NCBI GenBank assembly: GCA_965205855.1
Contig: OZ242184.1
Span: 672,001 to 736,000, forward strand
Length of the DNA stretch: 64,000 nucleotides
Reading direction: 5' to 3'
DNA from: Thermodesulfobacteriota bacterium
Lineage (GTDB): Bacteria > Desulfobacterota_D > UBA1144 > Nemesobacterales > Mycalebacteriaceae
Numbering within the stretch: position 1 is the first letter of the stretch; each line of letters starts with the position of its first letter. Shown here piece by piece: positions 1-64,000 of the stretch. The translations under genes and the position numbers were made by a program. A model generated the notes under the pieces. It did no database searches and was not told the DNA's origin. It worked only from the letters and a program-made list of their open reading frames with translations.

Positions 1-318
1 GCCTTTGTATCCGCCGCTTTTTTCTATCGCGATAAGATCAAGGGGTTGTTCAACAACGCAAACGGTTGAAAAATCTCTTCTCGCGTCGTGGCATATCGCG
101 CATTTGCCTCCCGATGAAAAATGAAAACAGACTTCACAGGCGGAAATTCCTTTCCGCGCGAGCGCGATGGACTCCGAAAGCCGGGACGCCTTTTCCCTTG
201 AAGCCTTAAAAACTATGTGAAAAGCGAGTCGTGTGGCGTTTTTTTCGCCGATTCCCGGCAGTGAAGCGAGTTCACTGACGAGGTTTTTCATCTCTGCGGG
301 CAGTCCGGAACCGTTCAT
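1..318 (-). CDS. recR: Recombination mediator RecR (5' part; runs off window start)
   Basis: Manual translation from ATG 318: LPGIGEKNATRLAFH, CEVC..CAIC zinc finger, CVVEQPLD; follows dnaX-ybaB. Confidence 0.93.
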   Translation of the reverse strand, partial: MNGSGLPAEMKNLVSELASLPGIGEKNATRLAFHIVFKASREKASRLSESIALARKGISACEVCFHFSSGGKCAICHDARRDFSTVCVVEQPLDLIAIEKSGGYKG

Positions 319-324
319 TTTATA

Positions 325-648
325 TCAGAGAAGACCCGGTGGAATGCCGAGGTCTCCGGCAACTTTTGAGATTTCATCCTTCATTGTTTTACGACCTCTG
401 GAAAGTGCTTCGTTAACGGCGGCGCTGACAAGATCCTGCAACATCTCAATGTCGTTTCCGTCAACTATTTCGGGGTCTATGCTTATTGACTGAATTTCTC
501 CCTTTGCTTTTGCCGCTACGGTTACCATTCCGCCCCCTGATGATGCTTCCACAACTGTCTCCCCGGCTTCGTTCTGCGTTTTCTCCATATCCGCCTTGAG
601 TTTCTCCGCCTGCTTCATAAGGTTTTTCAATCCGCCGTCAAATTTCAT
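325..648 (-). CDS. ybaB: YbaB/EbfC nucleoid-associated protein
   Basis: MKFDGG...SGGGMVTV...EMLQDLV..AVNEAL; lies between dnaX and recR; start trimmed to ATG 648. Confidence 0.92.
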   Translation of the reverse strand: MKFDGGLKNLMKQAEKLKADMEKTQNEAGETVVEASSGGGMVTVAAKAKGEIQSISIDPEIVDGNDIEMLQDLVSAAVNEALSRGRKTMKDEISKVAGDLGIPPGLL

Positions 649-2308
649 TTTGTCCTCCTTTTCCCAATGTTGTGATTTTGCCGTCAAACATTTCAAGTGC
701 CTGTTTGACAAGAGGTTTGTCCTGTATTTTCTCAATACCGTTTCCCTCTTCTCCGGTGTCAAAAAACTCAATTTTCGCGCCGCATTCAAAAAACTTCTCC
801 GCCTTGCGTAGAAAACTCTCCCGTTCATCTTTTTTGTTTTTCAAAAAGCGCGTGTGCATAACGCTTGGTTTTGGCACTTTTATTACGGCGACCGAGTTTT
901 CAATCCTGATTTCGCATTTGGCGACCATGTTGGCTATGAAACCGAACTCCTCTTCGCCCGACTTGAGAAAATCGGCAAAACTCCCGGCGTTTTCCTTTCC
1001 CTTTGCCGAAGAGTCACGTTCTTTGTCCGTTCCGTTTTCCCGCGTGGTTTGTACGGCGGATTTCTCTTCTGTTTTTTCCATTTTCTCCGTGGCGTTTCGT
1101 TTCGGGGTTTCCTGCATCCTCGCTTTTTTATCCGTCCCCGCCGGATTTGAATACGGGGTTTCCTCGCCCGTGAGTTTGTTCAGTTTGCGCATAATGTCGT
1201 CCAGAGGGACGGGCTTATCCGCAGAGCAGAGCCTTATTACCATGGCGTCAACCGTCATTTCCTGATAGAAAGACCTGCTTACTCTGTCGCACATCTCCAT
1301 TGCCATGTCAAAAAGCATCTCAAGGGTTTGAGCAGACCGGTCTTTTGCGGACTCAAGCAGGAGCGCCGCTCTTTCGTTCGAAATATCGGGAACCGAATTT
1401 TCCCCGCTCACTTTTAGAATAAGGGCGGTTCTGACAAGGGAGGTTATCCCTTCGGCGAATTTCGCGGGGCTGATGCCCTTATCGAGGATTTTCACAAGCG
1501 TTTCAATTCCCTTGGCGGGGTTTTTCTCCATTATCGCCTCAAACATCTCGTTCATCAGGTTTGTGTCAGCAAATCCGAGCAGTGAAAGCGCTTCGGTGTG
1601 ATCTATGTTGTTTCCAAAAGTCGCAATTAACTGGTCCAGAAGACTGAGGGCGTCTCTCATACTTCCGTCCGCTTCAAGAGCGATGGTGGAAATTGTTTCC
1701 GACGCTATTTTTATATTCTCGTTTTGCGCCGCGTCTTTGAGAGAGGAGCTGATTTCCGTGACCGATACTTTTCTGAAATCGTAACGCTGGCAGCGCGAGA
1801 GAATTGTCGCCGGTATTTTGTGCGGCTCCGTTGTGGCGAGGATAAAAAGCACGTGAGCCGGCGGTTCCTCAAGCGTTTTGAGCAGGGCGTTAAAAGCTGC
1901 CTGAGAAAGCATATGTGCTTCGTCTATGATGTATACCTTTGTTTTTCCTGATGCGGGAAGGTAGCGGGATTTTTCTATTATGTCCCGCACATCGTTTACG
2001 CTTGTGTGAGAGGCGGCGTCCATTTCCTGAACTTCCACCGCGCGCCCGTCCGATATAAGAGAGCAGGATTCGCACGAGTCTTTGGAGCAGGGGCGTTTTT
2101 CGGAGGGTTTTTCACAATTGACGGTTTTCGCCACTATCCTCGCCGTGGAGGTTTTTCCGACCCCGCGAGGCCCCGTAAGCAGAAGCGCATGGGCAAGTTT
2201 GCCCGACCTTGCCGCGTTGCAAAGCGCTTTGACTATGTAATCCTGACCCACAACCTCGTCAAAGGTTTGCGGTCTCAACTTTCTTGCAAGAACTATGTAG
2301 GAAGACAT
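638..2308 (-). CDS. dnaX: DNA polymerase III subunit gamma/tau
   Basis: YIVLARKLRPQTF, GPRGVGKT, DEAHML, SRC motif; the upstream ORF extension overlaps the SRP RNA and tRNA, so start set at ATG 2308. Confidence 0.96.
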   Translation of the reverse strand: MSSYIVLARKLRPQTFDEVVGQDYIVKALCNAARSGKLAHALLLTGPRGVGKTSTARIVAKTVNCEKPSEKRPCSKDSCESCSLISDGRAVEVQEMDAASHTSVNDVRDIIEKSRYLPASGKTKVYIIDEAHMLSQAAFNALLKTLEEPPAHVLFILATTEPHKIPATILSRCQRYDFRKVSVTEISSSLKDAAQNENIKIASETISTIALEADGSMRDALSLLDQLIATFGNNIDHTEALSLLGFADTNLMNEMFEAIMEKNPAKGIETLVKILDKGISPAKFAEGITSLVRTALILKVSGENSVPDISNERAALLLESAKDRSAQTLEMLFDMAMEMCDRVSRSFYQEMTVDAMVIRLCSADKPVPLDDIMRKLNKLTGEETPYSNPAGTDKKARMQETPKRNATEKMEKTEEKSAVQTTRENGTDKERDSSAKGKENAGSFADFLKSGEEEFGFIANMVAKCEIRIENSVAVIKVPKPSVMHTRFLKNKKDERESFLRKAEKFFECGAKIEFFDTGEEGNGIEKIQDKPLVKQALEMFDGKITTLGKGGQNEI

Positions 2309-2321
2309 TTTATGAAATACA

Positions 2322-2434
2322 AACCCGGCTCGCCGAGTTCCCGCAAGCGCCTGGGAAGATGTGCTACCGTTGCTTCCTTCCGGACCTGGCGGAGTTCGCA
2401 ACCCTCCCACCGCACGGTCCGGCTTACCGGGGTT
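2322..2434 (-). ncRNA. ffs: Small signal recognition particle RNA (4.5S)
   Basis: Minus strand has CAGGTCCGGAAGGAAGCA domain IV motif within a long hairpin with complementary ends; typical position upstream of dnaX. Confidence 0.9.
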
Positions 2435-2531
2435 TGATTGCCGGAAGTGATTGTATCGGTTTGAGGTTTGACTGACAAGTGGTAAAAGGCCGACAGTGAA
2501 CGCGCTCTCCGCGAAATTTTGAAATTGTAAT

Positions 2532-2623
2532 TGGCGGAGAGGATGGGATTCGAACCCATGAGGGAGCGTGAACCCCCTACACGCTTTCCAGGCGTGCACC
2601 TTCGGCCGCTCGGTCACCTCTCC
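2532..2623 (-). tRNA. tRNA-Ser(GGA)
   Basis: GGAGAGG...CCTCTCCGCCA acceptor stem, anticodon arm CACGC-CTGGAAA-GCGTG, long variable arm, GTTCGAATC. Confidence 0.95.
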
Positions 2624-2647
2624 GCTTGTTGTCTCGGTTTGCCCGCT

Positions 2648-3034
2648 CTACTTCCCGGTGAATTCGCACTTGCATATCTCTTTTCTTATATACGCGACAA
2701 CCTGCCAGGTTCCTTCCTCTCCGAGAACACCGCCCCACGCCGGCATCATGACTGACTTTCCGACTGCCGGGCCTCCCATGTTGATAACGTTGAACATATA
2801 TTCATCGGTCAGTTTTGACATATAGTTGGAATTACTCAAATCTCTCGGTTTCGGCTCAAGAGCCGCAGACGCGATTCCATCTCCCATACCGGTTTGTCCG
2901 TGGCATGAAGCACAGACTGCTGCAAATGACCGGCTTCCCGCTCCGGTATCGTATTCTTTTGACATGACGTCAGTGGCAAAAAACGCCGCAACGCATAGAA
3001 AAAAAAAGACCGTTGCAACACAATAGTAGATCAT
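2648..3034 (-). CDS. Monoheme c-type cytochrome
   Basis: N-terminal hydrophobic signal, CASCH heme motif, PKPRDL, MPAW. Confidence 0.88.
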   Translation of the reverse strand: MIYYCVATVFFFLCVAAFFATDVMSKEYDTGAGSRSFAAVCASCHGQTGMGDGIASAALEPKPRDLSNSNYMSKLTDEYMFNVINMGGPAVGKSVMMPAWGGVLGEEGTWQVVAYIRKEICKCEFTGK

Positions 3035-3100
3035 TGATTAACCTCAGGATAACAGGATAATGAACACCGCCGGCAATTACAATTCGGGTTGATATCGCGC

Positions 3101-3183
3101 GGGCAGGTGGCGAAACGGCAGACGCGGCGGCCTCAAAAGCCGTTGGGCTAACACCCGTGAGGGTTCGAATCCCTCCCTGCCCA
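3101..3183 (+). tRNA. tRNA-Leu(CAA)
   Basis: GGGCAGG/CCTGCCC acceptor stem, anticodon loop CTCAAAA, long variable arm, GGTTCGAATCC; CCA not encoded. Confidence 0.93.
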
Positions 3184-3188
3184 TAAAA

Positions 3189-4346
3189 TCAATATCGCGG
3201 CATTGAGGGCTCAAATTTATCCGCCCATTCGTCTATGCCGCCTTTAAGACTCTTTACCTTTGAAAATCCGTTCTCAAGCAGGTATTCGGCGGCTTTCAAA
3301 CTTCTCCCGCCGTGGTGGCAGTGAACAACAATCTCACTGTCCGGGTCCAGCTCTTCGGTTCTGTCGCGTACCTCTCCGAGAGGAATCAGAGAAGACCCTT
3401 CAATTTTGCAAATTTCGTATTCGTGCGGCTCCCTGACGTCCACAAGCGTCGGGCTCTTGTCGTTGCCGTTTTTCCATATTTTTCTGAAATCCTCAACGCT
3501 TATTTCATTGGGCCCCACGGCGCTCTGCTCAGCGCTTTCTTCTCCCAGGGGAATGCCGCAAAACTGCTCATAATCAATCAGTTCCGTAATTGTCGGCACG
3601 TCTCCGCAAATCGGGCATTCTTTGTCTTTCCTGAGTTTCAACTCTCTCGGACTCATCTCAAGCACATCCACAAAAAGCAGCCTTCCCACAAGCGGTTTTC
3701 CCGTGCCGAGAATGATCTTGACCGTCTCCGCGGCCTGCATTGTGCCAACTATACCGGGCAGAATTCCGAGCACTCCGCCTTCTGCGCAACTTGGAACAAG
3801 CCCCGGAGGGGGCGGTTCGGGATAGACGCATCTGTAGCAAGGTCCGCGTTTTGCGTCAAAAACGCTCACCTGTCCCTCAAAGCGAAATATGCTTCCGTAG
3901 ACATTGGGTTTGCCAAGCAGAACGCACGCGTCGTTCACGAGGTAGCGTGTCGGGAAATTGTCCGTTCCGTCCACAACCACATCGTAGTTTCTGATTATTT
4001 CAAGCGCGTTGGCGGATGTGAGCCTCTCGTTGTGAATTGTAACCTTCACATCCGAGTTCAAGTCCGCGATTCTCTTTTTCGCGCTCTCGGCTTTGAGTTC
4101 ACCGAGGGTGCTTTCGCCGTGAATTATCTGCCTTTGGAGGTTGCTGAAATCAACAACATCAAAATCAACTATGCCTATATGCCCGATTCCCGCGGCGGCA
4201 AGATAGAGCGCCAGCGGCGAGCCGAGCCCTCCGGCTCCTATGCACAGCACTCGCGCGTCGAGAAGTTTTTTCTGACCCTCAACCCCCACTTCGGGAAGTA
4301 TCAGATGCCTGCCGTATCTGCTTGCTTGCTCTTTTGTGAGTTCCAT
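3189..4346 (-). CDS. moeB: MoeB/MoeZ-type sulfur-carrier adenylyltransferase with C-terminal rhodanese domain
   Basis: RYGRH, GAGGLG, SNLQRQ, PCYRC, C-terminal DVRE...HCHHGGRS; start probably ATG 4346. Confidence 0.92.
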   Translation of the reverse strand: MELTKEQASRYGRHLILPEVGVEGQKKLLDARVLCIGAGGLGSPLALYLAAAGIGHIGIVDFDVVDFSNLQRQIIHGESTLGELKAESAKKRIADLNSDVKVTIHNERLTSANALEIIRNYDVVVDGTDNFPTRYLVNDACVLLGKPNVYGSIFRFEGQVSVFDAKRGPCYRCVYPEPPPPGLVPSCAEGGVLGILPGIVGTMQAAETVKIILGTGKPLVGRLLFVDVLEMSPRELKLRKDKECPICGDVPTITELIDYEQFCGIPLGEESAEQSAVGPNEISVEDFRKIWKNGNDKSPTLVDVREPHEYEICKIEGSSLIPLGEVRDRTEELDPDSEIVVHCHHGGRSLKAAEYLLENGFSKVKSLKGGIDEWADKFEPSMPRY

Positions 4347-4455
4347 TTCCGTTTCCTCGAAAAGCCCGTTCAATATCTCACGGCTTGCCCGCTTTGTCAA
4401 AGCGCCGCGTAGCTTGTAAGCGCGGGTGATAGCGGGAAATATATCAATCGTTTCA

Positions 4456-5304
4456 ATGTCTTCTCTCTACATAGTCTCCACCCCGGTAGGAAATCTTGAG
4501 GATATGACCCTACGCGCCATAAGGGTTCTCAAAGAGGTGGAAGCAGTGGCATGCGAAGACACACGCGTAACGGGGAAATTGCTTGCGCGGCACGGAATCA
4601 AAGCCCGTCTTATTCAATGCCATGAGCATAATGAGGCGAGGCAGGCGGGAGTGATAAAGCGGATACTCAAAAACGGCGGAGATGTCGCCCTTGTAACGGA
4701 TGCGGGAACGCCTCTTCTTTCGGACCCCGGACACAGGGTTGTCTCAACAATCGCGCGGGAGGGTTTTGATGTTGTGCCGATACCGGGCGCGTCCGCACTG
4801 CTTTGCGCTCTTGCCATGTCTGCGATTGATTTTACCGAGTTTACCTTTCTGGGTTTTCTTCCCCGAAAGCGCGGGCAAGCCGTGAAGACTCTTTCCGAGT
4901 TCTCTTCTTCGCAACGCCCGCTTGTTATTTACGAATCGCCCAGAAGGATTGCTGCGACTCTTCGTCTTATTCTTGAAATCCTCGGAGACCGCGAGGCGGC
5001 GGTGTGCCGCGAGATGACAAAACTTCACGAAGAGGTTGTTCGCGCCCCGGTTTCTTCCCTTGCCGAAGAATTTGGCGGCAGAGAAAACGTAAAGGGCGAG
5101 GCGGCGATAGTTGTCTCCGGCGCCCGAGGGAAAGGCGACCCCGATGAAAAAGAGCTGAAAAACCGTCTGCTTGAACTTAAAAAAGAGGGGATGAGCTTCA
5201 AAGACGCGCTTAAAACCGTTTCGGTCGAATCGGGCGCGGGGAAAAATACGCTTTACAATTTTGCTCTGAGGGTCTGGGACAAAAAAACGGAGATTAGGAG
5301 CTGA
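4456..5304 (+). CDS. rsmI: 16S rRNA C1402 2'-O-methyltransferase
   Basis: LYIVSTPVGNLEDMTLRA, ACEDTR, DAGTPLLSDPG, YESPRR. Confidence 0.95.
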   Translation: MSSLYIVSTPVGNLEDMTLRAIRVLKEVEAVACEDTRVTGKLLARHGIKARLIQCHEHNEARQAGVIKRILKNGGDVALVTDAGTPLLSDPGHRVVSTIAREGFDVVPIPGASALLCALAMSAIDFTEFTFLGFLPRKRGQAVKTLSEFSSSQRPLVIYESPRRIAATLRLILEILGDREAAVCREMTKLHEEVVRAPVSSLAEEFGGRENVKGEAAIVVSGARGKGDPDEKELKNRLLELKKEGMSFKDALKTVSVESGAGKNTLYNFALRVWDKKTEIRS

Positions 5305-6760
5305 ACGGAAATCCCGCGCCGAACCGTCCGAGTTTTTCAAAAGCGCGCGCCGCGGTCAGAATGGCAGTCTCTTCAAACGGTCTTCCGATGAATTGAACCC
5401 CGATTGGCAAACCGGATTTTGTGAGTCCGCACGGAACGGAAACGGCCGGAACTCCTGCTATGTTTGCGGGTATGGTCAAAGCGTCCGAAAGATACATCTT
5501 TATCGGGTCGTCCGTTTTCTCTCCGAGTTTGAAAGCCGCTTCGGGCGTGGTCGGCGTCATTATCAAGTCCGCCTTTTCAAACGCCGATTTGAACTCCCCG
5601 CTTATGAGCGCGCGAACCTTCTGCGCTTTGAGGTAGTAGGCGTCGTAGTATCCCGATGAAAGCGCGTGAGTGCCGAGCATAATCCTTCTTTTCACCTCGT
5701 CGCCAAAACCCTCGCTGCGGCTTTTGATTATCATCTCTTTAAGAGAACCGGCGTTTTGCGTCCGCCGTCCGTATCTTACGCCGTCATACCTTGAAAGGTT
5801 TGAACTCGCCTCGCACGGGGCGATTATGTAATAAGCGGAAACCGCATATTCGGTGAGCGGCATGGATATTGCGGTTATTTCCGCTCCGAGCGATTCCATA
5901 TCTTTTATTGCGGCGCGGACGCTTTTCTCCACCTCGCCGTCCATCGCGCCGATGCCAAAATACTCTTCCGGCACGGCGATTTTCATGTTTTTCACTCCGC
6001 CTTCAATTTTCCCCGCGCACCCCGGAGCGGGGATGTCAAATGAAGTTGAGTCTTTTTCATCAAACCCCGCCATAACATCAAGCAGAACAGCCGCATCCTC
6101 AACCGTTTTTGCGAGCGGTCCCGCTTGATCAAGTGAAGACGCGAATGCCGTCATTCCGAATCTGCTCACCCTGCCGTAGGTGGGTTTCATTCCCACAACT
6201 CCGCAAAAGGACGCCGGTTGCCTGATTGAGCCACCAGTGTCCGTTCCCACCGCGGCGGAACAAAACCCCGCCGCGACCGCCGCCGCGCATCCTCCGCTTG
6301 AGCCGCCCGGAACTCTTTCAGCATCCCACGGGTTGCGCACGGGGCCGAAGTGAGAAGTCTCGTTTGAAGAACCCATCGCGAATTCATCCATGTTGTTTTT
6401 GCCGATAATTACGGCTCCCGAATGCTTGAGCCTCGCCGCCACCGTTGAGTCGTATGAAGGCGTAAAGTTCTCAAGGATTTTGGACCCGCAGGTCATCGTT
6501 ATTCCCTTGAGTGCGAAAATATCCTTGAGCGCGACCGGAATTCCGTGAAGCGGGCTTTTAATTTCTCCCGCGTTTATCTCCTTTTCCGCCTTTTTCGCAG
6601 CGGCTGTCGCGGCGTCCGGGTCAACCTTGATAAAAGAGTTTATGCCTCCGTCCAGAGACGATATTCTTTCAAGTGCCGCTTGCGTGAGCTCCACGGGCGA
6701 GATTTCCTTTGCCTTTATAAGCCGCGCCGCTTCCGCTATGCCGGGAAAACCGTTTTTCAT
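5294..6760 (-). CDS. gatA: Asp/Glu-tRNA amidotransferase subunit A
   Basis: Amidase signature GGSSGG, GTDTGGSIRQPA, SRYDGVRYG. Confidence 0.96.
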   Translation of the reverse strand: MKNGFPGIAEAARLIKAKEISPVELTQAALERISSLDGGINSFIKVDPDAATAAAKKAEKEINAGEIKSPLHGIPVALKDIFALKGITMTCGSKILENFTPSYDSTVAARLKHSGAVIIGKNNMDEFAMGSSNETSHFGPVRNPWDAERVPGGSSGGCAAAVAAGFCSAAVGTDTGGSIRQPASFCGVVGMKPTYGRVSRFGMTAFASSLDQAGPLAKTVEDAAVLLDVMAGFDEKDSTSFDIPAPGCAGKIEGGVKNMKIAVPEEYFGIGAMDGEVEKSVRAAIKDMESLGAEITAISMPLTEYAVSAYYIIAPCEASSNLSRYDGVRYGRRTQNAGSLKEMIIKSRSEGFGDEVKRRIMLGTHALSSGYYDAYYLKAQKVRALISGEFKSAFEKADLIMTPTTPEAAFKLGEKTDDPIKMYLSDALTIPANIAGVPAVSVPCGLTKSGLPIGVQFIGRPFEETAILTAARAFEKLGRFGAGFPFSS

Positions 6761-6775
6761 TACACCCGTCCCCGG

Positions 6776-7078
6776 CTATGAGCCGTCAATCACCTTCGGA
6801 ACCGAGAAAAAACCGTCCGCCGTTTCGGGCGCTCCCTCAAGGGCTTTTTCGCCCGCGTCCGTGGCTCGCGCGGTATCTTCTCTCATACGCGCGTTTATAT
6901 CAACTGCATGGGAGGCAGGTTTTACATTATCGGTGTCAAGTTCGTTCAGGTTTTCCATGTATAGGAGGATCTTCGCAAGATAGCCGCCGAATTTTTCAAT
7001 CTCCTCGGGGCTGAATTCAAGCATGGCGAGTTTTGCGGCATCGTGCGCACGCTCTTCTGGAATTCTCTTCTCACTCAC
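6776..7078 (-). CDS. gatC: Asp/Glu-tRNA amidotransferase subunit C
   Basis: AKLAML..LNELDT..REDT..FFSVPKVI; GTG start overlapping the gshB stop. Confidence 0.9.
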   Translation of the reverse strand: MSEKRIPEERAHDAAKLAMLEFSPEEIEKFGGYLAKILLYMENLNELDTDNVKPASHAVDINARMREDTARATDAGEKALEGAPETADGFFSVPKVIDGS

Positions 7079-8042
7079 GGGTTTTTCCTTTTTCCGAAAG
7101 CGCTTCGGCAAAGTCCATTATATCGGACTCAAGTCTGACATTCTCAAGTCTGTTGATTTCCCTTACGCAAGTGGGACTTGTGCAGTTTATTTCCGTGAGC
7201 ATTCCACCCACTATGTCTATTCCGGCAAAGTATATTCCCGTTTCCGCAAGATATGGACCGAGTGCGGCGCATATCTCTGTGTCTCTTTTGTTGAGTTCGG
7301 TTTTTTGCGGTTTTCCGCCGGAATGGAAATTACAGATAAACCCGCCTTCGGGGGGCATTCTGAGAACCGCTCCCAGCGGTTTGCCGTCAAGCATTATCAC
7401 GCGCTTGTCTCCTTCGGTTACTCCGTCTATAAATTCCTGAGCCATAGCGAAAACCTTTCCGTCTTCGGTTGTCTTGGCGACTGTTGCGGCAGTTTCGCCG
7501 TCTCTTTCCTCCAGAAGCGATATTCCCTCGCCACCGAATCCGTCAAGTGGTTTGAGAACAATTTTTGTTTTTTCCGCGAGAAAATCCAAGATTTCCCCCG
7601 TGTTTTTTGACACAAATGTATCGGGCATAAATTTCGTAAACTCAAGCGCGCTCAATTTTTCATTTGAGTTTCTTATCGCGCGCGGGCGGTTTATCACAGC
7701 CGTACCGTCATTTTCCGCGAGTTCCAGAATATGCGTCAGGTAGATGTAGTCCATATTGAAAGGCGGGTCTTTGCGCATCCACACAACATCCATAACGCAA
7801 AGAGTGCGGTCTTCCGCATCGCCGAGGTCGTAATCAAAATCTTTTTTATCCGGCGAGCCAAGTCGCAGACGCGCGGCTTGGCACCATGCCTTATTTCCGC
7901 GTGCCGCGAGGGTTTCGGGCGCCACATAAAAAACCTCATGCCCGCGTGACTGTGCTTCAAACATAAGGACGAGCGTTGTGTCCGTTTCGGTATTTACGGA
8001 CTCAAGCGGGTCCATTACAAAGGCCATTTTCATTGCGGACAT
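7071..8042 (-). CDS. gshB: Glutathione synthetase
   Basis: FVMDPLE, MRKDPPF, NEKL, GDKR, TEINCTSPT. Confidence 0.94.
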   Translation of the reverse strand: MSAMKMAFVMDPLESVNTETDTTLVLMFEAQSRGHEVFYVAPETLAARGNKAWCQAARLRLGSPDKKDFDYDLGDAEDRTLCVMDVVWMRKDPPFNMDYIYLTHILELAENDGTAVINRPRAIRNSNEKLSALEFTKFMPDTFVSKNTGEILDFLAEKTKIVLKPLDGFGGEGISLLEERDGETAATVAKTTEDGKVFAMAQEFIDGVTEGDKRVIMLDGKPLGAVLRMPPEGGFICNFHSGGKPQKTELNKRDTEICAALGPYLAETGIYFAGIDIVGGMLTEINCTSPTCVREINRLENVRLESDIMDFAEALSEKGKTRE

Positions 8043-8048
8043 TGCGGT

Positions 8049-9170
8049 CTAATCCACCTTCATCATCTGGAGAAAGCCGTCAAAAAGATAGGACGAATCA
8101 TGAGGGCCCGGAGAGGATTCGGGATGATACTGAACCGCCGAGACCAGTTTGCCACGGTTTTCTATTCCCTCAACAGTGCCGTCGTTCAGGTTGATATGGG
8201 TTATTTCGGTTCCGCTGGCGAGAGAGTCGGGTTCAACGGCAAATCCGTGATTTTGCGAAGTGATCTCAACCTTTCCATCATTCAACCGTTTAACCGGATG
8301 GTTTGCTCCGCGGTGTCCAAATTTCATTTTGAATGTTTTGCCGCCGAGTGCGAGGCTTATTATCTGGTGTCCGAGGCATATCCCGAAAACCGGAACTTTA
8401 CCGATAATGTCTGCCATACTTTTTGCCGCGTATTCGATTCCTTCGGGGTCGCCGGGCCCGTTGGAAAGAAACACTCCGTCGGGTTTGAGGGCGAGCACAT
8501 CCTCCGGCGCGGTCTGCGCGGGAACCACGGTTACGCGGCATCCCATATCGATGAGATTTTTTAGTATGCTGCGTTTTATTCCGAAATCATAAACCACAAC
8601 GCGCGGCGGTTGCCCCGGGGCGGTTTTTGCGCCCGTGGCTTTCCAGCCCGCGTTCCCCTCCGTCCATTGGTAGGGTTTTTCGCAACTTACCTGTGTTACA
8701 AGATCCAGCCCCACAATGCCCGGGGAATTTCTCACTTTTTTGAGCAAACTTTTCGGGTCTGTGTCTTCGGTTGAAATCACGCATTTCTGCGCGCCGCCCG
8801 CTCTGATTTTTCTTGTTATCTTTCTTGTATCCACTTCCTGTATGCCGATTACCGAATGTTTCTCCATATATTTATGAAGAGGCATTGTCGAGCGCCAGTT
8901 GCTTGGGGTCTCCCAGTATTCCCTCACAACAAGCCCCTTTGCGAGAGGCAAGGCGGATTCGGAGTCTTCCTCATTTACGCCGTAGTTGCCGATTTCCGGA
9001 CTTGTCATCGTAATGATTTGACCGTTGTATGAAGGGTCTGTGAGAATTTCCTGATAACCGGTCATGGAGGTGTTAAAAACCGCTTCGCCGAATCTCTCTC
9101 CGCGCGCGCCGAAGTGTTCTCCCTCAAAAACGCTTCCGTCCTCAAACACGAGAAGGCATTTGCCGTTCAT
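8049..9170 (-). CDS. carA: Carbamoyl-phosphate synthase small subunit
   Basis: FNTSMTGYQE, LSNGPGDP, GICLGHQ, QYHPE. Confidence 0.96.
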   Translation of the reverse strand: MNGKCLLVFEDGSVFEGEHFGARGERFGEAVFNTSMTGYQEILTDPSYNGQIITMTSPEIGNYGVNEEDSESALPLAKGLVVREYWETPSNWRSTMPLHKYMEKHSVIGIQEVDTRKITRKIRAGGAQKCVISTEDTDPKSLLKKVRNSPGIVGLDLVTQVSCEKPYQWTEGNAGWKATGAKTAPGQPPRVVVYDFGIKRSILKNLIDMGCRVTVVPAQTAPEDVLALKPDGVFLSNGPGDPEGIEYAAKSMADIIGKVPVFGICLGHQIISLALGGKTFKMKFGHRGANHPVKRLNDGKVEITSQNHGFAVEPDSLASGTEITHINLNDGTVEGIENRGKLVSAVQYHPESSPGPHDSSYLFDGFLQMMKVD

Positions 9171-10597
9171 TTGTCCAATCCTTCCGCGAGTATTTTTTTA
9201 ATCTCTTCGTTCACCGTTTTCGGGTTCGCCTTGCCTTTTGTCATTTTCATCACTCCGCCGACAAAAAATCCCATGAGTTTTTCCTCTCCCCCCCGAAACC
9301 TTTTCGCCTCTGCGGGGTGAAGGGAGACAAACTCTCTTGCTATTTTACCGATTTCTCCGCTGTCTGACAGTTGCGAAAGCCCGGACGCCTCAACAATCTC
9401 AGCCGCCGTTTTCCCAGTTTCCGCCATTTGCGGAAATATCTCCTTGGCAATTTTTCCGCTTATTTTTCCGTTTTTTATCATCTCAATCATCCCGCCGAGG
9501 TTTTTTGCGGAGACCGGAAAATCTCCCGCGTTTCCTTCGGTGTGTCCGAGGACGTTTGTCAGTATCCAGTTCGCGGTTTCTCCGGGCATGCCGCTGTGTT
9601 TTGCCGCCGCTTCAAAGTAGTCCGCCAGTTTGCGCTCCGCCGTTAGTCTTTTGGCGTCTTCGGGTTTTATTCCGTAATCGTTTTCAAACCTTTTTATTTT
9701 CTCCCCGTGTAGCTCGGGGAGGGAGTTCTTTAACTTTTCAACCCAGCCATTTTCAACCACAAGCGGTGGCAGGTCGGGGTCGGGGAAATATCTGTAATCT
9801 TCGGCTTCCTCTTTTGAGCGCATAAGAAATGTTTTTCCGCTGTCGGGGTTGAACAGGCGGGTTTGCTGAGAAAGTTTTTCGCCGTTTTGCAAAGCCGCAA
9901 TTTGCCTTGCCGTTTCATACTCAAGGGCTTTTTTGATGAATCTGAAAGAGTTGAGGTTTTTAATTTCTATTTTAACTCCGAGTTTGCCGCATCCCGCGGG
10001 GCGCACGGAAATATTGGCGTCGCACCTGAGGTTTCCGCTCTCCATGTTGCCGTCGCAAGAGCCCGTGTAGCGTAGAATTTGGCGCAGAGTCCGCACATAT
10101 TCCACGGCTTCATCGGGCTGGCGCAAGTCCGGTTCGCTCACAATTTCAATCAGCGCCACCCCGGCGCGGTTGAGGTCAACCAGACTCAAGTTTCCAGAAT
10201 ACACGAGTTTTCCCGCGTCTTCCTCCATGTGTATCCGGGTTATGCGGATTTTTTTCACTTCTCCGCCGGATTCAATTACAATCCATCCGCCCACCGCGAG
10301 AGGCTTTTCGTATTGTGAGATTTGATAACCTTTCGGCAGGTCTGGGTAGAAGTAGTTTTTCCGTTCAAAACGTGAAACGCGGTTAATTTCGCAGTTTGTC
10401 GCAACCCCCGCTTTTACGGCGAGCTCAACCGCTTTTTTGTTCAAAACCGGCAGAACTCCGGGCATTCCGAGGCAAACCGGAGAGACATTGGTATTCGGCT
10501 CCGCATCCGAACCAACGGGAGCGTCTGAAAAGATTTTTGATTCTGTGAGAAGTTGGGCGTGGACTTCAAGCCCTATTACGGTTTCGTAATCAGCCAT
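9167..10597 (-). CDS. gatB: Asp/Glu-tRNA amidotransferase subunit B
   Basis: IGLEVHAQL, RKNYFYPDLPKGYQISQ, YRYFPDPDL. Confidence 0.97.
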   Translation of the reverse strand: MADYETVIGLEVHAQLLTESKIFSDAPVGSDAEPNTNVSPVCLGMPGVLPVLNKKAVELAVKAGVATNCEINRVSRFERKNYFYPDLPKGYQISQYEKPLAVGGWIVIESGGEVKKIRITRIHMEEDAGKLVYSGNLSLVDLNRAGVALIEIVSEPDLRQPDEAVEYVRTLRQILRYTGSCDGNMESGNLRCDANISVRPAGCGKLGVKIEIKNLNSFRFIKKALEYETARQIAALQNGEKLSQQTRLFNPDSGKTFLMRSKEEAEDYRYFPDPDLPPLVVENGWVEKLKNSLPELHGEKIKRFENDYGIKPEDAKRLTAERKLADYFEAAAKHSGMPGETANWILTNVLGHTEGNAGDFPVSAKNLGGMIEMIKNGKISGKIAKEIFPQMAETGKTAAEIVEASGLSQLSDSGEIGKIAREFVSLHPAEAKRFRGGEEKLMGFFVGGVMKMTKGKANPKTVNEEIKKILAEGLDK

Positions 10598-10814
10598 GAC
10601 GGGAGTTTTTCAGAAATCGGTTCGGTAAAGGGTGAAGGATAGGGCGGGTTTGTCAAGCATAAACGTTACGGCGATGTCCCACTTTCACAACGGTTACTGT
10701 TATAACGCTGTCGTCAATTTTATAGATAACTCTGTAATCTCTGTGCCTGATTTTGTATTCATTTTTCCTACCCTTTAATTTTTTGTCCAAACGCAGTGTA
10801 TAGTAGTTTTCCTT

Positions 10815-11669
10815 ATGACCCAATCAAATCCCAATCTTCCCGAACAGAGCGGAAACTGTAAGGAAATCTTCGAACTTACGGCTCTTATCTCCGCAATGGG
10901 GGCGGGGCTACTTTCCAATGAAATTGAAGATTTAAAAATAGAGATGGGTCTTTTTCTCGGAGAATACAATTCAAAGGTCGGCGATCTCTATGTGGAACTT
11001 GACAGGGTTAAACTGCAAATTCTTGAATACGAGTTGAGAAAAAAGATTGCGGAAAGCGCGGAATTGGATGAGTCAGGCAAAGATATTGAGGAAGAAGTAA
11101 GCGAAGCGTTTGCCAATGAGCGTGAAAAGATTGAGCAAATGGAAAATGAAGCGTCTGAGTCTTCCAAAAAGCGTGAGGAAAATATTGAGCGTGAAAAACA
11201 CCGTTCCGGCCTTGACGAAAATATAGCAGGGGAAATTAAAAAGATATACCGCGAACTCGCGTCCAAATTTCACCCCGGCAGGGCGAAAGATGAGGAATCA
11301 AAGTTAAAAAATCAGGAAGTCATGAAAAAAATCAATGTCGCTTACGAAGAGGGTGATTTGGAAACTCTTAAAAAATACCGCCGTCAGGCTGACGAAGAGG
11401 AAAAGGTTGAAAGAGAAACTCCCGAAGAAAATTTTGAGCGTTTGAAAAGTGAATATAAAGATGTTTTGAAACTTGTTGAAAAGCTTCAACCGGAGCTTCA
11501 AAATCTGAAAGAGAGCGACACATATAAGCTGAAAGAAAGAGTTAAAGAAGCCAAAGAACTTGGCAAAGATGTTCTTGCGGAATTGGTTGAGAAATTAAAA
11601 GGCGAAATAGAAGAAAATCAGGCAATTCTTCAAGGCCGGATTGCGGAATATGAGGAAGCGCTTCCATGA
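10815..11669 (+). CDS. Coiled-coil protein with internal J-like domain (HPG in place of HPD)
   Basis: IKKIYRELASKFHPG...MKKINVAYE; E/K-rich coiled coils; AT-rich islet. Confidence 0.65.
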   Translation: MTQSNPNLPEQSGNCKEIFELTALISAMGAGLLSNEIEDLKIEMGLFLGEYNSKVGDLYVELDRVKLQILEYELRKKIAESAELDESGKDIEEEVSEAFANEREKIEQMENEASESSKKREENIEREKHRSGLDENIAGEIKKIYRELASKFHPGRAKDEESKLKNQEVMKKINVAYEEGDLETLKKYRRQADEEEKVERETPEENFERLKSEYKDVLKLVEKLQPELQNLKESDTYKLKERVKEAKELGKDVLAELVEKLKGEIEENQAILQGRIAEYEEALP

Positions 11670-12371
11670 GTGAGAGAAATAAATCCGTTGTTCCAAAAGG
11701 TTCTTCCTCTGTTGTGGAGTTTGACCCTCAAGGGCATAAAGAACTTGTTTTAAGAGGGCTTTCAGATATTGAGGCGGTTGAGGGTGTTTCCTTTCCACTT
11801 ACTAAAGAGTTTTGGAAAAAAGCGACATTGGAAGAAGTAGAGGGTTTGATAAATAGAGGCGGCAGATGTGAACGCAAGGAATAAATACGGCTGGACGGCT
11901 CTGATGGATGCGGCATCTAACAACAATAACGCTGAAGTTACCACAGTTCTCATTCAAAACGGCGCAGATGTGAACGCAAGGGATAAAAAAGGCAACACGG
12001 CTCTGAGGATTGCGGCATTGGACAACAATAACGCTGAAGTTACCACAGCTCTCATTCAAAACGGCGCAGATGTGAACGCAAGGGATAAAAAAGGCAACAC
12101 GGCTCTGAGGATTGCGGCATCTAAGAATAACCCTGAAGTTATAACAGCTCTTATTAAAAGAGGCGCAGATGTGAACGCAAGGAATGAAGGCGGCAAGACG
12201 GCTCTGAGGATTGCGGCATCTAAGAATAACCCTGAAGTTATAACAGCTCTTATTAAAAGCGGCGCAGATGTGAACGCAAGGGATGAAGACGGCAAGACGG
12301 CTCTGATGGATGCGGCATCTAACAATAACCCTGAAATTGCACAAATTCTCAAAGAGTCTGGGGCTAAGTGA
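11666..12371 (+). pseudogene. Ankyrin-repeat protein interrupted by a +1 frameshift near 11861
   Basis: ORF 11666-11884 and ORF 11868-12371 join if one G is removed (ggcGgcagatgtg versus repeat consensus ggcgcagatgtg); GADVNARD-G-TAL repeats. Confidence 0.8.
11858..12345 (+). repeat. Five near-identical tandem 99-102 bp ankyrin-coding repeats
   Basis: Unit marker gcagatgtgaacgcaagg recurs; units start near 11858, 11961, 12063, 12162, 12261. Confidence 0.9.
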
Positions 12372-12652
12372 AAGTGTTTTTTGTTAAACAATAAGGAGTA
12401 AGTTTATAAGAAAAAATTGTAATGCCATTGAACTCATAAAAAGCAGGGTAGGTTCTAAAATAACTAACATTCTTCATTTTTCTCTGCTTTGGGCTTTATT
12501 TGAAGATAATGCCTGTAAGACAGATGCTCAAAAAACAAAATAGGCGAATTTGTGTATTGCAAACTCAATGATTCCCGAAAACAATTGAAGAAAAGGATTT
12601 TGATGCTTTTTACCAACGTTATGGTTTTGCTAAAGTAGATAAATTTCTTTCC

Positions 12653-13306
12653 TTACTTCAAGACCACTCCCGTTTTCTCACTCCAAAGCAACAAATCAAT
12701 CTCATCAATATCAAACCCGTTCCGTTTCGCGTAGCGTTTTAATTTCCCTTCAATCTCAACATACCGCTTCCCATTTGTCGGCGGTTTCGGGTCGTCAACA
12801 ACCTTTAACTCAAACAGACAGTTCATTATGTGCTTGTCCAAAATCGCGTAGCCGGAAAAACCTATGTTTCGCAGGAAGTGACTCGCCTCTTTGAAGCCAA
12901 TGCCCTTTATGTCTCTGTTTGCCGCGAAAAACTCCCGCCTTTCGTTCGGGGTTTTGAAGGAAAGAATCAGGTCTTTCATTTTCAACCCGTGAGTTTCGGA
13001 AAGGTAGTCTCTTGTGTGTAGAAGATAACGCGCTCTCTCATTGGGAAATCTGTGTGCTCCGTTTTTAATGAGCAACTTTGAAAACTGTTTGTCCGATTTC
13101 GCGGAAAACATAACGGGACGCACGGCTTCAATGGATTTTATTCCCATCTTCGCGCTCGCTCCGGCGGTGAATATGCAAAACGCGAGCTCCTCAAATAATT
13201 TCCTGTCATCCGCCCGTTTAATTATTTTGCGAAACTCAGAGAGTTTTGCGCGTATCTCTTTCCGCTTCTCGGGCAGAGATTTTTTCAGTATTTTTGTTGT
13301 CGTCAT
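12653..13306 (-). CDS. ogg: 8-oxoguanine DNA glycosylase/AP lyase (Ogg2, Thermotoga/archaeal type)
   Basis: ELAFCIFTA, HRFPNERA, HhH IKGIGFKEASHFLRNIG, AILDKHI. Confidence 0.85.
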   Translation of the reverse strand: MTTTKILKKSLPEKRKEIRAKLSEFRKIIKRADDRKLFEELAFCIFTAGASAKMGIKSIEAVRPVMFSAKSDKQFSKLLIKNGAHRFPNERARYLLHTRDYLSETHGLKMKDLILSFKTPNERREFFAANRDIKGIGFKEASHFLRNIGFSGYAILDKHIMNCLFELKVVDDPKPPTNGKRYVEIEGKLKRYAKRNGFDIDEIDLLLWSEKTGVVLK

Positions 13307-13317
13307 TAAAAACGGGC

Positions 13318-13360
13318 AAAAAAAAAACCGGCGGGTTTTACGCCGCCGGTTTTTTGTTTT
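13318..13360. terminator. Rho-independent terminator hairpin, potentially bidirectional
   Basis: A-run, CCGGCGG-loop-CCGCCGG, T-run immediately after the thiolase stop. Confidence 0.8.
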
Positions 13361-14762
13361 ATGACTTTCTCGGTCTTCCGGGCCCGCGACGCTTCGCGCC
13401 CGATACCTTCGGTCTTCCGGGTCCGCGTTTTGCCTTCATACCCGAACCTTTGGGTCTTCCGGGCCCGCGTTTTGCTCCGGGCTTTGGTCCCGGTTTCGCT
13501 TTCACGCCCGAACCTTTGGGTCTTCCGCGTCCGCGTCTTCCCGAAGAGGAGGGAGCCGAAACCGAAGAACCACCCAGTTTCTCAACTATCATTGCTATTC
13601 CCATTCCGCCGCCAATGCACAGAGCGGCAAGCCCACGTTTTGCAGAACTTCTTTTTCTCATCTCATGCAGAAGTTTTACAAGAACAACCGTTCCCGACGC
13701 TCCGATCGGATGGCCAAGCGCAATGGCACCTCCGTTCACGTTGGTTTTGCTTTCAGGAATCGGCAGGTCGCTCAAAACCGCGAGAGACTGAGCCGCAAAC
13801 GCCTCGTTAAGCTCAAACAGGTCTATATCGTCAAGAGACATGTTCGCCTTGTCCAGCGCTTTGCGGATTGCCGGCACGGGTCCGACTCCCATTATTGAAG
13901 GGTCAACCGCCGCGACCGCGTAAGACACAATTGCCGCAAAAGGGGCAAGCCCCAACTGCTTTGCTTTTGTTTCGGAAGTTACAAGCGCCGCCGCCGCTCC
14001 ATCGTTAATTCCCGAAGCGTTGCCCGCCGTTACGGTTCCGCCGACTTTGAACACCGGACGCATTCCCGCAAGAGCTTGCTGAGTAACCTCAGGGCGCGGA
14101 TGCTCGTCAACCTTGAAGTCAATCGGGTCCTGCCGTCTCCGAGGAACCGACACGGGAACAATTTCATTTGTGAACCTTCCGGACTCCAGAGCGGCTTTTG
14201 TTTTCATCTGGCTTTTATACGCAAATTCGTCCTGCTCCTCTTTTGACAGATTATAGGATTCCGCGAGGTTTTCCGCCGTAACTCCCATGTGGTAGTCATT
14301 GAAAACGTCCCACAGTCCGTCATTTACCATTCCGTCTATCAGCTCGTCCTTCGGCATAGCCATTCTGTAGCCGTATCTGGCTTTGGTCAGATAAAACGGC
14401 GTCTGGCTCATATTCTCTATTCCGCCCGCCACTATCGTGTCCGCGTCTCCGGCTTTTATCGCCTGCGCCGCAAACGCGACACTCTGAAGCCCCGAACCGC
14501 ACACCCTGTTGAGAGTTATGCCGGGAATGTCCGTTCCAAGACCGGACTTGACCGCGACCTGTCTTGAAGGGTTTTGCCCGAGACCGGCGCCGAGAACATT
14601 TCCCATTATGCAATCATCAACCTCTTTGGGGTCAATTCCCGTTCCGGCGATAACGTCATTGACAACTTTTACTCCCAGTTCAACTGCGGGAATGTCTTTC
14701 AAGGTTCCCCCGAATCCGCCGATTGCCGTTCTGACGGGGTGGGAAATTACAACTTTTTCCAT
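13359..14762 (-). CDS. Acetyl-CoA C-acetyltransferase (thiolase) with C-terminal basic GRP-repeat tail
   Basis: [30 protein letters not shown]; followed by about 65-70 aa Ser/Arg/Gly/Pro/Lys tail. Confidence 0.93.
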
Positions 14763-14898
14763 TAAATAATCCTCCTTCTATATTGTTCAAATTATCGGTA
14801 ATTTGATACGCAAAATTTACACAAATTAATTTAATAACACAAAAACAAAATTATAAATAAATCGATTTGCTGTTAGTTTAACGGCGGAGATTTATTCC

Positions 14899-16032
14899 GT
14901 GGCAGTCAAAAACACATCCGCAGGTAAAACCGCGAAACGGAAAACCATTGCGGTTTTTTTCGGCGGGCGTTCCGCCGAACATGAAGTTTCGCTACTGTCC
15001 GCACGTTCGGTGATTGACAACATTGACCGCTCGCGCTTTTCGGTGCTCGCGGTTTTTGTCGACAGAAACGGAAGGTGGAGGAAAGCCGATGCGGACAGTT
15101 TTGCAATCCGGGGAGTTCTGCCGCCCGAAGCCTCCGCGATTCTTGCTCCCGTTCCCGGAGGGGGCCCTCTTTATGAGATTGAAAACGGAAATGTTTCGCT
15201 AACCCGCGCCGTTGACGCTGTCTTTTCCTTGGTTCACGGAACAGACGGAGAAGACGGGGTGATACAGGGGGTTTTTGAATCATGGGACATCCCGTACGTC
15301 GGCGCGCGCGTGACCGGCTCCGCGATCGCGGCGGATAAACTTACGGCAAAACGGCTTTTACAAAACGCCGGTCTTCCGGTTGTCCGTTTCGCAGCGGTTG
15401 AAAAAAGCGACTGGCACGCGAATGGAGACTCCGTAATTACGCAAGCCGCAGACCAGGTCGGGGTTCCGTGTTTTGTCAAACCTTCCAACCTCGGCTCAAG
15501 CATAGGCATCTACAAAATTGAAAATCCGGATGACATCGCGCCCTTTGCCGTGAAAAGTTTTGAGTTTTCCGACACCGTTATTTTTGAAAGCGCGGTGCCG
15601 GACGCGAGGGAAATAGAAGTGAGCGTCCTTGGTCTGGACAAACCCGAAATATCCGTTCCGGGCGAGATAGTTCCCGCCGGGGATTTCTATGATTACAACT
15701 CAAAATACCGTGATACGGGAAGTAAACTTCTCATTCCCGCTTTCCTGCCGCCGGATATCAGAGAAAACGTCCGCACCGCCGCGGGAGAAACCTTTGCCGC
15801 TCTTCGCTGCACGGGGATGGCGAGGGTTGATTTTCTTTTGGACTCCAAAACCGGAGAGTTTTTTGTGAGCGAATTGAACTCAATTCCGGGATTCACCTCA
15901 ATAAGTATGTATCCCAAACTTTGGGAGGCGAGCGGGGTGCCGTATCCCGATTTGATAAGCCGTCTTATTGATATCGCGTTTGAGTGTGCGTTGCGGAAAA
16001 AAAACCTGAATATTGAATACAAGGGCACGTGA
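14899..16032 (+). CDS. ddl: D-alanine--D-alanine ligase
   Basis: GGRSAEHEVS, HGTDGEDG, GSSIG, ELNSIPGFT. Confidence 0.95.
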   Translation: MAVKNTSAGKTAKRKTIAVFFGGRSAEHEVSLLSARSVIDNIDRSRFSVLAVFVDRNGRWRKADADSFAIRGVLPPEASAILAPVPGGGPLYEIENGNVSLTRAVDAVFSLVHGTDGEDGVIQGVFESWDIPYVGARVTGSAIAADKLTAKRLLQNAGLPVVRFAAVEKSDWHANGDSVITQAADQVGVPCFVKPSNLGSSIGIYKIENPDDIAPFAVKSFEFSDTVIFESAVPDAREIEVSVLGLDKPEISVPGEIVPAGDFYDYNSKYRDTGSKLLIPAFLPPDIRENVRTAAGETFAALRCTGMARVDFLLDSKTGEFFVSELNSIPGFTSISMYPKLWEASGVPYPDLISRLIDIAFECALRKKNLNIEYKGT

Positions 16033-16047
16033 ATGCTTTGGAGAAAT

Positions 16048-17004
16048 CTATTTTCCCATAATTTTCCCTATGATCAGCGCCTCCGTTTTCTCGTCTCTGA
16101 ACATTACGAGGAAAACCACTCCGATGATGATGCACGCTCCACCGAGCAGTTTGGCGGTTGACGGAATGGTGTCAAAAAAGACTAGCGAGAGAAGCACAAC
16201 AAACAGGGATTCAAGCGGCATAACCGCCGTGCTCCGGGAAAGACCGAGAAGTCTTATGGAATAAAACTGCAGCGACTTCGCTATGTAGGCGCCGCAAGTG
16301 CCGCCCGCCGCCATGAGAAGCAGCTCTCTGGTTCCGGGAATCTGAAGAGTTCCCGATGCCATCAGATAAACAAGCAAAATCACCGAAACTCCCATTGTTC
16401 TCATTGTTGACACGGTCAGCATATTAAGTCCCCTGCGCACCGCGAGCGTTCTTACCCAGAACGAAACCATTGAATAGCAAAGCGCGGAAACAAGCACCGC
16501 CGCCACGCCGAGCAGCAGATATTGGTCTTTATGGTAAGTAACTACTATTCCGCCGGCGACCGTTAGCCCTATTCCGACCGCTTCTCCCCTGCCTATAGTT
16601 TCACGCAGAAACACCACTCCGAGTAGCAATGAGAAAAGAGTTTGAGCTTTCATAAGAAAGGAGGTCAGCGCGGGCCCTATTATCCAGAGCGCTTTGACCC
16701 AAAGCACGCCTCCGACTGAGGTAAAAAGCGAAGTCAGAATCAGTATGGTTCCGTATTTCCGCAAATTCTTTAATTCATGTTTCTGGGAAGGAATAATGAC
16801 GGATACCGAAAAAGCGGTGATTGCCGCGCCGAAAAACCAGAAAAAAGTTGTTGACGCCGTGCCGATGTTGTCGCTTGAGATGCCCAGATGTTTGCCTATC
16901 AGATATGAAAGGGCGGTAAAAAGAGCCGTTCCCACTATGAATATGTAACCCTTGAGCGGAAATTCTTCGTCACGATTCGCAGAATCTGTGACTGAAGCGC
17001 TCAA
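16048..17004 (-). CDS. DMT/EamA family transporter
   Basis: About 10 hydrophobic segments in two EamA-like halves. Confidence 0.8.
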   Translation of the reverse strand: MSASVTDSANRDEEFPLKGYIFIVGTALFTALSYLIGKHLGISSDNIGTASTTFFWFFGAAITAFSVSVIIPSQKHELKNLRKYGTILILTSLFTSVGGVLWVKALWIIGPALTSFLMKAQTLFSLLLGVVFLRETIGRGEAVGIGLTVAGGIVVTYHKDQYLLLGVAAVLVSALCYSMVSFWVRTLAVRRGLNMLTVSTMRTMGVSVILLVYLMASGTLQIPGTRELLLMAAGGTCGAYIAKSLQFYSIRLLGLSRSTAVMPLESLFVVLLSLVFFDTIPSTAKLLGGACIIIGVVFLVMFRDEKTEALIIGKIMGK

Positions 17005-17007
17005 TTT

Positions 17008-17424
17008 CTACTTAATACCCCGCGCGCCGAGCGCGAGTTTTGTGTAACCCGCCGCCTTTACCGAAGCCATGATGTCGACAATGGTTCCGTGCGAGACGTT
17101 TTCTTCCGCCTTGATAACGGCGGTCGCGGATTTGTCGGGAGATTGTCTGAGCGATTCACCGAGCCCCTTGAGAGAAACCAGTCTTTCATTCAGAAAAATT
17201 CTTCCGTCTTCATAAACCGAGACTATTACTTTTTCCTCTTTTACGTTTTCCACCGGAGAGCCCACTTCGGGGACTTTTATCTGAATTCCCCTGACCGCGG
17301 GCGTGAAGTTGAGAGAAAGCGCGAAAAATATAAGCAGGTTGAAAACAACATCCACAATCGGGGTGAGGTCAAGGTGGTTTGAAAAACCGCGTTTTTTTGA
17401 GAGCCGCGCGCCGCGTTTTTTCAT
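17008..17424 (-). CDS. exbD: ExbD/TolR family protein
   Basis: DLTPIVDVVFNLLIFF motif. Confidence 0.88.
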   Translation of the reverse strand: MKKRGARLSKKRGFSNHLDLTPIVDVVFNLLIFFALSLNFTPAVRGIQIKVPEVGSPVENVKEEKVIVSVYEDGRIFLNERLVSLKGLGESLRQSPDKSATAVIKAEENVSHGTIVDIMASVKAAGYTKLALGARGIK

Positions 17425-18050
17425 TTTCCGTTCCCCGGCACTTCAATCGCCTTAAGCGCTTCGCCCGATGATTGTTCAAGATGGAATATGACGGCTTCGT
17501 ATTTTCCCGATAGGTATTTGTATGCGATAAAAACCGGTATCGCCACTCCGAGCCCCAGGGCGGTTGTGTAAAGCGCCTCGGATATTCCGCCCGCGAGCAA
17601 AGCGGGATTGACTTCAATGTCAAGCGAAATAACGCCGAATATTTTTATCATTCCCGATATGGTTCCGAGCAGACCGAGCAATGTGCTTATGCTGCTTATC
17701 GCTCCGAGCATTTCAATATGGGAATACAGATCAAGCGCCTCATTTTCGAGAGACTGCTCCGTAAGTTCCCCCGCCTCTCTTTTTTCCCCGCCCGCCTCAA
17801 TGGCCACAAGACACACGCGCGCTATCGGGGAGTTGTTTTCTTCGCACAAGGCTTTTGCCCCGTCCAATTCGCCTTTTTCCGCGAGGCGTACAATCGCCCG
17901 CACAAAATTCCCCGGGGCGACTTTTGATTCCCTGAGAAAATAAATTTTTTCAATAAACAGCGCCGTTCCAATAACCGAGCACAGGGCTATCGGGTAGAAA
18001 AACAGACCGGACTTGCCCACTATTTCAAAAACCGCTTCCGCTCCGCTCAT
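17421..18050 (-). CDS. exbB: MotA/TolQ/ExbB proton channel protein
   Basis: LLGLLGTISGMI, GGISEALYTTALGLGVAIP. Confidence 0.88.
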   Translation of the reverse strand: MSGAEAVFEIVGKSGLFFYPIALCSVIGTALFIEKIYFLRESKVAPGNFVRAIVRLAEKGELDGAKALCEENNSPIARVCLVAIEAGGEKREAGELTEQSLENEALDLYSHIEMLGAISSISTLLGLLGTISGMIKIFGVISLDIEVNPALLAGGISEALYTTALGLGVAIPVFIAYKYLSGKYEAVIFHLEQSSGEALKAIEVPGNGK

Positions 18051-19342
18051 CCGTTTTCTCCCTCTGCGGAGCGTGCGATTTTTTCGCCTCGTATCATGTC
18101 CTCAAAGTTTTCCCTCTCTCTTACGATTTGAAAATCGTTTTCTCTTACAAGCGTCTCCGCCGCGCGCGGTCTTGTGTTGTAGTTTGAAGACATTGTGAAA
18201 CAGTATGCGCCCGCGCTCATAACCGCAATTAACTCGTCCCGTTCCACAAGCGGAAAATCTCTGTCAGTCGCAAAAAAATCACCCGATTCGCACACGGGGC
18301 CCACGATGTCGGTTTTTTCCGTTTTCTCTCCGCTTCTGTCCTTCAAAGGAACTATTTCATGATGCGAGCCGTAGAAAGCCGGACGCAAAAGGTCGTTCAT
18401 GGCGGCGTCCACGACTATGAATTTTTTTTCGCTTCCGCGTTTTATGTAACGAGCGCACGAGATCAGCAAACCGGCGTTTGCCACAAGCGACCTTCCGGGC
18501 TCGAGAACAAGTTTGCACTTTGCGCCCTTCATAAGTTTTTCCACGGCTTGTGCAAAACCGCCAAGCGGGGGAGGAGAATCATCCTCCCCGTAGCGCACGC
18601 CGAACCCGCCGCCGATATCCATATAGCCGACTTCAATTCCGTGTTTTTTAAGTTTGAAAAGTAGCCCGAGCAGTTTTTCAACCGAATCCTCAAACGAGGA
18701 AATCTCCAATATCTGCGACCCTATGTGCGCGTCAATTCCCCTGATTTCAATTCCCTCCATTGACTCCGCGCGCAGATAGGTTTCCTCCGCCTCGCGCATG
18801 TCTATTCCAAATTTGCTTTTTTTGAAACCCGTTGAGATATAGGGGTGGGTTTTCGGGTCTATGTCCGGATTAACGCGCAGTGAAACCGGAGCTTTGGCTC
18901 CCATTTCCATCGCCGTCTCATTGATGGTCTCAAGTTCCTGACCGGACTCAACATTAAAAAACAGTATCTTTTTTTCAATCGCGAGTTTTATCTCGTCTTT
19001 ACTTTTGCCGACTCCGGAGAAAACGGTTTTTTTTAAGTCTCCGCCCGCTTTTTCAACCCTAAGTATTTCCCCGCCGGATACAACATCAAAGCCGGCTCCG
19101 AGTCCCGCAAAAAGCGAGAGTACCGACAGGTTTGAGTTCGCTTTGACCGAATAGCATATCAGGGGCGAGAGGGAGCGGAAAGCGGTTTCATACGCGCGGT
19201 ATGAATCTTCAAAAGCCCGCGAGCTGTAGACATAACAAGGCGTTCCGACCGCCTCAGCTATGCGCGAAAGAGGCGTGTCTTCAATAAACAGTTCGCCTTC
19301 CCTGTAGGAGGCGCAATGAGTTGGAATAAAGGGTTTGCTCAT
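18047..19342 (-). CDS. lysA: Diaminopimelate decarboxylase
   Basis: YSVKAN, HIGSQ, EPGR, GPVCESGD, MSSNYN. Confidence 0.96.
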   Translation of the reverse strand: MSKPFIPTHCASYREGELFIEDTPLSRIAEAVGTPCYVYSSRAFEDSYRAYETAFRSLSPLICYSVKANSNLSVLSLFAGLGAGFDVVSGGEILRVEKAGGDLKKTVFSGVGKSKDEIKLAIEKKILFFNVESGQELETINETAMEMGAKAPVSLRVNPDIDPKTHPYISTGFKKSKFGIDMREAEETYLRAESMEGIEIRGIDAHIGSQILEISSFEDSVEKLLGLLFKLKKHGIEVGYMDIGGGFGVRYGEDDSPPPLGGFAQAVEKLMKGAKCKLVLEPGRSLVANAGLLISCARYIKRGSEKKFIVVDAAMNDLLRPAFYGSHHEIVPLKDRSGEKTEKTDIVGPVCESGDFFATDRDFPLVERDELIAVMSAGAYCFTMSSNYNTRPRAAETLVRENDFQIVRERENFEDMIRGEKIARSAEGENG

Positions 19343-19465
19343 TTTTCGGAGTAAGACCGTATCCTACATTACATTGGTGGCGCAAGCGAATTGAAAAACA
19401 ACCGCCGGAAAAAGCGCGTTCCGGCATTTATTTTTTACCCTTCACCCTTCATAATAGAAGCTCCA

Positions 19466-21427
19466 ATGCCCGGCAATTTTAACGGTTTGAGAGTGGCGGC
19501 TTTTGAGAGCAGGCGTTCGGGCGACATAGCGGATTTAATTCTCTCAAAAGGAGGCAAACCGTTTGTCGCGCCGGCGATGCGCGAGGCTCCAATCAAACAG
19601 CCCAAATCCGTTTGGGATTTTGCCGACCGTCTTTTTTCGGACAAGACCGATGTTTTAATCCTTCTCACCCACACGGGCGTGAGGGCGATGTCGGAACTGA
19701 TAATCTCAAAATACGGCGCGCTTGAGTATAAAAGGGCGTTCAAAAAAATAAAGACAATCTGCCGCGGCCCCAAAACCGCCGCCGCGCTGTCGGAATCTGG
19801 AGTTGAGCCTGATATCAAAGTCTCCGAACCGGCAACATGGAGGGAGATTGTCACCCGCGCGCAAGAGGCCGGTCTGCTTCGCGGCAAAAGGGTTGAAGTG
19901 CAGCAGTCTGGCGCCGTGAATACCGGACTCTCCCGCGCGTTAAAAAACCACGGCGCGAAAACGCGCTCTTTTTCCGTTTACAAATGGGCGCTTCCCGAAG
20001 ACACCGCCCCGCTTGAGAAAACCGTCCGTTCGGTCGCCACCGGGTCTCTGGATATTCTTCTATTTACAAGCTCTCGTCAGGTTGTCAACATAATTGAGAC
20101 CGCACGGCGTGCGAAGGTTTTGACTCTTTTCAAAAAAGGCGTTTCCCGCGCGGCAGTCGGCTCAATCGGACCCTCTACGACCGGGACCCTTGAGCAGTTC
20201 GGCATATCCGCTGATTATGAGCCGGACACGGCGAAGATGGAAAACCTTGTCGTGGAACTTGCCGCGAGAGGGAAGCATCTTCTTGAGAAGAAAAGACGCG
20301 CCCGCAAAAACGGCGTTGACACTTTGAAATGGAAAAAAATCGATATGGTCTGGTCGCGTAGAACCGTATCTGTCTCCTCGTGCGATTCGCTTTTTATGAA
20401 AGCATGCAGGCTTGAGCGCACCGAGCGCACGCCGGTCTGGATGATGAGGCAGGCGGGAAGGTATCTCGGTGAATACAGGCGGATAAGGGCGAGGGTTCCG
20501 TTTCTTGACCTGTGTAAGACCCCGGAGCTGGCGGCGGAGGTTACCCTGATGCCGGTTGACAGGTTCGGTTTTGACGCAGCGATAATTTTTGCCGACATAC
20601 TCCTTATCCTTGAGCCGCTCGGCATTGAAATAGAGTTTTCAAAAGGGGACGGGCCCAGAATCAAAAACATCGCCCGTTCCGCCGCCGCAGTGGACACAAT
20701 AAGGGAGTTTGATCCCGAACGGATGTCGTATGTTTACAAAACCGTTGAAATCACGCGAAGAGCGCTGGATCCCGCTGTCGCGCTTCTGGGGTTTGCCGGC
20801 GCGCCTTTCACGGTTGCCTCATATCTTATCGAAGGAGGGGGCTCTTCCACTTACGCGAATACAAAACACCTTATGCGCTCCGACCCCGGACTTTGGAACG
20901 CGCTTATGGAAAAAATTGCCGCCGCGACTGCATCGTATTTGAACGCGCAGATAAAAGCCGGAGCGGATGCGGTTCAGATTTTTGACAGTTGGGCGGGCTG
21001 TCTTTCGCCCGATGATTACAAACGTTTTGTGATGCCGTACACAAGGGCGGTTTTCAGAGCTTTGCCGCGTGATGTTCCGGCGATACATTTTGGAGTTGGC
21101 ACGGGCTCGCTTCTGGGCTGTATGAAGAAAGCCGGCGGGGACGTAATCGGTGCTGACTGGACTGTTGACCTTTCGGACGCATGGAAAACTATCGGATACA
21201 AAACGGCAATTCAGGGAAATCTTGACCCTGCGGTTCTTCTCTCAAGCCGTTCGGTTGTGGAGGAGAATGTTGCCGCGATACTGAACAAGGCAGCGGGACG
21301 GCCGGGGCATATTTTTAATCTGGGACACGGCGTAATGCCCGCGACTTGCGCGGACAATGTTCTTGCACTTGTTGAAAAGGTCGGTGAATATTCATCGCTG
21401 ATCATGTCTGGAAAGGCGCGAAAGTGA
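19466..21427 (+). CDS. hemE: Fused uroporphyrinogen-III synthase (HemD) / uroporphyrinogen decarboxylase (HemE)
   Basis: N-half FESRR...RGPK...YKW...FTSS...SIGP (HemD-like); C-half PVWMMRQAGRYL, QGNLDP, FNLGHG (HemE). Confidence 0.9.
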   Translation: MPGNFNGLRVAAFESRRSGDIADLILSKGGKPFVAPAMREAPIKQPKSVWDFADRLFSDKTDVLILLTHTGVRAMSELIISKYGALEYKRAFKKIKTICRGPKTAAALSESGVEPDIKVSEPATWREIVTRAQEAGLLRGKRVEVQQSGAVNTGLSRALKNHGAKTRSFSVYKWALPEDTAPLEKTVRSVATGSLDILLFTSSRQVVNIIETARRAKVLTLFKKGVSRAAVGSIGPSTTGTLEQFGISADYEPDTAKMENLVVELAARGKHLLEKKRRARKNGVDTLKWKKIDMVWSRRTVSVSSCDSLFMKACRLERTERTPVWMMRQAGRYLGEYRRIRARVPFLDLCKTPELAAEVTLMPVDRFGFDAAIIFADILLILEPLGIEIEFSKGDGPRIKNIARSAAAVDTIREFDPERMSYVYKTVEITRRALDPAVALLGFAGAPFTVASYLIEGGGSSTYANTKHLMRSDPGLWNALMEKIAAATASYLNAQIKAGADAVQIFDSWAGCLSPDDYKRFVMPYTRAVFRALPRDVPAIHFGVGTGSLLGCMKKAGGDVIGADWTVDLSDAWKTIGYKTAIQGNLDPAVLLSSRSVVEENVAAILNKAAGRPGHIFNLGHGVMPATCADNVLALVEKVGEYSSLIMSGKARK

Positions 21428-22359
21428 ACGGTTTTGACTCCATTGTTCTCATTGGCTACGGCGCGCCCGAAAGGGCGGAGGATGTTCCGGAATTTTTGCG
21501 CAATGTTGCAAAGGGATTTTCCATACCCGAACGCAGAATGAAAGAGGTTGAAAGCCACTACAAACAGGTTGGAGGCGGCTCTCCACTGAATGAGCTTACG
21601 CGCAGGCAGGGCGAGGGGTTGCGTGCGTTTCTTGAAGGTGAGGGCGTGAAACTTCCAGTCTATATGGCAATGAGAAACTGGGACCCTTTCACGGATGACA
21701 CAGTTAAGGAGATGAAGAGGCGCGGACATAAAAAATGCGCCGCCCTGATAATGGCTCTTCACCAGTGCGACACAAGTTGGGATAGATACGAGCGTGAGGT
21801 GGCGGAGGCAAATTTAAAAACGGGCGCGGAAATTGATTTCGTCTATTCTCCTCCGCTTTTTGACAACCCTCTTTTCATAGAAAACTGCGCGGACAGGGTT
21901 GCGGAGCAGATAGAGAAACTTCCCGGCGGCCGTCTGTCCGATACGGCACGGCTGATTTTCACCGCTCACAGTATACCGCTTGATATGCCCGGAGCGGATA
22001 CTTATCAAAGGCAGTTTCGCAAGACCTGCGAACTCACGGCGGAAAAACTCGGCGCGGACGAATTTCTTACCGCTTGGCAGAGCAGGAGCGGAAGCCCCGA
22101 ACAGGAGTGGTTTGAGCCGGATATCTGTGACGTTATCACGGGGCTCAGGGGGAAAGTCAGCCATGTTGTTGTTCAGCCCGTCGGGTTTTTGTGCGACCAT
22201 GTCGAGGTTCTCTATGACATTGGAATTGAAGCCGCGCAAGCGGCCGGTAGCGCGGCAATAGAGATTCTCTCCGCGAAAACCGTGAATGACGACCCCAAGT
22301 TTGTAAAAGCCCTCGGAGAGACTGTTCTGAGCATTGTTCGCGCTCGGCGCGGTAGCTGA
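21424..22359 (+). CDS. hemH: Ferrochelatase
   Basis: GGGSPL, MRNWDP, FTAHSIP, DHVEVLYDI. Confidence 0.93.
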   Translation: MNGFDSIVLIGYGAPERAEDVPEFLRNVAKGFSIPERRMKEVESHYKQVGGGSPLNELTRRQGEGLRAFLEGEGVKLPVYMAMRNWDPFTDDTVKEMKRRGHKKCAALIMALHQCDTSWDRYEREVAEANLKTGAEIDFVYSPPLFDNPLFIENCADRVAEQIEKLPGGRLSDTARLIFTAHSIPLDMPGADTYQRQFRKTCELTAEKLGADEFLTAWQSRSGSPEQEWFEPDICDVITGLRGKVSHVVVQPVGFLCDHVEVLYDIGIEAAQAAGSAAIEILSAKTVNDDPKFVKALGETVLSIVRARRGS

Positions 22360-22380
22360 TGGTTATATTTTGCGCAAATA

Positions 22381-23757
22381 ATGAAATGGCAAAACAAAAT
22401 CGCCGTCATAGGCGGTGGAATAGCGGGCTTGAGTGCCGCGCTTGAGATTTCCGACCGCTTCGGTAAACAGGTTGAAATTCTGGAGGCTTCGTCCTCCGTT
22501 GGAGGAACAGTCTCAACCATCTGCAAGGACGGGTTTGTGCTGGAGAGGGGGCCCGATTCCTTTTTGGCGGATAAAGAGACCCTTGATTTCTGTTCGCGCA
22601 TAGGTATCCGCTCCCGTCTTGCGCCGACCTCCGGGCAAGGGCGCAAGGTTTTTATAATGGAGAAGGGCGCGCCGGTTGCGTTGCCGGACGGTTTTTTTAT
22701 GATAGCGCCGCGCAGTGTTATCCCTTTTCTCACGAGCCCTCTTTTTTCCGTTTCCGGCAAGTTGAGAGCGCTCGCGGAAATTTTTATCCCGGCGCGTTCA
22801 GCTTCGCTGGGGGACGAGAGCGTTGCCTCTTTTGTCCGCAGACGGTTCGGCGATGAGATTTTGAGCAAAGCCGCCGCGCCCCTTGTAGGTGGCATATATT
22901 GCGCTCCACCGGAAACCCTTGGGGCGGAGTCCGTTTTGCGCGAGTTTGTCAAAATGGAGAGAGAGCACGGAAGCGTTTTGCGCGCGTTGCGCGGGAAAAA
23001 TGAAGACAAAAGCGGCGGGGCAAGATTCGGCGGGTTCTTCTCGCCTCTGGGGGGAATGTCTGAGATGGTTGACGCAACGGTGAAAACCCTTCCGGGCGGT
23101 TGCATAAAAACGGGTTTCAGGGTTTCCGGAATTTTCAAAAAAACGCAAGGATGGGAGATTGTTTCCGATTGCGGGCGTTCGACTCGTGCCGCTGCCGTTG
23201 TCGTTGCCGTTCCGTGCGGAGCCGCCGCTTCAATGCTTTCCGGGATGGATGTCGGATTGTCGCACCTTCTCGGGTCAGTGGAGCATTCTTCATGTGCGGT
23301 CGCGGCTCTTGTTTATGAGACTGCGACGGTTCCCCGCATTCCCCACGGATTCGGGCTTCTCATTCCCTATGCGCGCGAGGGGGAGGTTTTTGCTTGCTCG
23401 TTCCTGAGCCGAAAATTCCCGCAAAGAGCGCCGGAGGGTTTCAGTATTATCAGGTTTTTTATTGCCGGTGGCATCTGTGCCGCGAGCGATGGCGAGATAA
23501 TTTCGCGCGCGCAAGAGGCCGCCGGAAGGCTGTTTGGAGCGGCGGTCGCGCCCTGTGCCGCGGCGGTCGGCAAATACGGCGGACAGATGCCTGTTTGCGC
23601 CGTGGGGCACAAAGACCTTGTTGGAAGAATAACAGCCGCCGCAGATGAGCTCGGAGGGTTGTTTTTTGCCGGCGCGGGATACGGCGGCGTGGGAATACCG
23701 GACTGCATACGCGGCGGAAAAAGAGCGGGAGCCGAAGCCGCCGCTTTTGTGTCCTGA
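22381..23757 (+). CDS. hemG: HemY-type (co)protoporphyrinogen oxidase
   Basis: GGGIAGL, ERGPDSF, GVGIPDCI; in hem operon. Confidence 0.92.
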   Translation: MKWQNKIAVIGGGIAGLSAALEISDRFGKQVEILEASSSVGGTVSTICKDGFVLERGPDSFLADKETLDFCSRIGIRSRLAPTSGQGRKVFIMEKGAPVALPDGFFMIAPRSVIPFLTSPLFSVSGKLRALAEIFIPARSASLGDESVASFVRRRFGDEILSKAAAPLVGGIYCAPPETLGAESVLREFVKMEREHGSVLRALRGKNEDKSGGARFGGFFSPLGGMSEMVDATVKTLPGGCIKTGFRVSGIFKKTQGWEIVSDCGRSTRAAAVVVAVPCGAAASMLSGMDVGLSHLLGSVEHSSCAVAALVYETATVPRIPHGFGLLIPYAREGEVFACSFLSRKFPQRAPEGFSIIRFFIAGGICAASDGEIISRAQEAAGRLFGAAVAPCAAAVGKYGGQMPVCAVGHKDLVGRITAAADELGGLFFAGAGYGGVGIPDCIRGGKRAGAEAAAFVS

Positions 23758-23825
23758 ATTTGAAAAATATGAACGGCAATGTATAGAATAAACCGATTGG
23801 ATTCCGAAAAAGGAGGTGATTTATT

Positions 23826-24587
23826 ATGAAACTTAAGGGAAAGGTTGCTTTAATAACGGGTGGAAGTCTTGGGCTTGGGAAAGCCACCGCTTTTCTTTTC
23901 GCCAAAGAAGGCGCGACCGTGGTGATTACCGGAAGAACTGAACAGACGCTCAAAGAGGCGGTCTCGGAAGCCGAAGACAAAGGGCTCTCAATTGACTATA
24001 TGGTAAGTGATGTGGCGAAGGAGGAGGATTGTAAAAACGTGGTTGAATACACGGTGGAAAAATACGGCGCAGTGGACATTCTTTTCAACAACGCAGGCAT
24101 TCTTGCCGCCGCTCCGACTCATGAGACGGCGGTTGAACAGTGGGACAAAATTTTCTCAATAAACGTGCGGGGAACTTTTATGATGTCCAAGTTTGCGATT
24201 CCCCACATGCTCAAAAAAGGCGGCGGCTGCATAGTGAACAACTCATCGGTGCTCGGCCTCAAGGCGGTTGCCGGTTTTACATCTTATGTTTCTTCAAAGG
24301 GAGCGGTTACGCAGCTTACCCGTGCGATGGCGCTCGACTACGCTTCGCAGGGAATAAGGGTGAACGCTATATGCCCGGGCTCGATTGTAACTCCGATGGT
24401 AACCAACATGATCGGCGCCACCGAAGACGAGATAGCAACCGAGGAGATGATAGTCTCTTTCCATCCCGTAGGACGGCTCGGCCAACCCGATGAAATAGCG
24501 AACGCGGTGCTTTTTCTCTGTCAGGACGGGGTTGATTTTATGACCGGCTCCATGCTTTCGGTGGACGGGGGTTGGATAGCAAAATAG
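23826..24587 (+). CDS. SDR family oxidoreductase
   Basis: TGGSLGLG, NNAG, YxxSK. Confidence 0.92.
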   Translation: MKLKGKVALITGGSLGLGKATAFLFAKEGATVVITGRTEQTLKEAVSEAEDKGLSIDYMVSDVAKEEDCKNVVEYTVEKYGAVDILFNNAGILAAAPTHETAVEQWDKIFSINVRGTFMMSKFAIPHMLKKGGGCIVNNSSVLGLKAVAGFTSYVSSKGAVTQLTRAMALDYASQGIRVNAICPGSIVTPMVTNMIGATEDEIATEEMIVSFHPVGRLGQPDEIANAVLFLCQDGVDFMTGSMLSVDGGWIAK

Positions 24588-24605
24588 TTTCGTGCTATTT
24601 TCGTT

Positions 24606-24677
24606 GCCGATGTAGCTCAGTGGCAGAGCAGCTCACTCGTAATGAGCAGGCCAGGAGTTCGATTCTCCTCATCGGCT
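24606..24677 (+). tRNA. tRNA-Thr(CGT)
   Basis: GCCGATG/CATCGGC acceptor stem, anticodon arm GCTCA-CTCGTAA-TGAGC, GTTCGATTC. Confidence 0.94.
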
Positions 24678-24688
24678 TTTGAACAGAT

Positions 24689-25054
24689 ATGAGGGATTTT
24701 ACCGTCCAGAGAAGCGACATAAGACGCGCGTTCGCAAGCGCGAGGGTTTTCGCAGTGAGTAGAAAAATTGCCGGAGTGTCGGACGGCGTGGCGCACGATA
24801 TGGTATGCAATCTTTCGGAAATGGGAGTTAAAACGGTTTTTTTTGACAGCGCGGATGAAGTTGAGCCTCGTGGTGCGGTCTTTCTGGCTTTCGGAGAGAC
24901 AGACATCTCGGCGGCGGACACTGCGGCTTTTCTCGCGGCTCCCGCTTCCGCTCCTCTTGAGGTAAAGATGTGTTGTGCGTATGTCTCAAGTTTTGACGGT
25001 GAAAGCGCGGTGCTTGAAATGGCGGATTTGATAATAGAGGCGAAGAAGTCATAA
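24689..25054 (+). CDS. Hypothetical protein; C-terminus resembles KdsC-type HAD phosphatases
   Basis: APASAPLEVK..AYVS..GESAVLEMADLII pattern; no N-terminal DxD motif. Confidence 0.5.
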   Translation: MRDFTVQRSDIRRAFASARVFAVSRKIAGVSDGVAHDMVCNLSEMGVKTVFFDSADEVEPRGAVFLAFGETDISAADTAAFLAAPASAPLEVKMCCAYVSSFDGESAVLEMADLIIEAKKS

Positions 25055-25084
25055 TTTTCCTCCGGACGGGGTGAAATCGACAGT

Positions 25085-25504
25085 ATGAGTGAAAAGAGCA
25101 TTAAGGAAGTTGAAAAGGCGCACGAGAATTTCTATGAGGCACTTAACAAAGCGGACATCCGTTTAATGGAGAGCATCTGGCTTGGCGACCGTAAAACTAA
25201 GTGCATTCATCCGGGTTGGCCCGCCATTAAGGGATGGGAGGCGATCAAGGCGAGTTGGATGAGCATATTTGAGTCTGGCGAGCTTGCGAGCGTGGAAACT
25301 TCGGATGTTCTCATTGATGTTGGGGAAAAAGCGGCGTGGGTTAACTGCATTGAAAGACTCAATCATTTTGTTGATGGAAGAATAGTCGTAACGCTTGCTC
25401 AGGCGACAAATATTTTTGAAAAAACCGACGAGGGCTGGCGCATGGCGCTTCACCATGCCTCGCCCGTTCCCGTAAGCACACTTTCGGAAGGGGATTTGCA
25501 GTAG
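25085..25504 (+). CDS. SnoaL/NTF2-like protein
   Basis: FYEAL..CIHPGW..GW..I..SW..ATNIF..WRMALHHAS. Confidence 0.85.
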   Translation: MSEKSIKEVEKAHENFYEALNKADIRLMESIWLGDRKTKCIHPGWPAIKGWEAIKASWMSIFESGELASVETSDVLIDVGEKAAWVNCIERLNHFVDGRIVVTLAQATNIFEKTDEGWRMALHHASPVPVSTLSEGDLQ

Positions 25505-25522
25505 TGGCGGCTGAGAGTTTGC

Positions 25523-26188
25523 CTACTTGCTGTTAATAAAAACCGCCTGTTTCTTAAACCTTCCGTCAATCGCCAAATCTACAAGCGCTTTCGCAAGTTC
25601 TGTCACGCGGACTTTACTTCCCGCAAGAGTGAAGGGGGTTATATTTGCGTCCTGTTTGTAGTCGCCAGGAAGGATGTATGGCGGACGCACAATTGTCCAG
25701 TCAAGGGAGCTTTCGCTCAGAATTTCATACTCTCCGCGTTTATCTGCAAGCAGCTTGTTTAGTTGCCCGCTTATTTTTGTGAGGACAAAAGCCGCCCCGC
25801 TGAAAAACTTTCCACGAACGCTGAATTTGTCAGTCGACACGGTCAAACTCGCGCCGGAAACCGATACATAACGCGAAATCCCCGCTTCGGGCATCAGGCG
25901 CGAAAGGTGGAGCGCGGCACTTGAATGAACCTTGAATCCCGTGTGAAAATCACTCGGCCCCAGCGCGCTTATCACGGCGTCTGTGCCTGTAATTAACTCC
26001 GCGATTGACAGCGGGTTTGTAACATCGCCTTTTATGATTTCAAGACTGCCGCCTTTTGCGGTTTCAGGCAGGGCGGGCATTTTCAGAGGGTTTCTCACAA
26101 GGGCACGAACGCGGTGTCCGCAGCGCAGGCAATAGCGCGTCGCCATTATTCCCGTGTTTCCGGTCGCTCCGAGAATGGCGAAAGTCAT
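25523..26188 (-). CDS. NAD(P)H-binding protein (flavin reductase-like)
   Basis: GATGNTG, LDWTIVRP. Confidence 0.85.
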   Translation of the reverse strand: MTFAILGATGNTGIMATRYCLRCGHRVRALVRNPLKMPALPETAKGGSLEIIKGDVTNPLSIAELITGTDAVISALGPSDFHTGFKVHSSAALHLSRLMPEAGISRYVSVSGASLTVSTDKFSVRGKFFSGAAFVLTKISGQLNKLLADKRGEYEILSESSLDWTIVRPPYILPGDYKQDANITPFTLAGSKVRVTELAKALVDLAIDGRFKKQAVFINSK

Positions 26189-27207
26189 TTGGTTTCGCCT
26201 CCGCGAATCTCTTCAAGCATCACTCCGGCTTTTTGGATAAGGCCTTTGACATTTGCCCCGGTAACGGCGGAGATTTCCACCGTGTCAATTCCTATTTTTG
26301 CGAAATGCCCGGCGAGTTCACGGGTTTTTTCCTCCGCTTCGGGAATGTCCGTTTTGTTGAGTGCGACTATCTGGGGTTTTTCCGCAAGGCGCGGGTCGTA
26401 GGAGCGCAGTTCGGTGTTGACTTTTTCGTAATCTTCAAGCGGTTCCCTCCCCGTGAACGGAGACATATCTATCAAATGAATAAGCAGTTTTGTGCGCTCA
26501 ATGTGGCGGAGAAAACGGATTCCAAGACCGCTTCCGGTGTGCGCTCCCTCTATGAGCCCCGGTATATCCGCCATTGTGAAGGTTTTGTAATCGCCCCATC
26601 TTACGACACCGAGGTTCGGGACAAGCGTTGTGAATTCGTAGTCTGCTATTCTGGGCCTCGCGGCGGACGCTTTTGAAATTAAGGTTGATTTTCCCGCGTT
26701 CGGAAATCCGGTTATACCGACATCGGCGAGAAGTTTAAGCTCAAGGAACAGTTCAATTTTTTCTCCGGGGCGCCCGTCTTCCGTTCTGCGCGGCGCCTGA
26801 TTTGTTGAGGTCGTAAACCTCGCATTTCCTCGTCCGCCCCGTCCGCCCTTCGCGGCGACTACGGTATCGGAAGGACTGCCAAGATCGGCGAGTGTTTCTC
26901 CGGTTTCAGAATTGCGGATAACCGTTCCCACCGGAACGGATATGACATGGCTTTCCCCATTTGCGCCGTGTTTTCGCGCTCCTTTGCCGTGCGTTCCGCG
27001 TCTCGCGCGGTAATGTCGCCTGTATCTGCAATCAAGTAGCGAACTAACTTCGGGGTTTGCGAAGATAATCACGTCCCCGCCGTCCCCGCCGTCCCCGCCG
27101 TCGGGACCACCTCTCGGAACGTGTTTTTCCCGCCGGAAACTCATGCATCCGTTCCCGCCCGCACCGGACTGCACATATATTTTCGCTTCGTCTATGAACT
27201 TAAGCAT
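26185..27207 (-). CDS. obgE: GTPase ObgE
   Basis: FIDEAKI, GGPDGGDGG, GFPNAGKST, DIPGLI, NKTD. Confidence 0.97.
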   Translation of the reverse strand: MLKFIDEAKIYVQSGAGGNGCMSFRREKHVPRGGPDGGDGGDGGDVIIFANPEVSSLLDCRYRRHYRARRGTHGKGARKHGANGESHVISVPVGTVIRNSETGETLADLGSPSDTVVAAKGGRGGRGNARFTTSTNQAPRRTEDGRPGEKIELFLELKLLADVGITGFPNAGKSTLISKASAARPRIADYEFTTLVPNLGVVRWGDYKTFTMADIPGLIEGAHTGSGLGIRFLRHIERTKLLIHLIDMSPFTGREPLEDYEKVNTELRSYDPRLAEKPQIVALNKTDIPEAEEKTRELAGHFAKIGIDTVEISAVTGANVKGLIQKAGVMLEEIRGGETK

Positions 27208-27321
27208 GAGAGAGCAGTATTATACTCGCTCACGCATATATGGGAGTTTGAAAGCCGCAAACACTGTGAGGTTGAAAAATTTACGGATGCGAAAGTGAAT
27301 TATGAAACGGTTCGGGTGATT

Positions 27322-27750
27322 TTATTTTCCTTTTTTAACCATCACGGCCTTTATGCCGGTTTTCTTTACAACGGCTTCTATTATGCCGTTCCAGTACAAC
27401 CACCAGTGTGAATCCTCTTTGTGGTTGCCAAGTTGCTGCTGGGCATAGAGGAGGGCGTGTTCGGGTTTATTCTGGAAAAGCAGAAGTTTTTCCGCCGCAG
27501 TTTTGACTTCCTTTTTATCAACGGGAATTGCGTCAAGCTGGGTTTGAAGCGTTTCCCTTATAGCCGAAATCTCGCCGGAAACAATTTCCATGCTGTCCGA
27601 TATGCGTTCGCACTGCGTTGTTACATCGCCTTCAATGCTCGCGTTCTGTTTTTTCATCAGGTCGGCGAAGTCGCGCAACTTGTCCGCGGTGTCGCGCGCC
27701 TTGTTTGTTTCTATTATGATTTTTGTTATTGCTTTTGCGCTAATGGCCAT
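27322..27750 (-). CDS. Hypothetical protein
   Basis: 142-aa ORF with GGAG RBS; helical; no recognised family. Confidence 0.7.
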   Translation of the reverse strand: MAISAKAITKIIIETNKARDTADKLRDFADLMKKQNASIEGDVTTQCERISDSMEIVSGEISAIRETLQTQLDAIPVDKKEVKTAAEKLLLFQNKPEHALLYAQQQLGNHKEDSHWWLYWNGIIEAVVKKTGIKAVMVKKGK

Positions 27751-27814
27751 TGTTTTTCTCCTTCAAGTAATATTTCAATATATTACGCAATTTAGGGGTT
27801 TTTCAAGAATGCGG

Positions 27815-28564
27815 CTAACTTCTGAAGAAAAAGAAAACCGCCGCGATTGCTATGAACGGGGCGAAGGGAAAAACTTGAGAGAGTTTTTCCCCGCTAATTT
27901 TCAAATACACAAAGCCTCCGATTGCTCCAATCAGCGACGAGACAAAAATTGCCGCCACCGCGTCGGTAAAACCGATAAAAGCGCCGACTCCGGTCATAAG
28001 TTTTACATCGCCCATTCCCAACCCGTCTTTTTTCCGCACGCCTTTGTAAGCGAGAGAGACGGCAAGCAGCAGGCCCCCTCCTGCGGCGCTTCCCGTAACG
28101 GAGTCGGTAAAAGAACCGGCGGGAATTGAAAGCAGTATTCCCGCCGCTGCGAAGGGCAGGGTTATAAAGTCCGGAACCGTCATTGTTTGCAGGTCAAAAA
28201 CGGACGCGGCAACAAGGGCGTATAAAAAAACAAAGCACCCGGCACCGTCAACCGAAAGCCCGAACATTTGGACGGAGACAACGGCGCTTGCCGCGCAAAG
28301 CAACTCAACGGCGGGATAAAACGGAGAGATTTTCGCGTTGCACCGCAGGCATTTACCCGCGCAAATGAAGAAACTGAAAACCGGCACGGAAGCCCGGACG
28401 GCGATTGTATTTCCGCAAGTTTCGCAAAATGAACGGGGTCTTATTATCGAAAGACCGCGCGGAATCCGCCGGACGCAAACGCACAGAAAACTTCCAAATG
28501 CGCCTCCAGATAAGAGCAGTATCGTCCAGAAAACAAAAGAGTAGGGCGGAGCAATATCAGGCAT
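27815..28564 (-). CDS. pilD: Prepilin peptidase (A24)
   Basis: GSFL..RIP, PRSFCETC, GKCLRC, GMGDVKL, PFAPFI. Confidence 0.9.
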   Translation of the reverse strand: MPDIAPPYSFVFWTILLLSGGAFGSFLCVCVRRIPRGLSIIRPRSFCETCGNTIAVRASVPVFSFFICAGKCLRCNAKISPFYPAVELLCAASAVVSVQMFGLSVDGAGCFVFLYALVAASVFDLQTMTVPDFITLPFAAAGILLSIPAGSFTDSVTGSAAGGGLLLAVSLAYKGVRKKDGLGMGDVKLMTGVGAFIGFTDAVAAIFVSSLIGAIGGFVYLKISGEKLSQVFPFAPFIAIAAVFFFFRS

Positions 28565-28566
28565 TA

Positions 28567-30711
28567 TCAGGGGGAGAACGTGTTTTTTTCCTTGACTTCC
28601 TTGTACGCCTTGCGGAAATGAGACGCCGTTATTCTGAAAGCGCTTTTTCTGTTCTTTATCTGCTCGTTGAGGGCAAAAATGGACGCTTTTTGACAGACAA
28701 GTTTTATGTCCGCTCCCGACATTCCTTTCATCTTTGCCGCCAGAGTTTTAAGGTTCAGATTCTTTGCGACAGGTTTCTCGCCGTTGTGAATACCGAGGAT
28801 TTCCTCAATGCCCGAAGAGTCCGGAAGCGGTATGTCAAGAACCAGATCAAACCTTCCCGACCTCATTAGCGCAGGGTCCACAATGTCTCTACGGTTTGTC
28901 GCGGCAAGCACCTGAACGTCGGATAATTCCTCTATGCCGTCCATCTCGGCAAGCATCTGGCTTACGACTTGTTCCGACACTCTGTTGCCATCGGAATCCC
29001 TTCTTGCCGGCGCGAGTGCGTCTATTTCATCAAAGAAAATTATCGCCGGAGCCACCTGTCTTGCCTTTGAAAAAACATTTCTTATCGCCCGCTCGGATTC
29101 GCCGACATATTTTGAAAGAAGCTCTGCCCCTTTGACCGATATAAAGTTGACCCCGCATTCGTTTGCAAGGGCTCTGGCAATAAGGGTTTTTCCGGTTCCC
29201 GGAGTTCCGCATAACATTATGCCTTTTGGCGGGCTCACCTCTGCCGCTTTGAAAAGCTCCTTGTGTTTTAAAGGCATAATCACCGATTCGTAAAGGGTGT
29301 TTTTAATCTCTTTCAACCCGCCTATGCTCTCAAGCCCCGCTTCGGGTATGTCAACTGATATTTCTCTAATTGCGGAAGGCTCCACCTCTTTCAGGGCGGT
29401 GGTAAAGTTCTCCATTGAAACGACAACCGCGCTGTTATCTTTCTTCGCTTTCCGCGCGGTGGTGGTTGCGGCATCGTCATACTCCTGCGCGCCGCTGTCA
29501 AGCAGGCCGCTGAGTGCTTTGAGAGCGGATTCCTTGCACAACATCTCAAGGTCGGCTCCCGTGAAGCCACTTGTCATTTCCGCGATACGTTGAAAGTCAA
29601 CATCCTTTGCAAGCGGCATATCTTTACAGTGAATTTTGAGAATTTCGGCTCTGGAAAGAGTGTCGGGAACATCAAGCGTTATCTCTCTGTCAAATCTTCC
29701 CGCCCGCCGGAGCGCGGGGTCTATTGAGTCCGGAAGGTTGGTCGCACCTATGACAGTCACATTCCCTTTTTTCTTCAGTCCGTCCATCATTGTGAGCAAC
29801 TGGGCGACCACTCTTTTTTCCACCTCGCCGGAGACTTTGTCTCTGCGCGGGGCTATGGCGTCCAACTCATCAAGGAATATGATGGATGGCTGTTTTTCTT
29901 CGGCGAGTTCAAAGATTTCCCTTATTCGCGCTTCGCTTTCCCCGTAATGTTTGTTGATTACTTCGGGACCGTTCACAATCTGGAAATTAACTTTTGCCTC
30001 ATAAATCGCAGACTTGGCAAGCATGGTTTTGCCGCTTCCGGGAGGCCCGATGAGGAGAATTCCCCTTGGTGGTTCTATTCCCAGATTGGCAAAAACTTCG
30101 GGAAAACGGATTGGAATCTCAACTATTTCGCGGATTTTGCTTATCTGCTTTTTCAGTCCGCCGATTTGCCCGTAGCCGACTCTGCCGTCCGGTTGGCTGT
30201 CTGCATTTTTCAGAACCCGTGCGATATTTATTCCGGTTGTTTTTTCAACAAAAACCGGTTTGGGGGAGGTTGGCACTGTGCTTATCACATAGATTTCCTC
30301 AGGGTTTTTGCCGTTTTTTCCCATGCCGACTTTGTCTCCGACCGTCAGGGGAAGTCCCAAGAGGATTGAATGAATGGCTTTTTTGCCGCCTCTTTCGTAG
30401 AGAACGGTTTTGTCCGATACGGCAACGGTAATCTGCTTTGCGGCTTTAAGGGATGATTTTCTGATTATTACAAAGTCGTTTATTCCCGACCGCGCGTTGT
30501 GGCGCGTGAACGAATCAATCTCAACGATGCCTTCATTTGAGCCGCCTTCCTCCTCAAGAGGCACGGCTCTTGCTGCGGTCTTTCTTTTTCCACCAATCTC
30601 TATGGCGTCAAAAGGTTCAACGCCCAACTCATGCATATTGTTGCGGCTGAGTCTGGCAAACCCTTTGCCGTGGTCTTCGCAATCTATTTCTGAAATTTTC
30701 AGTGAAATCAT
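28567..30711 (-). CDS. CDC48/VCP-family double AAA+ ATPase
   Basis: N-domain plus two AAA modules (GPPGSGKT, GTPGTGKT), DPALRRAGRFDRE, VEPSAIRE. Confidence 0.9.
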   Translation of the reverse strand: MISLKISEIDCEDHGKGFARLSRNNMHELGVEPFDAIEIGGKRKTAARAVPLEEEGGSNEGIVEIDSFTRHNARSGINDFVIIRKSSLKAAKQITVAVSDKTVLYERGGKKAIHSILLGLPLTVGDKVGMGKNGKNPEEIYVISTVPTSPKPVFVEKTTGINIARVLKNADSQPDGRVGYGQIGGLKKQISKIREIVEIPIRFPEVFANLGIEPPRGILLIGPPGSGKTMLAKSAIYEAKVNFQIVNGPEVINKHYGESEARIREIFELAEEKQPSIIFLDELDAIAPRRDKVSGEVEKRVVAQLLTMMDGLKKKGNVTVIGATNLPDSIDPALRRAGRFDREITLDVPDTLSRAEILKIHCKDMPLAKDVDFQRIAEMTSGFTGADLEMLCKESALKALSGLLDSGAQEYDDAATTTARKAKKDNSAVVVSMENFTTALKEVEPSAIREISVDIPEAGLESIGGLKEIKNTLYESVIMPLKHKELFKAAEVSPPKGIMLCGTPGTGKTLIARALANECGVNFISVKGAELLSKYVGESERAIRNVFSKARQVAPAIIFFDEIDALAPARRDSDGNRVSEQVVSQMLAEMDGIEELSDVQVLAATNRRDIVDPALMRSGRFDLVLDIPLPDSSGIEEILGIHNGEKPVAKNLNLKTLAAKMKGMSGADIKLVCQKASIFALNEQIKNRKSAFRITASHFRKAYKEVKEKNTFSP

Positions 30712-30820
30712 CTTTCCGAAAAGGATACATCATCACAAACGTAAAGTGTGAAACTCGCAAGTTGTTGAGCGCGCGAAAGATGTGTTGATTTTTCGCCTTT
30801 ATCACTTCACACTTCTAACC

Positions 30821-31927
30821 TTGATAATCAAATCCGTATCTCTTCGCAACATCAGGTCTTACGCCTCCGAAACCCTGACTTTTCATCCCGCTTTCAACCT
30901 TATATGCGGGGAAAACGGACAGGGGAAAACAAACCTTCTTGAGGCCGCCTATATGCTTTGCAGGTTCAAGCCTCTGAGAGGGTCTTCTTCGTCGGAGATT
31001 GTGCGTTTCGGAGAACAGTCCGCATTGCTCAAGGGAGTAATTGAAAAGTATTCTCCGGCTTCGGTAACAGAGGTAAGTATTTCTTTTTCGCGCACATCGG
31101 GCGGCAAAAGGGTTGAAGTTAACGGCAAAATGCCCGCGAATTTGTCAAAAAAAGCGCTTGATTTTGAGGTTGTTCACTTCACTCCGTCTGAAGTGGATAT
31201 TGTCAAGGGAACACCGTCTTTGAGGAGGCGGTACTTTGATTCAATAATATGTGGGCTTGTCCCGTCCCACTTTCAGGACATTGTGGATTTTCAACGGGTT
31301 CTTAAACAACGCAATTCCCTTCTTGCCTCCGGCCGTACTACGGCATCGGGAATTGAGTTGTGGAACGGACAAATGGCTGAAACAGGTGGGAGAATTGTTC
31401 AAAAGCGCGTTCGCCTTGTTGAAAGGATAAACCGTGAAATGAAGTCTATATACAGGCATATAAGCGGCACAAACGTAAACGTTTCAGCGGCTTACGAGCC
31501 GTCTTTTGAAGTTTCCGGTGCGGATAGTAGCTCCGATATGTCCGATTCCATCGGAAAAGCCCTTCAAAATGCCTTTTTGCACGATAAAAAGACAAGACAC
31601 ACATCAATAGGTCCCCACAGAGACAGAATCTCGCTTCAGATAGACGGAAAAGACAGTTCCCTGTTCGCATCTCAGGGAGAAGCAAGAAGTATCGTTTTAG
31701 CCCTTAAGGTAGCCGAAATCGGTCTTTGCAGAGCGATTAAGAAGGAAAGTCCCATATTCCTGCTTGATGACATATCAAGCGAACTTGATGCGAGAAGAAG
31801 AAAATTTCTTTTTGATATGCTTCTGGACTATTCTGGACAGGTCTTTGTAACTTCCACATCCACCTCCGATATTCTCTATCGGGGAAAACGGAAAGTTTTT
31901 GATATCAAAGCCGGAAGAGTGGCGTAG
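30821..31927 (+). CDS. recF: DNA replication/repair protein RecF
   Basis: GENGQGKTNLLEA, GPHRD, SQGE, LLDDISSELD; start probably TTG 30821. Confidence 0.93.
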   Translation: MIIKSVSLRNIRSYASETLTFHPAFNLICGENGQGKTNLLEAAYMLCRFKPLRGSSSSEIVRFGEQSALLKGVIEKYSPASVTEVSISFSRTSGGKRVEVNGKMPANLSKKALDFEVVHFTPSEVDIVKGTPSLRRRYFDSIICGLVPSHFQDIVDFQRVLKQRNSLLASGRTTASGIELWNGQMAETGGRIVQKRVRLVERINREMKSIYRHISGTNVNVSAAYEPSFEVSGADSSSDMSDSIGKALQNAFLHDKKTRHTSIGPHRDRISLQIDGKDSSLFASQGEARSIVLALKVAEIGLCRAIKKESPIFLLDDISSELDARRRKFLFDMLLDYSGQVFVTSTSTSDILYRGKRKVFDIKAGRVA

Positions 31928-31979
31928 GGTACGTTCTGGCTGATGAAAATTTCTCCAAAACTACGATTGATAAATTATA

Positions 31980-32007
31980 AGTTAACATAATATAACTTAC
32001 CGGACTT
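31980..32007 (-). other. dif: dif-like XerC/XerD site, left prophage junction
   Basis: Minus strand AAGTCCGGTAA-GTTATA-TTATGTTAACT; 11-6-11 layout with XerD arm TTATGTTAA. Confidence 0.9.
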
Positions 32008-32013
32008 TGTCAA
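31984..32013 (-). promoter_or_regulatory. Putative sigma70 promoter overlapping the phage dif site
   Basis: TTGACA (32013-32008), 18 nt, TATGTT (31989-31984). Confidence 0.6.
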
Positions 32014-32189
32014 TCCCTTTTTTTTCCATTCTCTTTTTCACTCTCTTTTTTCCATTCTCTGGCGAGTGCTCTAATGATCGCTTTGATGACCGCTTTCGTA
32101 ATTCTGAAAATGCCCCATCCTACGAGGATTATTATGCCTACGTATAATACGAGTGTAATTATCTCAATAGGGTTTTGGTTGTTCTCCAT
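32010..32189 (-). CDS. 59-aa single-transmembrane phage protein (candidate lysis protein)
   Basis: Manual translation MENNQNPIEIITLVIYVGIIILVGWGIFRITKAVIKAIIRALAREWKKESEKENGKKRD; ATG directly follows the H stop. Confidence 0.7.
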   Translation of the reverse strand: MENNQNPIEIITLVLYVGIIILVGWGIFRITKAVIKAIIRALAREWKKESEKENGKKRD

Positions 32190-32777
32190 TTAATTTTTTT
32201 TATTAAAACCTTTCCAAAACTTTTTTTGTTTCTTTAGTTGATTTGTATTGTGGTTCTTTATTTTTTTTGTACCCATACTGATTAGGTCTACCCATGTTAG
32301 AGGATCATGAAGGGCTCCCCTGAGTTGTTTATGGGACGTCATTTTATCCAACCCCTTGATGTTTATACCTAAGCTGTCTGCTATTGCTTGAGCTGCTCCT
32401 GGATTTCCGCTGTTAAATGTGTCTGTTACTATTTTGGTTAGTTGAGCTTCTTTGTTTAGCTCTGCTTGATACCGTTGTGTTTTTGCTTGCATGGCAGTGT
32501 TAGCGATTTGGCTCATATTCTGCAATTTTTGCATTTTGAATTGATTTCTGATTTCTGCTCCCGATGTATTTGCCTGTGTTTGTCCTGCGATTGACTGCCC
32601 GCTTGCTCCTGTTCCTGCCCAGTCCCAAGGTGATAATCCTGTTTGTTTAGGACCTTCCTCGTAGAATTTTTTCCATTCTCCTCCTGTTGGAGCTTTTGGA
32701 CGTTTAGGTTTTGACAGGATATTTCCTATGATTCCGCCTCCGGCGCTTACAAGCGCTGCTGTTAATGGGTCAGCCAT
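32190..32777 (-). CDS. Microvirus DNA pilot protein (H/VP2-like)
   Basis: Ala/Gly-rich hydrophobic N-terminus, LSPWDWAG (recalled phiX H: LNAWERAG), Gln/Asn-rich coiled coil. Confidence 0.8.
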   Translation of the reverse strand: MADPLTAALVSAGGGIIGNILSKPKRPKAPTGGEWKKFYEEGPKQTGLSPWDWAGTGASGQSIAGQTQANTSGAEIRNQFKMQKLQNMSQIANTAMQAKTQRYQAELNKEAQLTKIVTDTFNSGNPGAAQAIADSLGINIKGLDKMTSHKQLRGALHDPLTWVDLISMGTKKIKNHNTNQLKKQKKFWKGFNKKN

Positions 32778-34138
32778 TACATATATGTCCTATATTCATG
32801 TGAGTTATTTTGCTTCATCCAATCCTCCGGCGGCGGTATTGCTATTTCGCTGGCATATCTGTCTCCGAGTTTTTTCACAGTATTAAAGTACCTCTCCCTT
32901 TGTTGGCTGTTTTCTGATAAGTATCGTTGTACCGTTATTGAGTCTTTCTTTAAGGTCCTGCAATTTTTGCATCTTTTCAATTCGTTCCGTTTCTGCATTC
33001 TCTCCGCTCTTCTCATTATCCAGTCGTCCGACATCCCAACCATATTCTGTTTGAATTTCATTTGCAAATTCATTAAGTTCAGCGTTTTTCTGCTGGGTAG
33101 CGATACGCTCCAGTTCTTCGCGCTCCATTCTCTCCCATTCGCTGGCAAATTCGCCAGTTTCTCCAGCAGGTTCTTTCCCAGTCCCTGGCTTGTTATTGTT
33201 CGGGTTAATTTTTTCGTTTTCCTTTTGTTTTTCCATTCTGATGCCTCCTCTTTGGTGCTGTATTTTAATAGGTATCTCGTACATTTTTCAAGTGTTTTGA
33301 GCGGTTCTCTTTCTCGTCCGTAATACATTACTGCTCTTCCTTCCGGCGTTTTCTTTTCTTTCTTTTTCACTTCAGTGGGGAATACCCACTGACACTTATT
33401 TTTCCAGACGTCTCCCATGAACCTTATAGGCTGGCATGAAGTCCATCCCCATTTCCATAAGTTTCCCACGGCGGCGATTTCTCTTTTGTTTCCGGGTCTG
33501 CCTCGGTTTGGATCCCGCTTCCATTTTTCCGGAATCTCTTCCGCGATGATAATAGCGTGTATGTGTCCGTGGTCGTTTTTCTTTCCGTGTTCCGTTGTTT
33601 TGATATATGTCACTCCCTTCCAAGCATCTCTGTTTTTCCTTTCTACGCCTGCCGCGCTTGCGCACTCTCTTTTGAAGGCTTTGATAAATTTGCTCCATTC
33701 CTTTGAGCCTGCTCCAAAAGCCTTTTCATTATGATATGGAGTTGAGGTTAGTGTAAGAAACATCATATAAGCCTGCGTGTTATCATTCATAGCCTTTTGC
33801 GTCTGTAAGTAGTGTTTTCTTTTTCTTGCTTCTCTGTTGTGTTGATTCAGCAGTTCCCAATGTGGATTTATAGGTTGGTTTTCTCTTTTTTCCAGTTCAA
33901 GTCCTATCATTTCAAGTGCTTTATTTAGAGTTGGTATTCCGACTTGTTTAATAGTAAAGTTAGTTTCCCCCTTTAAGGCATATTTTTTTAGATCTTGTAT
34001 CAGGTTCGTGTTTTCCGCTGTTTGGTATTCATCGTTCACGATTTCATTTAGATGTCCCGCATAGCGGTGGTATTCTATTTTTTCTACAAGTTTTTTTGCT
34101 TGCCACCGTTTAAGTGCGGGTCCTCCGGCGGCAAGCAT
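32777..34138 (-). CDS. Rolling-circle replication initiator (HUH endonuclease, protein A-like)
   Basis: Motif I FLTLT, motif II HIHAI, motif III YLLKY with two tyrosines. Confidence 0.9.
   Translation of the reverse strand: MLAAGGPALKRWQAKKLVEKIEYHRYAGHLNEIVNDEYQTAENTNLIQDLKKYALKGETNFTIKQVGIPTLNKALEMIGLELEKRENQPINPHWELLNQHNREARKRKHYLQTQKAMNDNTQAYMMFLTLTSTPYHNEKAFGAGSKEWSKFIKAFKRECASAAGVERKNRDAWKGVTYIKTTEHGKKNDHGHIHAIIIAEEIPEKWKRDPNRGRPGNKREIAAVGNLWKWGWTSCQPIRFMGDVWKNKCQWVFPTEVKKKEKKTPEGRAVMYYGREREPLKTLEKCTRYLLKYSTKEEASEWKNKRKTKKLTRTITSQGLGKNLLEKLANLPANGREWSAKNWSVSLPSRKTLNLMNLQMKFKQNMVGMSDDWIMRRAERMQKRNELKRCKNCRTLKKDSITVQRYLSENSQQRERYFNTVKKLGDRYASEIAIPPPEDWMKQNNSHEYRTYM
32883..33236 (-). CDS. 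Overprinted internal scaffolding protein B-like ORF (117 aa)
   Basis: Alternative frame inside Rep; SD GAGGAGG before ATG 33236; begins at the EW codons after YxxKY, as phiX B does. Confidence 0.65.
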   Translation of the reverse strand: MEKQKENEKINPNNNKPGTGKEPAGETGEFASEWERMEREELERIATQQKNAELNEFANEIQTEYGWDVGRLDNEKSGENAETERIEKMQKLQDLKERLNNGTTILIRKQPTKGEVL

Positions 34139-34224
34139 TATCTCTCTGGCTGTGAACTGCCCGATTGAGTCTATTTCTGCCGTTTTAATCCTACTTACCC
34201 CCTTGGTCGTTTTGTTTTCGTGTC

Positions 34225-34713
34225 TTAGGAGCCACTTTTTTTACCACTTTTGCTTGGGAAAGCTGTTTCTATTATGTTTTTTCGGAACTCGTCAACCTCT
34301 AGTGTTTGCGTTCCCGTGGCGTAGAGCCACATAAGCGAGTGTATTTGAGTTGCGGTCATTCCTGCGGCAAAGTTTCCGGCTTCGTCATTTGCCAGTGTTT
34401 CCGCTCGTCTTGCACTCTCATACATCATTGCCACCTTGAGCCAGTTTGTTGGGCTCACAAAGATTACACAGTAGGCTGCGATTACATTTGCGCTAATGTC
34501 TACCATTTCGATACCCATTAGATCTGAGCTTTGTCTTATGAGTTGGTCAACCGCGGCTCTGTTTTCTGCTCGTTCTGATTTTAACCAGGGTTTTGGTCCA
34601 ACTACCGTTTCCCATCTTGCCCGCGGTATTCCGCTTTCCCGGATTAGGTCCGGGAAGTATATTTCCTTTGCGTGACGGATTGCCGTCATTACCCACTCGT
34701 TTGCTTCAATCAT
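34225..34713 (-). CDS. External scaffolding protein D-like
   Basis: KPWLKSERA..RAAVD..DLMG..VIAAYCVIFVSPTN aligns by eye with recalled phiX D KVWIATDRS..RRCVE..DFVG..FIAAVIAYYVHPVN; SD AAGGGGG. Confidence 0.8.
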   Translation of the reverse strand: MIEANEWVMTAIRHAKEIYFPDLIRESGIPRARWETVVGPKPWLKSERAENRAAVDQLIRQSSDLMGIEMVDISANVIAAYCVIFVSPTNWLKVAMMYESARRAETLANDEAGNFAAGMTATQIHSLMWLYATGTQTLEVDEFRKNIIETAFPSKSGKKSGS

Positions 34714-34948
34714 TGTATAAGTACCCCCTTTGTTTTTGATTGATTATTTTGTTGGCTATTTCTGTGGCACATTCTTCTATGCCTCTTTTGATTTTCACGA
34801 TTGCTTCTCTGTCTCTGTTTATCCATTCCTGTATTTTTTTCTGGTCTTTTGTTTGTTCAAGGAAAGCGAATTGTTTTTGGAGTGCCTCTGTTAGAGTTTC
34901 CAATTCCTGTGCTTTTTCGTTTATGAGATTGACTGTTTCTAAGTTCAT
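34706..34948 (-). CDS. 80-aa helical phage protein (positionally C-like)
   Basis: ATG 34948 begins 4 nt after the G stop; its stop overlaps the D start. Confidence 0.65.
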   Translation of the reverse strand: MNLETVNLINEKAQELETLTEALQKQFAFLEQTKDQKKIQEWINRDREAIVKIKRGIEECATEIANKIINQKQRGYLYND

Positions 34949-34952
34949 TTTT

Positions 34953-35597
34953 TTATGCCTTTGGATTGTATATATCCGTTGATATTTGCTCCCGCATTTG
35001 CATTTGTAAGCTAATAGTAGTGTCACCGGTTCCTTGATCTGCTTCTGTTTTTGCGATTGCGATGCCGAAACCAAACAGTATGTAATTTATTCCTATTCTT
35101 CTAAGTTCCGTGAAGTTGGCACTGGTTATTGTTAGACCACTTGTGAGGTTGTTCCAGTTCAGCACATGTAATGGCTGTGTTATGTAAGTTTGGGTGTTTG
35201 AGAGTTGTTGCGAGGTTGAACTTATGAACGGTGTTATTCTCTTTTCTTCCTCTTTATTTGTATTTCTTGCGCTCATTATCAGGTTAATAGTCCTTTCCAG
35301 GTTATCGTTAGGTATCTCTGAGATAAGCGATACTAGTATGTTGTTTTCCGTTATTGTGTGGTTGTTATCATAATTCCACAAATTTTCCCAATTTATATGT
35401 ATGCTTGCGTGCGTTATTCCCTTTGTTTGTTGCCCTGTAAGTATGTAAGACCTCTTAAAGTTGTTGGTACTTCCTATTGCCGGTGCTATTTCTGTTAAGT
35501 CTGTTGACTCACTTATTCTTTTTTGCGGCACATTGTAAGTTGTGTTTTGTTCCAGCCATAACTCTTTAGCGTCAAGTGTATTCCATCCATTTGCCAT
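34953..35597 (-). CDS. Major spike protein G-like
   Basis: Coupled to the capsid gene (TAATG); Thr/Asn/Ile-rich beta-type composition; C-terminus GINYILFGF..ISLQ..IYNPK resembles recalled phiX G GNNVYVGF..VSLNQ..LQPLK. Confidence 0.65.
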   Translation of the reverse strand: MANGWNTLDAKELWLEQNTTYNVPQKRISESTDLTEIAPAIGSTNNFKRSYILTGQQTKGITHASIHINWENLWNYDNNHTITENNILVSLISEIPNDNLERTINLIMSARNTNKEEEKRITPFISSTSQQLSNTQTYITQPLHVLNWNNLTSGLTITSANFTELRRIGINYILFGFGIAIAKTEADQGTGDTTISLQMQMREQISTDIYNPKA

Positions 35598-43160: not shown

Positions 43161-45824
43161 TTATGTGAACATCGGGTCTTTTTTCCTTGGATTTATTCCA
43201 AGGTCTTTAATCGCTATTTTAAGCGTTGTGTCTTTTATTTGCCCTTCTTCTCTGAGCGCCCAAAGCGCGGCGTAGGCAATGTGGTTTGAATTTACTTCAA
43301 AAAATTCCCGCAGGCTTTCTCTTGTGTCGCTTCTGCCAAACCCGTCCGTTCCAAGCTCAACAGTTCGTCCCGGAAGCCAACGTGATATTGAGCAGGGGAG
43401 GGATTTCAGATAGTCCGAAGACGCGATAAAAACTCCGCTTTTGCCTTTCATACATTTTTCAATATGTGATTTTTCCGGTTTTGTGAACGGGCGGATTCTG
43501 TTCAACCTCTCGGTTGTCTGTGCTTCTCTGTAAAGTTCCTTGTAACTTGTAACACTCCACACATCCGCTGAGACTCCGTATTCTTTCTCCAGAATTTCCG
43601 CGGCTTTTATCGTCTCGTTCATTATAGCTCCGCTGCCGAGCAGGTGTGCTTTTGGAGTTTCCTTTTTTGTGAGTTTTGATTTTGAAAAACAATACATTCC
43701 TTTGATTATATTTTCGGGAATATCTTTGCCTTTCGGCATGGGCGGTTGCTCGTACGGCTCATTTGTAACGGTTATGTAATAGAAAATATCCTCTTCGTTA
43801 CAATACATTTTTTTCATTCCCTCGCATATTATCACCGCGAGTTCATACGCAAAAGCGGGGTCGTAAGACGGCATTGTCGGAAAAGCGTATGAAAAATGGT
43901 GGCTGTTTCCGTCCTGATGCTGAAGTCCTTCTCCAGCAAGTGTTGTTCTGCCTGCGGTTCCGCCGATAAGGAAACCCTTGCACCGCATATCGCCCGCCGC
44001 CCAGGCAAGGTCTCCTATCCTTTGCAAACCGAACATGGAGTAGAAGATAAAAAACGGAATCGCGTTTATCCCGTGAGTAGCGCTTGCCGTTCCGGCCGCT
44101 ATGAAGGAAGACATTGCCCCCGCTTCGGTAATTCCCTCTTCAAGTATCTGACCGTCTTTACTTTCCCTGTAATACAAAAGTGTGTCGGAGTCCACGGGGT
44201 CGTATTTTTGCCCCTCGCTTGCGTATATGCCGACTTTGCGAAATAGCGGCTCCATTCCGAATGTTCGCGCCTCATCCGGAACTATCGGCACGATAAGGCG
44301 GCCGATTTCGGGGTCTTTCAGCAGTTCTGAAAGCATTTTCACAAAAGCCATTGTTGTTGCAACGGGGCGGCCGTTAGACCCTTTGTAAAATTCGGAAAAG
44401 GTTTTTTCGGGAATCCGTTCGAGGGGTTTTGACCTGTTTTTTCTCGAAGGCGAACTGCCGCCCAGGGATTTTCTCCTTTCAAGCATATAGAGAATTTCCC
44501 TGCTGTCTTCGGGTGGTTTGTAAAAGGGGACATTGAGAATTTCTTCATTTGATATCGGTATGTGCAAACGGTCTCTGAAATCTTTTAATTCCCGTTCGTT
44601 CAACTTTTTCTGTTGATGAGTTATGTTGCGTCCCTCGCCGCTTTCGCCAAGTCCGTAGCCTTTTACGGTTTTCGCAAGAACCACAGACGGCTTTCCGTTC
44701 CGCTCCAGCGCCGCCTTGTAGGCCGCGTAAACCTTCGCCGGGTCATGCCCTCCGCGCGCGAGCTTTTCCAGCTGTTTGTCGGTGTGATTTTTCGTCATGT
44801 CCAGCAGAATGGGATGTGTTCCAAAGAAGTTTGTCCGTATGTAATTCCCTTTCTCAACAACATATTTCTGATATTCGCCGTCAACCGTCTCTTCCATTCT
44901 TTCCATAAGAAGGCCCGAAGCGTCTTTTTCAAGCAACACGTCCCAGTCCGTTCCCCATATCACCTTTATTGCGTTCCATCCCGCTCCGCGAAAAATCGCC
45001 TCAAGCTCCTGGATAATTTTGCCGTTGCCCCTTACGGGCCCGTCAAGCCGCTGGAGGTTGCAGTTGATTACAAATATAAGGTTGTCAAGTTTTTCCCTTG
45101 CCGCGAGGGTTATTGCTCCGAGAGTTTCCGGCTCATCCGCTTCGCCGTCACCGAGAAAGACCCAGACATTGGAATCGGATTTTTCAATTAATCCTCTGTT
45201 TTCCAGATACCTGTTGAAACGCGCCTGATAGATTCCCATTATCGGAGAAAGTCCCATTGAAACGGTCGGGAATTCCCAGAAATCCGGCATCAGCCACGGA
45301 TGAGGATATGATGAAAGTCCTCTGCCGCCACTGATTTCTCTTCTAAAGTTTTTTAACTGCTCAAGGGATACGGTTCCTTCAAGGAAAGCTCTCGCGTATA
45401 TTCCCGGAGATGAGTGCCCCTGAAAAAAAACCATATCAGCGTTTTTGCCCACTTTTATACAATGATTGAACGCGACCTCAAGCAGTGTGGCCGCGGATGC
45501 GTAGGTGGATATGTGACCTCCTATTCCGTCATTGAGGCGGTTTGCTCTTACGACCATGGCCATTGCATTCCAGCGGATAATGTTTTTGAGCCGTCGCTCA
45601 ACTTCGCGGTCTCCGGGAAATTCCGGCTGCATGTCCGTCGAAATTGTGTTTATGTAAGGAGTGTTTGCGGCATAGGGAATGCTGACACCGTTTTTAGCCG
45701 CATGTTTTTGAATATGTCCTAGAAGCTGCGAAGCCCTTTCTTCTCCGCCGCCAGAGATGATCTCGTCAAAAGAGTCCGTCCACTCGCGGTCTTCAATATG
45801 CTCTTCTGTCTTTCTGTCGGGCAT
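43161..45824 (-). CDS. aceE: Pyruvate dehydrogenase E1, homodimeric type
   Basis: IRWNAMAMV, GGHIS, GDGE..EPE, NLQRLDGPV, GEGLQH; start ATG 45824. Confidence 0.96.
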   Translation of the reverse strand: MPDRKTEEHIEDREWTDSFDEIISGGGEERASQLLGHIQKHAAKNGVSIPYAANTPYINTISTDMQPEFPGDREVERRLKNIIRWNAMAMVVRANRLNDGIGGHISTYASAATLLEVAFNHCIKVGKNADMVFFQGHSSPGIYARAFLEGTVSLEQLKNFRREISGGRGLSSYPHPWLMPDFWEFPTVSMGLSPIMGIYQARFNRYLENRGLIEKSDSNVWVFLGDGEADEPETLGAITLAAREKLDNLIFVINCNLQRLDGPVRGNGKIIQELEAIFRGAGWNAIKVIWGTDWDVLLEKDASGLLMERMEETVDGEYQKYVVEKGNYIRTNFFGTHPILLDMTKNHTDKQLEKLARGGHDPAKVYAAYKAALERNGKPSVVLAKTVKGYGLGESGEGRNITHQQKKLNERELKDFRDRLHIPISNEEILNVPFYKPPEDSREILYMLERRKSLGGSSPSRKNRSKPLERIPEKTFSEFYKGSNGRPVATTMAFVKMLSELLKDPEIGRLIVPIVPDEARTFGMEPLFRKVGIYASEGQKYDPVDSDTLLYYRESKDGQILEEGITEAGAMSSFIAAGTASATHGINAIPFFIFYSMFGLQRIGDLAWAAGDMRCKGFLIGGTAGRTTLAGEGLQHQDGNSHHFSYAFPTMPSYDPAFAYELAVIICEGMKKMYCNEEDIFYYITVTNEPYEQPPMPKGKDIPENIIKGMYCFSKSKLTKKETPKAHLLGSGAIMNETIKAAEILEKEYGVSADVWSVTSYKELYREAQTTERLNRIRPFTKPEKSHIEKCMKGKSGVFIASSDYLKSLPCSISRWLPGRTVELGTDGFGRSDTRESLREFFEVNSNHIAYAALWALREEGQIKDTTLKIAIKDLGINPRKKDPMFT

Positions 45825-45963
45825 TGAAAACAGTATATATGAAGTTGAACAAGACAAAACGAAAGGAGCGCGGACAAACAAACGCCATGAGGTTTTCAAA
45901 AGGTTCCTATTCTTGTGTTTAACTTCACACTTCTTTTTTCTTAATGTAGAATATGTCTCCAAT

Positions 45964-47397
45964 ATGAGTTCCAAATACGATCTTGTTATAATCGGTTCCG
46001 GTCCAGGTGGTTATATTTCGGCAATCAGAGCCGCACAGCTGGGCATGAAAACGGCCGTTGTTGAACGTGACAACCCCGGAGGCGTGTGCCTGAACTGGGG
46101 GTGCATTCCCTCAAAAGCCATTATCAAATGTGCCGAGGTTTACAACTATTTCCGCGATGCGGAAAACTACGGCATATCGCACAAAGGGCTTTCATTTGAC
46201 TACTCAAAGGTGATAGACAAAAGCAGGGGAGCGTCCTCCTCTCTTAACAAGGGAGTGGAGTTCCTTTTGAAAAAAAACAAGGTGGACCTTATAAAAGGTG
46301 CGGCAAAATTGCTTCGTCCGGATTCGGTGGGAATTGTCGGAGATGAGGATTCCGAGATTCAAGCGCAAAAAATCATGCTCGCTACCGGTTCGGTTCCGCG
46401 CACAATTCCCGGTCTTGATATAGACGGCAAAATCGTTATGACAAGCGATGAAGCCATCATGAACCGCCGGATTCCCAAAACCATTGCAATTATCGGCGGC
46501 GGATACATAGGCGTTGAGTTTGCTTATGTTTATAACGCTTTCGGTAGCAAGGTTACAATTGTTGAAATGGCTCCGAACATTATTCCCGGAGCGGATGAAG
46601 ATATTTCAAAGGAGCTTGAAAAGAGTTTCAAAAAAAGCGGAATTGAGGTTTTGACCTCAACCGCGTACAAGTCAATCAAAAAAACAAAAAAGGAAGCGAA
46701 AGTAACGGTTGCGGACGCGGGTTCGGGCAAGGAGAAAACCCTGAACGCCGAAATGGTTCTGGTTGCGATTGGAAGAAAAGCCGTTGCCAACTCCGCTCCC
46801 ACCTCTTTCAGTTTCTACGGTTCGGGAGACAGTCTGGGACTTGCTGAGCTTGGAATAGATATCAATGAGCAGGGTTTTATTAAGACCGATGAATCTTACT
46901 CAACAACCTGTTCGGGCGTTTACGCGATTGGAGATGTTATCGGGCCGCCGTTGCTGGCTCACAAGGCGTCCGATGAGGGCGTTGTCGCCGTTGAACGAAT
47001 GAACGGACTGGACACGCGGGTTCATTACAACAACATTCCGGGTTGTGTCTATTGCCAGCCAGAAATCGCCTCGGTCGGTCTTACGGAAAAACAGGCGAAT
47101 GACGACGGATACAATATCTCTGTCGGCTCTTTTCCTTTCAAAGCGGTCGGCAAGGCGGTTGCAGTCGGCGAAACGGAGGGTTTTGTCAAAATTATTTCCA
47201 ACAAGGATAACGGCGAGATTCTGGGCGCCCATATCATAGGTCATGGCGCGACTGAGCTTATAGCGGAAATAGGAACTGCCAAGACGCTTGAATCAACTCC
47301 TTACGAAATAGCCACGACCTCTCACGCCCACCCCACTCTTTCGGAAGCGGTTATGGAAGCGGCACTTTCCGTAATGGGAAGGCAGAGAAATTTCTAA
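45964..47397 (+). CDS. lpdA: Dihydrolipoyl dehydrogenase
   Basis: GSGPGG, GGVCLNWGCIPSK, HAHPTLSE. Confidence 0.96.
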   Translation: MSSKYDLVIIGSGPGGYISAIRAAQLGMKTAVVERDNPGGVCLNWGCIPSKAIIKCAEVYNYFRDAENYGISHKGLSFDYSKVIDKSRGASSSLNKGVEFLLKKNKVDLIKGAAKLLRPDSVGIVGDEDSEIQAQKIMLATGSVPRTIPGLDIDGKIVMTSDEAIMNRRIPKTIAIIGGGYIGVEFAYVYNAFGSKVTIVEMAPNIIPGADEDISKELEKSFKKSGIEVLTSTAYKSIKKTKKEAKVTVADAGSGKEKTLNAEMVLVAIGRKAVANSAPTSFSFYGSGDSLGLAELGIDINEQGFIKTDESYSTTCSGVYAIGDVIGPPLLAHKASDEGVVAVERMNGLDTRVHYNNIPGCVYCQPEIASVGLTEKQANDDGYNISVGSFPFKAVGKAVAVGETEGFVKIISNKDNGEILGAHIIGHGATELIAEIGTAKTLESTPYEIATTSHAHPTLSEAVMEAALSVMGRQRNF

Positions 47398-47407
47398 CCG
47401 CTTTCAA

Positions 47408-48082
47408 ATGGCAAAAAAATTCGTTCTCCAAAATCCCGGTGTTCTTCCCTACTCTCGCGCACTTGAAATTCAGTCTGAAATTCTCAACAGGCGAATAGAG
47501 GGCACGGCCGAAGACACTCTTATTCTTCTTGAACACCCGCCGACCATAACGACCGGCAGAAGGGGAAATCTTTCAAATCTGACCGCGAACGCGGAGGTTT
47601 TAAAAAAGCGCGGAGTTCACATTGAAACCTCCACCACAAGGGGTGGAGACATAACTTTCCACGGACTCGGGCAGATTGTCGGTTATCCGATTATAGGTAT
47701 AAGAGACCACAAAGGCGGAGTCCCCGGATATGTGCGCGATTTGGAGGAAGTGATAATCCGCTCGCTTTCTGATTTCTGTATTTCCGCACACCGCATAGAA
47801 AAACTGACCGGAGTCTGGGTAAAACGCGACAAAATAGCATCCATAGGAGTGGGGGTAAGAAGATGGACAACATGGCACGGCTTTGCGCTTAATGTAAACA
47901 CTGACCTTTCATGGTTTGACACGATGGTTCCTTGTGGAATTCCGCAGGCGCGCATGACTTCAATAAAAGAGTGGACTCACAGCGCAAGCGATGTGGATAC
48001 CGATGCGGTTTGTGATTCTCTTGTAAAACATTTCACCGATGTTTTCGGTTACGACCGACACACAACCGCGGCGTCCGAATAA
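47408..48082 (+). CDS. lipB: Octanoyltransferase
   Basis: LEHPP..T.GR, RGGDITFHG.GQ, KIASIG, PCGI. Confidence 0.94.
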   Translation: MAKKFVLQNPGVLPYSRALEIQSEILNRRIEGTAEDTLILLEHPPTITTGRRGNLSNLTANAEVLKKRGVHIETSTTRGGDITFHGLGQIVGYPIIGIRDHKGGVPGYVRDLEEVIIRSLSDFCISAHRIEKLTGVWVKRDKIASIGVGVRRWTTWHGFALNVNTDLSWFDTMVPCGIPQARMTSIKEWTHSASDVDTDAVCDSLVKHFTDVFGYDRHTTAASE

Positions 48083-48087
48083 AGAAT

Positions 48088-48525
48088 TTACATATCGGTG
48101 TTTCTCGTCCAATACACAATGACGGCACCGGCCACTATAAAGGAGATTCCCGCAAGGCGCATGGGGGTTATTTTTTCCTCCAGAAGAATCCACGCGTAGA
48201 TGGTTGAGAAAAGCGGAGCGGTCGCCGCAATCGGTATGACATAAGATGCCTCGCCGTGCTTGAGGGCTGAGAAGAAAAGAAAAAGCCCGATGATACCTCC
48301 GAGAAGTCCGGCGGCGAGAATCAGCGCTAGGGTCTTGCCGCTTATTTCAAAAATCTCCTGGACCCTTCCGGTGGCGATTGCGAATGTTGTCGCGCAGGCG
48401 GAGATAAAAAGAAATCTTATCGTCATCACAACAACGGGCGAAGCATCGCGCAAGCTCATCTTTTCAAAAATCGGGCTGAGCCCCCATATCGCGGCTGTAG
48501 CGAGAGCGAGAATTGTCGCTCTCAT
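48088..48525 (-). CDS. EamA family transporter (single repeat)
   Basis: Five hydrophobic segments. Confidence 0.8.
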   Translation of the reverse strand: MRATILALATAAIWGLSPIFEKMSLRDASPVVVMTIRFLFISACATTFAIATGRVQEIFEISGKTLALILAAGLLGGIIGLFLFFSALKHGEASYVIPIAATAPLFSTIYAWILLEEKITPMRLAGISFIVAGAVIVYWTRNTDM

Positions 48526-49343
48526 TGGCTCGTTTCCCTTTGCGTGTCCGCAAGCGGAGGGATTATTTCCTCAAGAGTTCTTATTGACGCGACATTATCA
48601 GTATTGCCGTTTTCTCTGTCAAGAAGAACAGAGTTGATTCCGGCGTTTTTCGCGCCGATGTAGTCTTTTTCCATATCGTCTCCTATGTGCAGGCACTCGC
48701 CGGGATTCACTCCCTGTTTTTTCAGCGCGATTTGAAAGATTTCTGGCGACGGTTTGGAAAATCCCGCTTCGCTTGAAATGGTAAAAGACGAGAAAAATTT
48801 CCCCAATTCAAGATATTCCAGCACGTCGTAGACACGGGAATCAAAATTTGAAATTAGAATAATTTCGTATCCCATACGTTTGAGTTTTCCAAGAACGGAC
48901 GCGGAGTCCGGAAAGGCCTTCCAGGCTTTTTTTCTGAAATGTTCAAAAAGATCCTCAAAATAGCGGTCAAAATCCGTCAACATACCGGTTTCATTGAATA
49001 CATTGCTTACCACACAATGCCACCATTGTTTTTCACGTCGCTTCCTTTCCGCCTCCGTCATATCGCCGAAGGCAAGAGGAGGAGCCGACGCAAAGACGCG
49101 CGAAAAAACGCGCTTTATTTTGTCTGGCTTTGTATTGAATCCGTATTTCGCCGCCTTCTCGGCATATGTAGCTCCCAGGCCGTTTTTAATAAAAAAAAGT
49201 GTGTCTGCTGCGTCAAAGGAAATAAATTTTATATTCTCAAACTCAATTTTCTGCAATTGATGTGAAGTATTATGCCCGGTTTTTCGGGCAAACTCGGAAA
49301 CGGCGGACAATTCCCGGCATTTGTCGGAGACTGAGTTTTTCAT
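48522..49343 (-). CDS. HAD-IA family hydrolase
   Basis: FDAADTL, SNFD, KPSPEIF, HIGD..KD; start uncertain. Confidence 0.87.
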   Translation of the reverse strand: MKNSVSDKCRELSAVSEFARKTGHNTSHQLQKIEFENIKFISFDAADTLFFIKNGLGATYAEKAAKYGFNTKPDKIKRVFSRVFASAPPLAFGDMTEAERKRREKQWWHCVVSNVFNETGMLTDFDRYFEDLFEHFRKKAWKAFPDSASVLGKLKRMGYEIILISNFDSRVYDVLEYLELGKFFSSFTISSEAGFSKPSPEIFQIALKKQGVNPGECLHIGDDMEKDYIGAKNAGINSVLLDRENGNTDNVASIRTLEEIIPPLADTQRETSQ

Positions 49344-50146
49344 CCCATTTTTTTCTCGGTTGCTTTTAAGACTTGTCTTGCTGTTTCCGAAAGTTCGGAA
49401 TCCGGATCTCTTTCTATCACGGCTTCAAAATCCGCTTTTGCCTTCGCGAATTCGCCGAGTTTTTGAAACTCGGTCGCGCGCGCGAAAAGCGCTTTTATAA
49501 AATCCGGATTTATTTCGAATGCTTTGCCAAAATCATCCACCGCCTTTACGTTGTTGCCGAGACTGTCATACACATGCCCTCTGCTGTAAAGACTTTCAAA
49601 GTCATTCGGGTTTATCTCAATGGCTTTGTCATAGTCCTTTAGCGCGTTTTTATAATCTCTCAAAAGATTGTGGTATGTGGTGGCGCGATTGTAAAACGCT
49701 TCACCGTTTTTTGGGTCCATCTCAATGGCTTTGTCATAGTCGGCAATCGCGAGTTTGTATTTGCCAAGCCGTCCGTAAGCTGTTCCCCTGCCTATATACG
49801 CGCCGGAAAAACCGGGCATGAGTTCCATGACTTTGTTGAAGTCCTCTATTGCCGGGCTGTGGTCTCCGATGTCCACAAGCAGGAAGCCGCGGTTATACAA
49901 TGCCTTAGCGTAGTCAGGTTTAAGGTCAACGGCTTTTGAGTAACTGTCGGTAGCATCGCGCAGTTTGCCTTTCATTGACAGAGCTACTCCGAGATTGTAA
50001 TACGCATCGGGATGGTTCTGTTTGAGTTCAATCGCCCTGCTGTAATTCTCAACGGCTCCGTCCCAGTTCGCCGACACCGCGCATGAGTTTCCTTTTTTAA
50101 ACAAACTGTCAAAATCTTCCGGCATTCTTGTCTCCTTGTGTGGCAT
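49340..50146 (-). CDS. Tetratricopeptide repeat protein
   Basis: About seven 34-aa TPR units (AYYNLG, ALYNRG, A..DY.KAIE..P). Confidence 0.9.
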   Translation of the reverse strand: MPHKETRMPEDFDSLFKKGNSCAVSANWDGAVENYSRAIELKQNHPDAYYNLGVALSMKGKLRDATDSYSKAVDLKPDYAKALYNRGFLLVDIGDHSPAIEDFNKVMELMPGFSGAYIGRGTAYGRLGKYKLAIADYDKAIEMDPKNGEAFYNRATTYHNLLRDYKNALKDYDKAIEINPNDFESLYSRGHVYDSLGNNVKAVDDFGKAFEINPDFIKALFARATEFQKLGEFAKAKADFEAVIERDPDSELSETARQVLKATEKKMG

Positions 50147-50150
50147 TGTT

Positions 50151-53897
<3,747 letters not shown>

Positions 53898-53921
53898 ATT
53901 ATTTTTCCATACAACCGTGAC

Positions 53922-54701
53922 TTACCAGTTGTTCCTAAGCTCTCTTAATCCCGCAAAAATATCTGCATTACCGCTTAATTCGGGAAAAACTCTACGTACG
54001 TATTTTGCGGTTTCGGGATTGTCATATCTCATAAACGGGTTGTAAAGCTTCTCTTCCCCGACGGTGGAAACTGGATTTGCGGAGTTTTTCACTTCGTTCA
54101 GCTTGTTTCCGGCGTCTATGTTATCAGGTTCAATACTGAGGGCGAACTCAAGGTTTGTCTCCGCGTAATTGTGTCCGCAGAAAATCCGCGTTTTTTCGTC
54201 CAGGTTCCTCAACCGTTCAACGGATTTGAAAAGGTCGCCCACATTTCCCCCGAAGTGCGTGTTCCCGCATCCAGCAAGAAACAGAGTGTCCGCGACAAAA
54301 GCGTTGCCGTCTATAAGAAGGGAAATGTGGTCGGGGCAGTGTCCGGGAGTGTAAATAACGGAAAGCACCAGATTTCCGCAAGGGATTGAATCTCCCTCAT
54401 CCACGGTCCTGCGCGCCCCGGTTTTCTCCGCGCCCAGAGGATGGGAAATAATTTCCGCTCCGGTCTCTTTTGCCGTCTGTCTGTTTCCGAGTATGTGGTC
54501 CGGATGGGAATGCGTGTTGACTATGCTGTCCACAGACATCTTCTCTTCGGTGACATAGTTGAGAACCTCCGAAGACCCCGGCGGGTCTATGATGATGCAA
54601 CGGCCTGTTTCAGAGCATGAGACGACATAGCTGTAGTTCGCGTTGCTTTTCGGGACGTCAAACCTCACAATAAAAAACTTCCTGCAGTTGAAAATTTCCA
54701 T
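53922..54701 (-). CDS. gloB: Hydroxyacylglutathione hydrolase-like metallo-beta-lactamase fold protein
   Basis: THSHPDH, TPGH, DTLF.AGCG, EK.YNPFMR. Confidence 0.85.
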   Translation of the reverse strand: MEIFNCRKFFIVRFDVPKSNANYSYVVSCSETGRCIIIDPPGSSEVLNYVTEEKMSVDSIVNTHSHPDHILGNRQTAKETGAEIISHPLGAEKTGARRTVDEGDSIPCGNLVLSVIYTPGHCPDHISLLIDGNAFVADTLFLAGCGNTHFGGNVGDLFKSVERLRNLDEKTRIFCGHNYAETNLEFALSIEPDNIDAGNKLNEVKNSANPVSTVGEEKLYNPFMRYDNPETAKYVRRVFPELSGNADIFAGLRELRNNW

Positions 54702-54882
54702 AAGCCGGAAATAGAATCTACACTATGCCGAAATTCAATCAAAAGCCTTTGTCTCCGTGCCGCCCAATCACTTTGACAATCTGGCCGGATACTGTTGTAT
54801 AATAAAAGTCAACTTTACTTGCCTGAAAACAGAATATGTTGACGGGTTGATAAGGGTTTTACAGGCAAACAGGTTACGGATT

Positions 54883-56115
54883 ATGTCTTTTGTGGAAAAA
54901 CTTTCTTGCAAAGAATGTGGGTGTTCTTATCCGAAAAAAGCTCTTCATGTTTGCTCAGAATGCTTCGGGCCACTTGAAGTTTCCTACGACTATGCGGCTA
55001 TAAAAAAAGCGGTTTCCCGTGGAAAAATAGAGTCACGTCCAGCCAATATATGGAGATACAGGGAACTTCTTCCCGTGGACGAGGAGCCTCAGGCCGGCAG
55101 AGATGTGGGTTTCACTCCCCTTCTCAGGGCGGACAAACTCGGACGCTCTCTCGGTCACAGTGAGGTTTATGTTAAAAACGACGCCGTTTCCTTTCCGACC
55201 CTTTCTTTCAAGGACAGGGTTGTTTCCGTTGCTCTTTCCAAAGCGCTTGAGTTCAAATACAAAACGGTTTCCTGTGCTTCCACCGGTAATCTTGCAAACG
55301 CGGTAGCTTCAATAGCGGCCGAGAGAGGTCTTGAAGCCGTCATTTTTATTCCTTACGATCTTGAGAAATCAAAGATAATCAACACCGTCGTCTACGGGGC
55401 AAAGCTTGTGGGCGTAAAAGGCACGTATGATGATGTGAACAGGCTCTGCAGTGAGATAGCGGACAGGCGCGATTGGGCTTTTGTTAACGTAAACATGAGA
55501 CCTTACTACTCCGAGGGGTCAAAAAGTCTCGGATATGAAATAGCCGAACAGTTAGGATGGAAAACCCCGCGTCATATTGTTGTTCCGATGGCGAGCGGTT
55601 CGTTGCTTACAAAAATTCACAAGGCGTTTGGCGAACTGAGGAATGTCGGATTGATTGACGGAGATATGGAACCGGTTGTTATGCACGGGGCTCAGGCGGT
55701 GGGTTGCTCACCGATATCAACAGCCGTTAAGGACGGAAGGGATTTTTTCAAACCTGTTATACCGGACACAATAGCGAAATCGCTCTCAATAGGAAATCCC
55801 GCTGACGGTTACTATGCCATACAGGTTATCAGAGAAAGCGGGGGATGGAGCGAAGATGCGTCTGATGATGAAATAGTGAGCGGCATATCTCTCCTCGCCG
55901 AGACCGAGGGCATATACACCGAAACTGCGGGTGGTGTTACCGTCGCGGTTGCAAAAAAGTTGATTGAGCAAGGCCGCATTCCGAGCGGAGAGCCGGTTGT
56001 TTTATGCATTACGGGAAACGGGTTGAAAACACAGGACGCAATTGAAAACAGCCTTTCAACCCCTTATCTTATAGAACCGAACATTGAAGACTTTGAAGAG
56101 ATGTTCGCAAAATAA
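54883..56115 (+). CDS. thrC: Threonine synthase-family PLP enzyme with N-terminal CxxC-CxxC
   Basis: SFKDR, ASTGNLA, TGNGLKT; upstream of a MoaD-like gene, so substrate is uncertain. Confidence 0.8.
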   Translation: MSFVEKLSCKECGCSYPKKALHVCSECFGPLEVSYDYAAIKKAVSRGKIESRPANIWRYRELLPVDEEPQAGRDVGFTPLLRADKLGRSLGHSEVYVKNDAVSFPTLSFKDRVVSVALSKALEFKYKTVSCASTGNLANAVASIAAERGLEAVIFIPYDLEKSKIINTVVYGAKLVGVKGTYDDVNRLCSEIADRRDWAFVNVNMRPYYSEGSKSLGYEIAEQLGWKTPRHIVVPMASGSLLTKIHKAFGELRNVGLIDGDMEPVVMHGAQAVGCSPISTAVKDGRDFFKPVIPDTIAKSLSIGNPADGYYAIQVIRESGGWSEDASDDEIVSGISLLAETEGIYTETAGGVTVAVAKKLIEQGRIPSGEPVVLCITGNGLKTQDAIENSLSTPYLIEPNIEDFEEMFAK

Positions 56116-56136
56116 ACAGCGAATAAGGAGCAGACA

Positions 56137-56454
56137 ATGCCGCTTGTAAGAATACCGACACCGCTTAGAAATCTTTCGGGAGGCAGAGATGAAATAAACA
56201 TTGCCGCATCGGATATCGGAGATCTGATTGAAAAACTTGAAGCCGAATGTCCCGGGATGAAAGACCGCTTGTGCGATGAAAGCGGCGAAATAAGAAGATT
56301 CATCAACATCTATGTCAACAACGAGGACATCAGGTTTCTTGATGGAAAAAATACGGGACTTTCCGATGGCGACAACATTTCAATAATTCCCGCCATCGCG
56401 GGCGGCCGAGGGTCGTTCAATCTTCAAACTGAACGGGATTACGAAGGTTGCTGA
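56137..56454 (+). CDS. MoaD/ThiS/CysO family sulfur carrier with residues beyond the GG motif
   Basis: VRIPTPLR...FINIYVN.EDIRFL...IIPAIAGG plus 15 extra aa. Confidence 0.88.
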   Translation: MPLVRIPTPLRNLSGGRDEINIAASDIGDLIEKLEAECPGMKDRLCDESGEIRRFINIYVNNEDIRFLDGKNTGLSDGDNISIIPAIAGGRGSFNLQTERDYEGC

Positions 56455-56457
56455 TTT

Positions 56458-57507
56458 CTAAAACTCTTTCGCCAGTTCTTCCACGAGTTTCTTCTGTTGT
56501 GACGAAAGTTTTTTCGGTATTTCCACTTTGACCGTTACAAACAAATCTCCGGTGCCGCCGTTCATTCTTTTTATTCCCTTTTCCTTGAGTCTTAAAACCG
56601 TTCCCGGCTGAGTACCGTTTGGAATTTTAAATCTGATATTTTCCCCTTTCAGGGACGGAATTGATATTTCATCGCCTTTGATTGCCTGTATGAAACTTAT
56701 GTTTGTGTTGCAAAGCAGGTCCGCTCCTTCTCTTTGGAAAAGTTTGTGTCTTGAAACAATACACCTGATGTAGAGATCTCCGTTGGTTCCTCTTCCGTCC
56801 TGCGGAGCCTGCCCTTCGCCTCTGATTCTAAGCCGGGTTCCGTTGTCAACCCCCTGAGGTATTGACACCGTTACGTTGTTTCTTTCCCTCACAACTCCAG
56901 CGCCGCGGCATTGTTTGCACGGGTCTGTTATTAACTCTCCCTTGCCCTGGCAGCCCCTGCACGTCTGTTGAATTGAGAAAAACCCCTGAGAGTATCCCTG
57001 TTTGCCACTTCCCCCGCACTGGTCACACCTGACGGATTTATCGCCGCCCTTACCCCCGCACTCTTTGCACACGACGGTCCGAGGAAGTTGCACCTCTTTT
57101 TTGCACCCAAAAGCCGCTTCTTCAAAAGTGATACTGAGGTCAAGTATGATGTCTTGCCCTCTTGCTCCTTCTCTTCTTCCGCCTCCGGTGAAAACATCAT
57201 CAAAAAGGTCGCCGAAAATTCCGCCCAAATGCCCAAACCCTTCTCCCGCGTGGAAACCTTCCTCGGAATCAAAAGAAAATCCCGTTCCTCCGGTATGTCC
57301 GAATCTGTCATACTGAGCTTTTTTGTTCTTGTCCGACAGAACTTGATACGCTTCGTTTATTTCTTTGAACTTTCCCTCGGCTTCTTTCTTGTCTTTGTTT
57401 CTGTCGGGGTGGTATTTAAGAGCGAGTTTTCTGTAAGCTTTTCTTATCTCGTCTTCACTGGCGCTACGCGGAACGCCAATTATCTCGTAGTAGTCTTTTT
57501 GTGACAT
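56458..57507 (-). CDS. dnaJ: Chaperone DnaJ
   Basis: HPD J-domain, four CxxCxGxG motifs. Confidence 0.96.
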
Positions 57508-57510
57508 TTT

Positions 57511-58143
57511 CTATTGTTCCTGTTTTTCATTTCCGGAAGATTGTTTTTCCGCGCCGGATGACACAACCACGCGAGCGGGGCGAATAAGTGTCTCTCCGGC
57601 ACTGTAACCCTTTTCTGTTTCCCGTATTATGAGGCCTTCTTCCATTTTTTCAGATGGTCTTTTCTCTATCGCCTCATGCAGCGCTGGGTTGAATTTATCT
57701 CCGGCTTCCGCTGACAGCTGGCTTATCCCCAGATTTTTCAGTTGTGAGACCGATTGATTGTAAGTTAGCTGGACTCCCTCAATAAGTCCTTTCCCGTCCT
57801 CATCGGATTGCTTTCCATGTCGAAGAGCAAGTTCCAGACTGTCCAAAATTCCAAGGATTGATGTCACCAGTTCTTTTATAACCGCAATTCGGGTTTGCGC
57901 TCTCTCTTTCTCGGCGCGTTTTTTGTAGTTTTCAAAATCAGCCGCCAAACGGAGGAATTTGTCATTCAATTCATCGTATTTTTTTTGAAAATCTTCATAG
58001 TCATTAAGGTCCTTTTTCCCCGTATTGTTATTTTGCCCGCCGGTGCTGTCTTTCTCCGGCTTTTCGTACGACTCAGGTTTTCCGGCTTCCTGACCATCTG
58101 TGTGCTCTCCGTTTTTCACTTCGTCTTTTTTGTCGGAAGTCAT
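57511..58143 (-). CDS. grpE: Nucleotide exchange factor GrpE
   Basis: LRLAADFENYKKR, FNPALHEA, IRPARVVV. Confidence 0.95.
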   Translation of the reverse strand: MTSDKKDEVKNGEHTDGQEAGKPESYEKPEKDSTGGQNNNTGKKDLNDYEDFQKKYDELNDKFLRLAADFENYKKRAEKERAQTRIAVIKELVTSILGILDSLELALRHGKQSDEDGKGLIEGVQLTYNQSVSQLKNLGISQLSAEAGDKFNPALHEAIEKRPSEKMEEGLIIRETEKGYSAGETLIRPARVVVSSGAEKQSSGNEKQEQ

Positions 58144-58156
58144 TGCATTGATTCCT

Positions 58157-58699
58157 TTATTTGCCTGCGGTTTTTTGAGAACTGTCTTCTCCGATTTCGA
58201 TATAAAGCCTTGAGTTCTTTATATAGTTTTCCGCTGATACCCGTATGTTTTCCCTTTCATCGTCAGTGAGGTTTCTTACCGCCTTTGCCGGTACTCCGAC
58301 CGCGAGTCTGCCCGAAGGCAAAACAAATCCGGGAGGCACCAAAGCTCCCGCGCCTACGATTGACTCTTCGTGTATCTCAGCTCCGTCAAGAACAATTGCT
58401 CCCATTCCTATTAACACTTTGCTTGCAACCATGCATCCGTGAACAACTGCGTTGTGTCCTATTGTTACGCAGTCTCCTATCTCAAGCGGATGGCTGTCCG
58501 TTGTTACATGAAGCGTTGAATTGTCCTGTACATTGGTGCCTTTGCCAATTTTGATGTAATTAACATCGCCTCTGGCGACAACATTAAACCAGATACTTGA
58601 CCGCTCCCCGATTGTAACATCCCCTCCTATAAACGCCTGGGTCGCTATAAATGCGGTCGGATGTATTGACGGAGATTTTCCTTTTATATCCGTTATCAA
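58157..58699 (-). CDS. Gamma carbonic anhydrase family protein
   Basis: Hexapeptide repeats, RGD, NVQD..LH, IGH.A..HGC. Confidence 0.9.
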   Translation of the reverse strand: MITDIKGKSPSIHPTAFIATQAFIGGDVTIGERSSIWFNVVARGDVNYIKIGKGTNVQDNSTLHVTTDSHPLEIGDCVTIGHNAVVHGCMVASKVLIGMGAIVLDGAEIHEESIVGAGALVPPGFVLPSGRLAVGVPAKAVRNLTDDERENIRVSAENYIKNSRLYIEIGEDSSQKTAGK

Positions 58700-58700
58700 T

Positions 58701-60617
58701 TTATTTGTCTGTTATCTCAGCGTCTATGACTTCGCCGGAATCGTCTCCGGATTTTTTCTCGCTTTTTCCCCCCGTTTGTTCTTCTACGTTTTCGTCCGTA
58801 GTTTCCGCGCCATTTGCTTGTTGTTTATACATAATCTCGGCAAGTTTATGAGAAGCTTGTGTTATGGCGACATCCGCCTTTTCTATCTCCTTGGAATCAT
58901 TGGACTTGATTGCTTGTTTTCCTGATTCAAGGGCTTGCTCAAGGCTTTTTCTTTCATCTTCGGAAAGTTTTTCCTTGTGCTCTTCGAAGGTTTTTTCCGT
59001 TGAATAGATTAGCTGGTCCAACTTGTTTTTTGTTTGGACAACCTTGTGTTTTTCCTCATCCTCTTCGCTTTTCTCCTTCGCATCTTTTATCATGGAATCG
59101 ATCTCTTCCTGAGACAACCCGCTTGACGCCTCCACTTTGACTTTTTGCTCTTTGTTGGTTGCTTTGTCTTTTGCCGCAACATTAAGAATACCGTCCGCAT
59201 CTATGTCAAAGGACACTTCAACCTGAGGCAACCCTCTGGGTGCGGGAGGTATTTTGTCAAGAATGAATTTGGCAAGCGTTCTGTTGTCCGAAGACATTTT
59301 TCTTTCTCCTTGAAGGACATGAATTTCAACTTGTGTCTGATTGTCTTCGGCGGTTGTGAATATCTGGCTTTTCTTTGTCGGTATTGTTGTATTTGACTCA
59401 ATTACCGGTGTCATTACCCCGCCGAGGGTTTCAATACCCAGAGAAAGCGGAGTAACGTCCAGAAGCAGAACATCCTTAACGTCTCCGCTGAGCACCGCTC
59501 CCTGAATGGCAGCCCCCATTGCCACAACTTCGTCCGGATTGATTCCCTTGTGAGGCTCTTTGCCGAAGAATTCGGTAACGGTTTTCTGGACTATGGGTAT
59601 TCGGGTGGAACCTCCCACAAGCAGAATTTCCGATATATCAGAGGCTTTGAATCCGGAGCTCTCAAGAGCCTCTTTACACGGTCCGAGAGTTCCCTTGACC
59701 AGAGGTTCTATCAACTGCTCCAATTTTGACCTTGTTATCTTCATAACAAGATGTTTTGCTCCCGAAGAGTCTGCTGTGATAAAAGGAAGGTTGATTTCTG
59801 TTTCAAGTTTGCTTGAAAGCTCAACCTTTGCTTTCTCCGCCGCCTCCCTGAGTCTCTGGATTGCCATTTTGTCGCCGGAAAGGTCTATACCGCTGTCTTT
59901 TTTGAACTCTTCAACAACGTAGGTGATTATGTGCCGATCAAAGTCATCGCCTCCAAGCTCGGTGTCGCCGTTGGTTGATTTTACCTCTATTACGCCGTCG
60001 CTTATCTCAAGCACTGATATGTCAAAAGTTCCTCCGCCAAGGTCATAGACGACTATATTTCTGTCTTTCTGGTTGTTGAAACCGTAGGCCAGAGCCGCCG
60101 CGGTCGGCTCATTGATAATTCTGTCAACCTTAAGCCCCGCAATTTCCCCCGAGTCTTTGGTCGCCTGTCTCTGGCTGTCGTTAAAGTATGCGGGAACGGT
60201 TATCACAGCTTCTTTGACTTCCGCCCCTATGTAATTCTCCGCGGCCTTTTTAAGTTTCATCAAAATATGGGAGGCTATCTGCGGCGGGGAGTGTTTCTCT
60301 CCGTCTATTTCAATCCATGCGTCTTTTCCCTTGGGTGATGAAACAACATTGTATGGAAGATTGCCCACAAGGTCTTTTACTTCGTCCAGCCTTCTTCCCA
60401 TGAGTCGTTTTGCCGAGTAAACGGTCTTGTCGGGATTGACAACCGCCTGCCTTTTTGCCGGTGCTCCCACAAGCACCCCGTCTTCATTTGTAAATGCCAA
60501 TATTGAAGGAGTTGTACGCTCCCCCTCTTCGTTTACTATTATTTTTGCCTCTCCGCCTTCAACTATTGAGACAACAGAGTTTGTTGTGCCAAGATCTATT
60601 CCAATTATTTTAGACAT
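58701..60617 (-). CDS. dnaK: Chaperone DnaK
   Basis: [27 protein letters not shown]. Confidence 0.98.
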
Positions 60618-60824
60618 TCCTGATTTCTATCCTCCGTTTTTAGATGAGAATTTTGCTATTACGCTTCACCCTCAACAGTCAAAATAAACACCAAAGGTAC
60701 GGTGTCAAGAAAACAAAACGGTACTCTTGCAAAGAAATTATTGTATATATAGATGATACAATTGGTTTATTGCAAGGGTTTTAACACTCAAATATAAATT
60801 GAATGTTTAATGTTGTGCGAAAAA

Positions 60825-61988
60825 TTATCCTGATATTGCACTGACCGCTCGTTCCGCGGCTTCTTTCATGTTCCCTGCGGTTGTTATGTCCAGTCCAGAT
60901 TTTGCAAGCATTTCTCTGCCGAGTTCAACGTTTGTTCCCTCAAGGCGAACAACGAGAGGAACTTTTATTCCAACTTCTTTTGCGGCGGTGAGTATACCCT
61001 CGGCTATGACATCGCATTTCATTATTCCGCCGAAAATATTAACCAGAATAGATTTCACATTCTTATCCTTCAGTATCATCTTAAAAGCTTTTGTTACTTG
61101 TTCTGTTGTCGCTCCCCCGCCGACATCAAGGAAGTTTGCGGGTTCTCCGCCATAGTATTTTATTATATCCATTGTCGCCATTGCGAGACCCGCTCCGTTG
61201 ACAAGACATCCTATGTTTCCCTCCATTTTGACAAAGCTAATCCCCACTTCTCTGGCTTCAACATCAAGAGGGTTTTCGTCGCTTGTGTCGCGCATCTTTT
61301 CAAGACTTTTGTGTCTGTAAAGAGCGTTGTCATCAAGGTTGATCTTACAGTCAAGCGCGGTGAGTTCGCCTTCGCCAGTCAGGACAAGAGGGTTGATTTC
61401 CGTAATTGAACAGTCATTTTCCTTGTAAAGTTTGTAAAGGTTTGAAATAAATCCGACAGATTTGTTCACCGCTTTGCCGGTAATTCCCAGTCCGTAGGCA
61501 ATCCGCCTGCACTGGAACGGCTGAATACCAATTTTCGGGTTGACAAATTCTTTGATAATCTTCTCCGGGTTTTCTTTTGCCACTTCTTCGATCTCAACTC
61601 CGCCCTCGGAACTTGCCATTACAACATCGCGTTCGCTTGAGCGGTCTGAAATAATTGCGAGATAGAACTCATACGCTATCTCGGAAGGCTCTTCAACGAG
61701 AATTTTGTGAACTATTTTCCCCTCAGGTCCGGTCTGATGAGTTACAAGCTTCATTCCCAGCATCTTTTTGCTGATTTTCTCCACTTCTTCCGGAGTCTCG
61801 GCTATTTTAATCCCGCCGGCTTTTCCCCTGCCTCCGGCAAGCACCTGCGCCTTAACAACGAATCTACCGAAATTCAGGCTTTTGGCATGCTCATAGGCTT
61901 CTTTCGAGGTTGTTGCCATTTTTCCAGAGGGGGTTGGCACACCGTATTGTGAAAGCAATTTTTTTGACTGATATTCGTGAAGGTTCAA
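60825..61988 (-). CDS. sucC: Succinyl-CoA synthetase beta subunit
   Basis: NLHEYQ.K, GGRGKAGG, NGAGLAMAT, NIFGGI. Confidence 0.96.
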   Translation of the reverse strand: MNLHEYQSKKLLSQYGVPTPSGKMATTSKEAYEHAKSLNFGRFVVKAQVLAGGRGKAGGIKIAETPEEVEKISKKMLGMKLVTHQTGPEGKIVHKILVEEPSEIAYEFYLAIISDRSSERDVVMASSEGGVEIEEVAKENPEKIIKEFVNPKIGIQPFQCRRIAYGLGITGKAVNKSVGFISNLYKLYKENDCSITEINPLVLTGEGELTALDCKINLDDNALYRHKSLEKMRDTSDENPLDVEAREVGISFVKMEGNIGCLVNGAGLAMATMDIIKYYGGEPANFLDVGGGATTEQVTKAFKMILKDKNVKSILVNIFGGIMKCDVIAEGILTAAKEVGIKVPLVVRLEGTNVELGREMLAKSGLDITTAGNMKEAAERAVSAISG

Positions 61989-62009
61989 TTTGTTTTCTCC
62001 CTTGAAAAG

Positions 62010-62750
62010 TTATTTGATTGAGGACATTATCCAGTCTCTTTTCATTTTTGCTATGTTGGTGATTGAAATTTCTTTTGGGCATACCGCTTCACATTCGGCA
62101 TGATTTGAGCAGTTACCAAAACCTTCGGTATCCATACGGTCCACCATTTTTTTAACTCGCTCAGCTGATTCGGTTGCGCCTTGGGGCAGAATGCCCAGGT
62201 GGTATATCTTTGCCGATGTAAAAAGCGAGGCTGAAGCGTTAGGGCAAGCCGCCACGCACGCTCCGCAACCGATACATTCGGCGGCATCCATTGCATCGTC
62301 TGCTATGTGTTTTGGAACCGGAATGTTATTCGCATTTGGCGCGCTTCCCGTATTCACGGAAATATACCCGCCAGCGCGTATAATTCTGTCAAACGCACTC
62401 CTGTCAACAATAAGGTCTTTTTGTACCGGAAAGGAAGTTGCCCTGAAAGGTTCTATGAATATGGTTTGTCCGTCTCTAAAATGCCTCATATGCAGTTGAC
62501 AGACAGTTGTCGCCGATTCTGGTCCGTGCGCTTCTCCGTTGATGGTAATTCCGCAAGTCCCGCAGATTCCCTCACGGCAGTCGCTGTCAAAAGCGATTGG
62601 GTCTTCGCCGTTTTTAATCAAATTTTCGTTTACAACATCCAGCATTTCAAGAAAGGACGTATCGGGTGATATGTCCTTCGCATCGTATTTTTTAATTGCT
62701 CCGGCGGATTCGGAGTTTTTCTGTCGCCAAACCATAAGAGTCAAGTTCAT
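62010..62750 (-). CDS. sdhB: Succinate dehydrogenase/fumarate reductase Fe-S subunit
   Basis: [20 protein letters not shown]...CPK; start probably ATG 62750. Confidence 0.93.
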
Positions 62751-62919
62751 TGTTCTGTTGTTCTCAGGCATTGAAGTATGGACAGGTACGGACACGGAAA
62801 ACTATACCATAAAAAGGGATTTGTAAATCAGAGCTGCCCTTGAAGAGAAAGGTAGAAAGATACTGTTGAAGAGAAGTGACAGGAAAAACACAAACCTGCG
62901 TAATTTGCCGGACAGTTTT

Positions 62920-64000
62920 TTACTTGTAGCTCCTTGTGGTCGGTTTCACGAACTCAAAATTCAGGTTTTCCTTTATAAGTTCAGCGCGTTCCCCGGGGTT
63001 GTGTTTCCATGCCGATATATATGAGTAATTTTCATCATTGCGGAACGCTTCACCTTCTTCGGTCTGAAACTCTTCCCTGAAATGCCCTCCGCAGGATTCT
63101 TCCCTTTGGAGGGCGTCGCTTGCCATCAGCTCTCCGAGCTCAAGAAAATCCGCCACCCTGCCCGCCATTTCAAGGTTTTTGTTGATTGTGTCTGCGCCTT
63201 CGGGGATTGTGACATTGTTGTGAAATTCCTCTCTGAGTTTGGGAATTTCAGCAAGCGCATGCTTCAGTCCCTCTTTGCTTCTGGACATTCCAACATAGTC
63301 CCACATAACTTTTCCGAGTTCGCGGTGGAACTCAAGAACCGTTTTGTCTCCTTTGGCTGAGAGGAGCTTTTCGGTTTTCTTCCCGGTTTCTTCCGAACTC
63401 TGTCTAAATTCTGGTGCGTCTGTACCGACCTTTGGCAGTTCGGCTCCGGCAAAATACTCGCCGATTGTGTAAGGAATCACAAAATAGCCGTCCGCGAGTC
63501 CCTGCATAAGCGCGCTTGCGCCGAGCCGATTTGCTCCATGGTCGGAGAAATTCGCTTCTCCCAGAACAAAAAGACCGGGGATTGTGCTCATCAATCCGTA
63601 GTCAACCCATAGCCCGCCCATACAGTAATGAACCGCAGGATATATTCTCATTGGAACCTTGTAGGGATTCTCATCGGTAATTTTCTGATAGATATCAAAA
63701 AGGTTTCCATATTTTTCCTTTACTGAGCGCTCTCCGAGCCGCTCTATTGCAGATGCAAAGTCCAGATAGACAGAAAGTCCGGTCTCTCCTACTCCGCTAC
63801 CCTCGTCGCATATGGCTTTTGCCGCCCTTGAGGCCACGTCCCGTGGCACAAGGTTTCCATATGCCGGATACTTTCTCTCAAGATAGTAATCTCTTTCATC
63901 TTCGGGTATTTCGTCGGGTCTTCTCTTGTCGCCCTTAGTTTTCGGAACCCACACTCTTCCGTCATTTCTGAGGCTTTCGCTCATAAGAGTCAGTTTTGAT
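62920..64000 (-). CDS. sdhA: Succinate dehydrogenase/fumarate reductase flavoprotein (3' part; runs off window end)
   Basis: [33 protein letters not shown]. Confidence 0.94.

What the first reader, a model, noticed from the sequence alone, without database searches (positions are those of the whole stretch)
31984..32013. Promoter split by integration: candidate repressor-free lysogeny switch built into dif
Seen: on the coding strand the phage end reads TTGACA-18 nt-TATGTT. The -35 is phage DNA abutting the XerC arm and the -10 lies in the XerD arm. In the prophage this promoter points out of the element toward the 3' end of recF. At the other junction the same -10 precedes the first phage gene, but the -35 position is host DNA (AACGTA, non-consensus). 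Excision would create TTGACA-N18-TATGTT-AACTTTACAAAC-GGAGG-AAAGG-ATG directly upstream of the single-direction gene array. Inference: integration silences the phage and excision activates it. XerC/XerD bound between the boxes could add repression. This would explain lysogeny with no recognisable repressor.
Basis: partly seen in the sequence, partly recalled or inferred. Interest (0 to 1): 0.88.

Follow-up and report, generated by a model that had tools for sequence, protein, structure and literature searches.

The report
Promoter straddling a microvirus attachment site
A small single-stranded-DNA phage sits in its host's chromosome-resolution site in such a way that a textbook promoter for its first genes is whole only when the phage is a circle, which could explain silence without a repressor but has not been shown by any expression data.

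Summary
A 5,860-bp Microviridae prophage (all genes on the minus strand) lies between two dif-like 28-mers. TTGACA-N18-TATGTT stands on the minus strand at 32013..31984. The -35 is phage DNA abutting the phage XerC arm and the -10 lies in the XerD arm. At the other junction the -35 position is host DNA (AACGTA). Five of five same-genus genomes carry the empty site with the host-type XerC arm.

For the switch reading:
- The host uses this promoter grammar.
- No comparable site lies between the right junction and the capsid gene.
- Contigs of one public run hold a phage-end-to-phage-end junction across dif, so the joined form exists as DNA, and a diverged variant keeps TTGACA.

Against it:
- A perfect -35 in this geometry arises by chance in about 0.3-0.4% of random flanks, and an equal host-model score in 4-8%.
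- Internal promoter-like sites of equal or better score exist.
- No relatives could be fetched to test conservation, and no RNA run was listed.
- The joined form sits at about 0.8 copies per chromosome in a culture that grew to about 300x sequencing depth.

Verdict: a plausible, untested junction promoter, and a new variant of a known kind. I put its being functional at 0.4 and its being the lysogeny switch at about 0.2.

The parts
32008..32013 (-). -35 hexamer TTGACA. It is phage DNA abutting the phage XerC arm, and it overlaps the TGA stop (32012..32010) of the last phage ORF.
31980..32007 (-). attL dif-like 28-mer: phage XerC arm 32007..31997, central region 31996..31991, XerD arm 31990..31980. 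It forms the spacer and -10 of the candidate promoter.
31984..31989 (-). -10 hexamer TATGTT inside the XerD arm (N18 from TTGACA). An alternative -10, TATTAT, lies at N15.
37840..37867 (-). attR dif 28-mer: host-type XerC arm 37867..37857, central region 37856..37851, XerD arm 37850..37840. The XerC arm is the one seen at the empty sites of the genus.
37868..37873 (-). Host hexamer AACGTA at the -35 position of the integrated junction (1 of 6 matches to TTGACA).
   Evidence: the best straddling score here is 7.7 bits
37480..37821 (-). ORF1, 113 aa, the first gene after attP. GGAGG lies at 37831..37827. It is an orphan protein.
   Evidence: 2 proteins among 1.84 billion representatives reach E 0.001: itself and one weak relative; model pLDDT 51, mostly strands.
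37280..37483 (-). ORF2, 67 aa, with a lipoprotein-type signal.
   Evidence: read from the sequence; no family hit.
35597..37258 (-). Major capsid protein, F type, 553 aa.
   Evidence: PF02305 63.9 bits (cut-off 25); phrog_514
34953..35597 (-). 214-aa ORF of unknown function.
34706..35074 (-). ORF of 122 aa, or 80 aa from the ATG at 34948; the shorter reading gives a coiled-coil-like protein.
34225..34713 (-). Scaffold or head-morphogenesis protein, 162 aa.
   Evidence: phrog_1386 E 1.9e-10; Pfam gpD 19 bits, below its cut-off of 25
32777..34138 (-). Rolling-circle replication initiator, 453 aa.
   Evidence: PF23343 33.8 bits (cut-off 27.8); phrog_713 E 5.9e-20
32190..32777 (-). 195-aa glycine-rich ORF. 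The position suggests a pilot-like protein, but this is a guess.
   Evidence: no family hit
32010..32189 (-). 59-aa ORF with one hydrophobic helix, the last gene before attP.
33262..33291 (-). Internal promoter-like site TTGAAA-N18-TAAAAT inside Rep. It is the best-scoring site in the prophage (13.6 bits).
30782..31927 (+). Host recF, whose 3' end faces the orphan promoter at attL.
   Evidence: TIGR00611 316 bits
38042..38419 (+). Host HIT-family gene, the marker of the orthologous empty site in the genus.

Best explanation
The attachment site of this dif-integrating microvirus lies inside a sigma-70-type promoter for the phage's leading gene block.

In the circular double-stranded form, the phage-borne TTGACA abuts the XerC arm. 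The XerC arm, the central region and one further base make an 18-nt spacer. TATGTT in the XerD arm is the -10. GGAGG and the ORF1 start follow 12 and 22 nt later.

Host XerC/XerD recombination with the chromosomal dif exchanges everything on the XerC side. In the prophage, ORF1, ORF2 and the capsid gene are therefore preceded by host DNA with no -35. The intact promoter is left at the other end, pointing antisense into recF.

The predicted effect is lower, not necessarily zero, transcription of the leading block when integrated, with restoration whenever two phage ends are rejoined, in a circle or a tandem.

Shown:
- the geometry
- which arm is host and which is phage
- the host's promoter grammar
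- the physical existence of the joined form

Inferred:
- that the site fires
- that it is the main promoter of the block
- that the difference matters for lysogeny
- any effect of XerC/XerD sitting on the spacer and -10
For: (1) Geometry, read directly and by scan. The crossover must lie between the last arm difference and the end of the XerD arm, that is, between the two boxes.

(2) Host grammar.
- TATAAT is the most enriched hexamer upstream of genes: 66 seen against 14 expected.
- Of 67 exact TTGACA-N16-18-TANNNT sites, 49 lie in the 10.7% of the genome that my crude gene calls leave intergenic.
- Intergenic counts by spacer are 19, 20 and 11 for N16, N17 and N18, against 0-7 for each of N10-15 and N19-25.
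- 29 of the 49 have a same-strand gene start within 150 nt.
- Two other host intergenic sites use TTGACA-N17-TATGTT upstream of genes.

(3) Contrast between the sites. The best straddling score is -2.1 to 2.6 bits at the empty dif of 5 of 5 genus genomes, 7.7 at attR, and 11.6 (N18) or 12.5 (N15) at attL and the joined form.

(4) No minus-strand site of 9.7 bits or more lies between attR and the capsid start (top-10 list).

(5) A perfect -35 in this geometry arises in 0.31-0.43% of random flanks.

(6) Run X1 holds a 410-nt contig (depth 250.7) that carries 32023..31979 followed by 9 letters identical to window 37830-37838, the phage's other end. TTGACA is unchanged in it, although the adjoining 317 nt are replaced and ORF1 differs at 21 of 199 positions.

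(7) The host encodes XerD (341 bits, over the cut-off) and a second Xer paralogue (290 bits).

(8) Published passages on enterogokushovirus EC6098 (PMC7062461) report that circular DNA coexists with prophages. Cultures with only circular phage DNA released more phage than lysogens did. This is consistent with the model but also has other explanations.
Against: (1) By the host-trained model, 4.0-7.9% of random flanks give an equal or better straddling site. With 5 of 6 -35 matches allowed the figure is 4.5-6.3%. The dif core offers several -10-like hexamers for free.

(2) Sites at this score occur at 0.19 per kb-strand in host coding DNA (481 sites) against 0.84 in intergenic DNA (252 sites). 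The prophage holds equal or better internal sites at 33291 (13.6 bits) and 35941 (11.7 bits). The region as a whole has no excess of promoter-like sites: 11 against 13.9 expected.

(3) The -10 matches only 4 of 6, and N18 is the least used of the three favoured spacers (11 of 50 intergenic sites counted at N16-18).

(4) TTGACA overlaps the stop codon of the last ORF, so part of it is constrained by coding.

(5) XerC/XerD would occupy the spacer and -10 in the circle too, so they could repress the joined promoter (inference).

(6) The joined arrangement sits at about 0.8 copies per chromosome in X1: 250-262 against 315-328. An intact promoter is therefore tolerated.

(7) There is no conservation test. 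No relative was found in IMG/VR, JGI metagenomes or GTDB representatives. Among 118 dif-like sites in IMG/VR contigs, 0 have TTGACA at the corresponding place and 2 have 5 of 6 matches. Those contigs are unrelated elements of unknown host.
Confidence: 0.4

Rival explanations
1. The box pair is a chance or by-product match. dif cores are AT-rich and always offer -10-like hexamers. The TTGACA comes from the last codon, the TGA stop of the 59-aa ORF and two further bases. Phage transcription runs from internal promoters, as in phiX174-type phages (recalled), and integration does not change it much.
For: Chance rates are 4.0-7.9% by score and 4.5-6.3% with 5 of 6 matches allowed. The region shows 11 promoter-like sites against 13.9 expected. 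Internal sites score 13.6 and 11.7 bits. The stop codon overlaps the -35. Of 118 dif-like sites in IMG/VR contigs, 0 have a TTGACA there.
Against: A perfect -35 arises by chance in only 0.31-0.43% of flanks. In the circle the site is the only non-coding stretch directly upstream of the first gene, at a workable distance from GGAGG and ATG. No other candidate of 9.7 bits or more precedes ORF1, ORF2 or the capsid gene. TTGACA is kept in the diverged variant.
Confidence: 0.33
2. Integration silences the leading block simply by linearising a circular transcription unit. In the circle, transcripts from late internal promoters (for example 33291) read through the 48-nt gap into ORF1, ORF2 and the capsid gene. 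In the prophage they run off into recF. The TTGACA adds little.
For: The scan found no terminator-like site on the minus strand between the last ORF and ORF1. The only minus-strand sites it lists are at 38446 and 34480. The best-scoring site lies inside Rep, upstream of the gap. All genes point one way with very short gaps.
Against: It does not explain a perfect -35 exactly abutting the arm. It is also untested, because no RNA run was listed.
Confidence: 0.15
3. Lysogeny is held by something else: an unrecognised phage regulator (ORF1, or the 80-aa coiled-coil protein), an antisense RNA (the + strand site at 37601), or XerC/XerD occupancy of dif. The promoter geometry is incidental to maintenance.
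For: The joined arrangement is tolerated at about 0.8 copies per chromosome. ORF1 and three other ORFs have no family, so a novel regulator cannot be excluded. TTGACA-N16-TAACGT on the + strand inside ORF1 scores 12.4 bits.
Against: No DNA-binding family was found in any ORF. The ORF1 model is mostly strands with low confidence (pLDDT 51), so it says little either way.
Confidence: 0.12

Closest known systems
Junction promoters of copy-out/paste-in insertion sequences (Pjunc of IS2, IS911; passages of PMC3299598 seen)
   Same: A -35 at one end of the element and a -10 at the other end become a promoter only when the ends are abutted in the circle. Spacer length is set by the joint. The promoter drives the element's own genes and is dismantled by insertion.
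   Different: Here the joint is a 28-bp host recombination site used by XerC/XerD, not transposase-made inverted-repeat ends. The element is a virus, and the genes driven would be a structural block, not a transposase. After integration the whole promoter survives at one junction and faces host DNA. Activity is not shown here.
Enterogokushovirus EC6098 and related E. coli prophages (Kirchberger and Ochman 2020, PMC7062461; passages seen)
   Same: A microvirus without an integrase, integrated at dif by XerC/XerD. The bacterial dif stands upstream of the first gene and the phage dif downstream of the last. The circular form coexists with the prophage.
   Different: The capsid is not detectably close: the best GenBank phage hits are 22-31% identical over 19-31% of the protein. 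The gene set differs and includes a D-like scaffold. Here the phage-specific differences lie in the XerC arm; there they are described in the spacer and XerD arm. The words promoter (outside the reference list), repressor and transcription do not occur in that paper's main text, so no promoter model was proposed there.
Bacteroidetes microvirus proviruses (Krupovic and Forterre 2011, PMC3091885; passages seen)
   Same: Microviridae proviruses flanked by dif-like repeats, with no recombinase gene.
   Different: The host phylum differs and has another promoter type (recalled). That text has 0 occurrences of promoter or repressor.
Filamentous phages that use Xer (CTXphi, VGJphi, TLCphi). Named in passages of PMC3091885 and PMC7062461 and in the listing; mechanisms recalled.
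   Same: Host XerC/XerD integrate a small ssDNA phage at dif.
   Different: They belong to a different virus family, they carry repressors (RstR in CTXphi, recalled), and no split promoter is known to me.
Tn916 circularisation-dependent transfer-gene transcription; integration-dependent immunity of mycobacteriophages; SSV1 integrase gene split by integration
   Same: Integration and excision rewire expression by changing what lies across the att site.
   Different: In those systems a transcription unit, a degradation tag or a coding frame is split. None splits a -35/-10 pair across a host dif site.

Membership tests
Microviridae | F-type single-jelly-roll major capsid protein | tested here: met
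   PF02305 63.9 bits against a cut-off of 25; phrog_514 E 9.3e-26
Microviridae | Rolling-circle replication initiator | tested here: met
   PF23343 33.8 bits against a cut-off of 27.8; phrog_713 E 5.9e-20
Microviridae | Genome of about 4-7 kb with genes in one direction | tested here: met
   5,860 bp between repeat starts; nine ORFs, all on the minus strand
Microviridae | Circular ssDNA packaged in a T=1 virion | not testable with these tools
   The only evidence is a phage-to-phage junction in contigs of run X1, which could be a circle or a tandem.
Xer-dependent integrating element (IMEX) | Flanked by dif-like 28-mers, one made with the host arm and one with an element arm, at the host's dif locus | tested here: met
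   Repeat found. The empty site with the host arm is present in 5 of 5 genus genomes. The 16-mer of the core occurs only at these two places in the genome.
Xer-dependent integrating element (IMEX) | No recombinase of its own | tested here: met
   0 of 9 ORFs hit a recombinase family in Pfam or PHROGs at E 0.01.
Xer-dependent integrating element (IMEX) | Host encodes XerC and XerD | tested here: inconclusive
   XerD model: one match over the cut-off (341 bits) and a second paralogue at 290 bits. I did not run a XerC model.
Xer-dependent integrating element (IMEX) | The site is the terminus dif | tested here: inconclusive
   The prophage lies about 45% of the way round the 1.40-Mb contig from dnaA. 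Cumulative GC skew is not clean.
Xer-dependent integrating element (IMEX) | Integration requires XerC/XerD | not testable with these tools
   This needs genetics.
Recombination-assembled (junction) promoter | -35 and -10 lie on opposite sides of the recombination joint | tested here: met
Recombination-assembled (junction) promoter | The joined form exists as DNA | tested here: met
   A contig of run X1 has 45 nt of attL sequence plus 9 of 9 letters of the other phage end. It comes from a diverged variant, and circle versus tandem is not resolved.
Recombination-assembled (junction) promoter | The joined promoter is stronger than the separated halves | not testable with these tools
   Only model scores are available: 11.6-12.5 bits joined against 7.7-8.6 bits at the integrated junction.
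Recombination-assembled (junction) promoter | It drives the element's genes | not tested
   No RNA run was listed.
Sigma-70-type promoter of this host | The host uses TTGACA / TANNNT with 16-18 nt spacers | tested here: met
Sigma-70-type promoter of this host | Transcription start 6-8 nt after the -10 | not testable with these tools
   No RNA data were available.

The most novel reading that the evidence does not exclude
The host's dif site is itself the spacer and -10 of the phage's master promoter. XerC/XerD recombination, and possibly XerC/XerD occupancy, would then be the whole lysogeny switch of a repressor-less, integrase-less ssDNA phage. Each excision at cell division would re-arm the promoter, and the orphan promoter left at attL would write antisense RNA into recF. 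Because any dif core supplies -10-like hexamers, a single -35 on the XerC side would be enough for other dif-integrating phages to evolve the same switch.
Probability: 0.2. Interest if true: 0.85.

Novelty: new variant of a known kind. Interest (0 to 1): 0.55.

Why it matters
Temperate microviruses are known to borrow XerC/XerD for integration. How they stay quiet without any recognisable repressor is not addressed in the papers I could search: promoter and repressor are absent from the main texts of PMC7062461, PMC3091885 and PMC9865509. Two wider searches gave nothing on the point.

A promoter that is whole only in the circle would give a minimal, protein-free answer and would tie phage expression to a host cell-cycle recombination reaction. 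This locus makes the idea directly testable:
- Both junctions are defined to the base, and the joined site follows from them.
- The host grammar fits.
- A culture seems to hold both forms.

It also adds a deep-branching microvirus lineage in a host phylum where 0 of 119 other genomes show a Phage_F capsid.

Tried and rejected
Relatives for a conservation test were sought and not found.
- Capsid against 5.8 billion proteins: 2 proteins at E 1e-5, itself and P0002 (53% identical, on a 6,699-nt contig).
- IMG/VR with the capsid and with the two-sequence alignment: none.
- GTDB representatives: none.
- JGI metagenomes: none.
- 60 relatives of the host: 0.
- Class and phylum, which are the same 120 genomes: 0 of 119 others with PF02305.
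- GenBank phages: 7 records, 22-31% identical over 19-31% of the query.
- The phage-arm dif pattern: 0 in JGI metagenomes and 2 in GTDB representatives, both unrelated single sites.
None is related to this phage by tblastn with six of its proteins. Of the 118 that could be scored, 0 have TTGACA and 2 have 5 of 6 matches at the corresponding place. One family (L052 and kin) looked at first like a second example, but its ORFs run the other way and the ATG after dif opens no frame, so I dropped it.

Host naming gave nothing usable. The atlas search with RecF returned mixed phyla, and I did not pursue a name further.

ORF1 function remains unknown. There was no family hit and no atlas hit. The single-sequence model had pLDDT 51, so I ran no fold search.

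RNA evidence: no RNA holder was listed. The runs laid were contigs only, so no start sites, strands or levels can be read from them.

Parts of the stretch without cover in X4, X5 and X6 are not interpreted. An 82-letter loose end in X4 at 32022 is unexplained.

I could not find enterogokushovirus DNA to test generality. The accessions are in supplementary files of PMC7062461, which are closed, and those files may bear on whether a -35 beside attP is general.

I did not use complex prediction, fold search, build_rna_model or the listing of cluster members.

The UP-element reading of the A-tract 5' of TTGACA rests on a recalled consensus and was not tested.
Full report
WHAT IS THERE

The window holds a 5,860-bp prophage between a 30-nt direct repeat at 31979-32008 and 37839-37868 (93% identical). 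All nine ORFs are on the minus strand, and the + strand AT skew of about -0.4 across the element fits this.

The element is a microvirus:
- F-type capsid, 35597-37258 (PF02305, 63.9 bits, cut-off 25; phrog_514)
- rolling-circle initiator, 32777-34138 (PF23343, 33.8 bits, cut-off 27.8; phrog_713)
- head-morphogenesis or scaffold protein, 34225-34713 (phrog_1386)

No ORF hits a recombinase or a repressor family.

The lineage is isolated:
- One relative of the capsid at 53% identity among 5.8 billion proteins.
- At most 31% identity, over a fifth to a third of the protein, to GenBank phages.
- No relative in IMG/VR, JGI metagenomes or GTDB representatives.
- 0 of 119 other genomes of the host's phylum with a Phage_F capsid.

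THE JUNCTIONS

Read on the minus strand, each repeat is a dif-like 28-mer with an 11-nt XerC arm, a 6-nt centre and an 11-nt XerD arm. Centre and XerD arm are identical at the two junctions. The XerC arms differ at 2 of 11 positions.

Five of five genomes of the same genus carry a single, empty site next to the orthologue of the HIT gene. Its XerC arm is that of the right junction; one genome has one base different. The crossover lies between the arm differences and the end of the XerD arm.

On the host side:
- XerD is present (341 bits, over the cut-off), with a second paralogue at 290 bits.
- dnaA lies at 68 kb of the 1.40-Mb single contig and the prophage at 704-710 kb, about 45% of the way round.
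- GC skew is not clean.

THE OBSERVATION

On the minus strand, TTGACA stands at 32013..32008, then 18 nt, then TATGTT at 31989..31984: 10 of 12 matches. The -35 directly abuts the phage XerC arm and the -10 is in the XerD arm. It points at the 3' end of recF (TIGR00611, 316 bits; ends at 31927).

At the right junction the same -10 is followed by GGAGG (37831..37827) and ATG (37821..37819), but the -35 position reads AACGTA, which is host DNA.

DOES THE HOST READ SUCH BOXES?

Yes, as far as sequence statistics can say.
- TATAAT is the most enriched hexamer in 524 upstream regions: 66 against 14 expected from the genome.
- Of 67 exact TTGACA-N16-18-TANNNT sites, 49 fall in the 10.7% of the genome that my crude ORF calls leave intergenic.
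- In intergenic DNA the spacer counts are 19, 20 and 11 for N16, N17 and N18, against 0-7 for each other spacer from 10 to 25. Coding DNA shows no such peak.
- 29 of the 49 have a same-strand gene start within 150 nt.
- Two other host intergenic sites pair TTGACA with TATGTT at N17 upstream of genes.
- Shine-Dalgarno motifs are used: GGAGG occurs in 126 of 1,040 start regions against 8 in a control window. My start choice inflates this somewhat.

HOW SPECIAL IS THE SITE?

I trained a two-block model on the host's upstream regions. This is Viterbi training, which leans towards its seed. Best straddling scores are:

| Site | Score (bits) |
|---|---|
| Phage-armed junction and joined form, N18 with TATGTT | 11.6 |
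| Phage-armed junction and joined form, N15 with TATTAT | 12.5 |
| Integrated junction | 7.7 |
| Empty dif of the five genus genomes | -2.1 to 2.6 |

. The integrated junction also has an 8.6-bit site further upstream with a 15-nt spacer.

The phage flank therefore makes the difference. But the score is not rare:
- Sites of 11.58 bits or more occur at 0.19 per kb-strand in coding DNA and 0.84 in intergenic DNA.
- 4.0% (phage-strand) to 7.9% (host-genome) of random 30-nt flanks placed beside this dif core do as well.
- A perfect TTGACA at N16-18 from a TANNNT in the core arises in 0.31-0.43% of flanks, and 5 of 6 matches in 4.5-6.3%.
- The generic scan finds no excess of promoter-like sites in the region: 11 against 13.9 +/- 3.6.

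The chance rate is thus low for the perfect box and modest for the score.

INTERNAL PROMOTERS

The prophage has an equal or better site at 33291 (TTGAAA-N18-TAAAAT, 13.6 bits, inside Rep) and one at 35941 (11.7 bits, inside the capsid gene). No minus-strand site of 9.7 bits or more lies between the right junction and the capsid start.

So if anything depends on the joined promoter, it is the leading block ORF1, ORF2 and capsid. The rest of the phage need not be silent. The scan shows no terminator-like site between the last ORF and ORF1, so in a circle transcripts from late internal promoters could also read round into the leading block. That gives a rival in which linearisation alone does the silencing.

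THE JOINED FORM EXISTS

Six listed public runs hold the stretch or a part of it, and none is on record as RNA. I laid contigs of four of them.

In X1, host contigs have depth 315-328 and reference-specific phage pieces 301-307. The run size fits a near-pure culture of this genome, and it may be the source of the assembly, so it is not independent of it.

X1 also holds a second phage variant at depth 250-262:
- The shared core 32388-37144 has depth 541, the sum of the two.
- The variant replaces 32024-32340 and 37144-37516.
- It differs at 21 of 199 positions in 37630-37828.
- Its 410-nt contig carries 32023..31979 and then nine letters that are identical to window 37830-37838, the phage's other end, instead of the host flank.

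That is a phage-to-phage joint across dif. It is either the attP of a circle or the middle joint of a tandem.

No difference is listed in 32001-32023, so TTGACA is kept. By elimination, two unlisted differences of that contig lie in 31979-32000; this is my inference from the listing rule.

The conserved block runs from ten bases 5' of the -35, across dif, into the first codons of ORF1. It is flanked on both sides by diverged sequence. This fits a promoter plus attP plus translation start, but attP function alone would also conserve much of it, and it is a sample of two.

The depth ratio of about 0.8 leans towards a separate molecule. Contigs cannot settle this.

Either way, a form with the intact arrangement is carried at near one copy per chromosome in a culture that grew well. 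This argues that the promoter, if active, is not sufficient for killing.

X4, from another study, holds the same left junction without a difference (31800-32192).

LITERATURE

In passages of Kirchberger and Ochman 2020 (PMC7062461):
- Enterobacterial gokushovirus prophages have the bacterial dif upstream of the first gene and the phage dif downstream of the last.
- Integration needs xerC, xerD and both arms.
- Circular phage DNA coexists with prophages.
- Cultures with only circular DNA release more phage than lysogens.

The words repressor and transcription do not occur in the main text, and promoter occurs only in the reference list. Krupovic and Forterre 2011 (PMC3091885) and Olo Ndela et al. 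2022 (PMC9865509) have no occurrence of promoter.

Two further full-text searches listed nothing on a promoter split by phage integration, judged from titles and abstracts only: attP, promoter, reconstituted, excision, prophage gave 43 papers, 15 listed; Microviridae, lysogeny, promoter, integration, silenc gave 8 papers.

The principle itself is known from insertion sequences. The abutted ends of IS2 and IS911 circles assemble Pjunc, with a strict 17-nt spacer (passages of PMC3299598). Tn916, integration-dependent immunity of mycobacteriophages and the split integrase gene of SSV1 are recalled parallels that I did not look up.

VERDICT

The anatomy is as described. It is a neat, base-exact candidate for a recombination-assembled promoter in a virus that uses the host's dif machinery. 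That is a new variant of a known kind, not found in print in the searches named above.

The evidence that it fires, and that it governs lysogeny, is circumstantial. I put the promoter-with-effect reading at 0.4, chance or by-product at 0.33, silencing by linearisation at 0.15 and control by something else at 0.12. The full 'repressor-free switch built into dif' reading gets about 0.2.

Interest is 0.55: a sharp and cheap experiment on an open question, but one phage, no conservation and no expression data.

Noticed in passing
window 32024-32340, 37144-37516 and 37630-37828 (run X1): A second, diverged variant of the phage is present in the same run at about 0.8 times host depth. It shares the 4.7-kb core exactly but has replaced or 10%-diverged modules on both sides of attP: the C-terminal part of the 195-aa protein, the 59-aa ORF, ORF1 and ORF2. 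The variable accessory region is centred on the attachment site.
   Followed up: partly
window 32022 (run X4): A contig whose right part matches the phage left end from 32022 onward has 82 letters to the left that resemble neither attL nor the joined form. The break coincides with the 14-nt repeat at 32020-32033.
   Followed up: no
window 32020-32033, 32046-32059, 32667-32680: An exact 14-nt repeat occurs three times. Two copies lie just 5' of the -35 inside the C-terminus of the 59-aa ORF, and the third lies in the 195-aa ORF; each encodes E-W-K-K. The A-tract next to TTGACA resembles an UP element by a recalled consensus.
   Followed up: no
IMG/VR loci L028-L147, for example L039, L071 and L106: A large family of viral contigs carries a dif-like site with the same XerC and XerD arms as this host genus (centre TGTATA), followed about 20 nt later by TTGACT or TTGACA. 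The promoter-like box lies downstream of dif rather than across it. These contigs are unrelated to this phage by tblastn.
   Followed up: partly
window 37280-37483 (-): ORF2 begins with a lipoprotein-type signal ending in L-A-G-C. It could be an exclusion or lysis accessory, and it is one of the modules replaced in the X1 variant.
   Followed up: no
window 37601-37628 (+): TTGACA-N16-TAACGT lies on the strand opposite to ORF1, at 12.4 bits by the host model. If active it would write antisense RNA across the ORF1 start and attR.
   Followed up: no
window 37895-37925 and the matching places in L013, L014, L017, L018, L022: A motif about 40 nt from dif is conserved in 6 of 6 genus genomes. On the + strand it reads like an extended -10 for the HIT gene. 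It points away from the prophage, so no strong host promoter reads into the phage.
   Followed up: partly
window 28567-30711 (-): The host encodes a CDC48-family double AAA ATPase next to recF (TIGR01243, 765 bits, just under its cut-off of 803).
   Followed up: no
window 34225-34713 (-): The scaffold protein matches the phiX-type external scaffold D weakly (Pfam gpD, 19 bits, below the cut-off; phrog_1386 E 1.9e-10). The capsid is far from all GenBank microviruses, so this may be a separate deep lineage of Microviridae.
   Followed up: no
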